Source: an uncultured delta proteobacterium
Lineage (GTDB): Bacteria > Desulfobacterota > Binatia > Bin18
Reading direction: 5' to 3'
DNA: 64,000 bases
NCBI GenBank assembly: GCA_963733195.1
Contig: CAVTCR010000071.1
Location: forward strand, 1-64,000
Shown here: one piece after another, positions 1-64,000 of the stretch
Layout: every line of letters starts with the position of its first letter
How positions within the stretch are numbered: position 1 is the first letter of the stretch
Notes under the pieces: generated by a model
Seen by the model: the letters and a program-made list of their open reading frames with translations, nothing else
What the model was told of the DNA's origin: nothing
Database searches by the model: none
Translations under genes and position numbers: made by a program

Positions 1-2047
1 ACCCTGTCCTCCTCCGACTACGCGAAGGACAAGCTCTCCCGCAAGGGGAGAGGGAACCTTTTGTCGCAGAATCTGTACACAAACTGGCTCACGTCATTCA
101 TCAGCGCACGGATGGCAACCCACTGTTCATGGTGAACGTGACCAATGAGCTGGTGGCACGCGAGGTCATTACCCAGCACGATGGGCACTGGGAAATCGAA
201 GGCCAAATTGCCGACGATGGCATGAGGGTACCGAGAATCTCCGCCAATTGATCGAGCAACAGCTTGCACGCGTGAGCCCTGACGAGCGCAAAGTCTTAGA
301 GGCAGCGAGTGTAGCGGGGGCAGAGTTCTCCGCGGCAGCCGTGGCCGCGGGCACAGAGCAAACTGACGGAAGCGGTAGAAACACACTGTGATGGTTTGGT
401 ACGCCGAGAACAATTCCTCCGTACCCAAGGGACGAGCGAATGGCCAGATGGAACAGTGGCAGCACGCTACGGCTTCGTACATGCCTTGTATCAAGAAGTG
501 TGTACGAGCAGATGTCCGCCACTCGGCGCATCCGTTTACATCGGCAAATTGGTGAGCGCGAAGAACAAGCTTACGGCGACCGAGCGCGAGAGATTGCCGC
601 TGAACTGGCCGTGCACTTTGAGCGCGGGCGGGATACCAACGAGCCATCCAGTATCTGCAACAAGCGGGCGAGAATGCCGTGCGGCGTTCTGCCTATCAGG
701 AAGCAATCATTCTCCTCACCAGGGGCTCCAGCTGCTCAAGACCTTGCCGGACACCCTGAGCGCGTCCGGCAAGAACTCACACTACAACTCGCCCTGAATG
801 ATGCTCTGATTCCTACCAAGGGCTATGCGGCCCCGGAAGTGGAAAAAACTGTACACCCGGGCCCGGGAACTGTGCCAGCAGCTGGGGGAGACTTCTCAGC
901 TCTTCCCAGTGCTGTGGAGACTGATGCGTGTTTTATCATAACCAGGGGGAGTTACAGACGGCACGTGAGCTGGGGGAGCAGCTGTTGCGTCTAGCTCAGA
1001 CACGCCAAGACCCGTATCTCCTCTCGCTGGCTCACATATGCACGGGAGGATCTTGTACTGGCTTGGAGAGTTGACCTCGGCTCGGACACACTTCGAGCAG
1101 GCGATTGCGTTGTATGACCCCCAGCAGCATCCTCGTTCCACTTTCCATACGGCTGACCGAGGGTAGATGCCTCTCGCTATGCAGCCTCAGACCTTGTGGT
1201 ACCTTGGCTATCCAGACCAAGCCTTGAAGAGGAGCCACGAGGCACTCGCCTTGGCCCAAGAGCTATGCGCACCCTTATAGTCTAGCTTATGCCTTTACTG
1301 GGATGCAGCTGGTTCATCACCTCCGCCGGGAGGCGCAAGCAGCCCGAGAGCGGGCAGAGGCGGTGATTGCACTCTGCGACCGAGCAGGGGTTTCCGTTCT
1401 GGTTGGCGAGTGGGACGAGACTGCGGGGCTGGGCACTGGCCGAGCAAGGACAGGTGGGAAGAGGGCATTACCCACAGATGCGGCATGGCAGCCTCAGGCT
1501 ATCTGAGCATCCTATATCTTGCCCTGCTGGCCGAAGCGTATGGAAAAGCAGGACAGGTAGAAGAAGGGCTGACCGTGCTGGCCGAAGCGCTGGCTATGGT
1601 GGACAAAACTGGAGAGCGATGTCTACGAGGCGGAGCTGTATCGGCTAAAAGGCGAGCTCACGCTCGCCCAGTCTAGGGTCCAGAGTCTAGAGTCTAGGCA
1701 GACAAATCAAAAGGCAAAGGGCAGAAGTCGAAAGAAGAAGCTGTCAGTCGTCAGTTCTCAGTTATCAGTCCCTAACACCCAACCCCTAGCACCCAGCACC
1801 GAGGCGACGGTGGAACAGGAAGCAGTGTTTTCTCAAGGCCATTGAGATTGCACAGAAGCAACAAGCCAAGTCCCTAGAACTTCGCGCTACGATGAGCCTG
1901 GTACGACTATGGCGACAGCAACAACGCAAGCACAGACACGCAAGCTCACACAAGATGTTATCTGATATCTACAACTGGTTCACCGAAGGGTTTGACACCA
2001 AAGACTTGCAAGAGGCGAAGGCGCTACTCGAAGAATTGAATCATTGA
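1..2047 (+). CDS. STAND-type AAA-ATPase/TPR regulator, 3' part (5' end outside the window; several frameshifts)
   Basis: Frames join into VPENLRQLIEQQL, FVHALYQEV, HRQIGEREEQAYG, TPR helices, [11 protein letters not shown] and the terminus [23 protein letters not shown]. Closely similar to 10330-12207. Confidence 0.85.
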
Positions 2048-2163
2048 GCCATCGAGCCATTAAATGGGGAAAATGGATCAATGAGTGATTAGGGTGTTAA
2101 GTGCATCAATGATCGGAGTTGGCTTAAGAAAGGCGGGAACAAGGGAGAAAATTCAACCCAGTG

Positions 2164-2382
2164 CTACGTAGTGGATGTGATCGTCTCGACGGTAACGGCT
2201 TGGGTCTGATGATCGGGTCGATAATAGAGCCGCTCAAAACCGATAACTTCTCCGGTCTTGCTGTTTTTAATCAGAATGACCCCTTCCCCGGTTTCTTCAC
2301 AAACCTGATCTGGAGAAGGTTCTTTCCAATACACGGTAAGCGTCTCTCCTATGGAGTCGTGGATCACACGGATATGGGCCAT
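2164..2382 (-). CDS. DUF2283-like small protein (putative antitoxin)
   Basis: 72 aa with HD..GETLTVYW...EETGEGVILIK...GEVIGFE; overlaps the upstream toxin-like ORF. Confidence 0.7.
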   Translation of the reverse strand: MAHIRVIHDSIGETLTVYWKEPSPDQVCEETGEGVILIKNSKTGEVIGFERLYYRPDHQTQAVTVETITSTT

Positions 2383-2681
2383 ACCAATTCCCCTTCCTTG
2401 ACTTTGTCACTCAAGTAACTGGTGATCATAAATCCTTCGCCGTTCAGCCGTTTAGCGACGACCACGATATAATACGGCGGGTCTGAGGCGTAGAACAAGT
2501 ATACTGTCCGGTCTTGCTTACTGCGACGGACCTGTTCGGGTTTTCGCAGACAATCCTGTATGGTGCTTTCTTTTCCGGTAACTTCAGGATGCTTCCGTAG
2601 AATCAATTCCCAATGGGAGGAAGTAGTACGTACAGAAAACCCAGTAGCGGAGTCGGGATAAAAAAACAAAGGATCTTGCAC
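2364..2681 (-). CDS. DUF4258/BECR (RelE-like fold) putative ribonuclease toxin
   Basis: 105 aa with HWELILRKHPE, VRRSKQD..VYLFY, VVVAKRLNGEGFMITSY; paired with the DUF2283-like gene. Confidence 0.6.
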   Translation of the reverse strand: MQDPLFFYPDSATGFSVRTTSSHWELILRKHPEVTGKESTIQDCLRKPEQVRRSKQDRTVYLFYASDPPYYIVVVAKRLNGEGFMITSYLSDKVKEGELVWPISV

Positions 2682-2767
2682 CGTGCCTGTCCTTTACTAT
2701 GTTTTCTCTCTGTAGCCTGAATGAAGAGCTGCCGTAAAGGGGAGAGGTGGAAGGTTACCATTGCTTA

Positions 2768-2816
2768 GCTGAAGGGCTTGATACAGGACTTGCAAGAGGC
2801 GAAGGGGTTGTTGGAC
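2768..2816 (+). repeat. Degenerate copy of the STAND gene 3' end
   Basis: gaagggcttgatacaggacttgcaagaggcgaaggggttgttgga resembles gaagggtttgacaccaaagacttgcaagaggcgaaggcgctactcga near 1985-2032. Confidence 0.8.
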
Positions 2817-2953
2817 AAGAGTAACGAGTATAGGATCTAAGGTACAGCGTCAAAACAGGTGCAACATATCATTAAAGGTTTCCTCAGAGGACTGACCTTT
2901 GACTTTCCGTATCCTCAGGCCTGAGAAAGGCACGAGGCTTATGCAGTAGGTTG

Positions 2954-3061
2954 GCCGAAGCACACAAGATGTTATCCGACATCTACAACTGGTTCACCGA
3001 AGGGTTTGACACCAAGGACTTGCAAGAGGCGAAGGCGCTACTCGAAGAATTGGGCCATTGA
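2954..3061 (+). repeat. Orphan near-identical copy (~108 bp) of the STAND gene 3' end
   Basis: Encodes [35 protein letters not shown] with no upstream gene body; direct repeat of ~1942-2047 and ~12100-12207. Confidence 0.92.
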
Positions 3062-3166
3062 GGGATTGAGACATTGAGGGATTGTAGACTTGTTTTCAAT
3101 GACCCGATCGCCCGATGACTCAATTCTTCAATGACTCGATGACCCAATATAACAACGTCTTCTTCC

Positions 3167-3195
3167 TTGTCTTGTTCACTGTTTTTTCGTATCCT
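3167..3195 (+). promoter_or_regulatory. Putative sigma70 promoter of the DUF433/PIN cassette
   Basis: TTGTCT-N17-TATCCT, 26 nt before the ATG at 3221. Confidence 0.45.
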
Positions 3196-3220
3196 CGTCT
3201 CCGAGAAAGGCGTTACGCTT

Positions 3221-3510
3221 ATGCATACGGTCACCGATATCGGTAGCTTGATTGTTTGCTCACCTGAAATCCGTGGAGGACGACCTCGTATCGCCGGTAC
3301 AGGGGTGACAGTTAGACGCGTTGTGAGCTGGTACAAGCAAGGTCTCAATCCGGAGGAAATTGTCGATCAGTTCGGGCACTTAACTCTGGCGCACGTGTAT
3401 GCTGCGCTCGCCTACTATCACGCTAATCGTGATGCGATAGAAGCGGATCTGGCTACCGAAGATGCAGAGACGGTAGACTCGCACAGCAGCACTCTTCAAC
3501 TCGCCAATAA
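3221..3510 (+). CDS. DUF433 family antitoxin (VapB45-like)
   Basis: IVCSPEIRGGRPRIAGTGVTVRRVV...VYAALAYYHANRDAIE. Probable frameshift near the 3' end, stop at ~3510. Confidence 0.88.
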
Positions 3511-3513
3511 CAT

Positions 3514-3642
3514 ATGGCGACGATCCGTCTCTACATCGATGAAGACTCTATGGATCGCGCTTTGCTCCGCGCCCTCCGTGCACGCGGAGCAGCAGAGATG
3601 AGCAACAGTGTGGAATTTCTTCAGGCGTGGGGCAAAGAATAA
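3514..3642 (+). pseudogene. DUF5615/VapC45-type PIN toxin with internal deletion (42 aa)
   Basis: Hand translation MATIRLYIDEDSMDRALLRALRARG|AAEMSNSVEFLQAWGKE*: family N-terminus joined to C-terminus, with the central PIN core missing. Confidence 0.75.
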
Positions 3643-3654
3643 TAAGGAGACAGC

Positions 3655-4725
3655 TCACACCGCCCGACCAAGGACCTGGTAAATCTCGATAGGCTCGGCG
3701 ATGTTCTTCAAGTGCTCACGTCCAAGGCTTGCCAAGCAATAGCGGTCGCCAAGACGGCGTACTGTCTCAGGACCAACAAGAATCTGTCCAGCTTGCGCGA
3801 CACCTGCGAGCCTCGCAGCGAGGTTGGTGACTGGGCCGCTGGCGGTGAACGTCCATCGCGTTCCATGCATTCCCTCAAGGCGCGTCGCGCCGACGAATGC
3901 AACTCCCGAGTTCAGACCGATGTGAATCGCAATCGGATGCTCACGGTTTGCGTGGTTGAGCGTCTCGGTGACGGTTAGCAGGGACAGAGCAGTATCAATC
4001 GCTTTGATGGCATGCGCGTATCGGTCCATATCTTGAAAGACAATCATGAGGCCATCACCGGCAGTCGCAGTGATGTCACCATCAGTTTCATGAATACGAT
4101 CAAGAAAAACAGAGAAATACCGCTCGACCAATGTATTCACCACATCGAGCGGTAGTCGTTCACTCAAGGCAGTATACTCGCTGATATCAACGAAGAGGAC
4201 AGAGACATCTTGCTCCCGTTTCTCTAACGCCGGTGCTGCTGCATCTTTCTCAAGCAGACGCCTCACCGATTGTGGGACGAACTTCGTCAGGTATTCCTGT
4301 ACTCCCTGCAGCACATTCACCTTGCGTTCGATTGTCTGTTTCAGTCGCAGCGAGGTACGAATCCGCGCTATCAATTCGTCGCGATGAACCGGTTTCGTCA
4401 GAAAGTCGTCAGCTCCGGCTTCGATCCCTTTGATGCGGTCCTCAACTTGGCCCAAGGCCGTCATAATAATCACCGGGATCAACCGCGTTTCTTCATTGTC
4501 CTTGAGTCGTTTGCAGACCTCAAACCCATCGAGAAGTGGCATCATGATATCTAACAGGATTAGATCAGGTCGCTCCTCTTGCACTTGCCGCAGCGCCTCT
4601 TCTCCGTCATAGGCTTTGACAACAGCATAGCCTCGCGGAAGCAACAACGCTTCTAACAACTTGACATTTTTCGTCTCGTCATCGACGACGAGGATCTTTG
4701 CGTGGAGCTCAGCCATGAGACTCAC
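3655..4725 (-). CDS. Response regulator receiver fused to class III nucleotide cyclase
   Basis: REC motifs ILVVDD, DLILLDIMMP and KP; cyclase motifs VSVLFVDISEYT, AGDGLM and NLAARL. Confidence 0.92.
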   Translation of the reverse strand: MSLMAELHAKILVVDDETKNVKLLEALLLPRGYAVVKAYDGEEALRQVQEERPDLILLDIMMPLLDGFEVCKRLKDNEETRLIPVIIMTALGQVEDRIKGIEAGADDFLTKPVHRDELIARIRTSLRLKQTIERKVNVLQGVQEYLTKFVPQSVRRLLEKDAAAPALEKREQDVSVLFVDISEYTALSERLPLDVVNTLVERYFSVFLDRIHETDGDITATAGDGLMIVFQDMDRYAHAIKAIDTALSLLTVTETLNHANREHPIAIHIGLNSGVAFVGATRLEGMHGTRWTFTASGPVTNLAARLAGVAQAGQILVGPETVRRLGDRYCLASLGREHLKNIAEPIEIYQVLGRAV

Positions 4726-5111
4726 ACCTGCCCTTGCGGGTTGCGCATACAGAAACGCTCGACGACTTTGGGCAACTCTTTAATATCAATGGGCTTCGCC
4801 ATGTAGCCGTCGAACCCCTCAGTCTGCAAACTTTCTTGGTCTCCTTTCATGGCAAACGCAGTCAAGGCAATGATGGGAATGTGCTGCGTGCTTACATCCG
4901 CTTTCAAAAGCTTGAGCGCCGCTCGTCCATCCATGCCAGGCAGTTGCACATCCATCAGGATGAGCGCAGGGAGTCGTTCGTGCGCCAGGGCAACCCCAGC
5001 TTCACCGGTTTCCGCCTCCAGCGTCGCGTAGCCGTGAAACTGCAGGACATCGCGTACCAGTTTGAGATTCTTCGGGTTATCTTCGATGATCAGAATAAGT
5101 TCCCCAGACAT
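4722..5111 (-). CDS. Single-domain response regulator (DivK-like)
   Basis: ILIIEDN, LILMDVQLPGMDG, IIALTAFAMKGD, KPID. Confidence 0.93.
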   Translation of the reverse strand: MSGELILIIEDNPKNLKLVRDVLQFHGYATLEAETGEAGVALAHERLPALILMDVQLPGMDGRAALKLLKADVSTQHIPIIALTAFAMKGDQESLQTEGFDGYMAKPIDIKELPKVVERFCMRNPQGQV

Positions 5112-5126
5112 AAGCCAGATCTCCTC

Positions 5127-6399
5127 TTAGGAGGCACGGGAGGACCTTACTGACCGTTCTGACAACTGCAAAACGTTCAACCCTTCGAGCAGTTCCTCTC
5201 GGTGAACCGGCTTGACCAAATACTGTATCGCGCCCAAGGCAAGACCTTTGCCTTTCTGGTCGACAATTGACGCAATAATGACTGGAAGATCCTTGGTCAC
5301 CGGGTCTGCTTTTATCTGTGAGAGCAAAGCCCAGCCGTCCATCTTCGGCAATAACACATCGAGAATAATCGCGTCCGGGGCAAGCTGCATGAGCTGTTCA
5401 AGACCGGCTTGGCCATCACGGGCAATAGCAACAGCGTAACCAGCTTCGGTAAGGTAGAGCCGAAGCAGTTCTGCTGCTTTCGTATCATCATCAATGATCA
5501 GCACCAGGGGCTTGGTGGAGTTTTCTTCGGTCACATTCTCTCGAACTGCTCTCTGACGCACGGCTGATAGCAGCGTACTCTTTGCTTGTTCCTACAATGG
5601 GGAGGGTAAAAGTAAAGGCGCTTCCCTGTCCTAAGCTGCTCTCCACCCAAATCTGCCCACCATGCAGTTCGATAAACTTTTTCGTCAAGGCCAGACCCAA
5701 ACCAGTGCCTTCAGCTTTTCCTACTGTCCCCTTTCCGACTTGCTGAAATGCCTCAAAGATCTGCTGCTGATCTTCCGCGGCAATCCCGATACCGGTATCC
5801 CGCACGACCACTTGCACAACGCCATCCGTCTTTGTGGCCGTGACACTCACCTTACCCTTGTCTGGCGTAAACTTTACGGCGTTCGAGAGGAGATTGAAGA
5901 GGACCTGTTTCACTTTGCGCTCATCTCCAATGAAAGTGTCGAGTTCCTCAGCAATGTCCAACGAGAGCGTGAGGCCGTGCGCGAGCGCACGCTCCTTGAC
6001 CATCACCAGACTACCCTCCAAAAGCTCTCGGAGGTTAAACACGGCTGGCTCCAGCTCCATCTTCCCGGCTTCGACCTTGGAGAGGTCGAGGATGTCATTG
6101 ATAAGTGCGAGGAGATGCTGGCCGGAAGAGAGGATGTCTTGGAGATATTCTTCTTGCTTCTCATTCAGCTCACCGAACATTTTCTCCAGCAGCACTTCGG
6201 AGAAGCCGATGATCGCGTTGAGCGGCGTGCGCAATTCGTGTGACATGTTCGCCAGGAACTCAGACTTGTGGCGAGTGGCGGCTTCGGCTGTCTCTTTCGC
6301 TTGTTGCAGTGCAGCCTCGGCCCGCTTGCGTGCGGCCAGTTCTTCCATCAGGCGGTACTGGATTTGGACTTCCAGCTCGTGGCTGTCGTGCTCACTCAT
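5127..6399 (-). CDS. Cytoplasmic hybrid histidine kinase (HisKA-HATPase-REC), frameshift near 5550
   Basis: [30 protein letters not shown] and GTGLGL; REC domain in ORF 5127-5561. Only ~45 aa precede the H-box. Confidence 0.9.
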
Positions 6400-7004
6400 G
6401 CGGCAGTCCCTAACCGTTCGATAAACTGGTTGTGATCAAGTACTTCAGCGTACAGGGGAAAGACATTTTCACAATAGAAATCTTGCTCGAAAGTCGTCCG
6501 ACCAGACGTACAGTCAGAAAGGATAGAAACCTTATACCCACGCTCGAAAGCGGAGCGGCCCGTGGAATCGACGCAGATGGAAGTCACCACCCCAGCTATG
6601 GCGACATTGGTGATCCCACGTTGTTGAAACAGATTGTCGAGGTCAGTATTAGAAAAGGCATTGAGCCCGCGTTTGCCAGGCACTTCTAAGATCCGCTCCC
6701 CGAGGCGGCGCAGTTCTGAGATTGTCTCCGCTCCTTTTGTGCCCGCCTTAAAGGCGCCCATCTCTTTCACAGTCTTGAGAATCCCAACTGGGTCAGTGAG
6801 TTCACTGTAGTCAGGCGTGAAGCTAATCGGTGTGGCGACGATCAAGACTGGAGTAGAAGACAAGTGTTCCAGCAGATCGACGGTATTAGCGAGGGTACCA
6901 GTGACACGCGAGGCTTCTTCAATGACACGGTAAAGAACGCCATCCGTCGCGAAGTAATCATTCTGATAACCGATCAACACCAAGGCCGCGTGTTGTGGGT
7001 CCAT
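6396..7004 (-). CDS. Isochorismatase-family (cysteine hydrolase) protein
   Basis: [53 protein letters not shown] before the ATG at 7004; ATGA overlap with the kinase start. Confidence 0.9.
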
Positions 7005-7222
7005 GACCTGCCCTCCATACTGAGAGACATCCAGTTCGGATACGACAAGGGTGGCATGTAAGCTATGCCGCGAACTGTAGTCCCTTTGGATTATAGTTGC
7101 AAGCAAAAGTTAAGATGTAAGGCGTGCCCCGAGCGGCAAGATGGCATATCACACCAGCACGTAGTACACGCCCTACGAAGCTCTCAATTGATTGGCAGCG
7201 CCGTGGCTTGCCCATTCCAATT

Positions 7223-8558
7223 TTAGTGAACGGGCCGCAGAAAATGACTGACGGCACGATCAGCGATCTTGCGACCATGCTTAATGCCTGTGTTGACAGC
7301 ATCGCGAAAATGAAACCCATTATAGATGCGTGAGACCCCATTCTCCTCCGCTGCTTGTGTGAAACTGGTAAACGAGCGGCGCACCTCTGACGCTCCGCCG
7401 CACTGCTCCTCGGCGAGCGGAACGACAGGCTGCACGCAGTGAAGCTGATGTCATCATCCTTGAAAAACCGCTTCAACACCTGCGCAGCGGCGCCACCTTC
7501 GACGCTGTGGCCTGAATCGTAATCCGGGACCGGTGGCGTCGGCGCAAGCGGCTCCCACGTTGGGTCAGCAGTGGTGTCGGGGTTGCCGTCGGTGTCCGCA
7601 AGTTGAATCGCCGTGACCGGTCGCCAGAAATTGTAATGATACTTGGTATCGAACGTCCCGATATAGCCATCGGCCATCGCCATATTCAGCAGGCCGAAGA
7701 GCCGGGCATTCTCCCACAGGTCGAGTCCTTCAGCAGCCGAGACCGTGCGTGCGATGCGATTCCACATCAGCGGTGAACTTTCTATCCAGAAGAGAGCGAT
7801 TTGGGTTTGCTCGGCGGTGCGCGCGCTGGGGGTGGTGACTCCGTCACCGCCGAGACTTTTCACTTCGTTGAGATCTGCCGCGTACTTCTTGCTGGTCAGT
7901 TTGTAAGGAGGCCCCGGACTGATACTGAGCAGCGTCGTTCAGCACGAAAGGTGTGACATCGGCCCAGCCTGGTGCAAAGGCAAACGGGAACCCCGGCGTA
8001 AAGCGCCACTCGCCGGGAGCCGTCCTTGCGGGATAGGCCGTGTCAATTAACAGCGTGTCTGACCCATCGTTAGTCGCGGAGCGCGAGGATAGCTGCGGCT
8101 GCAGCTTGGTCCAACGCAATACCTTGCGTCTTGGCTGATTCCATTCGGGATTGCGGCCAACGCAGCGGTATAGTCGGCTTCGACACTGGCGACTCCCGCA
8201 TCGATACACATCCTGGGGGAAAGAGATCGGAGGGAGCTGATTGATCAGCGCGACCAACACGTCATGCGCTGCCGCAGCCACAGCGGCATCCGCAGAAGCG
8301 CCTGACGGGGCCTGACTGTCGAAAGTGTACGGACGGGAGCGCCGATCGATCGCATTGAGCGCGTCATGAATGGCGATGTGCACCATCGCATACATACGCG
8401 ATTCGTGGAGTGGATCATCGTCGGGAGATATACAGGCGGCCTTGGCGGCTTCGCCAGCGTTCTCGTTCCAATCGGTGACCGCGTCGGCACTGACTAGGCG
8501 TGACCAGCCACAGAAGAGGAACAACAGAGTGAAAATTCTGCTAGCATCGTGTCTTCAT
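7223..8558 (-). CDS. Secreted vanadium-dependent haloperoxidase/PAP2-family protein (frameshifted)
   Basis: Signal peptide then DAVTDWN; AMVHIAIHDALNAI, KYHYNFWRP, PDYDSGHS and SRIYNGFHF vanadate/phosphate-binding motifs. Confidence 0.85.
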
Positions 8559-8754
8559 ATTGACCTCCTTTTTACCTGTTGCTTGGAAAGCTGCCCTAAT
8601 AGGGCATCCTTTCCTGTTTGTTATTGTTCCTGTCTCCCGGCTTTCCTTCTGTTCTGCCCCGTGTAGTCCTCCTTTCTGTGACTGTGCTCGTCTCAGTAGG
8701 CGTAACAGGAGTATGAACAAGTCGTTCATTCTGCCGGAACAATTGAACGGTTTT

Positions 8755-8959
8755 TCACTCTTCGGCGCGACGGCGTAGCACCCGCGCCATAAACGCCAGC
8801 AACTCCTCCAGAGAGTCGAAGTGCGTCGATTGCCCCGACACCACATGCTCCACTCGTCCCTCGACTCGGTCCACGAGCGACATTGCTGCTCGTGCGAAAA
8901 TGCACGACAAACGCCCGGTGGACTGATAAGGGGGCCTTTCCTGTTTGCTGCTGCGGCAT
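8755..8959 (-). CDS. Small conserved hypothetical protein (~68 aa, one frameshift)
   Basis: Joined frames: MPQQQTGKAPLSVHRAFVVHFRTSSNVARG-RVEGRVEHVVSGQSTHFDSLEELLAFMARVL; divergent from the STAND regulator. Confidence 0.65.
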
Positions 8960-9095
8960 GGTGGTACGTCCGTCTCCATGTTTCGCTTGCAATCGCGCGT
9001 GCCTGTGCGAGGAGAATAGAAGCACGGGAAAAGAAAGTCATAGGAAAGTTCTGGGATTACTCTGGGATTATTCTAGGACGCGGTGAGGGCAAAAA

Positions 9096-12000
9096 ATGCA
9101 GGCGGAACAGCTACTTAGCTTTGGTCCCTATCGACTTCGACCTCCACACTGGGCAGCTGTGGCGGGGAAAACAGGAAGTGAGGCTCACGCTGAAAGCCCT
9201 GCCGTGCTCCGCTATCTGCTGGAACGCGGCCGGGCAGGTGGTGACCAAAGACGATCTCTTTGCAGGCGGTGTGGTCCGAGACGGTCGTCAGCGATGCGGC
9301 GCTGACCTCGTGTATTCAAGAACTGCGTCAAGCGTTACACGATGACGCCCGCAAGCCGCGCTACATTGAGACCGTGCACCGGCGCGGGTTTCGCTTCATC
9401 GGGAAAGTAGTCAGTAGTCAGCAATCAGTAGTCAGTAGTCAGCAGTCCAGAGTCCAATTCCCTTCCGACATCCCCTAACCCCCAGTACCCCGCACTCTAC
9501 CCTGGTGGGTCGAGAAGCCGAACTCGCGCAACTCCACGGGTGGTTGGACAAAGCGCTGAGCGGCGAGCGCCAGCTGGTCTTTGTGACCGGTGAGCCGGGG
9601 ATCGGCAAGACCACGCTGGTCGAAGCCTTTCTCAGAGGATCTAGGGATCTGGGGTTAGGGTCTAGTTCCTCACGCCCAAATCAGGCAAGTCAAAACTCCA
9701 GATCCCAAACCCAATCCCCAATCCCTGGCTCCCTGGCTTGGGCGGGGGCAGTGCATCGAACACTACGGGGCAGGCGAAGCGTATCTGCCGATGCTGGAAG
9801 CCTTAGGGCGATTGTGCCGGGAGCCAGATAGGGCAACGTCTGATCGCGCTGTTGCATCAGCACGCGCCGACTTGGCTGGTGCAGATGCCGGCATTGCTCA
9901 GCGACTGCAGAGCTGGAGACGTTGCAGCGCAGGACCCAGGCGTGACGCGAGAACGGATGCTGCGAGAGTTGGCCGAGGCGCTGGAAGTGATCACGGCCGA
10001 GCGGCCGTTGGTTTGGTGCTGGAAGACCTGCACTGGAGTGATGTCTCGACGTTGGACTTGCTCTCCATGCTGGCGCGGCGGCAAGAGCCAGCGCGCTTGC
10101 TGATCATCGGCACGTATCGTCCAGTGGAAGTGTTGACCCGCGACCATCCGCTCAAAGGGATCAAGCAGGAGTTGCAGCTGCATGGGCAGTGTGAGGAACT
10201 GGCGCTGGATTTTCTGAGCGAAGAAGCGGTGGGGAATATCTGACGCATGCGATTTACGCTCGCTCCCTCACCCGCGCTCGATACGCGAGGACGAGCGTGC
10301 GGGGTGAGGGCCTGTTTTCAGCGTCCCTCCACAAGCTGGCCCAGTCATTCACCAACGCACGGATGGCAATCCGCTGTTCATGGTCAACGTGACCAATGAG
10401 CTGGTGGCGCGCGAGGTGATCACCAGACGCGATGGGCAGCTGGGAGATACAAAGCACACTTGCAGACGACAGCATTAGGGTGCCGGAGAATCTCCGCCAA
10501 TTGATCGAGCAACAGCTTGCCCGTGTGAGTCCTGACGAGCGCAAAATCCTGGAAGCGGCGAGTGTGGCTGGAGCAGAGTTCTCCGCTGCAGCGGTGGCGG
10601 CAGGCGTCGAGCAAACTACGGAGACAGTAGAAACACACTGTGAAACTGGTACGCCGGGAACAATTTCTCCGTACCCAAGGAACGAGCGAATGGCCGGATG
10701 GAACAGTGGCGGCACGCTACAGCTTCCTGCATGCGTTGTATCAAGAAGTGCTGTACGAGCGGCTCTCAGCCAGTCGGCGCAGCGGTTACATCAGCAGATT
10801 GGCGAGCGGGAAGAGCAGGCGTACGGCGAGCGAGCCAGAGAGATGCAGCCGAACTGGCGGTGCATTTGAGCGGGGCGAGATACCAAGCGAGCCATCCAGT
10901 ATCTGCAGCAAGCGGGGGAGAATGCGCTCGGCGTTCTGCCTATCAGGAGGCGATCAGCCTGCTCACCAAGGGGCTAGAGTTGCTCAAGACTCTACCCGAC
11001 ACACCGGAGCGCACCCAGCAAGAAATTCAGCCCTGCAACTCGCCCTGAGTGATGCGCTGATCGCTATCAAGGGCTATAGCGGCCCCAGAAGTGGAAAAAA
11101 CTGTACACCCGGGCCCGGGCACTGTGCCAGCAGATCGGGGAGACGCCTCAGCGTCTTCCCGGTGCTGTTGAGACTGTGGTTATTTCTATTTAATCACGGG
11201 GAGTTACAGACGCGCCGTAGAGCTGGCGGAGCAGCTGATGCGTCTGGCCCAGAGCACGCAAGATCCGGTATTCCTCTGGATGGCTCACTATGCACTGGGG
11301 GATATTGTTCTGGCTTGGAGAGTTGACCTCGGCTCGGACACACTTGGAGCAGGCGATTGCCTCTGTATGACCCCAGCAACATCACTCCCTTACTCTCCAT
11401 CACGGCTGACCTGGGGTAGACTGCCTCTGCTATTGCAGCCTGGACCCTGTGGTATCTTGGCTACCCGGACCAAGCCCTGAAGAGAAGTCACGAGGCGCTC
11501 ACCTTGGCCCAGGAGCTGTCTCACCCCTATAGCCTGGCATATGCCTTGCGAATGGGCTGGCAGGTTTCATCATCTCCGCCGGGAGGGGCAAGCAGCCCAA
11601 GAGCGGGCAGAGGCGGCGATAACACTCTGCGACCGAGCAGGGATTTCCGTTCTGGTTGGCGATGGAACGATGTGCGGGGCTGGGCGCTGGCCGAGCAAGG
11701 ACGGAAGAGGGAATGCAGATAATGGGGATTACGCCTGCGGGCCACAAGAGCAGAAGTATCGTGGCCGTATTCTCTTACCTTGCTGGCCGAAGCGTATGGA
11801 AAAGCGGGACAGGTCGAAGAAGGGCTGGGCGTGCTGGCCGAAGCGCTGGCTGTAGACAAAACGGGAGAGCGTTTCCACGAGGCGGAACTGTATCGGCTCA
11901 AAGGCGAGCTCACGCTTGCAGCAGTCTAAGAAGGCAACAGAAGTCAAAAGTCTAAAGCGCAATCCCAATTGGTAACACTCAAGAAGCCGAAGCATGTTTT

Positions 12001-12207
12001 CTCAAAGCCATCGAGATTGCCCGTCAGCAACAAGCCAAGTCGCTGGAACTGCGGGCAACAGTGAGCCTCGCTCGCCTGTGGCAACAACAAGGCAAGCAAG
12101 CCGAAGCTCACAAGATGTTGTCTGAGATTTACAACTGGTTCACCGAAGGGTTTGACACCAAAGACTTGCAAGAGGCGAAGGCACTGCTCGAAGAATTAAG
12201 TAATTGA
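9096..12207 (+). CDS. Winged-helix (OmpR/CadC-type)-AAA-ATPase-TPR STAND transcriptional regulator (multiple frameshifts)
   Basis: SFGPYRL, VWSETVVSDAALTSCIQELRQAL..YIETVHRRGFRF, Walker A GEPGIGKT, Walker B VLEDLHWSD, TPRs and the WFTEGFDT terminus. Confidence 0.88.
9407..9456 (+). repeat. In-frame heptamer tandem repeat (AGTAGTC/AGCAATC) in the interdomain linker
   Basis: gtagtcagtagtcagcaatcagtagtcagtagtcagcagtccagagtcc, read as VVSSQQSVVSSQQS. Confidence 0.85.
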
Positions 12208-12265
12208 ACCGTTGAGCCATCGAGTCATCGGGAGATGACGTCATTGAGAATACTCTGATGAAGCC

Positions 12266-12664
12266 TTATGCTTTCAGTCGCTCTTCCATTGCTGTAAGCC
12301 AAACGTCAAGGAATTCAGCATAGGAAGGGAGGTGGTGGTGAATTTCTTCGGCTAATGATTCGTTATAGGTGTGAACCGTCAGGTTGCGATCGTCAATCAT
12401 TTCTAAGCCGAGAGTTGTTTGCTCATCGGTGAAGAGTCCCACATCACGACTTGCGCGAATGCTGCCTTTGGGAGAGCCGAGGCTGAGACCCTCGACTTCC
12501 TGCAAGTATCGTTGAGCTGCTTTCCAGACCGCCTCACAGGTGTATTCGAAACGTTGAATAGCCGCATCTCGCTCTATCCGAGAGGGAGACTCAACAGCAA
12601 GGACCTCCTGGAGTGTTCCTAAAGCGCGCCGGGCAACCGTTAGACGTTCGTTCAATCGTTCCAC
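12266..12664 (-). CDS. HEPN protein, HI0074/nucleotidyltransferase substrate-binding family
   Basis: RDAAIQRFEYTCE, SPKGSIR and the Rx4H motif RNLTVH. Confidence 0.9.
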   Translation of the reverse strand: MERLNERLTVARRALGTLQEVLAVESPSRIERDAAIQRFEYTCEAVWKAAQRYLQEVEGLSLGSPKGSIRASRDVGLFTDEQTTLGLEMIDDRNLTVHTYNESLAEEIHHHLPSYAEFLDVWLTAMEERLKA

Positions 12665-12981
12665 AACACGCCTTCGGTCAACACCCGTTGTCGAAATTCA
12701 GGAGACGTTCTGGTGAGATCAACTACATCGACACGGTATGGCACGTGACTTTCCTCTAATCGCTCCCTCAGTCGAGCCAGGGTGCCACGGGGAAGGGGAA
12801 CAGATGGATCGATTGCCACATCGATATCCGAAAGGCGCGTCGCTTCTCTCCGAGCCCAAGAACCAAAAAGGTAGACCTTGCCATTTCTCTCCCCTACCGC
12901 GTCAAGAACAATCCGTCGTACTTCCTCAAGGGCTTTCACGGCTCTGGAAGACACTGGAGGTGTTAGCTGGTAATCCTGCAT
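12652..12981 (-). CDS. Minimal nucleotidyltransferase (MNT) antitoxin
   Basis: YLFGSWAR...SDIDVA and VDVVDL; overlaps the HEPN gene. Confidence 0.9.
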   Translation of the reverse strand: MQDYQLTPPVSSRAVKALEEVRRIVLDAVGERNGKVYLFGSWARREATRLSDIDVAIDPSVPLPRGTLARLRERLEESHVPYRVDVVDLTRTSPEFRQRVLTEGVLWND

Positions 12982-13067
12982 TTCTCCTCCCTACCGTACT
13001 TTGGGGTTTCCTCACAAGTCCGTGCGTTGGGAATGTGTCATTGAGGAGAGGGATGTGGTCACTATTT

Positions 13068-13736
13068 TCACCGCACTGGCCGGAGAATCACTTTCTCCAC
13101 GCGACAGGAATCGCGAATGTCAGCTCCGCAGGCCCGTGGATTGAGATCTTTGTCCAAACATACACGAATTTCGCTCAAGAATCGTCCTTTACAAATGAGA
13201 GCAAAGTTCTGTTCGCTGAAGTTGCGATTCGCTGCAACGAAATCTTTCTTCAGTTGGCGCGGTGCAACTGACACCACATTCTTGGGATTCTTATACGGTG
13301 GAGGAATGGTGACCAAGGCATACGCATCTTCTACTTTTTCAAAATACTCCCCCACTGTCAGGCCGCTACAGGTGCCATGCTTTTTCCATTCATGGCGAAT
13401 GAGTTGCTCGCTTGGCATGATTGGCAACATTCGTAGGATCATCTCTTTATTCACTCGCGAGTTGCTACTGCACGATTGCGGATACCCACGCTCGTGCTGT
13501 GGCCACAGCCCATGCACCACGAAACCAAACTGCCTTACACCATTGCACTGAGTCGAGCTTCCACTTCCTGGAGCCCCTGCACAGTACTCAGGAGACCATG
13601 AAAGACTAAAAACGTAGTAATCGAACTTCCCAGCTCGATCGTGAAAGAAATCGCCAAACTGTGCCTCGGCTCGCTCAATCCTTACGATCGCAAGTATTAC
13701 GAGTAGAGCACCACAAACCTGCTTGAACCAGTGCAT
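13068..13736 (-). CDS. Ribonuclease T2 family, exported
   Basis: Signal peptide; YYVFSLSWSPEYC, CAS I VVHGLWP and CAS II HEWKKHGTC. Confidence 0.93.
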   Translation of the reverse strand: MHWFKQVCGALLVILAIVRIERAEAQFGDFFHDRAGKFDYYVFSLSWSPEYCAGAPGSGSSTQCNGVRQFGFVVHGLWPQHERGYPQSCSSNSRVNKEMILRMLPIMPSEQLIRHEWKKHGTCSGLTVGEYFEKVEDAYALVTIPPPYKNPKNVVSVAPRQLKKDFVAANRNFSEQNFALICKGRFLSEIRVCLDKDLNPRACGADIRDSCRVEKVILRPVR

Positions 13737-13839
13737 AAAACCTCCTCCTCATGACCCCTAAACATACGAGAAAGTCTATGGTAGGCAAAAGGATAGGAAA
13801 ACACTCCGCAGGGCTGGAGAGGGAAAAAAAGAGGGAATT

Positions 13840-14409
13840 ATGAGTACAGAACAAGTTCAGGCATCGCTACAGAATAACAAGGAACTGGCAACGCTCGGGG
13901 GCGGTTGTTTTTGGTGCTTAGAAGCCGTCTATCTTGAAATGAAGGGCATCGAAAAGGTGGAATCCGGCTACTGTGGAGGAACAGTACCTAATCCCACATA
14001 CTATCAAATATGTGAGGGCGACACCGGCCACGCCGAAGTTGTACAACTTACCTTTGACCCGCAAGTGGTCTCTTTCAAAGATATTCTCAAGGTCTTTTTT
14101 ACTATTCATGACCCAACGACACTTAATCGCCAAGGCGCAGATGTAGGAACACAGTATCGCTCAGCGATTTTCTATCACAACCAGGAACAAAAAGTGATTG
14201 CTGAAGAAACGATCAAAGAACTCACCGCAGAAAAAATCTGGGACAACCCCATCGTTACCCAGATTGCACCACTCGATATCTTTTATGTGGCTGAAGATTA
14301 TCACCAGGAGTATTTCTCCCGGAACCAATATCAACCGTATTGCCAGTATGTCGTTGCCCCAAAGCTCGCAAAGTTCCGCAAATATTTCGTCGAAAAGCTC
14401 AAACGCTAA
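13840..14409 (+). CDS. msrA: Peptide-methionine (S)-S-oxide reductase
   Basis: GGCFWC, GHAEVVQ, HDPTTLNRQGADVGTQYRS, AEDYHQEY. Confidence 0.97.
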   Translation: MSTEQVQASLQNNKELATLGGGCFWCLEAVYLEMKGIEKVESGYCGGTVPNPTYYQICEGDTGHAEVVQLTFDPQVVSFKDILKVFFTIHDPTTLNRQGADVGTQYRSAIFYHNQEQKVIAEETIKELTAEKIWDNPIVTQIAPLDIFYVAEDYHQEYFSRNQYQPYCQYVVAPKLAKFRKYFVEKLKR

Positions 14410-14428
14410 CTATCAAGGATAAGTGGAT

Positions 14429-14500
14429 AAAAGGGGAAAGGGGAAAAGGAACAAAGAGTTTTCGTCTTCCTTATTCGCCTTTTCCTCTTTCCCCTTTTTT
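14429..14500. terminator. Purine/pyrimidine inverted repeat between convergent genes (probable bidirectional terminator)
   Basis: aaaaggggaaaggggaaaagg ... ccttttcctctttccccttttt. Confidence 0.55.
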
Positions 14501-14934
14501 TATGTGCGTGAAGGTAGCGCAGCCCGAAAGCTGCCTTGGATGGCCACCTCTCCTTTTTGATTGAGGGCTGCCACTTCACCCTCAATAATTTTCTCTCCGT
14601 TCTCGATCGCTTTCTTTGTCACTTTGCCTTTGCAGGTAATGGAGTCGCCGGGCCAGACTCGTGTGGCAAAGCGGACTTTGTATTTACGTAAGTTTTCTAA
14701 TCCCGCGTAATCAGCAACAAGACGGCTCAAAATACCTGCATTGAGCATGCCCATGGCAAAAACCGTCGGAATGCCTGCCGCCTCAACAAACGTCTGGTCG
14801 TAGTGGAGCGGGGTGAAATCGCCAGACGCACCGGCGTATTTGACAAAGTCACCACGGGTTAAGTTTTCGACCGTAAACGGCCGAAGTTCGTCACCCTCTT
14901 TCACATCTTCGAAGTAGAGTTTTGTACGAGCCAT
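14500..14934 (-). CDS. MaoC-like (R)-enoyl-CoA hydratase subunit
   Basis: YAGASGDFTPLHYD hydratase motif; VRFATRVWPGD. Confidence 0.9.
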   Translation of the reverse strand: MARTKLYFEDVKEGDELRPFTVENLTRGDFVKYAGASGDFTPLHYDQTFVEAAGIPTVFAMGMLNAGILSRLVADYAGLENLRKYKVRFATRVWPGDSITCKGKVTKKAIENGEKIIEGEVAALNQKGEVAIQGSFRAALPSRT

Positions 14935-14946
14935 ACCATTCCCTTT

Positions 14947-15402
14947 CTAGCTAGCAACCGCTTGGCCGGTTTCGATAACCGTAAAGCGAACAACCGCGAC
15001 CTTTTCTCCTTTTTGATTGGTGAAGTCGGTATCCATCACCACGAAGGTCATCGTTCCGCCGCGTCCACCGGTTTTCTCGAACACATTTGCAACTTTCGTC
15101 ACCGCCGTGAGCGTGTCCCCAACATAGATCGGCTTGAGGTATTCGAACTCTTGTTCGCCATGGAGAATACGCCGGGTGTCTAATTTGACGTGCGGTTGCC
15201 CTTCCCCGTCGTCCCAATGCGCCAGTGTCATGAGAAACGTCGGTGGTGGCATGATACCGCCGATCTCGACCTTCGCCATTGCCTCATCAGAATAGAGTGG
15301 ATTGCGATCCTTAATGGCTTTGGCAAATTCGCGAACCTTCCCTTCTTCAATTTTCATCACCGTTGGCTTGCCAACTTTACCGATGTCACTTTTATCTGCC
15401 AT
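14947..15402 (-). CDS. MaoC dehydratase N-terminal-type hotdog subunit
   Basis: IEEGKVREFAKAI.D.NPLY, PPTF, LHGEQEFEY. Confidence 0.9.
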   Translation of the reverse strand: MADKSDIGKVGKPTVMKIEEGKVREFAKAIKDRNPLYSDEAMAKVEIGGIMPPPTFLMTLAHWDDGEGQPHVKLDTRRILHGEQEFEYLKPIYVGDTLTAVTKVANVFEKTGGRGGTMTFVVMDTDFTNQKGEKVAVVRFTVIETGQAVAS

Positions 15403-15545
15403 AATTACCTCTCGACGCTGTTACCGATCTCAGCCCAAGCCATCTCAGGGGAAAAGGCGTAAATGGGGAAAAAGCGAAATAGAATAGGAAGCGTTTTCTT
15501 ATCCATTTCGCCCTTTCGCCGTTTCGCCCTTCTTCGCAGCTTCTT

Positions 15546-16698
15546 TCACGCTGCAGGCATCTCCGCTGGTGGTGGCACATCCAACGTATACTGTGCAACC
15601 AACTCTCGGTTCCAGGTTGCATCACCAAACGTGACTTCTGACCCCTTGGCACGCTTGAAGTAGATATGCATATCGTGCTCCCAGGTGAAACCGATACCAC
15701 CATGCACTTGAATACCTTCAGCCGTCACTTGCCGAAACGCATCACTGCAATAAGCCTTGGCCATAGCGGCAGCCAATGATGCTTCGGCAGCATTACTCGA
15801 AACCGCCCACGCAGCATAATAGGTTGCAGACTTGGCACTCTCGACCTGCACTAACATATTGGCGCACTTGTGTTGAATCGCTTGGAACGAACCGATAGGC
15901 CGACCAAACTGCTCGCGAAGCTTGGCATACTCGACCGTCATATCAAGCACTTTTTGTGCACCACCACACATCTCTGTACACAAGGCAACTTTGCTGCGGT
16001 CAATAATCCGTTTCAGCGATTTCCCACCCTCGACACGTCTCCATCGAGCACCGCCTCGGAGCAATTTGGACTTTATCAAACGTCACCTCACAGAGCTTAC
16101 GTGTCTGGTCCATCGTCTTGAGCAAACGCGTACTGACTCCAGCTTGTTGGCGGTCGACTACAAAGAGCGAGATTCCCTCCGCCGTACGCACCGCACAGAC
16201 AATGACATCAGCTACATGGGCATCTGGCACAAACAGTTTGACCCCGGAGAGACTGTAGTTTTTCTTCCCTTTGCGCGCCTTGATATTGATGCCTTTTTCG
16301 TCCCACCGCGCATTCTCCTCAAGAAACGCGAGCGTGGCTTTGGTTTTCCCGGCAGCGATACCAGGCAAATACTTCTGCTTCTGCGCTTCATTGCCAGCTT
16401 CGAGAATCGCCAACCCACCTAAACACGTAGAGGAAAAGAATGGCCCAGGGACAGAGGCTTTTCCCATTTCTTCAAGAACGACGACAAGGTCGACTATCGA
16501 AAGGCCAGCCCCACCGTACTCTTCTGGGTAAATGAGACCAGTCCAGCCCAGCTCAGCCATCTTGTTCCATAGCTCATCAGAATAGCCACGATCGTCCTCC
16601 ATCATCTGGCGAACATAGGTCATCGGACATTCTTTGGCTAAAAAATCAGCCGCGGATTTCCGCAACAGTTCTTGCTCTTCGCTAAATCCAAAATCCAT
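15546..16698 (-). CDS. Acyl-CoA dehydrogenase (frameshifted near 16000-16070)
   Basis: MDFGFSEEQ, PEEYGGAG, REQFGRPIGSFQAIQH, IQVHGGIGFTWEHD. Confidence 0.92.
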
Positions 16699-16909
16699 GA
16701 ATCCCCTCACTTGCAGAAAACTATCAATCAGATGTTAGCTTCCAGCAAAATCAGACCATGAAGGCTTATAACTGGTCCCTCAAAAACAGACAAGGGGTAT
16801 TACGCCTAAAAATCCGCTCTTCATTGGGTTCAGTATCAGATGACAACAACGATTGTCTGTCGTAAAGAATGGCATGGACCAAGATATCAAAGCATAGAGG
16901 AAACTTCTC

Positions 16910-19900
16910 ATGACCTTTGATGAGGTATTGGAACAAGTCCGCGAGCTGTTACAGAGCAAAGGCCGCGTTGCTTATCGTGCGCTGAAACGGCGCTTCGAGT
17001 TGGATGATGAGTATCTGGAAGACCTGAAAGCGGAATTGATCGACGCCGAACACGTGGCTTACGATGAGGATGGGAAAGTGCTGGTCTGGGCAGGCGACCA
17101 CAGTCAAGAGTTAGAGTCCAGAGTGAAGAGTCAAAAAGCAAAGTCCGAGTCCAACAGTCCAAAGTCAGGAAATCCTAGTCCCCAGCCCCTAGCCCCCAGC
17201 CCCGGCAGGCGGAACGTCGGCAACTGACCGTAATGTTCATTGACTTGGTGGGGTCCACAACTCTCTCGCAACAGCTCGATCCCGAGGACTATCATGCCCG
17301 CGTAGTGACCTATCAAGACGCCTGCCGGCGGATCATTGCGCGCTACGAGGGGCATATTGCGCAATATCTGGGCGATGGCGTGCTGGTGTACTTTGGCTAT
17401 CCAACGGCGCATGACGAGGATGCGGTGCGTGCGGTGCGTAGCGGTCTGGAGATCGTGGCGGCCGTGGGCCAACTGGAGTTTACGCCACCCTTACAAGTGC
17501 GGATTGGCATTCATACTGGGCCAGTAGTGGTGGGTGAGATTGGCGCAGGGGAACGCACCGAACGACTGGCGTTGGGTGAGACGCCCAACATCGCCGCCCG
17601 GGTGCAAGGCAATGGCCGAGCCAGACACGGTAATCATGAGTGCCGCAACCTATCGCTTGGTGCACGGCTTGTTTGAGTGCCAAGAATTGGGACTGCAGAC
17701 GCTCAAAGGTATCTCTACTCCTCTCTCTCTGTATCGCATCATCGGAGAGAGCGCCGCACAGAGCCGCTTTGAGGTGGCCATCAGTACCGGCTTGACGCCG
17801 TTCATCGGTCGCGAGCCAGAACTGGGAGTGCTGCGGCAGCACTGGGAGCAGGCCAGAGCTGGTGACGGTCAAGTAGTGCTGGTTAGTGGCGAGCCTGGGA
17901 TTGGCAAATCACGGCTGGTGCAGGAGTTCAAAGAGCAGCTGGGGCGCGAAGGGGTGACACGCCTGGAGTTTCGCTGCTCCCCCTATCATCAGAACAGTGC
18001 GCTGTATCCTATCATCGACCACCTGCAGCGCCTGCTGCAGTTTGCGCGCGAAGATTCTCCAGACGTCAAACTGGAGAAACTCCAACACACGCTCAGCCAC
18101 TATCGCTTCCCGCAAGCAGATACGTTGCCGCTCCTCGCTGCATTACTGTCCTTGCCCCATCCCGCAGGCTACCCGCCGATTACAGTCAGTCCGCAGAAAC
18201 AGAAGGAGAAGACGCAGGCCGCCTTAGTGGCGTGGCTGGTCGAGGAAGCAGCGCAGAACACCGTCTACAACGCCTGGGAAGATCTGCACTGGGCTGATCC
18301 GTCAACACTAGAAGTGCTCACGCTCTTGCTTGACCAAGTACCCACGACGCGGCTGTTGGCAGTGCTGACCTTTCGCCCTGAGTTCACCCCACCCTGGGGC
18401 AATCGGTCGCACCTCAGCCAGCTGACGTTGCGCCGCTTAGTGCGACCACACGTCGAGACGATGGTCGAGCAAGTGACACATGGGAAACCGCTACCGCTGG
18501 AAATATTACAACAGATTGTGAGCAAGACCGACGGCGTGCCATTGTTTGTCGAAGAATTGACCAAGACTATCGTGGAGTCGGGGCTGGTACGAGATGAGGG
18601 CGACCGGTATGTCGGAACGCACGGCAGTGCACCCATCCCGCCGCTGGCGATTCCCTCCACGTTACAGGACTCGTTGATGGCGCGGCTGGATCGCTTGGCA
18701 CCAGTCAAAGAGCTGGCGCAGCTTGGGGCAACGCTGGGGCGGGAATTCTCGTATGAGGTACTCCACGCGGTATCCCCATTAGACGAGGGTAGCTTACAGC
18801 AGGGACTGCGGCAGTTAGTCGAGGCCGAGCTGCTCTACCAGCGCGGGCTGCCGCCGCAGGCAACCTATCTCTTCAAGCATGCGTTGATTCAGGACACCGC
18901 CTACCAATCGTTACTCAAGAGTAAACGCCAGCAATATCACCAGCAGATAGCCCAGGTTTTGGAGGAGCAGTTTCCAGACACACGAGAGACGCAGCCCGAG
19001 CTGGTGGCCCATCACTACACCGAAGCGGGCTCATCAGAGCAAGCCATTCCCTATTGGCAAAGCAGGGGAGCGAGCCACCCAGCGCTCGGCTTATGTGGAA
19101 GCGATTAGCTCACCTCACCAAAGGGCTGGAATTGCTCAAGGCTCTGCCGGACACGCCCGAGCGTGCCCAGCAAGAACTTATCATACAGCTCGCCCTGGGT
19201 ACTCCCTTAATGGCCGTGAAAGGGTTTGCAGCCCCAGAAGTGGAAAAAACTTATGCCCGGGCGCTAGAACTGTGCCAACAGATGGGGGAGACTCCACAGC
19301 TCTTCTCGCGTACTGTATGGACTAGAATATTTTATCATGATGCGGGCGGAGCACAGACGGCGCGGAGCTGGCAAAGCAGCTCCTCGTCTGGCCCAGCATG
19401 TTCAAGACCCCGCAGTCTTCTCGATGCCCAGTCGGCACTGGGGCACATTGTATCTCCTTGGAGAATTTAGCCTCAGCTCGAGAGCACCTGGAGCAAGGGA
19501 TTTCCCTCTATGATCCCCAGACAGCACTCTCGCTCTGGTGTCGATGCGGCTGACCCGGTGTGAGTTGCCTCGCCTATACAGGCTGGGCTCTGTGGTATCT
19601 TGGCTATCCAGACCAGGCCCTAAAGAGGAGCTATGAAGCTCTGACCTTGGCCGAAGAGCTGTCTCACTCTTTAGTCTGGCAATATGCTTTAGACTTTGCT
19701 GCCCAGTTCCATCTGCTCCGTCGGGATGGACAATGGCCCGAGAGCGAGCAGAGGAAGCCATTACTCTCTCGACTGATCAGGGCTTTCCGTACTGGTTAGC
19801 GAATGGTACGCTGCTGCGGGGCTGGGCGTTGGCCGAGCAGGGGCAGGTAGAAGAAGGCATTGCTCAGATGCACCAAGGCTTGGCTGCCTCCCGGGCTATG

Positions 19901-20354
19901 GGAGCAGAATTTGCACTGGATGGTCTTCTTCCCATGTTGGCCGAAGGTATGGGAAAAGCAGGGCAGACAGAGGAAGGATTGACCTGGCTAGCCGAGGCGC
20001 TGATTCGGGTGGACAAAACTGGGGAGCGTTACTATGAGGCGGAGCTGTATCGGCTGAAAGGGGAACTCACCCTTCAGTCCAAAGTCCAAGGTTCAAAGTC
20101 TAGAGTCGAAGAAGAAGAGGCCGAGGGGTATTTTCTCAAGGCCATCGACATCGCACGCAAGCAACAAGCAAAATCACTAGAACTGCGTGCCACGATGAGT
20201 CTCGCCATCGCACTACGGCAAGCAACAGAGGCAACAAAACCAACGAAGCTCACCAATGTTATCCGAGGTCCACAACTGGTTCACCGAAGGGTTTGACACG
20301 CTGGACCTGAAAGAGGCAAAGGCGTTGTTAGAAAGTCTAGAGTCTGGCGTCTAG
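16910..20354 (+). CDS. Adenylate/guanylate cyclase-AAA-ATPase-TPR STAND protein (multiple frameshifts)
   Basis: [31 protein letters not shown], Walker [27 protein letters not shown], TPRs and the [11 protein letters not shown] terminus. Confidence 0.9.
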
Positions 20355-20398
20355 AGTCCAGAGTCAAAACAAGTCAAAAAGGAAGGGGCAAAAGTTTC

Positions 20399-20479
20399 GT
20401 AGCCTGGATGGAGCCCTTCGATCTGCAACTCAGCTCAGGACACTTCGGAATCCCGATTTCCGGATTGCAGCCGGGCTAC
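20399..20479. repeat. GTAG-type REP-like palindrome with a nested second repeat
   Basis: gtagcctggatg ... cagccgggctac ends enclosing cccttcgatctgcaactcagctcaggac; a related motif occurs at ~30233-30292. Confidence 0.6.
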
Positions 20480-20528
20480 CTTGCTGGGTAAGTCAGGAAG
20501 GATCTCTGAGGCACGATGGTTGCTGAGC

Positions 20529-20810
20529 TTATTTTTTCTCTCTGATCACACGGAGGCGAAGCTGTCTGGAGTAGTAGCGGATATAGGCAACTTCGATAAG
20601 GTCGTCGCGAACAATCCGGTATACGACACGATAGGTATTCTTGGCAGTTAAGAGGGATCGGTACCCTTGAAACGCATCAAACATCGCCGGTCCCAATTCG
20701 GGAAACTCGCGTAGCAGTTCGAGCTTGTTGATAATCTGATCTTGAGTGGCAGGAGGTAGCGCCTCCAGTTCTTTTTCGGCTCGCGGCAGCAACTTAATTC
20801 TTCTTGCCAC
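20529..20810 (-). CDS. RelE/ParE family toxin
   Basis: RIKLLPRAEKELEALP...LREFPELG...YRVVYRI; GTG start overlaps the antitoxin end. Confidence 0.88.
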   Translation of the reverse strand: MARRIKLLPRAEKELEALPPATQDQIINKLELLREFPELGPAMFDAFQGYRSLLTAKNTYRVVYRIVRDDLIEVAYIRYYSRQLRLRVIREKK

Positions 20811-21078
20811 GCTTGGCCCTTCTTGCTTGGAACTCGGCGAGTTCAATACCTTTGCCAGCGCGAGAATCACGTTCTGCCTCAGCTAACCGCTCACGCCAAT
20901 CCGGTTGGCTCATTTCCTCTAGCGTCGCAACCATCCCTTCGTAGTCTTCATAGTTCACCAGCAACGCGGCAGGCTTTCCTCGCTGGGTGATGATCACAGT
21001 GTCACGAGTATTCTTGACCCGTTCGACAATCTGCTTCGCCTGACTCTGTAATTCGGAGATAGGAATAATTGTTTCCAT
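20794..21078 (-). CDS. Phd/YefM family antitoxin
   Basis: IIPISEL...VIITQRGKPAALLVNYEDYE. Confidence 0.92.
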   Translation of the reverse strand: METIIPISELQSQAKQIVERVKNTRDTVIITQRGKPAALLVNYEDYEGMVATLEEMSQPDWRERLAEAERDSRAGKGIELAEFQARRAKRGKKN

Positions 21079-21270
21079 ACGTCCTTATTTACTCTTCGAT
21101 CACCTGAGTTGGTAGTACGTAGTCACGTGCTGCTTTGCAGCCTCTCTCGTCTCGTGGAAGTTCCTTCACCTTATGAGGATCAACTCCAGTATAGACTATA
21201 GACTGTGCTAGCGATCCTTTTGTTCGTTTTGGCAGTGGAGTTCTCCTCTTAAACTAGCGAAAAAACAAAA

Positions 21271-21298
21271 AGGGTGGGCAATGTCACATGCCCACCCT
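21271..21298 (-). terminator. Rho-independent terminator after the thiolase
   Basis: agggtgggca-N8-tgcccaccct hairpin followed by a T-run on the minus strand. Confidence 0.7.
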
Positions 21299-21336
21299 CT
21301 CATACAAGCTTTCTGCTGATCGCTGAAAGCTAACCG

Positions 21337-22478
21337 CTATTTGTTCGCCAGGATCGTCACACAGCCAACCGAACCCGGACCACCCAGGTTGTGCGCAAGC
21401 CCGACTTCAGCGTTCTTTACTTGGCGAGCGCCGGCTTTGTTCCACAGATGCTGCGACACTTCGTAGATCATACGAATGCCAGTGGCGCCAATCGGATGCC
21501 CGAAGGATTTGAGACCACCGGAAGGATTGACAGGGATCTCACCACCAATGGCGGCGCGGCCTTCCTCAACATATCTCCAGCCTTCACCTTTCTTGGCAAG
21601 GCCGAGGTCTTCAATGTTGAGGATTTCCGTAATCGTGAAGCAATCATGGCATTCGACGAGATCAATATCTTTCACCGTCATCCCAGACTGTTCATACGCG
21701 GATTGCGCCGCTTGCGCGGTAGCGGGAAACCCGGTGTACGCGAAACCAGGCTTCAGATACGGTTCACCTGAGGTGACGGCCAGACCAACGCCTTTCACAG
21801 GACCGGGTCAGGACGGAAAGATTTCGCCAGATCAGCGCGGCAAATAATCACCGCCGCCGCTCCATCCGTCGTCGGGCAGCAATCAAACAAGCCCGAGTGG
21901 ACTACAGATCATCGGCGCATTGATCACCTGATCTTCGGTGACTTCCATCTGGAAGTGCGCCTTCGGACTCATCGTGCCATTGTGGTGGTTCTTCATCGCC
22001 ACTTTGGCAAGGCGCGTTTGTCGATCCCATACGTTGAGAAATAGCGGTTCGCTGCCATCGCAAACAAAGATGGGGCCGTCGTTCCGTAGCCAACCACTGG
22101 ATGGTTGCCGAACGTGCCAAGCCCGCGCTGTCCGGAGTCACGCAGTTTTTCGAAACCAAGCGCGAGGACGACATCATACATCCCTGACGCAACCGCCATG
22201 CACGCGTTGCGGAAGGCATCCATGCCGGACGCGCAATAGTTTTCCACGCGGGTGATGGGAATATTGAACAGCTTCAGCGGATCAGCCAACGCGTTGCCGG
22301 CATTGGCGGAGCCGAGCGTCCCGACCCACGCCGCTTGAATCTGGCTCGGGTCAATCTTAGCGTCGGCATACGCATCAAAGGCCGCAGTGACAATCATGTC
22401 CTCGGCACTCATATCATAGTTTTCACCGAACTTACTGCAGCCAGCACCAATCACTGCCACTTTATCGCGAATGTTCAT
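21337..22478 (-). CDS. Thiolase, SCP2/PhlC-like (frameshifted)
   Basis: VAVIGAGCSKFG, ENYCASG, ECHDCFTITE, VNPSGGLKSFGHPIGATG. Confidence 0.9.
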
Positions 22479-22611
22479 CTCCTGCCTCCTTTCGAGGGAT
22501 ATGAGCAGCTATTAGTTATTAGCTCATCAGCTTTCAGCTAAGGTCAGACAAGAGGCGTTATGGCCTAGTCTTCCATAAGCTGAGATGCCATAAGCCACTA
22601 AGCTTGTTTCT

Positions 22612-24018
22612 CTATTTATTCACCGGTCGTGCTTTCCAGAAGTAATTCTTCAGTCCATAGCCTTCATGATACTTCCGGAACGTCAATTCCAACGGCATAC
22701 CGATCTGCACCCGTTCTGGTTCGCAATCGGTCAATTGAACATAGACGCGACCGCCACCATCAAGATCAATGACGACATGAGTTGTCGGCGGATCTGGGGT
22801 CTCGGTCAGATAGTCATGGGTAAAAGTAAAGAGCGTCCCTTTGCGTGGCAGTTTCACTTCTTGTAAGCCATCGCGATAACCACATTCAATACAAATGCGA
22901 TGGATAGGGAATTGGATCGTGTTACACTTCGGACATTTTCCCCCATGCAGCGGCAGGATTTCCTTCTGATCACGGAGGAGCACAACCGGCGTGGACACAT
23001 CCGTTGTCGTATAGTCTTTTTTCATCAATTTGCGGAAACGCGCGTATTTGCCATAGGAGGACAGCGTGCGTTTAATTTCAATTTGTGAAAAGACGCTGCG
23101 TACTGCTCTGAATCCAGCAATCGCATCAGTAACACGGAAGATCGGCGGCATCGCCACCATCACCATAGCCCACAGTAAAATCAGATCCCCAGGCTTCGCC
23201 CGTTCGAGCACCGCGGCAAGGAGAACCAGCGGCTGCGCCGTCCCAGCATCACCAATGGTGTTCCAGAAAGTGTCTTGCACTTGCGATTTGGCATCCAAAC
23301 CAAGCCCTTTCAGGACGGCTTGCAGCGTCCGTTGACTCGGTGCGGCAATCGCAGCATTGGCGATGTCTTTGGCGGTCAGATTACATTTTTTCAATACTCC
23401 CTGCACGGCTGCAGCGATGAAACGGTTGTAACCAAATTTCGTCTCGAATCCGCCCGGAAACGACTTGAGATAATCCTGCTCTTCGGTTCGCCAGGTACCA
23501 AGAAACTCTTGACTGATGGTATAGGTACCAACAACTTCAGCGAGCACATTCTCGGTCCCGACGAGAATAGCACCGCCGGCATCACCAAAAGTTTGTTCTT
23601 GTTGCGAATCAGGTTCACCCATGCGCGAATCACCAGAACAGACGAGAATGTTTTTGCCAGGCGGCACTAAATCAAGCGCGGTCAGCAACGCTGAGGTCCC
23701 GGCACGCAGGGTATCGGTGAAATCAATCGTGCGAATCTCCGCGCCTGCATCGAGCACGGTTGCCACCGTCACCGCAGCTTGCTTCTCTCGATACGGTGAA
23801 GTCGTCGAGGCAAAGAACACTCCAGCCAGCGACTGCGGATTACGATCGCCGAACGCATCAACTGCGGCATTCACTGCCAGTGTCAAACTGTCTTCATCAA
23901 AATTAGCGACCGTGCGTTCTCCACCAAGAGAGGCAATCCCCCACTCTTTCGCCATGACTTCGCGCGGAAGGCGATAGTTCGGAACATAGGTACCATAAGA
24001 AACAATGCCTGCTGCCAT
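22612..24018 (-). CDS. HMG-CoA-synthase-like domain fused to DUF35 Zn-ribbon/OB-fold
   Basis: GIVSYGTYVP..RL and DEDSLTLAV; CPKC..CIEC Zn ribbon; C-terminal LTFRK..YFWKARP. Confidence 0.88.
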   Translation of the reverse strand: MAAGIVSYGTYVPNYRLPREVMAKEWGIASLGGERTVANFDEDSLTLAVNAAVDAFGDRNPQSLAGVFFASTTSPYREKQAAVTVATVLDAGAEIRTIDFTDTLRAGTSALLTALDLVPPGKNILVCSGDSRMGEPDSQQEQTFGDAGGAILVGTENVLAEVVGTYTISQEFLGTWRTEEQDYLKSFPGGFETKFGYNRFIAAAVQGVLKKCNLTAKDIANAAIAAPSQRTLQAVLKGLGLDAKSQVQDTFWNTIGDAGTAQPLVLLAAVLERAKPGDLILLWAMVMVAMPPIFRVTDAIAGFRAVRSVFSQIEIKRTLSSYGKYARFRKLMKKDYTTTDVSTPVVLLRDQKEILPLHGGKCPKCNTIQFPIHRICIECGYRDGLQEVKLPRKGTLFTFTHDYLTETPDPPTTHVVIDLDGGGRVYVQLTDCEPERVQIGMPLELTFRKYHEGYGLKNYFWKARPVNK

Positions 24019-24123
24019 TCTTACACTCCCCAATGTCAGATTGTCAGTTGACTCTTAACGCATACAGACCTTTTGACTCTTGAGCCCACTTTGCATTCTA
24101 GCTCTTACTTGTCACGTTACTCA

Positions 24124-24918
24124 TCATTTAGTTGAGTCGACTCCCCGGATCCCGGCGCTCATCGCACATCCATCAACTTGTAGGTTGGCTCCGCTGATAT
24201 AGCTTGACGCGTCAGACGCCAAAAATACACACGGCCACGCAATTTCAAGACCGGTGCCAAACCGTTTGAGTGCGGTCGCACCGGCTGCGCGATGTTGCAG
24301 CTCCTTGGTTGGCCACAGCACTTCCATCACTCCTGGGGTTTCAATTGGTCCCGGCGAAATACAATTCACCCGGATATTGTACGGAGCCCATTCAATCGCC
24401 AGAGAGCGAGTCAGGTTGATGACACCTGCCTTTGCTGCACCATAGTGACTCATAGTCGCCGCACCAGACACTCCAGAGTCGGAGGAAATGTTGATGATAT
24501 TCCCGCCAGTTTTTTTCTCCATCATGACTTTGGCGACAGCACGGGAGAAATTAAACGTGCCATTCAGGTTGATCGCCACAATCGTGGCAAATCCGTTAGG
24601 AGAAATATCATGCGCATGGGCCACAAAACTGGCGCCCGCATTGTTGATCAGAACGTCAATACGACCCCACAGGTCAATTGTTTTCTTCACGACGGCTTCG
24701 ACTTGATCGTTCTGGCGCACATCACAGGCCATCGTCTCAATAGTCCCACCATCTTTGCGAATGCCTTCAGCTACAGGTCCAACGTGATCCATCGTGCGGC
24801 TAGTAACAATGACTTTCGCGCCCCGATGACAGAATTCGCGGGCAATATCGGCACCAATTCCCGTGCCGCCGCCAGTGACGATCGTTACTTTGCCACTAAT
24901 ATCGAATGCATCAGCCAT
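24124..24918 (-). CDS. Short-chain dehydrogenase/reductase (2,4-dienoyl-CoA reductase-like)
   Basis: TGGGTGIG, NNAG, YGAAK, RVNCISPGPI. Confidence 0.92.
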   Translation of the reverse strand: MADAFDISGKVTIVTGGGTGIGADIAREFCHRGAKVIVTSRTMDHVGPVAEGIRKDGGTIETMACDVRQNDQVEAVVKKTIDLWGRIDVLINNAGASFVAHAHDISPNGFATIVAINLNGTFNFSRAVAKVMMEKKTGGNIINISSDSGVSGAATMSHYGAAKAGVINLTRSLAIEWAPYNIRVNCISPGPIETPGVMEVLWPTKELQHRAAGATALKRFGTGLEIAWPCVFLASDASSYISGANLQVDGCAMSAGIRGVDSTK

Positions 24919-25035
24919 TTCTTTTGTTCCTTCATCACAAAGTCAGTAACGAGAACCGAACTTCGAGCGCCGAGTTCAGAAAGGTGGCACTCCTTTACTC
25001 GGACCGCAGGCCTCACAGCTCAGGGCTTCTTCTCG

Positions 25036-26091
25036 TTACCCAATGCTCGGCAGCCACGTCTTACCGCCATCGGTTGTGTGCAAAATTGTTCCGTAGCCGC
25101 CGACGATCCAGCCGCTGTTCTCATCGAAGAAATCGACCGAGCGGAACCATGTCACTGCCCGCAACACCGAGAGGTGCTGGTTTCCACTCACCATCTGTTA
25201 ATCGCAACACGCGACCAGCTCGCACCGACGATCCAGCCGTCGGTGCTTCCCACCCACCGCGGGGCATACAAGGGATCGGTTGATGTCGCAGCAAGCTCTT
25301 GCGCAATGAACGTCCACGTTTTTCCCGCATCAGTTGTCTTGGCGATCTTGCCTTCAAGGCCAACGACAATCCCCTCTGTCGCATTGACAAAACGCACTCC
25401 GAACCACGTCGGCAGATTCAGCGCATCGGTAATCCCAGCTTGTCCAAGAAGCGCGTTTTGCTGCTCTGTCCAAGTCGCGCCACCGTCCACAGAGTGATAG
25501 ATCTTGCCAAACTCTCCAACCATCCACCCAGTTTTCTCGTCCACAAAATGGACATCATAGAGCGTTGGGTCATTCATCGCCAATGTGGCGTCTTCGCTTA
25601 CGCCTTCGAGCGAGACCTCGACCCGCCCTTCTTCCCAGGTTGCGCCGCCGTCAGTTGTTCGCAGATGTGTGGCTTGTTGTCCCACTGCCCAGCCATGAGT
25701 CTTGTCAAGAAACCACAGCGCAAAGATAGGGATAGGGAACACCGGTATTTTGCTTTTGCCAGCTTTCGCCGCCATCTGCGGTGTGGAGAATGAGCCCATC
25801 TTGCCCACTAATCCAGCCATTCTGTGCATCGACAAATTGTACATTATAAAGCGCAAGTTCAGTGCCGCTAGGTTTAGCTTTCCAGGTTCTCCCGCCGTCT
25901 GTCGTCATCAGGATCTTTCCCCCGTAGCCAACGACGAGTGCTTTCTCGGGCGAGAGAGCTTTCACATCGTAGAACTTATCGGCAACGCCTGTCAGCGGGG
26001 CTTTAAGTGGTACATCCTTGATGTCTTGATGGCAGGCCGTGAAGAGAACGAGCAATAGCAGCCAGGGTCGGGCTTGGAAACTAACGTGCAT
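25036..26091 (-). CDS. YCF48/BNR-repeat beta-propeller lipoprotein (frameshifted)
   Basis: Lipobox LFTAC; repeated T.DGG.TW and GW.VG motifs. Confidence 0.85.
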
Positions 26092-26257
26092 ACAATAAGT
26101 GCTTCCCTCGGCAGCGGAAATTCCCTCACTCTGTACCCGCTTGCCCACCACTTTGCAATGAGCCCTGGAGCAAAGCGGCATCCCCCTAGGAGTGCAACAG
26201 CAGCATGGTATAATCCGCGCAACTTTTGACAACCAGTGATGTCAAGAGGGGAAAGCC

Positions 26258-28491
<2,234 letters not shown>

Positions 28492-28496
28492 TGAAG

Positions 28497-28646
28497 GGCT
28501 GGACGGAAGCGGCAGATATGATCATCAACTCACTCGATAGAACAATTGGCGAAAAGATCGTGACCTACGATTTCGCCCGTCTCATGCAAGGTGCCAAAAA
28601 GGTGAAGTGCTCACAGTTCGGCGATGCACTGATTGCACGGATGTAG
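28497..28646 (+). pseudogene. 3' remnant of a dimeric (E. coli-type) isocitrate dehydrogenase gene
   Basis: Hand translation [49 protein letters not shown], matching the dimeric IDH C-terminus (GWTEAAD...VTYDF.RLM.GA...KCS.FGDA). Confidence 0.9.
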
Positions 28647-28745
28647 ATATGAGAGAGGCTGGGCAACGTTCCAGCCTTTTCCTTTACGGGGGCATGGGAG
28701 CAATTTGTTGACAAGTGAACAATTTCTCCAAGGAAGGAAGGGACG

Positions 28746-30065
28746 ATGCGCAAGTTCGGGGGAAGGGTGGCGATAGTGGTAGCAGCATGCCTGCTGCTAG
28801 GAGAGGGCAAAGCCCAAGCCAAGTTTGGGATTCCTGACGATGTTCCGGCCTCAACGTTGTTATACCCATTCTTCAAAGTCGATCCGACTCCGAGTGCGAC
28901 TGATCGGCAAGATTCGTTGATCGTGATTACCAATACGGCCAATCCACAGGTGGCGTTAGCCGCAGTGGGAAGCAGTGCAGAGCACACATGGGTCCATATC
29001 ACAGTGTGGAGTGCGAAGTCGCAGCATGTGTATGACTTTAGCGTACGATTGACGCCACACGATGTGTTTTCGTGCAGTTTGTTAGACTTACTGGTGAATC
29101 CTGACAATCTAGAGAAGCCCTGTGGGGTATTGCAAGCGCCGCTGGGGGTGATTGACCAACTGAAGGTAGGGGACATCTTGGTGGGGTATGTGACGGCGGA
29201 TATCGTGATGGGGCCAACCTCGTTATTTCCAGGACAGGTGGACTATCCGTTTCTGGATTGGAATATCCTGGTGGGACACTTGTACTTAGTGAATTTACCG
29301 GCGGGGTCGGCAACGGGGTTCAACGCGGTGAGTATCGAGAGCGTCATAGGCATATTCGGGCTTCCTGGAGCAACCTTTGCCTCTCTTGCCACCGGCAATG
29401 CTAACCTACGCGGCATTGGGCATCCGGCAATGTTCACGCCTAGTCAGTTGGATATTGGGTTCTATCGTAATCGGTGTATCGAGGAACAGGGACCAGTAGC
29501 GAACTGTCTGGCAGACACGTCCCCCACTGGCTACGATGCGCGTGAGCGGATTGATGGGCCTAGTGGAGATGCCGCACAGACCTTCACTGCTGCGATTCCA
29601 GTGTCGAGCGCCTCGGAGTCTCCCACAGCGTTACTCATACGGTACTTTTCAGCGCCCGCGCTCAATGGGAGTTCGGAAGTGTGGTTATGGAAGGATCGTG
29701 TGACCAGTGGGCCGGCGGCCAGCGTGAGCGTGGCGGTGTATGACGAGGATGAGAATCCGCATTCGGTCACGTTCGCGTTGCCGGATGAAGTAAACTTCGC
29801 CAAGACAGCGGACATCATCTCACCGGGGGTGCCGGGTGGATGGTTTCGCATTCGCTTCACCTGTGGACCGTTTGGGTACTGCGGAAACAACCCACTTGAT
29901 CCGACGACATGGACAGGCAGCGGGGGAACGTTGCGAACACCGATTCAAGCGGTGGCGTACTCGTTACAATTTGCCAACAGTCAAGATGCAACACTCAGGT
30001 GGGATGCCGTCTTCCCATCGTACCGGCAATACACAGACTACATTGGAGGAACGGCGGCGGAATAA
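28746..30065 (+). CDS. Secreted hypothetical protein (439 aa)
   Basis: Intact ORF with RBS and signal peptide (AQA cleavage); N-terminal DDVPASTLLYPFF.VD; three cysteine pairs. Confidence 0.8.
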   Translation: MRKFGGRVAIVVAACLLLGEGKAQAKFGIPDDVPASTLLYPFFKVDPTPSATDRQDSLIVITNTANPQVALAAVGSSAEHTWVHITVWSAKSQHVYDFSVRLTPHDVFSCSLLDLLVNPDNLEKPCGVLQAPLGVIDQLKVGDILVGYVTADIVMGPTSLFPGQVDYPFLDWNILVGHLYLVNLPAGSATGFNAVSIESVIGIFGLPGATFASLATGNANLRGIGHPAMFTPSQLDIGFYRNRCIEEQGPVANCLADTSPTGYDARERIDGPSGDAAQTFTAAIPVSSASESPTALLIRYFSAPALNGSSEVWLWKDRVTSGPAASVSVAVYDEDENPHSVTFALPDEVNFAKTADIISPGVPGGWFRIRFTCGPFGYCGNNPLDPTTWTGSGGTLRTPIQAVAYSLQFANSQDATLRWDAVFPSYRQYTDYIGGTAAE

Positions 30066-30365
30066 GGTTTATCTTCAGTTTCTCCTCATTTCCCTCTTCT
30101 GTTTGGTGGAAGAGGGAAATGAGATTTCTTCTAATTCTTTTTCTCACACGCGGTATCCCTTTCCTATTCTGGCCGCTTGATCGTCTTTATTGATACGAAC
30201 CACACACATTGGCACACTTACCAAAACCGCGTATGCTTCGACTTCGCCCTCTGGGCGTAGCCTGTCCTGAGCTGTCGAAGGGCTCAGCATGAGTGGTGTT
30301 GTATAGCACCTAAAGACGTTGTGTAGTGTGAGGGAGTCGCCCAGTCGAATAGGAAACAGAAACCT

Positions 30366-30923
30366 ATGCTAGACGAATATCCCAAAGAGATTGTCCTCAA
30401 AGACGGAACATCGGTCACGTTGCGCCCTTTAGAACGTGACGATGCCGATGCGTTGATTGCCTTCTTTCAGCAGGTGCCCGCAGATGACCGCTGGTATTTG
30501 CGTCATGACGTGACTGATCCGGCGGTCGTTCGTGGTTGGACGGCAGAGATCAATTACGAACGGGTGATTCCAATTGTCGCGCTCTGTGAAGGGCGGGTTG
30601 TCGGGGATGCCACGCTCCATCGTCATCGCCACGGTAGTAGCGTTCATGTCGGTGAGGTTCGCCTGGTGATTGACCCCGCAGTGCGCGCGACACGCCTGGG
30701 CACGTGGATGCTACTCGATATCATCCAACTCGCCACTCGGCTTGGATTAGAAAAACTAGTGGCAGAAATTGCCAGCAAAGAGACTGCCGCGATACGTGCA
30801 TTGCGTCACCTTGACTTCGTCCGCGAGGCGGTCATTCCTGAAATACACAAGGATGCCGGCGGAAATCCCTACGACTTAATCATCATGGTCAAGAACCTGG
30901 CTCCTGCGTGGACGGATTTTTGA
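30366..30923 (+). CDS. GNAT N-acetyltransferase
   Basis: LKDGTSVTLRPL and VIDPAVRATRLGTWML (motif A variant). Confidence 0.85.
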   Translation: MLDEYPKEIVLKDGTSVTLRPLERDDADALIAFFQQVPADDRWYLRHDVTDPAVVRGWTAEINYERVIPIVALCEGRVVGDATLHRHRHGSSVHVGEVRLVIDPAVRATRLGTWMLLDIIQLATRLGLEKLVAEIASKETAAIRALRHLDFVREAVIPEIHKDAGGNPYDLIIMVKNLAPAWTDF

Positions 30924-30938
30924 AGACACGCGGAATGT

Positions 30939-31622
30939 TTGATGATGCATGACGGATCTACAGAAGTGAGGACCGACAGTCGTGTGAACTCGCATCCGAT
31001 ACCACGCGAACAGACACTGCCATCGCCACACGGACCATTGCGAATTGTGAGTGCCTGCTCCCCGGATGCATTGCGAATGATGTCGTTGGATGCAGGTATT
31101 GGACGGTTCGCACGCTATCGTTCTATTATTTCGGGCACCGCTACACTCGAGAAAGTCGCGGCCTTTCCCGACGCCAACGTGACGGTTGCGCTCTCACCGA
31201 CCCAACAAATTGTAGGATACATTGAATGTAGCTATCCCGACGCGGTCGAAGGCTGGCGAGATAATGCAGATGGGTTGTGCTACGAACTCGGCGCGATTGA
31301 AGTGAGCCGCAACTGGCGCCGCCTGGGCATCGCGCAGGCAATGGTCGCGACGATTCTCGCCGACGAATTTATTGAAACTAAGGTCTTCTTTCTCACTGGG
31401 TATTCGTGGCACTGGGACACCGATCAAACTGGATTGTCAATCTACGCCTATCGTAACATGCTGGTGCGCCTGTTTCGGCCATTCGGATTCCAGGTCTACC
31501 TGACCAATAACCCAGAAATCAGAATGTCCTCCGCGAATGTGTTGATGGCGCGTATTGGTCGTTACATCACTGCTCAGCAGCGAGAACGCTTTCAGAAAAT
31601 ACTCTTCACATTTGAACCGTGA
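30939..31622 (+). CDS. acuA: AcuA-like protein lysine acetyltransferase
   Basis: ELGAIEVS..WR..GIA, YSWHWD, TNNPEI and ANVLMARIG resemble Bacillus AcuA motifs. Confidence 0.75.
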   Translation: MMMHDGSTEVRTDSRVNSHPIPREQTLPSPHGPLRIVSACSPDALRMMSLDAGIGRFARYRSIISGTATLEKVAAFPDANVTVALSPTQQIVGYIECSYPDAVEGWRDNADGLCYELGAIEVSRNWRRLGIAQAMVATILADEFIETKVFFLTGYSWHWDTDQTGLSIYAYRNMLVRLFRPFGFQVYLTNNPEIRMSSANVLMARIGRYITAQQRERFQKILFTFEP

Positions 31623-31755
31623 GGTTTGCGTGCAACGCTGGTACGCTAGCGAGTAATGCATCAGTGCGAGGAGTATGAGCGACGAAGCAATCCCTAGGTG
31701 AATGGTCACCATACCCAAAGATAGGTAGGTGACCAGAAAATTTCAGGGAATGCCC

Positions 31756-31782
31756 TGTAGTATTACAGGTTCCTACCGAAAT
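31756..31782 (+). promoter_or_regulatory. Sigma28-like promoter motif
   Basis: TGTAG-N14-ACCGAAAT upstream of the REC-PP2C gene. Confidence 0.5.
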
Positions 31783-31997
31783 GCTTTGTAGCAGCACACA
31801 GTAAGGATGGTACACACTTTGGTACCCAACTCTGGGCTGAGTACGGATCGAAAGACATAAGGTGGGGAAGTCAGCACGCATCACTGTCAGTCCAATCGCC
31901 TGATCAAAGATCAGCAGCATTGATCTCAAAAGGCTCAGGGGAGGCGGAGAGTTAATCACAGAAAGTGAATACCGCCTGAGATGTTACGTGCGATACT

Positions 31998-33183
31998 ATG
32001 CGAATCTTGGTTGCCGACGATGTCGCTGTCAATAGATTTCTTCTGGCAAGCACGCTTGAACGCTGGGGACACTCGGTTGTGTCTGTTGCCGATGGTGTTG
32101 AGGCGTGGGAAGCCTTACAGAAGGAGCAATTTTCTTTCGTTGTGAGCGATTGGATGATGCCACGGATGAGCGGTGTGGAGCTGTGTCGCCGGATTCGCAC
32201 AGCGCACTTCCCGTCCTACATCTATGTGATCTTGCTGACTTCATTAGGGCGGTCCAACGAAATTGTCGAAGGGCTTGAGGCCGGCGCAGATGATTTCGTG
32301 CATAAGCCCTTTAATGAAAACGAGTTACGAGCGCGGTTACAGGCAGGAGAACGTGTGGTCGCACTTGAACGCGGGCTCTTAGAAAGCCATGCGCAGCTGA
32401 AACAAGCCTATGCCACGTTACAGGAGGATTTAGTCGCAGCTTCACAAATGCAGCGTGAATTGCTCCCTCTGCCGAACGTCACGATTCCAGGCCTCAACTG
32501 TGCGTGGTTTTTTTGTCCTCACACTTTCGTTGCAGGAGATGCGTTTAATGTGCATCGACTCGATGAACAGCACGTCGGATTCTATACCATAGATGTTGCC
32601 GGCCATGGGGTTGCGGCAGCCATGCAATCGGTCACCCTGAGTCGCCTTCTTTCTCCCCTTCCGGGGCAAGATTCATTCCTGAAGCTTACCATTCCCGAAC
32701 CTCCTCACTATATTCTTCACTCACCAGAAGTCGTGGTTCGCAATCTGAATGCTCGCTTCCAATCCGATACAGATACCATGCGTTACTTTACGATGGTGTA
32801 CGGAATCTTGGATCTTGCCAGTAATCGGGTGCGACTCACGCAAGCTGGGCATCCCTCACCACTTCACCAACGAGGCCGAACGGTTACCCCCATTGGCTCG
32901 GGCGGTTACCCTGTCGGGATTCTCCCCGGAGTAGAGTATGAGTATCATGAATTTGACCTTTTCCGTGGAGACCGGTTGGTTTTGTACTCGGATGGAGTTA
33001 CAGAATGTAGCAATCCTCAGGACACCGAGTTTTCTGGTCGAACGGTTAGCCGCCTCACTGCGCGACAAGAGTACAGCCCCCTTACAGAGAACAATTAGTG
33101 AAATTGAAAGCGACCTTCGCCAATGGCGGGGTGGGGGCACGTTCGAGGATGACGTCACCCTGTTCGCAATCGAGCGACAGTAG
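31998..33183 (+). CDS. Response regulator with SpoIIE/PP2C phosphatase output (frameshift near 33045)
   Basis: REC domain; VAGDAF, IDVAGHG, QAGHP, LYSDGVTE, EDDVT. Confidence 0.92.
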
Positions 33184-33405
33184 TGGCCCTCCGGCACTGA
33201 TAGCGCCTTGTCCGGAACCACAGGCCAGTTGATCCTTTCCGACGAAGGCGCACTAAAAATGAAGCCGGCACTCCCAGCAGTTGACGGTGAGCAGGATGTG
33301 CCTAAAGCGGGATAATGCCACCTCCACATGCACATGCGGGAGATCCAGGTGTGTCACGCGAAATAGAATGAAGCCAATTAAAGAGAGCCATAATATACTT
33401 TTCCG

Positions 33406-36400
33406 TTATGTCGCTTCCTGTCCTATGGTCTCCAATGCTTGTTGAAACCCGTCCACCTCACGTTCCAATCGATTCAGAGCCGCTTCTCCCTCAACCAGGA
33501 TTGCCTCACGGCTCAGATGTTCGAGATGTAAGGCTGCCGCATAGGCTCCTTGTGCCGCCATGTTGCCGACTACTCCCTTAAGTGCATGTGCCGCCCGCCG
33601 AAAATCGTCGATGTCTTGCCGTGATATTGCATCCCGCACCGCTGTGACCATCTTAGGATATTCCGCCCCAAACATTTGGGAGACCTGCGTCAATAATCTG
33701 CGATCTCCACCGACTTTGCGGAGGAGTTCCTTGACTTGTCGGAAATGTTCTTCGATAGAAGCGGTATTTAGTGGAGAGGGAATGTCGAACCCTTCACCTC
33801 CTGTGTCTTCTGTCTCAACGACCCACCGCTCTAAGACCGCAGTTAGCCCTTCGGGTGTGATCGGTTTGGGAAGATAATCATCCATGCCGGCAGCCAGACA
33901 TCGTTCCCGGTCACCTTGCATCGCATTCGCCGTCATAGCGATGATCGGTACCATACGCGTAGGGATTCCTGCCCTATCATTCTCATATTTTTGCTTGCGG
34001 ATGATCCGGGTCGCCTCGAATCCATCCATTTCAGGCATCTGACAATCCATAAACACGACGGCATAGTGCCTGCGTTGAACGGCGTCGACGGCGTCTCGCC
34101 CGTTGGCAACCACCTCCACTCGATAGCCCAGTCTTTCGAGCAACAAGGCCGCAAGTTTCTGGTTGATCGGGTTATCTTCAGCCACCAACACCAAGGGGCG
34201 CTGCAACATTTTTGGCTTCGCCGGGGAAATAATACTCACAGGAAGTGATTGGTATTTCTCCGCAGCTACTCCCCTTCCTGTTGTCACGAAGGGTGAGACA
34301 TTCACTCAGTCGTGTCGGGCGAATCGGTTTGGCGAGATAGGCATCAATCCCAACATGGCGTGCATTCTCTAATGCTCCACGCTGGACGATGGATGTCAGC
34401 ATCACTAATTTGAGACCGGCTAACTGCGGATCGGCTTTGATGCGTTGCGCCAGCTCAAGTCCATCCATACCTGGCATTTGGTAGTCAAGAATAGCGATAT
34501 CATACGGTTGCCCCTGAGCACGGGCAACCTGCAGGTACTCTAGCCCTTGGTGGCCATTTGCCGCACTCTCGTCGACGATTCCCCAGTTCGTCAGGTAATG
34601 GTGGAGGACCGTACGGTTGGTCTCGTTATCGTCCACGACCAGAACCCGAAGACCGTGCAAGTCTGTACGCGGTTGTAATACCGGGTTCTGCATGTGAACT
34701 GTTTGTTTCTCAAACTGGATGGTAAACCAAAAGGTTGACCCCTGCCCTGGAGTACTCTCGACACCGATCTCCCCGCCCATCAATTCGACGAGCTGTTTGC
34801 AGATCGCGAGCCCTAACCCTGTTCCGCCATATTTACGTGTCGTTGAAGCATCAACCTGAGAAAACGATTGAAAGAGACGGTCAAGGCGGTCTGGCGAAAT
34901 GCCGATGCCAGTGTCACTTACAGCAAAGCGAACCAGGGTAAGGGTAGACACGTCATACTCACGCGTCACACGTACAGTGACTTCGCCGTGTTCAGTAAAT
35001 TTGAGTGCGTTACTCACCAAATTCAGGAGAACCTGACGCAGGCGGCCAGGATCTCCTCTGACCGCAGTCGGAACGTCCGCGGGCAAGAGATGCACGAGTT
35101 CCAGGCCTTTCTCTTGCGCCTTGGTCGCAAGTAATTCCAGCGTTTCTTCAACCGCCAACCGCAGATCGAAGTCCATGACCTCAATCTCCATCTTCCCAGC
35201 TTCGATCTTCGAGAAATCAAGAATGTTGTTGATGATCGAGAGGAGTGCCTCGCCGGAGCCTTTGATGATTTCAGCAAACTCACGTTGCTGAGGGGTCAGC
35301 TCAGTATCCAATAACAGGCCCGTCATACCGATTACACCATTCATCGGTGTACGGATCTCATGGCTCATGGTTGCTAAGAACTCAGACTTGGTCTGACTCG
35401 CTTGCTCTGCACGCTGCATGGCTTCGCTGAGTTCTTCGGCTTGTACTTGTAAGAAGACGGTCTGTTCTTCAATCCGGGTCCGCGCCTCCTCCATGTCCTG
35501 GAGATAGCGCTGCTGGACAGCTTCAGCCTGCTTTCTATCGGTAATATCTTCGACTGTGCCCACATAACTGCGCAGGCGACCGTCTTCGCCATACACTGCC
35601 ACGGCCCGCCGATGAACCCAGCGGGTCTCGCCACTAGCATGCTGGTAACGGTACTCACGGGAAAAATTCCGCCCGTCCCGGACGCAGACCTGCCAATCTT
35701 CCAGAACTGCGGCTTTGTCTTCCTCCACGATTGCATTCGTCAACGTGTCGTCCTTTGCCTGTCCACTCGTTAAACCGGCGATCTCACACAGCTGCGGGTT
35801 GATATAGGTGCACACCCCACGGGTATCGGTCTCGAAGATACCGACAGGAGAGGCAGCACAGAGGAGACGGAAACGCTCTTCACTTTTGAGTAACGTCTCT
35901 CCGCTCTGCTTCTGTTCAGAATTATCAACGAAGAGTCCATCCCACAAAATATCACTATTGGTTTGTCGATGCGGAGTTGCGGTTCCTTGTACCCATCTAA
36001 TGGTCCCATCCCGAGTCACCATACGACCTTCCCATCGCCACGGTAACAACAAGCGTGCAGACTCACTGATGGAATGAGCAAATGCCGTACGGTCGTCCGT
36101 ATGAATCAGATCGGCGAGGCTCGCCGGATTATTGAACGTAACGCTCGCATCAACCCCGAAGACGATGGACGACCGCGGGCTGACATAGGAGAATGCGGCA
36201 GAACCGTCCGGAGTCTGACGATACTGGAACATCACGTTATTCGGAAAGCTACTGACGATGTGTTGCAAGCGGGCTTCGCTTCGTTCGAGTGCAGTCAGTC
36301 GGTGTGCTTTTTCTTGTTCGGCAGCAGTTTCCTGTTTGGCCAGCCGGTACCCATAGAGAGTGGCCATCATCACGAGAAGGGTGAGCGTTCCAATCACTAC

Positions 36401-36970
36401 GGCGTGCTGCTGCCTGAATGTTGTCGTCTGGCCTCCGGGCTGGGTAAAATGATCCCGCTGGATGACATGGGCATCACTCTGTAGGGTGAAGAGCCTGGCA
36501 GTGATCTCTCCGTATACACGGTCCAAACGGATCACACTTTCACGTGCATTATCAAACTGCTTTACCGCAAAATGGCCAAACACCTGATCAGCTTCTGCCA
36601 TCATTGTGATGGCTGTGGATTGCAGCTCGTCGAATTGGCGGCGCAAAAGGAGTTGGGCGAGTGCGGAGTCATTTTTGAGTTTGTTGGCGTGCCTGACCAA
36701 GTTCCTGAATGAAGGCATCGAACGCGTGTTTCGTGCACGTGCAGCTTCTTTCTCGGGATCTTGGGAAGTAAGCACCGCATGCCCTGGCGCATTGAGATCC
36801 TTCGCCAACTGCCCAAGGCGTGCATATTGATCGCTCCGCTGTTCCCACTGTTGGCCCACCGCTACCGTGTCGCTATACACACGGGAATCCCGCTGGATGT
36901 AGAGACTCGCAGTAAGGGTGAGCAGGTTCAAACCCACCAGGAGGAAATACATGTAGCGCCAGGGGGGCAA
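33406..36970 (-). CDS. Membrane hybrid histidine kinase (2 TM-PAS-PAS-HisKA-HATPase-REC-REC-HPt), frameshift near 34290
   Basis: [22 protein letters not shown], two REC domains and HPt AAHALKG. Confidence 0.92.
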
Positions 36971-37189
36971 TTGGCCTCACGACATGAGCTGGTGCGGGCG
37001 CGGCCGGGCGCGGGTCAGACCCGGGGACTTCCATCAGACTACTCCTTCGTCAAAGCATACGTCGGGTGGCAATCAAAGTATAGCGACCCGACGTCGTCCC
37101 CACGCAAACAACACTCGGCTGAGGCTATGAGGAAGCGGATGTCGATGTGGTGGGGGCATCACCGCAGTGGTACCCCTACTTCGAGAGAT

Positions 37190-37216
37190 TTTTCGGCTGT
37201 TTGTGTTCGTCCTTAA
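37190..37216 (-). promoter_or_regulatory. Sigma28-like promoter motif
   Basis: TTAAG-N14-GCCGAAAA upstream of the hybrid kinase. Confidence 0.6.
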
Positions 37217-37325
37217 ATTGTTCTCTGAGGGTACAAACGCCTTACTCATAGTCTATGGCAGGCTCACACATTGATCTCTCTACCGAGAACAGGGCTGGAA
37301 GTTCGAGAAAATATGGATAGCTAGC

Positions 37326-37352
37326 TGTAGTGGCATCATTCTTCGCCGAAGA
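37326..37352 (+). promoter_or_regulatory. Sigma28-like promoter motif with no downstream CDS
   Basis: TGTAG-N14-GCCGAAGA(GAGAG); same 13-mer as at 43754. Confidence 0.45.
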
Positions 37353-37865
37353 GAGAGTTGTCAGCACGAAATAGAAACCGAATTAGTTGGGGCAATGAGT
37401 TTGATTCGAATCTGAAGTGAAGATGCGAGTAAGAAGAAACAAGCAGAATGCGTACAGATTTCTAAGACCTTATATGAGTACGTTATTGCAGGGCCCCCAT
37501 AACACGGAGCGCTAAGCGTAGAGGCAGAAACAGGGGGCTCCTGGATTTGCTAAGTACGCAGAAATCGAGCAAGAAGTGCGATAATCTATCTAAATCAGAC
37601 GGCGTAAGAACAGCTCACCGGATGTGTCATTCTGAATCCAAGGCTAGGAAGGACAGCAGCTGGCAAAGGAGTTGATCAGGCAGAAGAACGTTAAAGCGGT
37701 CTCTAGCGTGAAAAGAACACGAACAACGACTCGCAAAGCCTATTCTGAATCTCCTTGTTCGTCTCGACGTTTTCCGCCATCGAGCACAGTCGAAGGGCGG
37801 AGATAATGGGATTTGTTTCTGCTGACGTGCTGAGTGCACAGCGCCAACTGCACGTACCCCTATGC

Positions 37866-39821
37866 TCATGCTGCGTTCTTGATCTCGGATTTCACCGGAG
37901 GTTGGCATAGCGGCAGGATAAAGCTAATGCGAGCACCTCCAGTTGGATTATTCTCTGCCCAGATGCGGCCATGATGGGCATGGAGGATCTCCCGACAGAT
38001 GGCCAGCCCTAGCCCCGTGCCTCCAGCTCCAGTTTTGGTCTTGCTGCTTTGCACAAACTTATCAAACACTGCCTCCAGCTCACCCTCTGGAATCCCCACG
38101 CCTTGGTCGCTTACCCGCACCTGCACATAACCAGTGGGCTCGGCAAGGGAAGGACTCACTAGCTTCGGCCTTTCCTTGAAGTTGTCTGTCTGCGCATCGT
38201 CAGTAAGGGTGGCACACTCGACCATGATCGTACGATGCTCACCGGTAAACTTGATAGCGTTAGCAAGGACGTTACGCACGACCTGCCTCATTTGCTCCTC
38301 ATCACATTCGATATCGGGCAGGAGTGCACTGTCGTAAATCCGCAGCGTTATCAGTTTCTGGGCGAGTAACGGCTGCAATTCCTTTGCGACGGCCTGAATC
38401 AGCACTGCGAGGGAACATGGGTTCATGTCGTACTCTATGTGTCCCGCTTCCAGTTTGGAGAGGTCAAGTAAATTATTGATGAGCTTGAGGAGACGCTCAG
38501 CGCTGTCGTGAATCTCGAGTAGATTTTCGCTCTGCGCCTCAGCACTGAGGTGAGGGATTCTCTTGAGACCGAATTTGGCGAACCCCAGGATGGCATGCAT
38601 CGGCGTACGCAACTCGTGCGACATGTTCGCCAAGAATTGGGATTTGGCTTGGTTGGCGGCTTCGGCTATTTCTTTGGCCTGTGCGAGTTCACGCGTGCGT
38701 TCTTGGACCCGTTGTTCGAGTTCGCCATAGGCACGGTGTAGCACCTCTTCGATCTGCTTCTGTTCGGTAATGCCCTCTACGGTCCCGACATGACCGATCA
38801 CCCGGCCATCTTCGGCGACCATCGGCTTTGTGCGCACACGGACCCACCGCAAGCTCCCTTGTGGCGTAAAGATACGGTATTCCTCGGTATATTCCTGTCC
38901 GTCCTGAGCTTGTTCTTGCCATTGCGCAATGACCATCTGCCGATCGTCAGGATGCACCGTTTGGCTCCAGCCCTCTCCCAAGCTTTCCGCCAAAGTCATT
39001 CCAAAGATCTCTTGCCAACGCGTATTCGTGTAGACACAGTTCCCCAATGAATCACTGAGAAAGATGCCCACTGGTGAGGCTTCACACAAAGAGCGAAACC
39101 GTGCTTCGCTTTGCCGCAGCTGTTCTTCTATGCGTTTACGTTGACTGATGTCGCGGGAGACAACGAGTACCCCAAGTGCTTCACCTTTTGCATTCCGCAC
39201 CAGGCGGGAGCGGGATTCGTTGAGGACGATACTCCCATCGGGTCGCAGGACTTCCTGCTCATATATCGACGACACTTTCTCGCCTGCTCGCAAGCGGCGG
39301 GCGCGGTCTTCCACATGGGCAACTGTGGCAGACGTGACAAACTCGCTATAGTGGTGCCCGAGAACCTGATCTCGCGACCAGCCGGTCAAGACTTCCTGTC
39401 CGTGGTTGATGTCGAAAATGATGCCATCTGTAGTGAGGCAAACCATTCCATCGTAGGCATTATCAAACAAACTATGATAACGGTCTTCACTTGCTCGTAG
39501 CGTCTCCATTTGCTGCCGGAGTGCTATCATCTCCGTGCGAAGTGTAGCAATCTCGGTGGACAATTCAGCATTGTAGCGCCCGAGACGACCGTTCCATATG
39601 CCGAAGTATCCGGCGAGGCCACCCAGCAGAAGGACAGCGCCGGCAATGACCCACAGCAAGGAATGCGCAGCCATATGGAAAAGACTAACGGGGAGCACAG
39701 GGAGCCCGCGCACAACGAAGTCCACCCCCAGGGCCGCACACAGGGCGGCTCCCTCGAAGAGGGCTCCGTACAGCAGGAATTTACCTACGCCGGTCTGCTG
39801 CCCTCCCGCTTTGTGCTTCAT
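37866..39821 (-). CDS. Membrane PAS-PAS histidine kinase
   Basis: Two TM segments, two PAS domains, [24 protein letters not shown]. Confidence 0.93.
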   Translation of the reverse strand: MKHKAGGQQTGVGKFLLYGALFEGAALCAALGVDFVVRGLPVLPVSLFHMAAHSLLWVIAGAVLLLGGLAGYFGIWNGRLGRYNAELSTEIATLRTEMIALRQQMETLRASEDRYHSLFDNAYDGMVCLTTDGIIFDINHGQEVLTGWSRDQVLGHHYSEFVTSATVAHVEDRARRLRAGEKVSSIYEQEVLRPDGSIVLNESRSRLVRNAKGEALGVLVVSRDISQRKRIEEQLRQSEARFRSLCEASPVGIFLSDSLGNCVYTNTRWQEIFGMTLAESLGEGWSQTVHPDDRQMVIAQWQEQAQDGQEYTEEYRIFTPQGSLRWVRVRTKPMVAEDGRVIGHVGTVEGITEQKQIEEVLHRAYGELEQRVQERTRELAQAKEIAEAANQAKSQFLANMSHELRTPMHAILGFAKFGLKRIPHLSAEAQSENLLEIHDSAERLLKLINNLLDLSKLEAGHIEYDMNPCSLAVLIQAVAKELQPLLAQKLITLRIYDSALLPDIECDEEQMRQVVRNVLANAIKFTGEHRTIMVECATLTDDAQTDNFKERPKLVSPSLAEPTGYVQVRVSDQGVGIPEGELEAVFDKFVQSSKTKTGAGGTGLGLAICREILHAHHGRIWAENNPTGGARISFILPLCQPPVKSEIKNAA

Positions 39822-40029
39822 TCAGTACCTATCTGTTTCCCATGGGTGCTTGCTGTAGACGTTGGCAATGCGGTAGATACCACAACGCAAATGAAATTTG
39901 CCAGACGAAATCGGTAATCAGAGTCCTTGGTGGGACAGGCCTCTTGCCTGTCCTCATCCACAGAAACAGGCTGGAAGCCTGTTCTACCAGAGCATTGCGA
40001 ACTTGATCGTTAAGACTCATTAGGCTTCG

Positions 40030-40917
40030 TTATCCACAGCGCACAACGCACGTGACCGAGTTTCCCCTCCCCTCGTACCGAACAGTGTCAAAGCTCATTA
40101 AGCGTGACATCGCGATACCGCGGCCATGTGTGTCTGTCGCACGATCGGGATCGATGTCAAGGTACTGCTGCCAATAAAACCCGCTGCCTTCATCACTTAT
40201 AGTGAGCATAATCTCATCTTCGTCTTTTTCATAATGGACGCGAACAAGCTTGTCAGCGTGCTCAGGTAATGCCAGTCGCCGTTGGATCTCCTCTTCCCAG
40301 GTGCCAAGTTTATTCAGTTCGGTCTTTTCCTCGTAGGTAATCCCCAGATTGCCATGCTCAACAGCGTTGATGAGTAACTCCGATACGCCGAGTACCATCC
40401 GTTCGGGCTCGGGAAAGAAGCTAGAAAGGAACACCGTGAGGTCGTGTGCTTCCTCTAACGTACGAAAAACAAAATCGCTCTGTTTGATCAACCCGAGCAT
40501 ACGTCGGTATTTTTTGACCTCTCCGCGCAACGTGTTCTGCGTTGCAGCATCATTGAGTGCCGCCTGAATGATCGCGAGCAGTACGTCTTCATTATACGGT
40601 TTGGTGAGGTAGTAGAAGACTCCGGTGCGTATTCCTTCCGCGACTTGACTCGTCCCGGCCGCGGCAGTCTGCATGATCACCGGCAGGTGCACAAATTCTT
40701 CTTGCTTCCTGAGGTTGACCATGAACTCCATTCCGTCCATCACCGGCATCATACGGTCGAGCAGGATCACATTAATCTGCTCGCGCTCCTGCGTGAGAAT
40801 GTTCCATCCCTCGACACCATTGTCCGCGGTCAGGACTTTGTAGCTCGTATCGGCAAGATACATCTGGATGAGTTTCAAATTCTTCGGTTCATCATCAATG
40901 GCTAGAACTGTGGTCAT
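40030..40917 (-). CDS. Response regulator with RsbW-like (HATPase_c_2) Ser kinase/anti-sigma output
   Basis: REC domain; SELLINAVEHGNL, ISDEGSGF, HGRGIAM. Confidence 0.88.
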   Translation of the reverse strand: MTTVLAIDDEPKNLKLIQMYLADTSYKVLTADNGVEGWNILTQEREQINVILLDRMMPVMDGMEFMVNLRKQEEFVHLPVIMQTAAAGTSQVAEGIRTGVFYYLTKPYNEDVLLAIIQAALNDAATQNTLRGEVKKYRRMLGLIKQSDFVFRTLEEAHDLTVFLSSFFPEPERMVLGVSELLINAVEHGNLGITYEEKTELNKLGTWEEEIQRRLALPEHADKLVRVHYEKDEDEIMLTISDEGSGFYWQQYLDIDPDRATDTHGRGIAMSRLMSFDTVRYEGRGNSVTCVVRCG

Positions 40918-41228
40918 GCTCGCTCCAGTAATACAGATGGCGGTGGGGGCTGCCGTACAGATAAGAGAAAACTAACGCACGCACCGCCAGTGGGCTTATT
41001 TTGCGCCCAAATGTGCTCATGATGAGCGTCGATGATTTCACGACAGATGGCCAATCCTAATCCGGTACCGTTTTCCCCACCGAGCAGCATGGTGGTCGTA
41101 CTTCTCGTCAGTTTCATCGCCAGTTCAAACACTTGTCTCATGACTTGGCTCCTGCCGATAAGTGGACCAGAAGCACCGAGGTTCTCCTCGCTTTCCCCAC
41201 CGAGGAGTTCTGTCACGTGTAGCTCCAT
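40914..41228 (-). pseudogene. Chimeric remnant: sigma54-activator AAA+ N-terminus fused to a histidine-kinase C-terminus
   Basis: LIGRSQVMRQVFELAMKLTRSTTTMLLGGENGTG|LGLAICREIIDAHHEHIWAQNKPTGGACVSF. Confidence 0.75.
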
Positions 41229-41353
41229 GTATGCTTCCCCTTACAAGAATCGGATTACTGCGTAGTTGTTACGATCTGCGCAGACGCACAGTCGTCAAAA
41301 CTTATGCCAAGAAATTTACTGCTGTCTGATTACTTGTGCGCCCCACCTGAGAG

Positions 41354-41380
41354 ACATCGGTGGAGTACACAGCACATTTA
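41354..41380 (-). promoter_or_regulatory. Sigma28-like promoter motif
   Basis: TAAA-N15-ACCGATGT upstream of the 41228-37866 gene run. Confidence 0.55.
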
Positions 41381-41510
41381 AGACATGCCCGAAGATTAAA
41401 ATAAACTACCTAATTTTAGATTCTAATTCTACCGGATTTCTGCTATAGTGAGGTCAGAGTTTCGCGAAAACAAACGAGCATGTAAGAAACGAGAATGCTA
41501 GAGCAGAGAC

Positions 41511-41526
41511 GGGCACGCAATTTGCG
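41511..41526 (+). promoter_or_regulatory. Putative sigma54 -24/-12 promoter
   Basis: gGGCACGCAATTTGCg (GG-N10-GC). Confidence 0.45.
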
Positions 41527-41576
41527 CCCCTTAATAACGAAGAAAAAACCGCAGTACAAGATCATTACTGTTCACC

Positions 41577-41603
41577 GTTAGTAGTTTTTTGGATAGCCGA
41601 AAA
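41577..41603 (+). promoter_or_regulatory. Sigma28-like promoter motif
   Basis: GTTAG-N14-GCCGAAAA upstream of the NarL-type regulator. Confidence 0.5.
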
Positions 41604-41858
41604 GAATCAAGTGTCTTATTGTGAAGTGGAACTTATCATAAGAGTTTGATTCCAATGGTCACGCGACAGCGCGCTGCCATGGGTGGGTCTGGACGGATGA
41701 TGGGCTTAGCTGTGAACAAAAACGACAGCCGATGTTCGTTCCTGATTCTGCGAGGGAATTGTCGGCTGGACAGGGACTCCACGGTCGGGGTCCTGACGTG
41801 AGATGACGATACTAGTTGCGGTTCTCTTTCTCATCGCGCGGCTTCACACGGTACCTCT

Positions 41859-42515
41859 ATGATGCATACAACCATTCTTCTTGTTGATGATCATTCTTTA
41901 ATCCGGCAAGGCTGCCGACGAATTCTCGAACACTATGACGGCGTTGTCATTGTCGGCGAAGCTGAGACTGGGGAAGAGGCCTTAGAAAAAATCGAAGAGT
42001 TAAAGCCGAACCTCGTCTTAATGGACCTCAGTCTTCCAGATGTCAGCGGCATTGAGATCACACGAAAGATCAAGAACCTCTTGCCAAAAATTAAGGTGAT
42101 CATCCTCTCGCTTCACACACACGAGACGTATGTGTATCAGGCGCTCGCCTCCGGTGCTTCAGCGTATGTCGTGAAACAGGGCGGAGCGCGAGAGTTGGAA
42201 GGAGCGCTCGATGCCGTCATCGCAGGAAACGTATATCTCAGTCCGTTAGTATCGCAAAGAATTGTGGACGTCTATCTCAAATATGCTCCCCGAGAGATGG
42301 GGCTCGAGGGTTCGCCACTCACCAATAAGGAACGAGAAGTCTTGGTTTTGTTAACGCAAGGATTAAGCAGTAAAGAAGCAGCCCAGCGGTTACAGTTAAG
42401 CCCGCAGACTATTGATGTTCACCGGAAAAACATCATGAAGAAACTAGACATTCATAATGTCCCAGGGCTAGTGAGATGGGCGCTGCGCACCGGAATGATA
42501 TCGGTGGAAGCATAG
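41859..42515 (+). CDS. NarL/LuxR family response regulator
   Basis: ILLVDDH, LMDLSLP, LTNKEREVL, TIDVHRKNIMKKL. Confidence 0.95.
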   Translation: MMHTTILLVDDHSLIRQGCRRILEHYDGVVIVGEAETGEEALEKIEELKPNLVLMDLSLPDVSGIEITRKIKNLLPKIKVIILSLHTHETYVYQALASGASAYVVKQGGARELEGALDAVIAGNVYLSPLVSQRIVDVYLKYAPREMGLEGSPLTNKEREVLVLLTQGLSSKEAAQRLQLSPQTIDVHRKNIMKKLDIHNVPGLVRWALRTGMISVEA

Positions 42516-43003
42516 TAGTTCAGTATTCTGGGATTTAGTATCGTCATGTCCGCCCTTCGATTAGACTCAGCCTAAATCATACCACACAACATTCGTACAC
42601 TTCAGCACTCGATGTGAGACTTCAAGGAGACTTCTCTCAATACGCATAGCAGCGCATCCGAGAGCAATATCGACTACTCAGGGACTGAAAAGCGCCAGGA
42701 GGTCGCGCAGGCGGATAAAGACGTCAAGAGTCTGGAACAGCTCCGCATGCGCCTATGGGAACGATCCCGCCATCAGGAAAGTAGCGAAGAACAAAAGAGC
42801 ATCGACGAGATCGGGCAGCGGGCATATTACGATAAAAAGCAAACGCACAACTGAGGATCATACAACACAGCCTCAGCGGAGGAGATAAAGTGCTCTGACT
42901 ACGAATCATTTACGAAGTCCGATTGTAACGAGAAAGAATCTTTATCTAAGAGATGTCTTCGTTCATTGAAACCCAGCCGCGATCCGGATCCAGGAGCAAA
43001 ACA

Positions 43004-43032
43004 CTGGATTCCGGCTTTCGCCGGAATGACGG
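43004..43032. repeat. REP-like palindromic element (GTCATTCC family)
   Basis: ctggattccggctttcgccggaatgacgg; related copy at ~59525-59552. Confidence 0.65.
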
Positions 43033-43286
43033 ACAAGGATGCGCCCTCTGTTTCTACCTAATGCTGAGCGCCACGCACTCTGGGCGTCTCGCAATGACAG
43101 AATTTGCCGGTTTGCGGACATGCTCCAAAAAGCGTCACTACAGTTCACTGCGTAAATGGCGATGTGAAGTCATAAGGAACTTGTAAAGAAAACTGAAGGC
43201 AGCTCATGGCTTTGTTGCCGCGAAGGACCACCAAACCGAACATTCTCCGCACCCACAGGTTAGACCGGAGAAAGGAGATCATAAAC

Positions 43287-43643
43287 ATGCAGTTTGTCGT
43301 TGATCAGTGCGACGATTTCACCATCGTGACAATTCCAGGCGACGTACTTGATGCACAGAACACAAAGCAATTTAAGAATGACATAAAGCCTTTCCTTCAC
43401 GCCGGCTGCAAGGTTGTTCTCGATATGGGATTGCTCAGATTCGTCGATAGTTCCGGAATCGGAGCAATGATTTCGTGCCTACGGCAAACGCAGGCGGTCG
43501 GGGGTGACCTGAAACTCTGCGCGTTGACGAAACCCGTACGCGCCGTATTTGAACTAGTCCGAATGCATCGACTGTTTGAGATATTCTCGACAAGAGAAGA
43601 CGCTATTCGCGCACTGGGACACAAACAAGCCTCTGCCGCCTGA
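43287..43643 (+). CDS. STAS-domain anti-sigma-factor antagonist
   Basis: VVLDMGLLRFVDSSGIGAM (phosphorylatable Ser), GGDLKLC, VFELVRM; AGGAG RBS. Confidence 0.93.
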   Translation: MQFVVDQCDDFTIVTIPGDVLDAQNTKQFKNDIKPFLHAGCKVVLDMGLLRFVDSSGIGAMISCLRQTQAVGGDLKLCALTKPVRAVFELVRMHRLFEIFSTREDAIRALGHKQASAA

Positions 43644-43734
43644 TGCGTGTTGCACGGGAGGTTTTCTCAATGCCGGTGGGTTTTCATTTACTATCCTCAA
43701 TACGGTAGAGATCCAATAAAATAGGGGTGGCAGG

Positions 43735-43761
43735 TTCAGCAACAACACTCTTTGCCGAAGA
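43735..43761 (+). promoter_or_regulatory. Sigma28-like promoter motif
   Basis: TTCAG-N14-GCCGAAGA upstream of the GT2 gene. Confidence 0.55.
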
Positions 43762-43839
43762 GAGAGCTGAGGGTGTCAGTGATCTCACTACAGCTGCTCA
43801 AAGCTGTGTAAAATTTCAATTATCATAAAAAGTGTTATC

Positions 43840-44877
43840 ATGATAAAAGTTTCTGTCGTGATGCCGGTGTACAACGTCGAGCGCTATATTGAACAGGCAG
43901 TAAAGTCAGTTTTCGCGCAGAGCTTTCATGATTTTGAGCTGTTAATTATTGACGATTGTTCTCCAGATCAGAGTATCGATATTTGTCGCAGCTTTCACGA
44001 TAGTCGAATGCAGATCATAGTGCATCGAGAAAATAGAGGGCTGGCCGGTGCTCGGAATACAGCCATCCGCCATGCAGCGGGCGAGTATCTTGCCTTCTTA
44101 GATTCAGATGATGCCTGGCATCCACACAAGCTCGAACGTCACGTCGCGCATTTGGATCAGAATCCTCAGGTCGGTATTAGCTTTAGCCGATCGCAATTCA
44201 TGACGCCGACTGGAGAACTCACCAAGTACTATCAAATGCCGAAATTGACCGGGATCGATAGCGCGCATTGTTTGTGTCGAAACCCAGTCGGGAACGGATC
44301 AGCTCCGGTCATTCGCCGGGCGGCGCTACAAGCGATTTGCTATCAGGATGGTCGTTATGGGGAGATGGAAAACCGCTATTTCGACGAAGACCTCCGACAG
44401 TCTGAAGACATCGAATGCTGGATTAAAATTCTGTTCTCCTGAGATCTCCGTATGGAGGGCATTCCTGAAGCGCTTACGTATTATCGACTCAACACCGGTG
44501 GTCTTTCGGCGCAGTTACATCGGCAGTTGGCGTCATGGGAGTCCATGTTGGAGAAAACGCGAAAGCGCGCACCAGCGCTCGTTGCCGCCTGGGAGCGCCT
44601 AGCACGTGCCTATCAGTTACGGTACTTAGGTCGCCAAGCAATTCGCCTGAAGGACGGTAAGGCAGCAGTACATTTTGTGAATCAAGCCTTAGCAACCCAC
44701 TGGTCTATTCTTGGCACCGAGCCAGGGCGCACCCTGAGTACGCTCGCTGCAGCCTATTTACTGCGCGTGCTCCCGACCTCGATGTATCACGCAGCTGAAG
44801 CAGCCGCGCACGCTATTATTGGCGGCTTTCAGGGACGCAGTATTACGAATGATGTCGCCCAAACCACTTATCTGTGA
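43840..44877 (+). CDS. Glycosyltransferase family 2 (in-frame TGA at 44440)
   Basis: VSVVMPVYN, IDDCSPD, FLDSDD, SEDIECW; the reading frame continues past the stop. Confidence 0.88.
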
Positions 44878-45125
44878 ACAGATCGGCGTCCTCTGCCCCT
44901 AACAGACAGCTGTTTCTCTACCCTACGGAACTTAAGTTCTGCATCTCCAGACGAAAGTAATGGAATCAAGGCTCATCACTACGGCGATTCCGGACACATC
45001 ATACAGAAAAACCGACCTGGGTTCGGAACATCAGGAGCGACATAGGCAACCACCATTGGAAGTACCCTCCTCATCAGCCAAAAAGGGAATGGCAATATAT
45101 CCCGCAAATCTTTTGCAATGAAGCA

Positions 45126-47062
45126 CTATTGGACCTCCTCTTTTACATTACGGGTCCAGTCTCCAAGACATACGCCTCTCCTCTCTCCCTCGCTTTCCGG
45201 GTCTGAGTTATACTGAAGTTTTTTTTCTCTTCTCCGCGACGGACACTCCAGTAATAGACTCAATAATGTGGTTAAGCGGAAGAAATCATAAGGAGAGTCC
45301 GCCCATTTTTCCAGAGGAACCTGCCAGGGTAACGTCCCCAAACATGAGTGAGGAGTTCACGATCGTTGTGGGATGCCGCCTCCAATATAGACTTCAGTGT
45401 AGGGCTATTGCGAACATACCAGCTTAAATTGGGCCACGATCCTTGGGTGGTTAACTCTTGTGAGTTGCCTTTTGATATGAGTCCGAGTCGACGTCGGCAC
45501 CAATCTCTGCCATAGACGATTAATTTTTCCCACACTGAAGCCCCTGGTCGCCAACCGAAATTCGCATCAATGATGGGGCCATGACACATGTGTCTCACCA
45601 CGAGTCCCCATAATCTGGCGTTGAGTTTCCACTGTGGTCGCATACGGCTGTAACACTCAGCGATCGCACGGTCGGCAAAAAACGAGTCATAGGGAAAGAC
45701 GCGATACATGATTTGCCCAGACAGCGCGCAGGCATAGGAAGCTGGTCTCACTCGTCGATCCTCCGCCTGCAACCAATCTCGTTCCGATTTGTGGTGATTC
45801 ATCGTGCCAGCAAACCATTCTGTGATTCGGTCTTTGATTTGCGACTCGAGCGCCGCTGGAGCAGGAGGAGATTGATAACCTGTGTATGGCAAAAAGCTAT
45901 CCGCTCGTTGAGTTCTGAAGCGATAGTAAGGAAGTTGTCGCCCAATGATCGGTCCATACTGTCGATCTAACGCTATTCCCTTAAAGAGCAGATCTGCCGT
46001 GCACGCAGCAAGAACTGTCCGCGTGCCGAGCTGCTGGAGAAAGTCACGGGTACCGAGAAAATGATTATCTTCCAAAGACCACATCGCTCCTGATATGCGG
46101 ACCCCTGGCTGCATCCATCGTGGATAGTAGTCGTCATCTCGCGCGAAGCCTTGGTAATAGTACGCCAGCTGCTACACAGAGCTGTTCCGCAATTGCCGAT
46201 TCATGATTTGGTACATCGTAGAGGTTGATTCCGTACATGACCGATGGGTCGGCAGCCGCAAAGAGAAGGAGTCGAGAATCCAATCCTCCACTCGTATAGC
46301 TGACAATAGGTGCAAGGCGTGGCAAGGTGCGAATGCGAATCGCGCTGGTCATTGCGTCTCTCAGCGTGTCGACTGCGACCTGTAATGTAGGGAATGACCG
46401 ACCTCAAACGGCTGCCAATACTGACGTTGACTACACGTATGAGTAACCAGATTCCAACTCCAATGAGTCGCGGCTCCGGCACATTTAATTTCATTGTAAT
46501 AGGTGTGAGGTGGAGTCGCCTGCCATTCTTTGAGGAATTCTGCCATCGAGCAATAGTCTGGCGAGGTTTGTACCGCCCTGTCAGCAGCAATGGCATCGGC
46601 AAACGTCGCAATCACAACACCCTACGCCCTGTTCAGCACGATAGAGAAACACCGGGTGATAGCCGAAATGATCAGTCAACAAATGTAGTGTCTGTTGTCG
46701 TGGGTCCCAAATCAGCAGTACGGCAGATCCGTTATGACGTTCGACGGCCTTTACCCCTCCTTTCAGGTACTGATCTAAAAGGAGGCGATTGCTCAAACCA
46801 CCTGTATACTTATGCAAACTTTCAGCCTGTCGCCAATCAGGTTCATCCCAAGCAACGCGCCCGGCAGTCACGACTCGTACTCCCGTCGACGAGTGGTATG
46901 CAGGTCCGAATAACATTGGTGGATCGTGACTGACCCACGCAATTGCGAGTTTTTGCTCGGCAATGATTTCGACAGACTCCTCAGGGAAGAACGTGAGCCG
47001 TTCAGCCGCCCCTGGATACGTTCATGACTGCTCTGTCCTAAAATTACGTATAGCCCAGCCAC
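45126..47062 (-). CDS. Asparagine-synthase-like amidotransferase (frameshifted)
   Basis: GATase-like HNGSAVLLIWD..LTDHFGYHPVF; PP-loop SGGLDSR. Confidence 0.7.
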
Positions 47063-47084
47063 TGCAAACCTCTCGTCTGTTCTC

Positions 47085-48328
47085 TTAGTTGCCGCCGCAA
47101 GCACGTGTCGACTGGCGGCTACTGTAAATATAGGAAGTATCACCACATGGGTAAGCAAAACTGCGGTAGCGACACCGAAGATTTGCCACTGCACGCCAAT
47201 GAGGAGCGCGACGACAAAAATAACTGTAAAAGCGAGGTTCCAGGCAACGTCCCTCTGTGGCTTATCGATCAGCCATAAGCCCTGTGATGCAGCTTTAGCA
47301 AACGGCCGCGGTATGGCTGACAAGCAAATGAGTATTAAGACCGGAATAGCCGGAATCCATTTGGGATCAAAAACCAGTGGCAATAATCGGCGCTAAACTC
47401 GATTGTAGTGTTACAAGAGGAATAATAATCCAGGCAATCGTTTTCAAACTACCAAGATATGTGTGGCGAAATTTGTCGGGATCGGAGCGAGCACCACTCA
47501 GGTGAGGGTATAATGCCGAGTCAATTGCATTTATCGCACTCATACTGATTCCTAATCCGGCATTAAAGGCAAAATAATAGACCCCTAATGCTTGAATACC
47601 TAAGAAAGACCCAACGACAATATAGTCCACATGATCTCTCACCGTCGTCAATATTTCCACGCCGAACACACTGCGACCAAACGTAAACAGCTCTCGCCAG
47701 CGGGTTAACGTAAATCTCTTCGGTGGGGACCACTGGTGATTCCACCGATGAATAAGGACCCAGATCGGGGTTACCAAAACTTTAGGGAGAATAATCGCCC
47801 ACATCCGAACCCGAAGAAGGCAAGGCCCATGGTGAGGAGATTGTCGCTCGACACTTGTAACGCGTTAGCGATTGCCAATACCTGCAAGCGATTTTCGCGC
47901 TGGATAAGCGAGGCATGGACGAGTGCTGGTGGCAGGAGCAGATACACCACTGCCAACGTACAAATTGGCAGCACGATCTGAGGATCGTTATAGACCCAGG
48001 CGACCGGAAGTGCCACTCCACACTGCAAAACAAAGAGAGATCCATACACAATCCAATTCATCCAGAATGCGGTCTGGCAATGCTCTTCGAGTTGTTCAGC
48101 GTCGACTTGAATAAGCTTGGCCCAAATCCCATTCTTGGTAAAGACATTGACAAATTCATTCGTAGTAAGAACAAGTGCTGCGAGGCCGTAGTCGTATGGT
48201 GTTAAGAGCTTTGCCAATACGATCGTCGTCGCGAGTCGAAAGACGCGGATACACAGCTGTGCCGCACCAAGCCAGCCAATGTTGCGGACAAAGCGGTTGG
48301 AAAGTCGCTGTTGAAGGAACTGAAGCAA
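47085..48328 (-). CDS. wzx: Polysaccharide flippase Wzx (frameshifted)
   Basis: LAKLLTPYDYGLAAL, DYIVVGSFLG..ALGVYYFAF; multiple TM segments. Confidence 0.88.
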
Positions 48329-48370
48329 CTTGTGTCCTCTTAGTTATTGGAAATGGACTTTCCGAGACGG

Positions 48371-49365
48371 CTACACCCTCGCTGCCATCTTCCACAACAG
48401 CGATTGCCAGAGAGACAGAGACGTCTCCCAACTATGACGGGTTTCTTCGCGGCCATTCTGGCCCCAGGTCTGTAATTGCTGAGGTGACGTGTTGACGAAT
48501 TGCGTAATTGCTGGTGCTAACACGGCTGGGTCACTCGATGATACTAACATTCCACAGGACTGCACTTGCTCAGAGAGACCATCGACAGCTGTCGCAAGGA
48601 CTGGCTTGGCTGCGGCTTTTGCTTCGACACAGACAATCCCCCAGGGTTCCAATCGTGACGGGATAACCACCCCGTCACACTGTCCTAAAAACTCAGGAAG
48701 ATTGCGAACCAGGCCACAAAACTCAATACTGCTTTGATCATGTGCGAGCTGTTTGAGTGTCTCTTCCTCAGGCCCATAGCCACCAATGCGCAGACGTAGA
48801 GTGTGAGAAGAGAGTCGTCGCATGGCCTCGATCAAGTCGCCGAATCCTTTGGCAGGGACGAAGCGACCATACGTTGCCAATACCATAGGTGAGGCGATCG
48901 TTCGCACAGGAAGTTGGAATAGCTCGTCCAAGACTTGGCTCTGTTGGATCACAGCTACCCGCTCAGGTGCAGCAAGCTTGTTTTCCAGCATCCACCGCGC
49001 TTGCCCGTGTGAAACTGCAACCACCTGGTCAGCGAGGCGGTAGAAAATCCTCAGCATAAAACGAAAGCGGCTCTTGGCAGGCACGTTCCAGCGTTCGAAA
49101 CCGCCGGAATAATGATGCTCATGAATGAGGATCTTACCTTTGTGTCTCTTAAGGTTAAGAAACTGCGGCAAGGAGCGCCAATTACACGGGTTATGCACAA
49201 TAATGGCGGCGAATGACTGTTGCTGTAGGAGCGTCTTTGCTTCATTGTTATTGGCTACGGAAAAACGAAATTCCTCTTGCAGCCGAGACTTGATGAGACA
49301 GGTTAACTGGTGTTGATGCCGCCGATCCGCCGATCATTCAAGACATGCAAGATTTCTGGTTTCAT
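48371..49365 (-). CDS. Glycosyltransferase family 4 (frameshifted)
   Basis: GRFVPAKG and PSRLEPWGIVCVEA (EX7E). Confidence 0.9.
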
Positions 49366-50629
49366 AGTGTGGCACTCGGTATCTCTTCGTTCAACGCGGC
49401 GCCTATAATCAGCAGCGCTGGCCAGAACAAATAGGCCAAAAATTTCGATATTCTCGCCAAAGGTATACAGAAAAGAGGATCAGCAGAAGGGCCAAACCTA
49501 CTGAGGCTAAGCGGCTCGACTGCGCGCGAATCACAAGAGTCACAAACGTCCAAACAGAGGAAGCGCGAGCGCAACGAAGCCAACGATTCCCTTTATAAAG
49601 AGGAGACCGTACCACGTATGGTGTGAGCCGATCGCCATGAACTCCACGAGATGAGGACCAGGTTCCTGAATACCATGGCCCCATCCTGGGGCTTCGTGCC
49701 AACGATCGAAAGCAATGCGCGCGAGGGTCGCACGCACACGTGACGAGGCCGGACGCATCCCACGAAAAGCTTCTTTGAGGGTTTCTCCTATTTGGACAAT
49801 CTCAGTGCCAACGAGGCCAACAAACGTCGACGCCGTAGCGGTAGCAAAATACAACGAAGGTTGCGTTAAGCGATCAGGAGACGGGCGAACACCCACACGG
49901 ATAGCAGCGCGATCACCGCCATACGGGACTTGGAAAGGAGAATCATGATGACACTTCCTGTGATTCCCACCCATTTCCATTTCCACTGTCGCTCTTCAAG
50001 GACAAAGATGAAGTACATATTGGCAACGAATCCTGTCGCTGGCGCCCAAGAAGTGAAGAACAGCCAGCGTACTCCACCGCCTGCATCTCCTTCGTAGAGC
50101 ATCACTGTGAAAAACATGGGGCCTGGTCCACCTACAATTTCTAACGGGGAGACATAGAGAGTCTGCGGGAGATGCAGTAGATAGGCGCCGATAAACAGCG
50201 GCAAGAGTAACAACGTGTGGAAACACACCACTGCACATGCCCGGTAGATCACTTGTGGACGTACAGGAAGACATCCAACCAGCAGAAAGATGGCGAACAG
50301 CGCCCATCCCTTGGCCCAGCCGACAGCAGACTTGATTAGCTTCGCTATCCCGAGTTCAAAATTGAGATGTCCTACAACTAGAGCCACCAGCATCAGAAGC
50401 ATGCCGATGACCCACACCCACACCGCCATGGGCGGGCGCCCAATGTGGAGCATGAGATCGGTTGGCGTCGGCCACAGATAACGGACAGCAGTCGCAGAAC
50501 CAGTATCCACGCAAGGACAGGTGCAACAATATAGACAGCACCGATCGCATAGAATACGTAGGTCCCGGTAATCGCGTACCAGATTACACGTTCTTCAAAA
50601 TTTTCTGGCGTAATACGTGGCGGTGCCAT
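49362..50629 (-). CDS. O-antigen ligase/Wzy-like polymerase (frameshifted)
   Basis: Many TM segments, LSKSRMA, SSRVR, WGHG, IGSHHTWYGLLF. Confidence 0.8.
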
Positions 50630-52079
50630 AAGAGATGCGAAACCAATCAACGTCAAAATCGAGCCACAGGTTGCCCCGAGCAAAGCCAGGACGTGCTTGA
50701 GGGAGTCGGGTTGCTTCGGGCGCGTAGGTGCAGCAAGGACTTGCACGAGCGGATACGAGGTAAAGGGATTGGATTTCCCTAGGTCTAACTGGGCCAGGGC
50801 GGAGGTAAAGATGACGGTTGCAACCTGATGCTGGCGGTTCAGATCAGCCAGACCAGCGGCAGCTTCACTATTTTGCTGTAAGCGTCCTTCTAATTCTTGT
50901 AGGGTCCGCTGGAGGGTATCAACTTGGGCAGCAACGCCATGCTTCTCAGCATCAGCTGTGATAAGTTCCTGTAACAACTGGCCCCGTTTATCGACATCAT
51001 GACTGAGTAACAACTGGACACGTTCGTCCTGCGCAAGTAAAGGATGTCCAAGTAATGATTCGCCACGTTGGAGCATCGCGCTACGCGCTTGCTGCACCTG
51101 CCCCTGCACCGTGATGACTTCAGGATGTTGGGCTCCCCATTTGCCGTTATACTCAGCAAACTTTGTTTCAGCCTTAGTATAGTCGGTCAGGTATTGTTGA
51201 AAGAGTGGATCTGCTTGTAGAAGCAAAGTATCGGCGGCTAATTGTGGCGATACTCGTAAACTCGTCTGTCAGCTGTGCCGTCCGCTGTTCTGCTGTTGGT
51301 ACTGGGCGTGCAAAAGTGCGAATTCTTTCCGGAGTTGTTCAATCGAAATTGTCAGTTCTTTCAGCTGATCGAGTGATGTCAGTTTCGAGTCACTCTGGTA
51401 GGCAAATATTCTGTTGCGTATCGTCCAGTTTTTTCTGAAACCCTTGCAATAAGAGCCGGACAACGTCACCATGTCGTTGAGTTTCGTCATCCGTAACTGC
51501 TGCAACTGATCTTGTAGTGATACCGTGATGCAAGCGCTTTCTGGTAGGCCTGTTCTGCACTGTCTCTTTAATACTGAAGTACATAAGAGAAGTCGGGTCA
51601 ACGAGTTTGATCTTGGGCTTACCAAATGTTTCGACGTTAAGATTCATTGCCTGCGCCGCATGATTGAGTACCGGTTCGCTCTCGGCGATGGCTTTATAAG
51701 TGACCTTCGGGTCAAGGGAGGAACTGAGTACGGAGAGTTGGTTCAGGCTGCGGCCTGCCCAAGATTATCCAAATGAATCGAAGAACAGTCCCGGCACCAG
51801 GGAGAATTAGCGTCCATCTGCAGGTATACGTCGGAGCTCTGAATCGGAGGAGGAACAAAACCGGAAGCCATAGAGAGAAATCGTTCCAACGATTGCCGCA
51901 CCATATCGCTGAGGACGCCGCCAACTACGCACATCCAGTCTGGCCAGCGCTGGGCGGAGAGACGTGGCATCGATGCTGGGGAGGAAGGAGAAATCGTTCG
52001 CCGTCGCGTCTGCCACTGCCATTGCCACGCGATTGCTGCCTTTGCTTCGTTTCATCTTGTTCCCGGCTGGTCTTCTCAT
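50584..52079 (-). CDS. GumC/Wzz-like chain-length (polysaccharide co-polymerase) protein (frameshifted)
   Basis: WTLILPGAG after the N-terminal TM; coiled coil with HPEV; SYPLVQVL and C-terminal TM. Confidence 0.78.
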
Positions 52080-53434
52080 GTGAAACGTCCAGTATGTTGT
52101 CCTAGGGCAGCACACTCCGCATTGTGAGTGGGAACAAAACATCAGCGACCGTGCGAGCGACATCGCGGACGCTGGTCATTGTCGAGTCGTAACACGGATC
52201 GCGTCTCCTGAGAGCAAATATGGATTAAACTTATCTCGATGAGCATCGCGAATGAGCTGTTCGACCAAGCGTTCGATAACCTCAGTCTTGCCCGTGAGAG
52301 GATTACGACTCGCCAAGACGACATAGCGACTCCCGTTAGTGGCAGGTGTCCCGCCTACGAAGTTGGCCGCGACTGCTCCTTGGAGCAACCGTAGTCCTAT
52401 GGCATATGGGCCGTATCACGGTGATGGCTGAGACTGAGTTTCCGGTAGCGGGAACTGTCAAATTCGACATATAGATGGCGATGCCTGGTGGGGTAATCTG
52501 GCTAGGTCGCACGAGGGAGTGCTGAAACTCTCCAGTCGAGCCCACAATGACCTGATCTCCAGCCGCGAGCGGCGGATCTGTGACTTTTATTCCATGGATA
52601 ATGCCTGACAGATCAAGCAATCTAATACCGAGCACTGCGAACAATGACGATACGACGAAGATCTGCATCCGGACGAACCCCCCCAGCCGCCTGTAACGCC
52701 ACGGTTAAGGTACGCCGTGGCGCATAGTCACCACCTGCTTGTGTTACTTGCTGCGCACGTTCTTCAGCCTCTCGGTTATTCAGCAGTACCTGCCCAGGCT
52801 CAAAAACCGCCCCGGCAACGTACGCCTGAATCGGCCCCCAGGATAACTGCCGCACACTAACCTTAACAAAGTGTTTCTTGAACAAACCTTCGTCGACGAG
52901 TGCGTGCGTCAGTATTTGCTCTACATCATGAATCGTGCGTCCGCTCATCTTATGTGGCTTGAGGTAGGGAAGCTGCAAGGTACCATCAAGGTTCACTTCG
53001 TAATCGCCGTTCAGTAGTTCACCATCGACAACACGAATACGCACACGGTCCCCTGGTGATAACGGAAGGTCATCGGTCAGCCCCTCTTGCGCTTCGCTCA
53101 TAAACATCTTGTCTGTGGCGGAATCAGTAAAAGCAATGCGAGAAGAGCCTGCGTAGCGTTGATAGGGGTGAGACTCATCATAATACTGAGGGTCCGGACC
53201 AAGGGTTTCACGGTACACGTGGACTCGCTCACCTGGATTCTGCTTCTCCGGGCTATAAAACTGCCCATTGGCAAGGTTGTTAGCGGGAGGGATAGCGTGG
53301 AGAGTGCATCCCTCGATTGCCCACAGGTAAGCAAAGAAGAGAAACGCTACAGCCGATTGGCGATGTGACTGACCTCTTCTCCAGCAAACTCCGGGAATAC
53401 TAGAGCAGGGCGTATTTTGGTGTTGGGTGTTCAC
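52080..53434 (-). CDS. Polysaccharide export lipoprotein (Wza/SLBB; frameshifted)
   Basis: Lipobox-like IEGC; LSPGDRVRI, VNLDGTLQLPYL, VAGAVFEPG, ALQAAGG. Boundaries approximate. Confidence 0.82.
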
Positions 53435-53438
53435 CGAT

Positions 53439-53519
53439 GAGATTGTTTCGTCGCTCTGCTTCTCACAATGACTCCAAGAGTCGTCATTGCGTGCGACTGC
53501 CAAGGAGCGAAGCAATCTC
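53439..53519. repeat. Paired REP-like palindrome (GTCATTGCG...GAAGCAATC family)
   Basis: gagattgtttcg...caatgac / gtcattgcg...cgaagcaatctc; a partial copy lies at ~31660-31694. Confidence 0.7.
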
Positions 53520-53570
53520 ATCCCGTACAGGCGGACGAAAACTACTACAGTGCGCCAACCGTTCTTCACG

Positions 53571-55097
53571 TCACGACTCCTCACCACCTCTAACCAGACG
53601 CCTGAGGTAGCCTAGAACCAACTTCACATCATGGCGAAAACTTGACTGCACCGCGTAAAACGCCTCGGCAGAGTACAGCTCATCATCGCTTGTGACTCCT
53701 CCATACTGCACCTGAGCTTCTGTGATCATGCCAACCTTGCTTTGGAGGTACAGGGCTCGCCAATCAGGAGGGAGTTTGTCGATCTTCCTCCTTCGTTCGC
53801 GGTGTGACACCGACAAAGTGCAACTCCCCTTTGGCAATGTTGACAAGCGCAGGAAGAACGTTCAGCAATAGAGAGCGCAGTCCGGGTTTCTGTCCTCTCC
53901 CGTCTGTCGCGTGTATACTCCCAGTCGGGCAGAAACTCCACAACCAGAACGTGTTCCAGCGCGACTGCCCGGGTGAGACAGGCAAACGTACGACTTCCGT
54001 GCGAAACAGTACCGGCCCGTGCCGTATCACTTTAAGGTATAGAGCTGTCACTAACAGTATTGGCCACAGTACAGCGAGTAAGAAAATAGCTCCTGCCCGA
54101 GAGAGAAATGCCTGGACATTTTGTGACAAACTTTGGTCGAGTAAGCTACCAAGAATGAAATCATCGAGAACAGTCACCTCAGATCCGACCCGAACGTTTA
54201 CCAAACGGTTGCGATCGACAAGAGTGTCAGCCAGTTCCAGGCCTTCTCCGACATAACTTCCCGGTAACACAACCGATTGCATGATTGCTGACTGAGGATT
54301 GATGACACAATTACGTCCGAGTACTGCATGAGGTCCGAGTTGAACATGTTCTTCCACCCAACAGTTCTCGCCGATATAGACGGGTGGAATAATGCGGGCA
54401 GTCGGATGGAGCCGCACGTTTCGCGAGACCCATACCCCAGACTCGATCTCTCGACCTTTGAGCCTGAGGCCGGAAAACTGTTTTGCCAGGACAGCCTGAT
54501 GCGCAATGAGCAGTTCACTACAAGACTCGACACTAAGCGGTTTGGGTACCTCCACTAATCTCCTTGCTGGTGCCCTAACGCCCAGAGCCGCGTGGCAAAC
54601 CTTGCGTTATCATCTTCGTTTGCGAGTTGAGTCAGCGCAGTTCCAGATAGCCAGGCCCACCCCGTCCATTGCGTTTGTTGGTCAGGAGCATCGTCTTGAT
54701 TAAGCCAGAAATAGACAACAGGGCCACGCTGCTTCGTGAGCAACGGGTTGGTCTGCGCAAGGAGCACTTGAGGCAAGCGATCAGCATGAACCAGGAGAAT
54801 AGACTCTTCTGCATTCCCCAGAGGTAACGCCTTAATGACCGACAACGGCCGCGACGCCTCTCTGGCCAAGTGGAAACGAAATGTACTGCCCCAGCGAGTA
54901 CCGTCCCCAAGAAACTGCTCGATCTTCTCCGGGAAATGGCTCAGGATAAAGTCAAATTCACTCACTCCTTGATCAACCAGAAATTCAACAACGTGTTGAA
55001 TAAAAGGACGATCAACAAGTGGGAGGAGAAGGGCCGGAGAGTATGTGTTCAACGGATTGTCGGGACAATACCCAGTGGCGACAAGGAGCGCTTTCAT
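53571..55097 (-). CDS. Nucleotidyltransferase-like + hexapeptide-repeat + degenerate sugar-transferase fusion (frameshifted)
   Basis: LLPLVDRPFIQHVVE; PPVYIGENC/LGPHAVLGRNC repeats; LVNIAKGELHFVG. Confidence 0.72.
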
Positions 55098-55104
55098 AGT
55101 GACA

Positions 55105-56502
55105 TCAGTCCCCGTTGGTTCGATAGCGAAGAAGTCGTATCAGGAACATCGCATTGCCAACGATGTATCTCTTCCACATACGTTGGGGTTCTTGGCACAA
55201 GCGATAGAGCCACTCTCCCCCAACTTCACGTAGCCATTGTGGGGCACGTGGAATCCGACCTGAGTAGAAATCAAAAAGCCCACCAACACCAAGAGCGACC
55301 TTGACGCCGGTAGCCTCGAGGTGGCGATGAATCCACTTTTCTTGTCGGGGAACTCCGAGTGCGACAAGGAGCAAAGTTGCTTTGGAGTCAGCAATTTGCT
55401 GAACGACGGTGTGTTCTTCAGTGGGCAAAAAGTAGCCGTGATGCCATCCGCAGATGGCTACCGCTGGGTAATGGTCGCTGATCCATTGCTGGACCTTTTC
55501 CGGAACTCCCGGTTGTCCGCCAAGCAAGAACACACGGTGCTGCGTGTGAGATAGCGCAGCACAGAGCCGTGGGAACAAATCTGTTCCATTCACGTTCTGT
55601 TTAATTTCCTGGCCAAGAAGTTTACCGGCGATCTTTATGCCAATGCCGTCAGCCAAAGCGAGGTCCGCGTGTTGAAGGATCTGGAGATACTCGGGATCAT
55701 GGTATGCAATGTTGGCGCAGTGTGGATTTACAAAGTAGACCTTGTGTGCTTCGTTTTGGTCACACATTGTTTTTATCGTTTCCACAGTGTCACTCATCGT
55801 CAGGTTGTGCAACGTGATGCCCAGGAGGTTGACACGATCTGGAGCTATGGAGAGACCTCGACCATACAGGAAGGTGGGAACTGCACGCAGGGCAAGACCC
55901 ACGTCTCCCCCGACAGTCTGATTCTCGACATACTCTCGGTCTGCCTCACTCTCGGTTTCATAATTGATATTCGCCCGGCTGCGAACCCACCAGAGACAGA
56001 CCAGTCCAGGACGCACGTCATACCGTGCACGTGTTACATGCTCACGAGGAGACAGCTCTCCTGGTGCGACAGCACGTGGTCCGATAAAGGAGAGGTCTCC
56101 TTTGAGGATATTAAGCAAGAGAGGTAAGTGCACGAGCTTACCTGCCCGCAGCAGACTCCCGACATAGTTATTTGGCGTAGAAAATTCGTAGGCAGAGAAT
56201 GACTCACACCAGCGTCCGACTTTCGCAACTGAGCGGAAGATAGCGGCCCCGTGCGCTTTCAGTACTATACCAATAAGAAAGAACAGCGGGGCGAACGCGA
56301 CCAACAGAACCAAAGCAACACAGAAATCGGTCGTCCGCTTGATGGCTGCTCCTGCTTGAACCAGGATGAGCCAATAAATGCGATAGAAGAAACGCCTGAG
56401 GCGCTGACGTTTCGTCCATCCTGGAGAATCAAACGAGGCAGTCTCGATAGGGTACAGTCTGTCGACGACCTCATATGGAGGAGTATGAAGTTGATTCTCC
56501 AA
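55105..56502 (-). CDS. Sugar-transferase-like domain fused to WecB/TagA (GT26) glycosyltransferase
   Basis: LNILKGDLSFIGPR and VRPGL; ADGIG, NGTDL, LGVPRQE, GLEWLYR-like GGEWLYRL. Confidence 0.92.
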   Translation of the reverse strand: MENQLHTPPYEVVDRLYPIETASFDSPGWTKRQRLRRFFYRIYWLILVQAGAAIKRTTDFCVALVLLVAFAPLFFLIGIVLKAHGAAIFRSVAKVGRWCESFSAYEFSTPNNYVGSLLRAGKLVHLPLLLNILKGDLSFIGPRAVAPGELSPREHVTRARYDVRPGLVCLWWVRSRANINYETESEADREYVENQTVGGDVGLALRAVPTFLYGRGLSIAPDRVNLLGITLHNLTMSDTVETIKTMCDQNEAHKVYFVNPHCANIAYHDPEYLQILQHADLALADGIGIKIAGKLLGQEIKQNVNGTDLFPRLCAALSHTQHRVFLLGGQPGVPEKVQQWISDHYPAVAICGWHHGYFLPTEEHTVVQQIADSKATLLLVALGVPRQEKWIHRHLEATGVKVALGVGGLFDFYSGRIPRAPQWLREVGGEWLYRLCQEPQRMWKRYIVGNAMFLIRLLRYRTNGD

Positions 56503-57249
56503 TCAGTAAGCTCCTTTGCCGGAGAGGATGGCAGGAATCGTGCGCAGGAGGATTTTGATGTCGGTTTTTATGCTCTGACTCTCGATATACTCGATATCAA
56601 GTGTGACTTGTTGGGGAAACGCAATGTTGCTACGCCCACTCACCTGCCAGATGCATGTTAAACCAGGGGTGATATCGAGCCGACGCCGATCCGCAAGACT
56701 GTACTGGGCAACTTCGTGCGGAAGGGAGGGGCGAGGTCCGACCAGAGACATGTCTCCCTTCAGTACACACCATAGTTGTGGAAGTTCGTCGATGCTCAGT
56801 TTACGAATAATACGACCGATCCACGTCACCCGCGGATCCTTTTTCATTTTGAAGGTAATGCTTTTCTGGTGATCATTCTGTGCCAGCAGGTCAGCCTGAA
56901 GCTGCTCTGCATTCATGACCATCGAACGAAACTTCGGGAAGGGGAATTCCCATCCCCACCGCCCGACACGGGTTTGCCAAAAAACGACAGGCCCACCGTC
57001 GGTCAGCTTAATTGCGAGAGCAACAATACAGAGCAAGGGAGAAAGAGAGACGAGCAGCGTACCGGCTACACACACATCGATGGTTCGTTTCAAGAGTTTG
57101 GTGCCGTGGACAACCGTGCTCCATGCCCACGTCCTCCAGCAGATGCGCAGTCTCCGCAGAGCGCTCCGGCTACTGTTGCTCTCGACATCATACCTTCGCC
57201 ACAATTCTTCGACGAGGTCTGAGTGGTGCGGAACACTACCCATGCACAA
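56503..57249 (-). CDS. Initiating polyprenyl-phosphate sugar transferase (Bac_transf)
   Basis: KFRSM, DPRVT, SIDELPQLW..LKGDMSLVGPRP, PGLTCIWQVSGRS. Confidence 0.95.
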   Translation of the reverse strand: MCMGSVPHHSDLVEELWRRYDVESNSSRSALRRLRICWRTWAWSTVVHGTKLLKRTIDVCVAGTLLVSLSPLLCIVALAIKLTDGGPVVFWQTRVGRWGWEFPFPKFRSMVMNAEQLQADLLAQNDHQKSITFKMKKDPRVTWIGRIIRKLSIDELPQLWCVLKGDMSLVGPRPSLPHEVAQYSLADRRRLDITPGLTCIWQVSGRSNIAFPQQVTLDIEYIESQSIKTDIKILLRTIPAILSGKGAY

Positions 57250-57460
57250 TTCCTAATCGTCCTAAAAAGATCACTTATAGTGACTATTGCTATTATCTAT
57301 GAATACCCGGAACCACACTGAAGAATGTCGACGGGGACGCCCCTGTCGCCATCCTTAACTCCACCATCGTGCAACGCCCCGAAGACAGCAGCTTGCAGTT
57401 TTTCTCACCACACCCCCGTCTCGACTGACACAAGCGCTCATTGGATGCTGCACATTTGTA

Positions 57461-57487
57461 AACTCGGCAGGAAGGTGTGTAACTGAA
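57461..57487 (-). promoter_or_regulatory. Sigma28-like promoter motif upstream of the EPS operon
   Basis: TTCAG-N14-GCCGAGTT. Confidence 0.5.
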
Positions 57488-57674
57488 GGAAGTACCCTAA
57501 TCTTGCAAGTAATCTACCCAATTTTAGAGAAATACACGGGCAAACATCCTACGGAAAAATACAACGATCAGGAGAGACACCGAAGTGACGATCTCACCTT
57601 GTCGAGAACCCACACAACATGGCACAGTGGCAACTCAAAACGTATCGCTGTAGTGATTAAAAAAGGAGGCGACC

Positions 57675-58559
57675 ATGTTCAAGATAGGTAAACTGTTTCA
57701 CCTCACCCATGTTGTGAACGATCTCGATGCCGTCGACAACTGGTACGACGACGTGTTTTCGTGCAAACGTTTCTACAAAGGGTACGAAAAGCTGGCAGGA
57801 CGCGACGCGTCACTCCTCGTGATTGGTGAAGTTCTTATGGAACCTATGACACCGGCCAAGCGAGAAAACCTACGCAATCTGTCAGTCAAGAAATTCCACG
57901 ATCGCTTCGGTCAGCATTTCCATTCTATCGCCTGGTATGTCGATGATGTTGAGGCAATCTCTGCCCAGCTCGATCAAGCAAACTTACGCCTGTTCAACAT
58001 CGTTGGTACCCAGGTCAAACCTCCGCATAAGATGGACGCGATCTGGACCCATCCGCGCGAAACGCCTGGCCAGTTAGAATTTGCTCTGAATGGTGATTTC
58101 GCCAAAGATCCCCGTTTTGAACCGAACTGGTCAAATGTCCCGTGGCGGGAACATCCGTTGGGGATTGAAGGTGCCTCGCATATTGGTGTAGTCGTCGGCG
58201 ACATGACCAAAGCGAAGCGCTTGTATTGTGATGTCCTCGGCGGAAAGTTGATCCATGAAGAAGAAGTGCAAGGCCGCAAGAAAAGTTCCTTCGTCGCAGT
58301 TGGTGAAGATACGGTTGTCGAACTGATTCTGCCTCATTCCCCGTCCACGCCAGAGGGACAGGATCTGGAGAAGAATGGTGAGGGCATTTATTCGTTGGTC
58401 TTCAAAACAAATAACCTGAGTAAAGCGCAGGAGTTCCTAAAGAGCAAACACATGCGGCCTGAACCTGAAGGGAAAGATTCGATCATCCTCGGACCGGACC
58501 AAGCGTTTGGGATGGTAGTGGGCTTTACCCAGCGTAGCCTACCAAACGATCCGCGATAG
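57675..58559 (+). CDS. Two-domain VOC (glyoxalase-like) protein
   Basis: FHLTHVVNDLD, HSIAWYVDD, SHIGVVVGD, VELI; GGAGG RBS. Confidence 0.85.
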   Translation: MFKIGKLFHLTHVVNDLDAVDNWYDDVFSCKRFYKGYEKLAGRDASLLVIGEVLMEPMTPAKRENLRNLSVKKFHDRFGQHFHSIAWYVDDVEAISAQLDQANLRLFNIVGTQVKPPHKMDAIWTHPRETPGQLEFALNGDFAKDPRFEPNWSNVPWREHPLGIEGASHIGVVVGDMTKAKRLYCDVLGGKLIHEEEVQGRKKSSFVAVGEDTVVELILPHSPSTPEGQDLEKNGEGIYSLVFKTNNLSKAQEFLKSKHMRPEPEGKDSIILGPDQAFGMVVGFTQRSLPNDPR

Positions 58560-58585
58560 AAAATCGGTAATCACTCACTACAACT

Positions 58586-58630
58586 ACAGGAGGCTCGTAT
58601 GGATAAGGAACAGGTACACGAGCCTCCTAC
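58586..58630. terminator. Hairpin between convergent genes
   Basis: aggaggctcgt ... acgagcctcct. Confidence 0.6.
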
Positions 58631-59451
58631 GTCGGCCGTTTTATCGTCATCCCCAGAATGTTGTAGCCACCATCAATGTGAATAATCTCGCCAGTGATTT
58701 TCGCCGCCATCGGGCTACACAAGAAGAGCGCGGCTTTGCCGGCATCAGAATTGAGAATCTCATCTTGTAACGGCGCGTAAGTTTTCATGTGCTCTTGCAT
58801 GATAGAAAAGCCAGGAATACTAGTGCCAGCTTTTGTCGCTGTTGGCCCCGGCGAGAGTCCGTTCACCCGAATACGATGCTGCGCTAAGTCAAATGCAAGA
58901 TTCCTGATGATATTGTCGAGTGCCGCTTTGGCAGTGCTCATCAACTGATAGCCAGGAATGACTTTCTCACTAGCAAAATAGGTCATCGCCAGAATACAAC
59001 CACCTCGATTTTTCATCAGCGGTAATGCACCACGCGCTAAGGCGATCAACGAGTACGCACTAATATCGAGCGCCAGGGCAAAGTCTGCACGGGCGATCTC
59101 TACGAACCGTTTCTCGAACGATTGCGGTGGTGCATAGGCAATTGAGTGAATGAGAAAATCGATATGGTCGAACTCTTTGCCAACCTCAATATACATGCGC
59201 TCGATTTCCTCGTCTTTGCTCGCATCGCACTCAACGATGAGTGGGTTATTGAGCTGACTAGCAACATTGCCCATCATGCGACGCACGGCTTTGCGTTGAA
59301 TTGATAGCGCAATTCGTGCACCACCATCGTTGAGATACTTGGCGATCGGCCACGCAATCGAGTGTTCGTCGAGTACGCCGGTCACTAGTGCTGTCTTGCC
59401 AGAAAAATCGAGAAAGCTGCTGATCGCAGTTTGCTGATCGGCCATATCCAT
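58627..59451 (-). CDS. fabI: Enoyl-ACP reductase (NADH)
   Basis: SIAW.IA, HSIAYAP, DISAYSL, Y..M..AKAAL, RVNGLSPGP. Confidence 0.88.
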   Translation of the reverse strand: MDMADQQTAISSFLDFSGKTALVTGVLDEHSIAWPIAKYLNDGGARIALSIQRKAVRRMMGNVASQLNNPLIVECDASKDEEIERMYIEVGKEFDHIDFLIHSIAYAPPQSFEKRFVEIARADFALALDISAYSLIALARGALPLMKNRGGCILAMTYFASEKVIPGYQLMSTAKAALDNIIRNLAFDLAQHRIRVNGLSPGPTATKAGTSIPGFSIMQEHMKTYAPLQDEILNSDAGKAALFLCSPMAAKITGEIIHIDGGYNILGMTIKRPT

Positions 59452-59598
59452 ATCCTCCCCTGTTCTTTTCCGCAGAGGACTGCTTACTGCGCTTCTTTGG
59501 ACAGGGCAAGGGCTATAGCAGTACGTTATTCCTGCGAAGGCGGGAATTCAGGTTAAAGCAAACCATATGACATTCGCACGAATGTGACTCCTAAGTTA

Positions 59599-59659
59599 TG
59601 TCATTCTGAGCGGAGCGAAGAATCTCTCTGAGAGCCCCTTCGTTGCACTTAGGATGACA
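59599..59659. repeat. REP-like palindrome (GTCATTCTGAGC..CGAAGAATCT family)
   Basis: tgtcattctgagcggagcgaagaatct...cttcgttgcacttaggatgaca; sibling at ~60152-60218. Confidence 0.75.
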
Positions 59660-59690
59660 CGTCTGCTAGGTCAATCTTTTGTGGCTTGAT

Positions 59691-60104
59691 TTAGCGAGAA
59701 ACAAATTTGTCCCGATGTGGAAAGATGAGAGCCAGCAGCAAGTTCACGACGACAATATAAAAGAAGGCAAACTTGATGCGCGAAAATTCTTGATACAGCA
59801 TCACCCAGACGGTGGTCGAGAGCAGCATATAGCCAGCAACAAATTGTGTGAGCTGCCACACCCACGGCTGCATGGTCCACAAGCCAGCGACCAAGGCTAA
59901 TGCCACAACGAGTTGCAGCGCGTGCATCAATTGCGCCCAGATGCCGAACACACGCACACCCAGCACAACACTGACTGGTCCCTGTGCATATGGGCGCTCA
60001 AATGGCGCAACAAAATCCCAGGCAATGATCACCGCAGCGTAAAAAGCGATGAGCAGTGCACCAATAGTAATGCTGACAGGGCGGTCGATGGAGGTCAGAT
60101 GCAT
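59691..60104 (-). CDS. Small integral membrane protein (4 TM)
   Basis: Four hydrophobic segments; flanked by REP-like repeats. Confidence 0.7.
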   Translation of the reverse strand: MHLTSIDRPVSITIGALLIAFYAAVIIAWDFVAPFERPYAQGPVSVVLGVRVFGIWAQLMHALQLVVALALVAGLWTMQPWVWQLTQFVAGYMLLSTTVWVMLYQEFSRIKFAFFYIVVVNLLLALIFPHRDKFVSR

Positions 60105-60248
60105 TTCGTCTCTTCTCCGTATCTAAGGGTTATTCAGAAACATATCGATCTTGTCATGTTGAGCGAAGCGAAACATCTCCTTACAAGTGTAGGAGAGATT
60201 CTTCGCTTTGCTAGAATGCTGAGGAGCTCTACGGTGTCAGCCCGATAA

Positions 60249-61040
60249 TTATCTTACCCCCGTAAATTTCGGTTCGCGTTTCTCGACGAACGAGCGAATC
60301 GCTTCTTTGTGATCTTCAGTGACAAAGCAGTGCTTCTCCAACGCAAGCGAAGTATCAAGCACGAGGTTTGCCGTGTCACGGAGGATTTTGTTCACCGACA
60401 CTTTTGTCCAACGAATCGCTTTGGTTGGGCCGTTGGCTAACCGTGTCGCGAGCGCCATTGCTTTATCCATTAGTTGATCGGCTGGCACAACGTGATTCAC
60501 CAACCCAATGCGTTCAGCTTCTGCGGCAGTGATAATGTCGCCAGTCATTAACAACTCTTTGGCACGCGCAGCACCAACTAACCACGGCCAGATCACGGCG
60601 CCACCGTCACCAGCAACAACACCCACTCTCACATGCGGGTCACCAATCTTGGCGTTATCCGCGGCGAAAATCACGTCAGAGAATAACGCCAGTGTCGCTC
60701 CAAGACCGGTCGCTGGGCCATTCACCGCAGCGATGATCGGCTGCTCGACTTCGAGCATATCAATGATGATCTTGCGGGCTTCGAGAAAAAGCGCATCGAG
60801 TTGTGATGTGGTCATATCTTGAAACCACTTAATGTCACCACCAGCGCAGAACGCCCTTCCCTTTCCTGTCAGCACCACGGCTTCGGCTTCTTTATCTTGG
60901 GCAATGTCAGCGAAGATTTGCGAAATCTCCGTGTGCAGCGGAGCGTTGATCGCATTGAGCGACTCAGGGCGGTTCAGAGCAACAACGAGCACCTTGTCCT
61001 TGCGTTCGACACTAAGGTAGTGATAACGGCTGTAATCCAT
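60249..61040 (-). CDS. Enoyl-CoA hydratase/isomerase family
   Basis: LNRPESLNA, AFCAGGDI, IIAAVNGPATGLG. Confidence 0.94.
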   Translation of the reverse strand: MDYSRYHYLSVERKDKVLVVALNRPESLNAINAPLHTEISQIFADIAQDKEAEAVVLTGKGRAFCAGGDIKWFQDMTTSQLDALFLEARKIIIDMLEVEQPIIAAVNGPATGLGATLALFSDVIFAADNAKIGDPHVRVGVVAGDGGAVIWPWLVGAARAKELLMTGDIITAAEAERIGLVNHVVPADQLMDKAMALATRLANGPTKAIRWTKVSVNKILRDTANLVLDTSLALEKHCFVTEDHKEAIRSFVEKREPKFTGVR

Positions 61041-61128
61041 AATCGTGTCTCCTTATATTGGTTGATGTGAAGCGCGGCTGCATTATTGGTCAGCTCGCTT
61101 GAAGGATCAAGGGACAAAGGACAGAACT

Positions 61129-62091
61129 ATGCAAATCTATTTTTGCCGAGAAGGACTGAATTCCATCATGGCTATTCTGCAGCGGGAACTTCCAGAGGAT
61201 CAAATTCTCTGTTGCGCACCAGAGAAAGTGGTTGAGGCCTCGCGTGAAGCTGACGTACTGATTCCTACCGTCTCACCTGTCACCGCTGACGCCATCAGTT
61301 CACCACGTCTCAAGCTGGTCCAGCAGTACGGTGCTGGGCTAGATACGGTCGATATTCCCACTGCTACCAAGCACGGCGTCTACGTCGCCAATGTGCCAAG
61401 TGCGGGAACAGGGAATGCCGAATCAGTCGCAGAATTGTCATTGCTCTTCATGTTGGCTCTGGCACGTCGCTATCCACAAGCGCAAGAAGCCTTACAGCAA
61501 CGTAAGTTAGGCACTCCGTTTGGCTCTGCCCTCAAAGGGCGCACAGCAGCGATTATTGGTTTTGGTGGCATTGGACAAGAGCTGGCCAAACGTTTGCGCG
61601 GATTCGAGATGAAAGTGCTTGCCGTCTCGAAACGTGGTCCAAAAGCAGGAGACGCTCCGGTCGATTTTCACGGAGCACTTGATGCACTGCACACCGTGTT
61701 ACAGCAAGCGGATTTTGTCATTGTCGCTCCGCCGCTCAATGACGAAACGCGTGGCATGATTGGTCAGGCTGAGTATGCCTGCATGAAACCGAGTGCGTTC
61801 ATTATCAACGTTGCCCGTGGCCCGGTGCTCGATTACGATGCGACTGTCGCGGCCCTCAAAGAAAAACGCATCGCTGGTGCCGGACTCGATGTCTTCTGGC
61901 ACGAACCGTTTGACCCGACTGATCAGATTTTCTCGTATAACGTCATCGCCACACCGCACGTCGGCGGCGCAACAGACCTTAGTCTACAAGGAATCGCTAA
62001 AAAGGTTGCAGACAACATCAACCGCGTGCGGCAGGGAGAGATGCCGCTCAATTGCGTGAACGCAGCGGAGATTAAGACAAAAGGAAAGTAG
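61129..62091 (+). CDS. D-2-hydroxyacid dehydrogenase family
   Basis: GFGGIG, INVARG, GLDVF..EP, TPHVGG. Confidence 0.93.
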   Translation: MQIYFCREGLNSIMAILQRELPEDQILCCAPEKVVEASREADVLIPTVSPVTADAISSPRLKLVQQYGAGLDTVDIPTATKHGVYVANVPSAGTGNAESVAELSLLFMLALARRYPQAQEALQQRKLGTPFGSALKGRTAAIIGFGGIGQELAKRLRGFEMKVLAVSKRGPKAGDAPVDFHGALDALHTVLQQADFVIVAPPLNDETRGMIGQAEYACMKPSAFIINVARGPVLDYDATVAALKEKRIAGAGLDVFWHEPFDPTDQIFSYNVIATPHVGGATDLSLQGIAKKVADNINRVRQGEMPLNCVNAAEIKTKGK

Positions 62092-62134
62092 AAATCAAGA
62101 ATTACTAAAGAGGACGGTGAGGAAGGAACACAGA

Positions 62135-62581
62135 ATGACGGTTCTCAAACACATTCCGAATATGGAAGGGTACCAGGCATTTCCCGCCGGTACGGTCATC
62201 CTCAAAAAAGGGGAGCCTGGTGATGTCATGTACGTCGTGAAAGCGGGAACGGTTGAAGTGCGGGATGGGAGACGACTTCTTGATACAGTCGAACCAGGAG
62301 GGGTCGTAGGAGAGGTGGCACTCATCGATGCGGGAGGACGTAGCGCCTCAGTAATCGCCAAAACCGACTGCCAACTGCTCCCGATCGATGAAGAACAGTT
62401 TATCTTGCTGGTGGAACGGATGCCGTACTTTGCTCTACAGGTTATGCGGGTGCTCGCTCACCGCCTGAGACGCACGACGGAACAACGTGGCACGTCACAA
62501 TCACGGAGAAGTGGGCGCAAGGCAAATCCGGCTAAGCGCAACGCACAGAAAGGCGTACAAAGACAAAAAGCAAAGAGATAA
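62135..62581 (+). CDS. Stand-alone cyclic-nucleotide-binding protein
   Basis: GEPGDVMYVV..G.V and GEVALID...RSASV; no HTH, basic tail. Confidence 0.85.
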   Translation: MTVLKHIPNMEGYQAFPAGTVILKKGEPGDVMYVVKAGTVEVRDGRRLLDTVEPGGVVGEVALIDAGGRSASVIAKTDCQLLPIDEEQFILLVERMPYFALQVMRVLAHRLRRTTEQRGTSQSRRSGRKANPAKRNAQKGVQRQKAKR

Positions 62582-62712
62582 CCGTAAAGAGATCAAGGCC
62601 GACCTACAGCTTCAAACGAGTCACAGACCAATAGTGTTTGGCACTCGTTGTGCAGACATGGCTACCGGGAGAAGGCAGCATGAGGGGAAAAGAATGACAT
62701 TCCTTGTTGGCT

Positions 62713-62746
62713 CCCCTCACCTTCGCCCTCTCCCGAAGGGAGAGGG
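62713..62746. repeat. REP-like element CCCTCACC..CCCTCTCCC..GGGAGAGGG
   Basis: cccctcaccttcgccctctcccgaagggagaggg; relatives lie inside genes at 1-54 and 10265-10310. Confidence 0.75.
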
Positions 62747-62773
62747 AATGACTTGCCTTGACCGTAAGACCAC

Positions 62774-63941
62774 CTACCGCCGCTGCTCAATCGCTGCGTA
62801 CGGCTGGTCGTGCGTGCCAGTATAGACCTGATCGGGCCGGAAGATACGATTATTTCTCAATTGTTCTGCCCAGTGCGCTAACCATCCGGCAACGCGGGCA
62901 ATCGCAAAAATCGGCGTGAACTGATCAATATGAATGCCGAGTTTGTCGTAAACAACGCCAGAATAGAAATCGACGTTGGAGGCAATGCCTTTGGCACCGA
63001 CGTGATCGTTAATCGTTTGTTCGACTTCTTGCGCAACTTTGTAGAGCGGGTGCTCACCTTTCATTTTGAAGAGGTGCTGCGCTAAGCCCTGAAGAGCAAA
63101 TGCACGTGGATCTTTCACCTTGTAGACCCGATGCCCGACACCCATGATCTTTTCTTTGCGCTCCAGCTTGCCTTTAATGTAGGGCCGTACGTTCTCAACC
63201 GTTTTGATTTCCCGAAACATCCTCAGTGCCTGCTCATTGGCTCCACCGTGCAAAGGACCAGTGAGGGCACCAATCGCCGACGCCACCATAGTGTACGGAT
63301 CAGCCAGTGTCGATCCAACGACTAGTCCACTAAACGTTGACGCGTTCATCGTGTGTTCAGCATGCAGAATCAGGCACACATCGAGGATGTGGACATCTAA
63401 CGGATCGGGATCTTGTTCGGTCAACATCCACAGGAAGTTCGCCGCATGAGAAAGATCGTCGCGCGGACGCACCGGCTCGTCGCCATGGCGCATACGCTCA
63501 AATGCGGCGACGATCGTCGGCAGTTTGGCAATAAGGCGGATAATCGACCAATAGTGCTTCTCTTGACTCAGAACATCTGTTCCCGGGGGGAGCTTCAGCT
63601 GCGTCAATTTTCGCAGGATAGAACATCCCTAACGCCGCGACCGCTGCTTGCAGGGCGTCCATGGGATGGCCGTTTTCTGGTAAGCATTTGATTAAGTCGA
63701 TCAGTTTATATTTGATCCGCCGATGGGTACGCAGATCGTGATCGAATTTGGCAAGTTCATCGCGGCTCGGGAGTTTGCCCCACAACAACAGATAGGCCAC
63801 TTCTTCATAGGTGCTTTTTTCTGCCAGCGTCTCGATCGGAATCCCCCGATACTCGAGCACGCCTTTTTGGCCGTCGATGAAGCCGACTTGCGACTCCATA
63901 ATCGGCACACCTTCGAGTCCAGGAATCAATTGTTTCTCCAT
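62774..63941 (-). CDS. gltA: Citrate synthase (frameshifted near 63560-63620)
   Basis: GLEGV, HAEHTMNAST, GPLHGGANE, GVGHRVYK..DPR, NVDFYSG. Confidence 0.93.
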
Positions 63942-64000
63942 AGTTAACCTTTCCAGTACGTAACGTTAGCGTCAGTAATGTAGCTGCGATTTTATTCCCT

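What the first reader, a model, noticed from the sequence alone, without database searches (positions are those of the whole stretch)
1940..3642. The conserved 3' end of STAND/TPR genes punctuates an array of toxin-antitoxin cassettes
Seen: the ~105-bp segment coding ...[24 protein letters not shown] occurs at the real gene end (~1942-2047), as a decayed copy (2768-2816) and as a near-perfect orphan copy (2954-3061). Between and after these lie a DUF4258/DUF2283 pair, a dead cassette leader and a DUF433/PIN pair. The leader at 2908-2945 (cgtatcctc..gagaaaggc..gcttatgca, ATG followed by CAG TAG) matches the DUF433 leader at 3188-3225, at a constant 280-nt offset. Inference: the invariant gene tail of this multicopy family acts as a portable recombination or attachment site. 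It would capture and stack small cargo cassettes, like an integron but with no integrase in view. I know of no named system of this kind.
Basis: partly seen in the sequence, partly recalled or inferred. Interest (0 to 1): 0.8.

Follow-up and report, generated by a model that had tools for sequence, protein, structure and literature searches.

The report
Gene-tail relics flank toxin-antitoxin cassettes
The conserved last 100 bases of a hugely expanded sensor-gene family recur as orphan fragments, and the DNA just after these gene ends is a genome-wide hot spot for small toxin-antitoxin modules, probably through recombination between the many gene copies and not through an integron-like machine.

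Summary
The repeats are real: tail A (1947-2061) and orphan tail C (2961-3075) are 91% identical, a decayed third copy lies at 2771-2805, and the 42-nt leader recurs 280 nt apart.

**What the tail is.** It is the end of a Guanylate_cyc/AAA_16/TPR (STAND) family with about 150 copies in a 6.9-Mb Binatia-type MAG.
- 175 tail copies: 120 on full genes, 23 on partial genes, 32 orphans.

**TA enrichment.**
- 28 of 80 TA genes from four Pfam families lie within 1.5 kb 3' of a tail (2.8 expected).
- The effect is 3'-specific: 14 TA genes in 86 downstream flanks, 1 in 89 upstream flanks, 3 in 182 control flanks.

**Other genomes.** The tail-cassette-orphan pattern recurs in another genus and in other MAGs.

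**Against an integron-like mechanism.**
- Tyrosine recombinases are not enriched near tails (1 of 27).
- Cassette orientation is mixed.
- Orphans decay like pseudogene fragments.

**For recombination at the tail.**
- Blocks of tail plus downstream DNA are shared between otherwise unalignable paralogs.
- A group II intron homes into the tail itself.

**Reading.** The tail is a passive, multi-copy homology anchor and mobile-element target, and the orphans are recombination or deletion relics. The mechanism is inferred. This assembly's family genes are riddled with frameshifts, and no reads were available.

The parts
1..2047 (+). 3' two-thirds of a cyclase/AAA_16/TPR (STAND) family gene, cut by the contig start and broken by about 14 one- or two-base frameshifts
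   Evidence: Family domains were shown on an intact paralogue: Guanylate_cyc, AAA_16, TPR_12.
1942..2061 (+). Tail A: last ~35 codons (...[26 protein letters not shown]) plus 14 nt past the stop
2164..2382 (-). 72-aa DUF2283/YuzE-like protein, candidate antitoxin
   Evidence: No Pfam hit. Its DNA aligns to G000 C1, where the ORF hits DUF2283. More than 175 homologues, one named YuzE.
2364..2681 (-). 105-aa PBECR2-like (RelE-fold) protein, candidate toxin; overlaps the 72-aa gene
   Evidence: No Pfam hit. 29% identity, E 2e-14, to the G011 L128 protein, which hits PBECR2. 17 homologues.
2768..2816 (+). Tail B: decayed orphan tail with a 2-nt deletion, out of frame
2904..2945 (+). Leader copy 1: a DUF433 leader ending in ATG CA, followed directly by tail C
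   Evidence: D3. Not found elsewhere in the genome.
2954..3075 (+). Tail C: near-intact orphan tail (36-aa frame, stop at 3059-3061)
   Evidence: Only 15 bp of family homology upstream.
3044..3129 (+). Hairpin built of ATTGAG 8-mer repeats, starting at the last codons of tail C
   Evidence: I2.: -35.7 kcal/mol, z -4.7. Such 8-mer clusters sit at tail ends in 14 of 18 cases.
3184..3225 (+). Leader copy 2, running into the DUF433 start codon
3221..3601 (+). DUF433 gene (domain at 3251-3418); the frame runs on abnormally long
3514..3642 (+). 42-aa stump, possibly the N-terminus of a DUF5615 (PIN-like) partner
   Evidence: No Pfam hit. Weak likeness to a DUF5615 protein. DUF433+DUF5615 pairs occur after tails elsewhere.
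3655..4725 (-). Response-regulator/cyclase gene, intact; the right-hand boundary and the anchor for orthology
12100..12927 (.). Second family tail in the window (12100-12220, +), followed by a HepT/NTase_sub_bind gene (12269-12664, -) and an NTP_transf_2 gene (12697-12927, -)
20244..21078 (.). Third family tail (20244-20324, +), followed by ParE (20532-20870, -) and Phd/YefM (20797-21078, -)

Best explanation
The repeated segment is the conserved last ~35 codons, plus in a subset a following hairpin, of a family of about 150 Guanylate_cyc- or wHTH-AAA_16-TPR (STAND) paralogues. The family covers about 7.5% of this Binatia-type genome.

The tail is the best-conserved DNA shared by all copies. 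It therefore acts as a passive, multi-copy homology anchor and as a target for mobile elements. Blocks of 'tail plus what lies downstream' are duplicated and exchanged between paralogue loci, and probably between relatives, by non-allelic homologous recombination. Deletions then remove gene bodies. What remains is orphan tails bracketing small self-preserving modules: type II TA pairs, HNH genes, a DUF4143 ATPase. These modules persist because losing them is penalised.

The window's 1940-3642 stretch is one such scrap-heap: gene end, PBECR2-like/DUF2283 pair, decayed tail, dead DUF433 leader, fresh orphan tail, DUF433 with a truncated partner.

Shown: the census, the 3'-specific TA enrichment, the block junctions at the tail, intron homing into the tail, and recurrence in other genomes.

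Inferred: that homologous recombination is the engine, that the tail's conservation explains the 3' bias, and that addiction explains retention.
For: Census
- 175 tail copies: 120 full, 23 partial, 32 orphan.
- By the same DNA test, orphan N-terminal 'heads' are 1 of 53 (Fisher P 0.0015).

TA enrichment in G000
- Within 1.5 kb 3' of a tail: DUF433 10/31, PIN 10/26, NTP_transf_2 6/12, ParE 2/11. That is 28/80 against 2.84 expected.
- 14 TA genes in 86 family-free downstream flanks, 1 in 89 upstream flanks, and 3 in 182 downstream flanks of non-family long ORFs.
- HNH genes: 4 of 20 near tails against 0.7 expected.

No dedicated recombinase
- Tyrosine recombinases: 1 of 27 near tails against 0.96 expected.

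Orphans behave as relics
- Orphans carry about 5% extra change at all three codon positions relative to full tails, and several have stops or frameshifts.

Junctions at the tail
- C1_67530/C35_5368 share 93.5% over 1254 bp starting 38 nt before the tail, while the upstream genes do not align.
- C45_64243/C63_1658 share 92% over 1791 bp from -95, including a HicB gene.
- A group II intron sits between CTGGAAG and AGTTG inside the tail at three loci, and C12 keeps the empty site.

Synteny
- At the C59 locus, synteny with the two congeners ends on either side of the orphan tail.
- The window's ortholog in G001 has an intact gene, an RHH/PIN pair and no orphan.

Other genomes
- G011 has at least 8 orphans among 40 tail matches, with tail-[PBECR2-like+DUF2283]-orphan, tail-[DUF6883]-orphan and orphan-[DUF4143]-orphan-[DUF433+DUF5615].
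- 10 of 69 tails in other MAG loci have TA-type genes within 1.3 kb. One locus has tail-[PIN pair]-orphan.
Against: - No recombination event was observed. No reads were available, so circles, polymorphism and even assembly correctness at this locus are untested.
- Only 40 of 175 tails have a Pfam-recognisable TA gene within 1.3 kb. Most downstream genes are ordinary enzymes.
- The orphan's closest tail is the adjacent gene's tail in only 1 of 8 loci. This does not separate import from deletion of a former neighbour gene.
- The same PBECR2-like/DUF2283 pair, in the same opposite-strand position right after a tail, occurs at four further sites: G011 L128, MAG locus L174 and two metagenome contigs. 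That fits long co-inheritance with a paralogue lineage as well as it fits capture.
- Orphan 5' limits largely reflect where conservation starts, so they do not define a crossover point.
- The enrichment statistics treat TA genes as independent, although some sit in duplicated segments (C3/C44 and C48).
Confidence: 0.5

Rival explanations
1. Pure decay. Tandem arrays of family genes each had a neighbouring cassette. Deletions erased gene bodies, and the tails survive only by chance or because deletions reaching the adjacent TA operon are lethal. The tail plays no part in how cassettes arrive.
For: - Tandem arrays are common: 24 tandem pairs.
- A continuum of 3' fragments of 300-1400 bp exists.
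- Head-to-tail fusion remnants show internal deletions, for example C57, C62:272512 and C65:104511.
- Orphans decay.
- Orphans mostly differ from the adjacent tail.
Against: - It does not explain why TA genes are enriched only 3' of the genes (14 vs 1).
- It does not explain the orphan-tail versus orphan-head asymmetry (32/175 vs 1/53).
- It does not explain blocks whose homology starts at the tail between unalignable genes.
- No promoter-like site was found in the tail that would make its retention obligatory (a weak test).
Confidence: 0.22
2. The tail, or the hairpin after it, is a dedicated attachment site of an integron-like cassette system, served by an unlinked or unknown recombinase that captures and stacks cassettes.
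For: - Tail-cassette-tail arrays with spacers under 90 bp in two genera.
- Cassette content differs at an orthologous locus.
- A strong hairpin follows some tails, and its 8-mer repeats are tail-specific.
- TA richness resembles that of chromosomal integrons (PMC13108822, search listing and abstract start only).
Against: - No recombinase enrichment near tails.
- Mixed cassette orientation, 33 vs 12.
- The repeat is coding sequence under protein-level selection in 120 genes, and it decays once orphaned.
- Most tails have no orphan partner.
- The hairpin occurs in only a subset.
- No fixed boundary.
Confidence: 0.1
3. Functional linkage. The small modules are accessory or effector partners of the STAND proteins, co-inherited and co-duplicated with them. 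They are not hitch-hikers.
For: - The PBECR2-like/DUF2283 pair keeps the same position and orientation after a tail in the window, G011 L128, L174 and two metagenome contigs.
- G001:C1046 shares gene+tail+cassette as one 2.8-kb block with G000.
- 73% of downstream TA ORFs are co-oriented with the tail.
Against: - At least 12 unrelated TA families follow the tails.
- Only 23% of tails have one.
- The orthologous locus has a different pair.
- Many pairs are truncated or dead, as in the window.
Confidence: 0.13
4. Assembly artefact: orphan tails are mis-joins in a repeat-rich, error-prone MAG.
For: - Family genes in this assembly carry about 4 frameshifts per kb (385 frameshifts vs 18 in-frame stops in 30 sampled genes). 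In five relatives, 136 of the 150 listed matches have no stop.
- The contig starts inside a family gene.
- No reads were available to check.
Against: - The same orphan patterns occur in G011 and in an unrelated MAG locus, L152.
- Single-base errors do not create 60-120-nt duplicate segments with diverged sequence.
Confidence: 0.04

Closest known systems
Orphan toxin/immunity modules downstream of CDI (cdiA) and Rhs genes (PMC3150448; search listing and abstract start seen, the rest recalled)
   Same: A conserved piece of a large gene recurs downstream as fragments that punctuate small toxin/protector cassettes. Homologous recombination between the repeats is the accepted way such arrays rearrange.
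   Different: There the conserved piece is followed in frame by a variable toxin domain that can replace the main gene's end. Here the repeated piece ends in a stop codon. The cassettes are autonomous TA pairs on either strand, and the host gene is a cytoplasmic STAND signalling protein, not a secreted toxin.
Sedentary chromosomal integrons with TA cassettes (PMC13108822; search listing and abstract start seen)
   Same: Arrays of small cassettes separated by a ~100-nt repeat; rich in TA modules; cassette content varies between relatives.
   Different: No intI-like gene is linked. The repeat is a gene's coding end, not an attC. Orientation is mixed. The sites are scattered over about 175 loci and do not form one array.
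Direct repeats of a gene's 3' end made by integrative elements (tRNA/tmRNA-type att sites; recalled)
   Same: A gene end is duplicated on either side of inserted DNA, which leaves the gene intact.
   Different: The inserts are only 0.6-1.3 kb and carry no integrase. The orphan usually differs from the adjacent tail.
Group II intron retrohoming into a conserved multi-copy site (Rfam RF01999, RF00029)
   Same: Directly seen here: an intron with a GUGUG 5' end sits at the same position in three tails, and an empty site is preserved.
   Different: It explains 3 of 175 tails. It does not explain the TA cassettes.

Membership tests
Integron | Integron-type tyrosine recombinase next to the array | tested here: not met
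   PF00589 finds 27 matches in the genome. One partial match lies within 1.5 kb 3' of a tail, against 0.96 expected. None lies in window 1-7000. IntI-specific features were not examined.
Integron | attC sites (imperfect palindromes with R/L boxes) bounding each cassette | not testable with these tools
   No attC model was available. The repeat is coding sequence. A hairpin follows only a subset of tails.
Integron | Cassettes co-oriented in one array | tested here: not met
   33 TA ORFs are on the tail's strand and 12 are opposite. The sites are dispersed over many contigs.
CDI/Rhs-type orphan toxin modules | Conserved segment followed in frame by a variable toxin domain and an immunity gene | tested here: not met
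   Tails end at a stop codon 0-10 codons after ...LLEEL. The cassettes are separate genes.
Type II toxin-antitoxin pair (DUF433 with DUF5615/PIN-like) | Two adjacent small genes from the two families | tested here: inconclusive
   DUF433 is met. The partner is a 42-aa stump with no Pfam hit and pairwise E 0.017 to a DUF5615 protein. Intact DUF433+DUF5615 pairs follow tails elsewhere.
Type II toxin-antitoxin pair (PBECR2/DUF4258-like with DUF2283) | Membership of the two Pfam families | tested here: inconclusive
   No direct Pfam or NCBIfam hit. Support comes through homologues only. Toxicity was not tested.
STAND NTPase with TPR sensor (AAA_16 + TPR, cyclase or wHTH effector) | Guanylate_cyc, AAA_16 and TPR domains in one protein | tested here: met
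   The intact paralogue C5:46249-49740 has Guanylate_cyc 1e-19, AAA_16 6e-19 and TPR_12 4e-15. The G001 ortholog has AAA_16 and TPR.
Group II intron (the element seen in three tails) | Domains I-IV and V/VI RNA structure; GUGYG 5' end | tested here: met
   RF01999 scores 111-112 bits (gathering score 36) in L050, L055 and L113. RF00029 scores 55.9 bits in L055. The 5' end reads GTGTG after CTGGAAG. The reverse-transcriptase ORF was recognised by eye only.

The most novel reading that the evidence does not exclude
The tail is a genuine, reusable attachment site. Tail-bounded units (tail + cassette) excise and re-insert among the ~175 tails and between related genomes. The agent would be either host recombination or an unlinked enzyme, for example the tail-associated HNH endonucleases acting as free-standing homing nucleases that drag neighbouring cassettes along by co-conversion. 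This would give a dispersed, integrase-less cassette-exchange network built on a paralogous gene family.
Probability: 0.15. Interest if true: 0.85.

Novelty: new variant of a known kind. Interest (0 to 1): 0.55.

Why it matters
If it holds, a massively expanded signalling/defence-type gene family doubles as a landing strip for selfish and defence cassettes. A tenfold, strictly 3'-sided concentration of TA modules at about 175 conserved gene ends would be a new way for bacteria to organise and shuffle accessory genes without a dedicated integrase.

It would also make a testable link between paralogue expansion, recombination and TA retention in an uncultured soil and groundwater lineage (Binatia).

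Practically, it warns annotators of two things. Short 'TPR-tail' ORFs in these genomes are relics. This assembly's family genes are frameshift-ridden.

Tried and rejected
- **Reads.** The look-up of sequencing runs found no run holding more than 0.09 of the window's words. Read laying was therefore not used. Mis-assembly and circular junctions stay untested.
- **Diversity-generating retroelement** (an orphan copy as template repeat). Rejected: the A/C differences are not adenine-specific (read), the tail is invariant and not hypervariable, and no reverse transcriptase lies in 1-7000.
- **Promoter inside the tail** as the reason for its retention. The consensus scan found none on the + strand. 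This is a weak test.
- **Homopolymer test of the frameshifts** against the G001 ortholog. It was uninformative because the 72%-identity alignment is too noisy. The homopolymer impression rests on reading a few sites only.
- **The leader as a genome-wide element.** There are no other copies.
- **Orphan 5' boundaries as a fixed site.** They are variable and blurred by conservation.
- **DNA-level boundary analysis of the DUF4143 cassettes.** The sequences are too diverged.
- **Toxin homologues in metagenomes.** The scan gave only 5 loci. In 2 of the 3 loci searched for the tail core, one lies just after the pair; none lies before it.
- **Literature.** 'Binatota' with 'toxin-antitoxin' gave 0 papers. 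The broader searches gave nothing on this arrangement. The passages of PMC7159879 that were read do not mention it.
- **ORFs not screened.** 97 of the 547 ORFs near tails (50-65 aa) and 5 of the 155 ORFs from other MAGs were not sent to Pfam.
Full report
**1. The observation**

The repeats are in the sequence as described.
- The repeat finder gives a 115-nt direct repeat, 1947-2061 vs 2961-3075, at 91% identity.
- A 21-nt core has a third copy at 2785-2805.
- A 42-nt leader repeat, 2904-2945 vs 3184-3225, is 76% identical and spaced 280 nt.
- Genome-wide blastn shows that the best match of the orphan copy is the tail of the adjacent gene. The decayed copy matches at 89% over 37 nt.

The gene labels hold up less well.
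- DUF433 is confirmed (E 5e-20).
- The two minus-strand ORFs (72 aa and 105 aa) hit nothing in Pfam or NCBIfam even at E 10.
- The 72-aa ORF has more than 175 metagenomic homologues, one named YuzE. Its DNA aligns to G000 C1, where the ORF hits DUF2283.
- The 105-aa ORF is 29% identical (E 2e-14) to a G011 protein. That protein hits PBECR2 at 26.3 bits, against a cut-off of 27.1.
- The 'PIN' is a 42-aa stump with only weak N-terminal likeness to a DUF5615 protein.

**2. What the tail belongs to**

- The window is the start of contig C71 of a 6.95-Mb, 87-contig genome, 93% complete with 4.5% contamination.
- Its nearest public relatives by the tail peptide are MAGs labelled Candidatus Binatia or 'Deltaproteobacteria'.
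- An intact paralogue has Guanylate_cyc, AAA_16 and TPR domains. Other members start with a winged-helix DNA-binding region (read; not Pfam-tested).
- tblastn with four intact members marks 222 loci totalling 520 kb.
- The tail DNA occurs in 8 of 12 same-family genomes searched.
- Five relatives hold 30-180 family matches each. 136 of the 150 listed rows are free of stops, with open frames up to 1246 aa.

**3. Census of tails**

The 122-nt query finds 175 copies. They sort by the extent of family homology upstream:

| Class | Upstream family homology | Copies |
|---|---|---|
| Full genes | at least 2.5 kb | 120 |
| Partial | 300-2500 bp | 23 |
| Orphan | at most 170 bp | 32 (2 at contig ends) |

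- A like-for-like DNA search with four N-terminal 122-nt queries finds 53 'heads'. Only 1 is an orphan (Fisher P 0.0015). Gene-end relics are therefore in real excess.
- Their 5' limits vary and largely track where conservation begins.
- Ten same-strand tail pairs lie 150-2500 bp apart, at eight loci.

**4. What lies 3' of the tails**

Whole-genome Pfam searches, counting genes within 1.5 kb downstream of a tail (3.55% of the genome):

| Family | Near a tail | Total |
|---|---|---|
| DUF433 | 10 | 31 |
| PIN | 10 | 26 |
| NTP_transf_2 | 6 | 12 |
| ParE | 2 | 11 |
| All four | 28 (2.84 expected, P 1e-20) | 80 |

The effect is one-sided:
- 86 family-free downstream flanks hold 14 of these genes, and 89 upstream flanks hold 1.
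- Flanks of 185 non-family long ORFs hold 3 downstream and 3 upstream (Fisher P 1.5e-5).
- HNH genes are also enriched (4 of 20). Tyrosine recombinases are not (1 of 27).

An unbiased Pfam screen covered 450 of the 547 ORFs near tails.
- It gave 46 TA-type hits from about a dozen families.
- 40 of 175 tails have at least one within 1.3 kb.
- 33 of the TA ORFs are on the tail's strand and 12 are opposite.
- Most of the larger downstream genes are ordinary enzymes.
- In the window itself, all three family genes are followed by a pair: the one studied here, HepT/MNT at 12269-12927, and ParE/Phd at 20532-21078.

**5. Recurrence elsewhere**

In G011, a different genus, at least 8 of 40 tail matches are orphans. 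The arrangements include:
- tail-[PBECR2-like + DUF2283, opposite strand]-orphan
- tail-[DUF6883]-orphan
- orphan-[DUF4143/AAA_14]-orphan-[DUF433 + DUF5615]
- tail-[Phd + ParE]

In 79 loci from other MAGs:
- 10 of 69 tails with enough flank have TA-type genes within 1.3 kb (150 of 155 ORFs screened).
- Locus L152 shows tail-[97 aa + PIN]-orphan. The orphan's peptide equals that of the adjacent tail.
- The PBECR2-like/DUF2283 pair sits in the same opposite-strand position right after a tail in L174 and in two metagenome contigs.

**6. Clues to mechanism**

Against a dedicated site:
- No linked recombinase.
- Mixed orientation.
- No fixed boundary.
- Full tails diverge from consensus by 0.118/0.061/0.306 at codon positions 1/2/3. 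That is protein-level selection.
- Over the core, orphans show 0.086/0.104/0.327 against 0.043/0.038/0.269 for full tails. This is about 5% extra change at every position, with stops and frameshifts in several orphans. It is the signature of released, decaying sequence.

For the tail as a recombination junction and target:
- C1_67530 and C35_5368 share 93.5% over 1254 bp beginning 38 nt before the tail, although their upstream genes do not align.
- C45_64243 and C63_1658 share 92% over 1791 bp from -95, including a HicB gene.
- A group II intron (RF01999, 111-112 bits; domain V in the ORF-less copy) is inserted between CTGGAAG and AGTTG of the tail at C1, C35 and C3. C12 keeps the empty site, with 98% identical flanks.
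- Synonymous codon choice in tails is more uniform than genome usage. GGG is 0.61 against 0.22, and TTG is 0.71 against 0.17. This is compatible with recent common descent or with gene conversion. No comparison with the rest of the gene was made.

Comparisons with congeners:
- At C59, homology with the two congeners ends on either side of the orphan tail. G001 has gene-tail-cassette and then an amidohydrolase. G002 has the MaoC flank with no tail.
- The window's ortholog in G001 has an intact 891-aa gene, an RHH_1/PIN pair and no orphan before the same response-regulator/cyclase gene.
- The orphan's nearest tail is the neighbouring gene's tail in 1 of 8 loci. For tandem full genes it is 0 of 24.

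**7. Caveats**

- In this assembly only 7 of 175 tail-bearing frames exceed 900 aa.
- A frameshift-aware alignment of 30 sampled full-length loci gives 385 frameshifts against 18 in-frame stops in 32,240 codons. The window gene has about 14 frameshifts.
- Genome-wide ORF coverage is normal: 81%, with 62 ORFs of at least 1000 aa.
- Several non-family genes next to tails are also split, for example PALP, Peptidase_S58, DLH and HEPN.
- This pattern and the intact relatives point to regional consensus errors and not to real decay. I could not prove this. The homopolymer test failed and no reads exist.
- Single-base errors do not create orphan tails, and G011 and L152 show orphan tails independently.
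- The statistics treat TA genes as independent, although some lie in duplicated segments (C3/C44 and C48).

**8. Comparison and verdict**

- The closest analogue in logic is the orphan toxin/immunity array behind CDI and Rhs genes. The closest in look is a TA-rich chromosomal integron. The defining features of both were tested and not met (see the membership table).
- I read the stretch as a recombination and deletion scrap-heap at one of about 175 gene ends. These gene ends collectively form a 3'-sided hot spot for selfish cassettes. The tail serves as a passive homology anchor and as a bona fide intron homing site.
- The pattern is robust and, as far as my searches show, undescribed. The mechanism is inferred.

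Noticed in passing
window 1-2047; G000 family loci generally (e.g. C1:6468-9946, C37:24972-28621): Family genes in this assembly carry about 4 frameshifts per kb and almost no in-frame stops (385 vs 18 in 30 genes). The genes are intact in five related genomes. Neighbouring non-family genes are sometimes split too. This is probably regional consensus error in a repeat-rich MAG.
   Followed up: partly
G000 C1:67530-68745 (L050), C35:5368-7320 (L113), C3:88935-89710 (L055); empty site C12:88276-88374 (L102): A group II intron (Rfam RF01999/RF00029, 5' GTGTG) is inserted inside the tail between CTGGAAG and AGTTG. This changes the protein end to ...LLEGVSRTLD*. The C3 copy is an ORF-less ~680-bp derivative. 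Flanking tail sequence is co-similar from about 40 nt upstream.
   Followed up: yes
window 3044-3129; 14 of 18 genome clusters at tail ends: Tandem ATTGAG-type 8-mers and their complement form a long hairpin that starts at the last codons of a subset of tails (-35.7 kcal/mol, z -4.7 after tail C). The motif is almost confined to tail ends.
   Followed up: partly
G000 C57:62363-62527; C62:272512-272971; C65:104511-105039; C70:52741-54576; G011 L140:2116-2412: Head-to-tail fusions: an N-terminal piece of a family gene is joined directly to a tail by internal deletion. In C57 the join falls at a shared TKD codon string. C70 keeps an open 611-aa frame.
   Followed up: no
window 2904-2945 vs 3184-3225: Between the conserved 9-mers, the two leaders carry different small palindromes (CTCAGG/CCTGAG vs CTCG..CGAG). 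This could be a compensated stem or an operator.
   Followed up: no
G000 C3:4745-5610 and C44:33288-33934; also C18:78350-78775 and C84:29995-30405: A two-gene unit (a ~147-aa ORF without a Pfam hit plus a ~141-aa HNH endonuclease) sits just 3' of two tails (C3, C44). HNH genes also follow two further tails (C18, C84), where no partner gene was examined. These are candidate free-standing homing nucleases.
   Followed up: partly
G000 C3:1-5949 vs C44:29500-34500; C48:25300-27060 vs C48:33770-35530: Recent segmental duplications (92-98% identity), one of them inverted, each carry a family gene end plus its downstream cassette.
   Followed up: no
G000 C41:55098-56393; C17:99282-100677; G011 L131:2350-3744: A DUF4143/AAA_14 ATPase gene recurs next to orphan tails in two genera. 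The C17 copy is split by a frameshift.
   Followed up: partly
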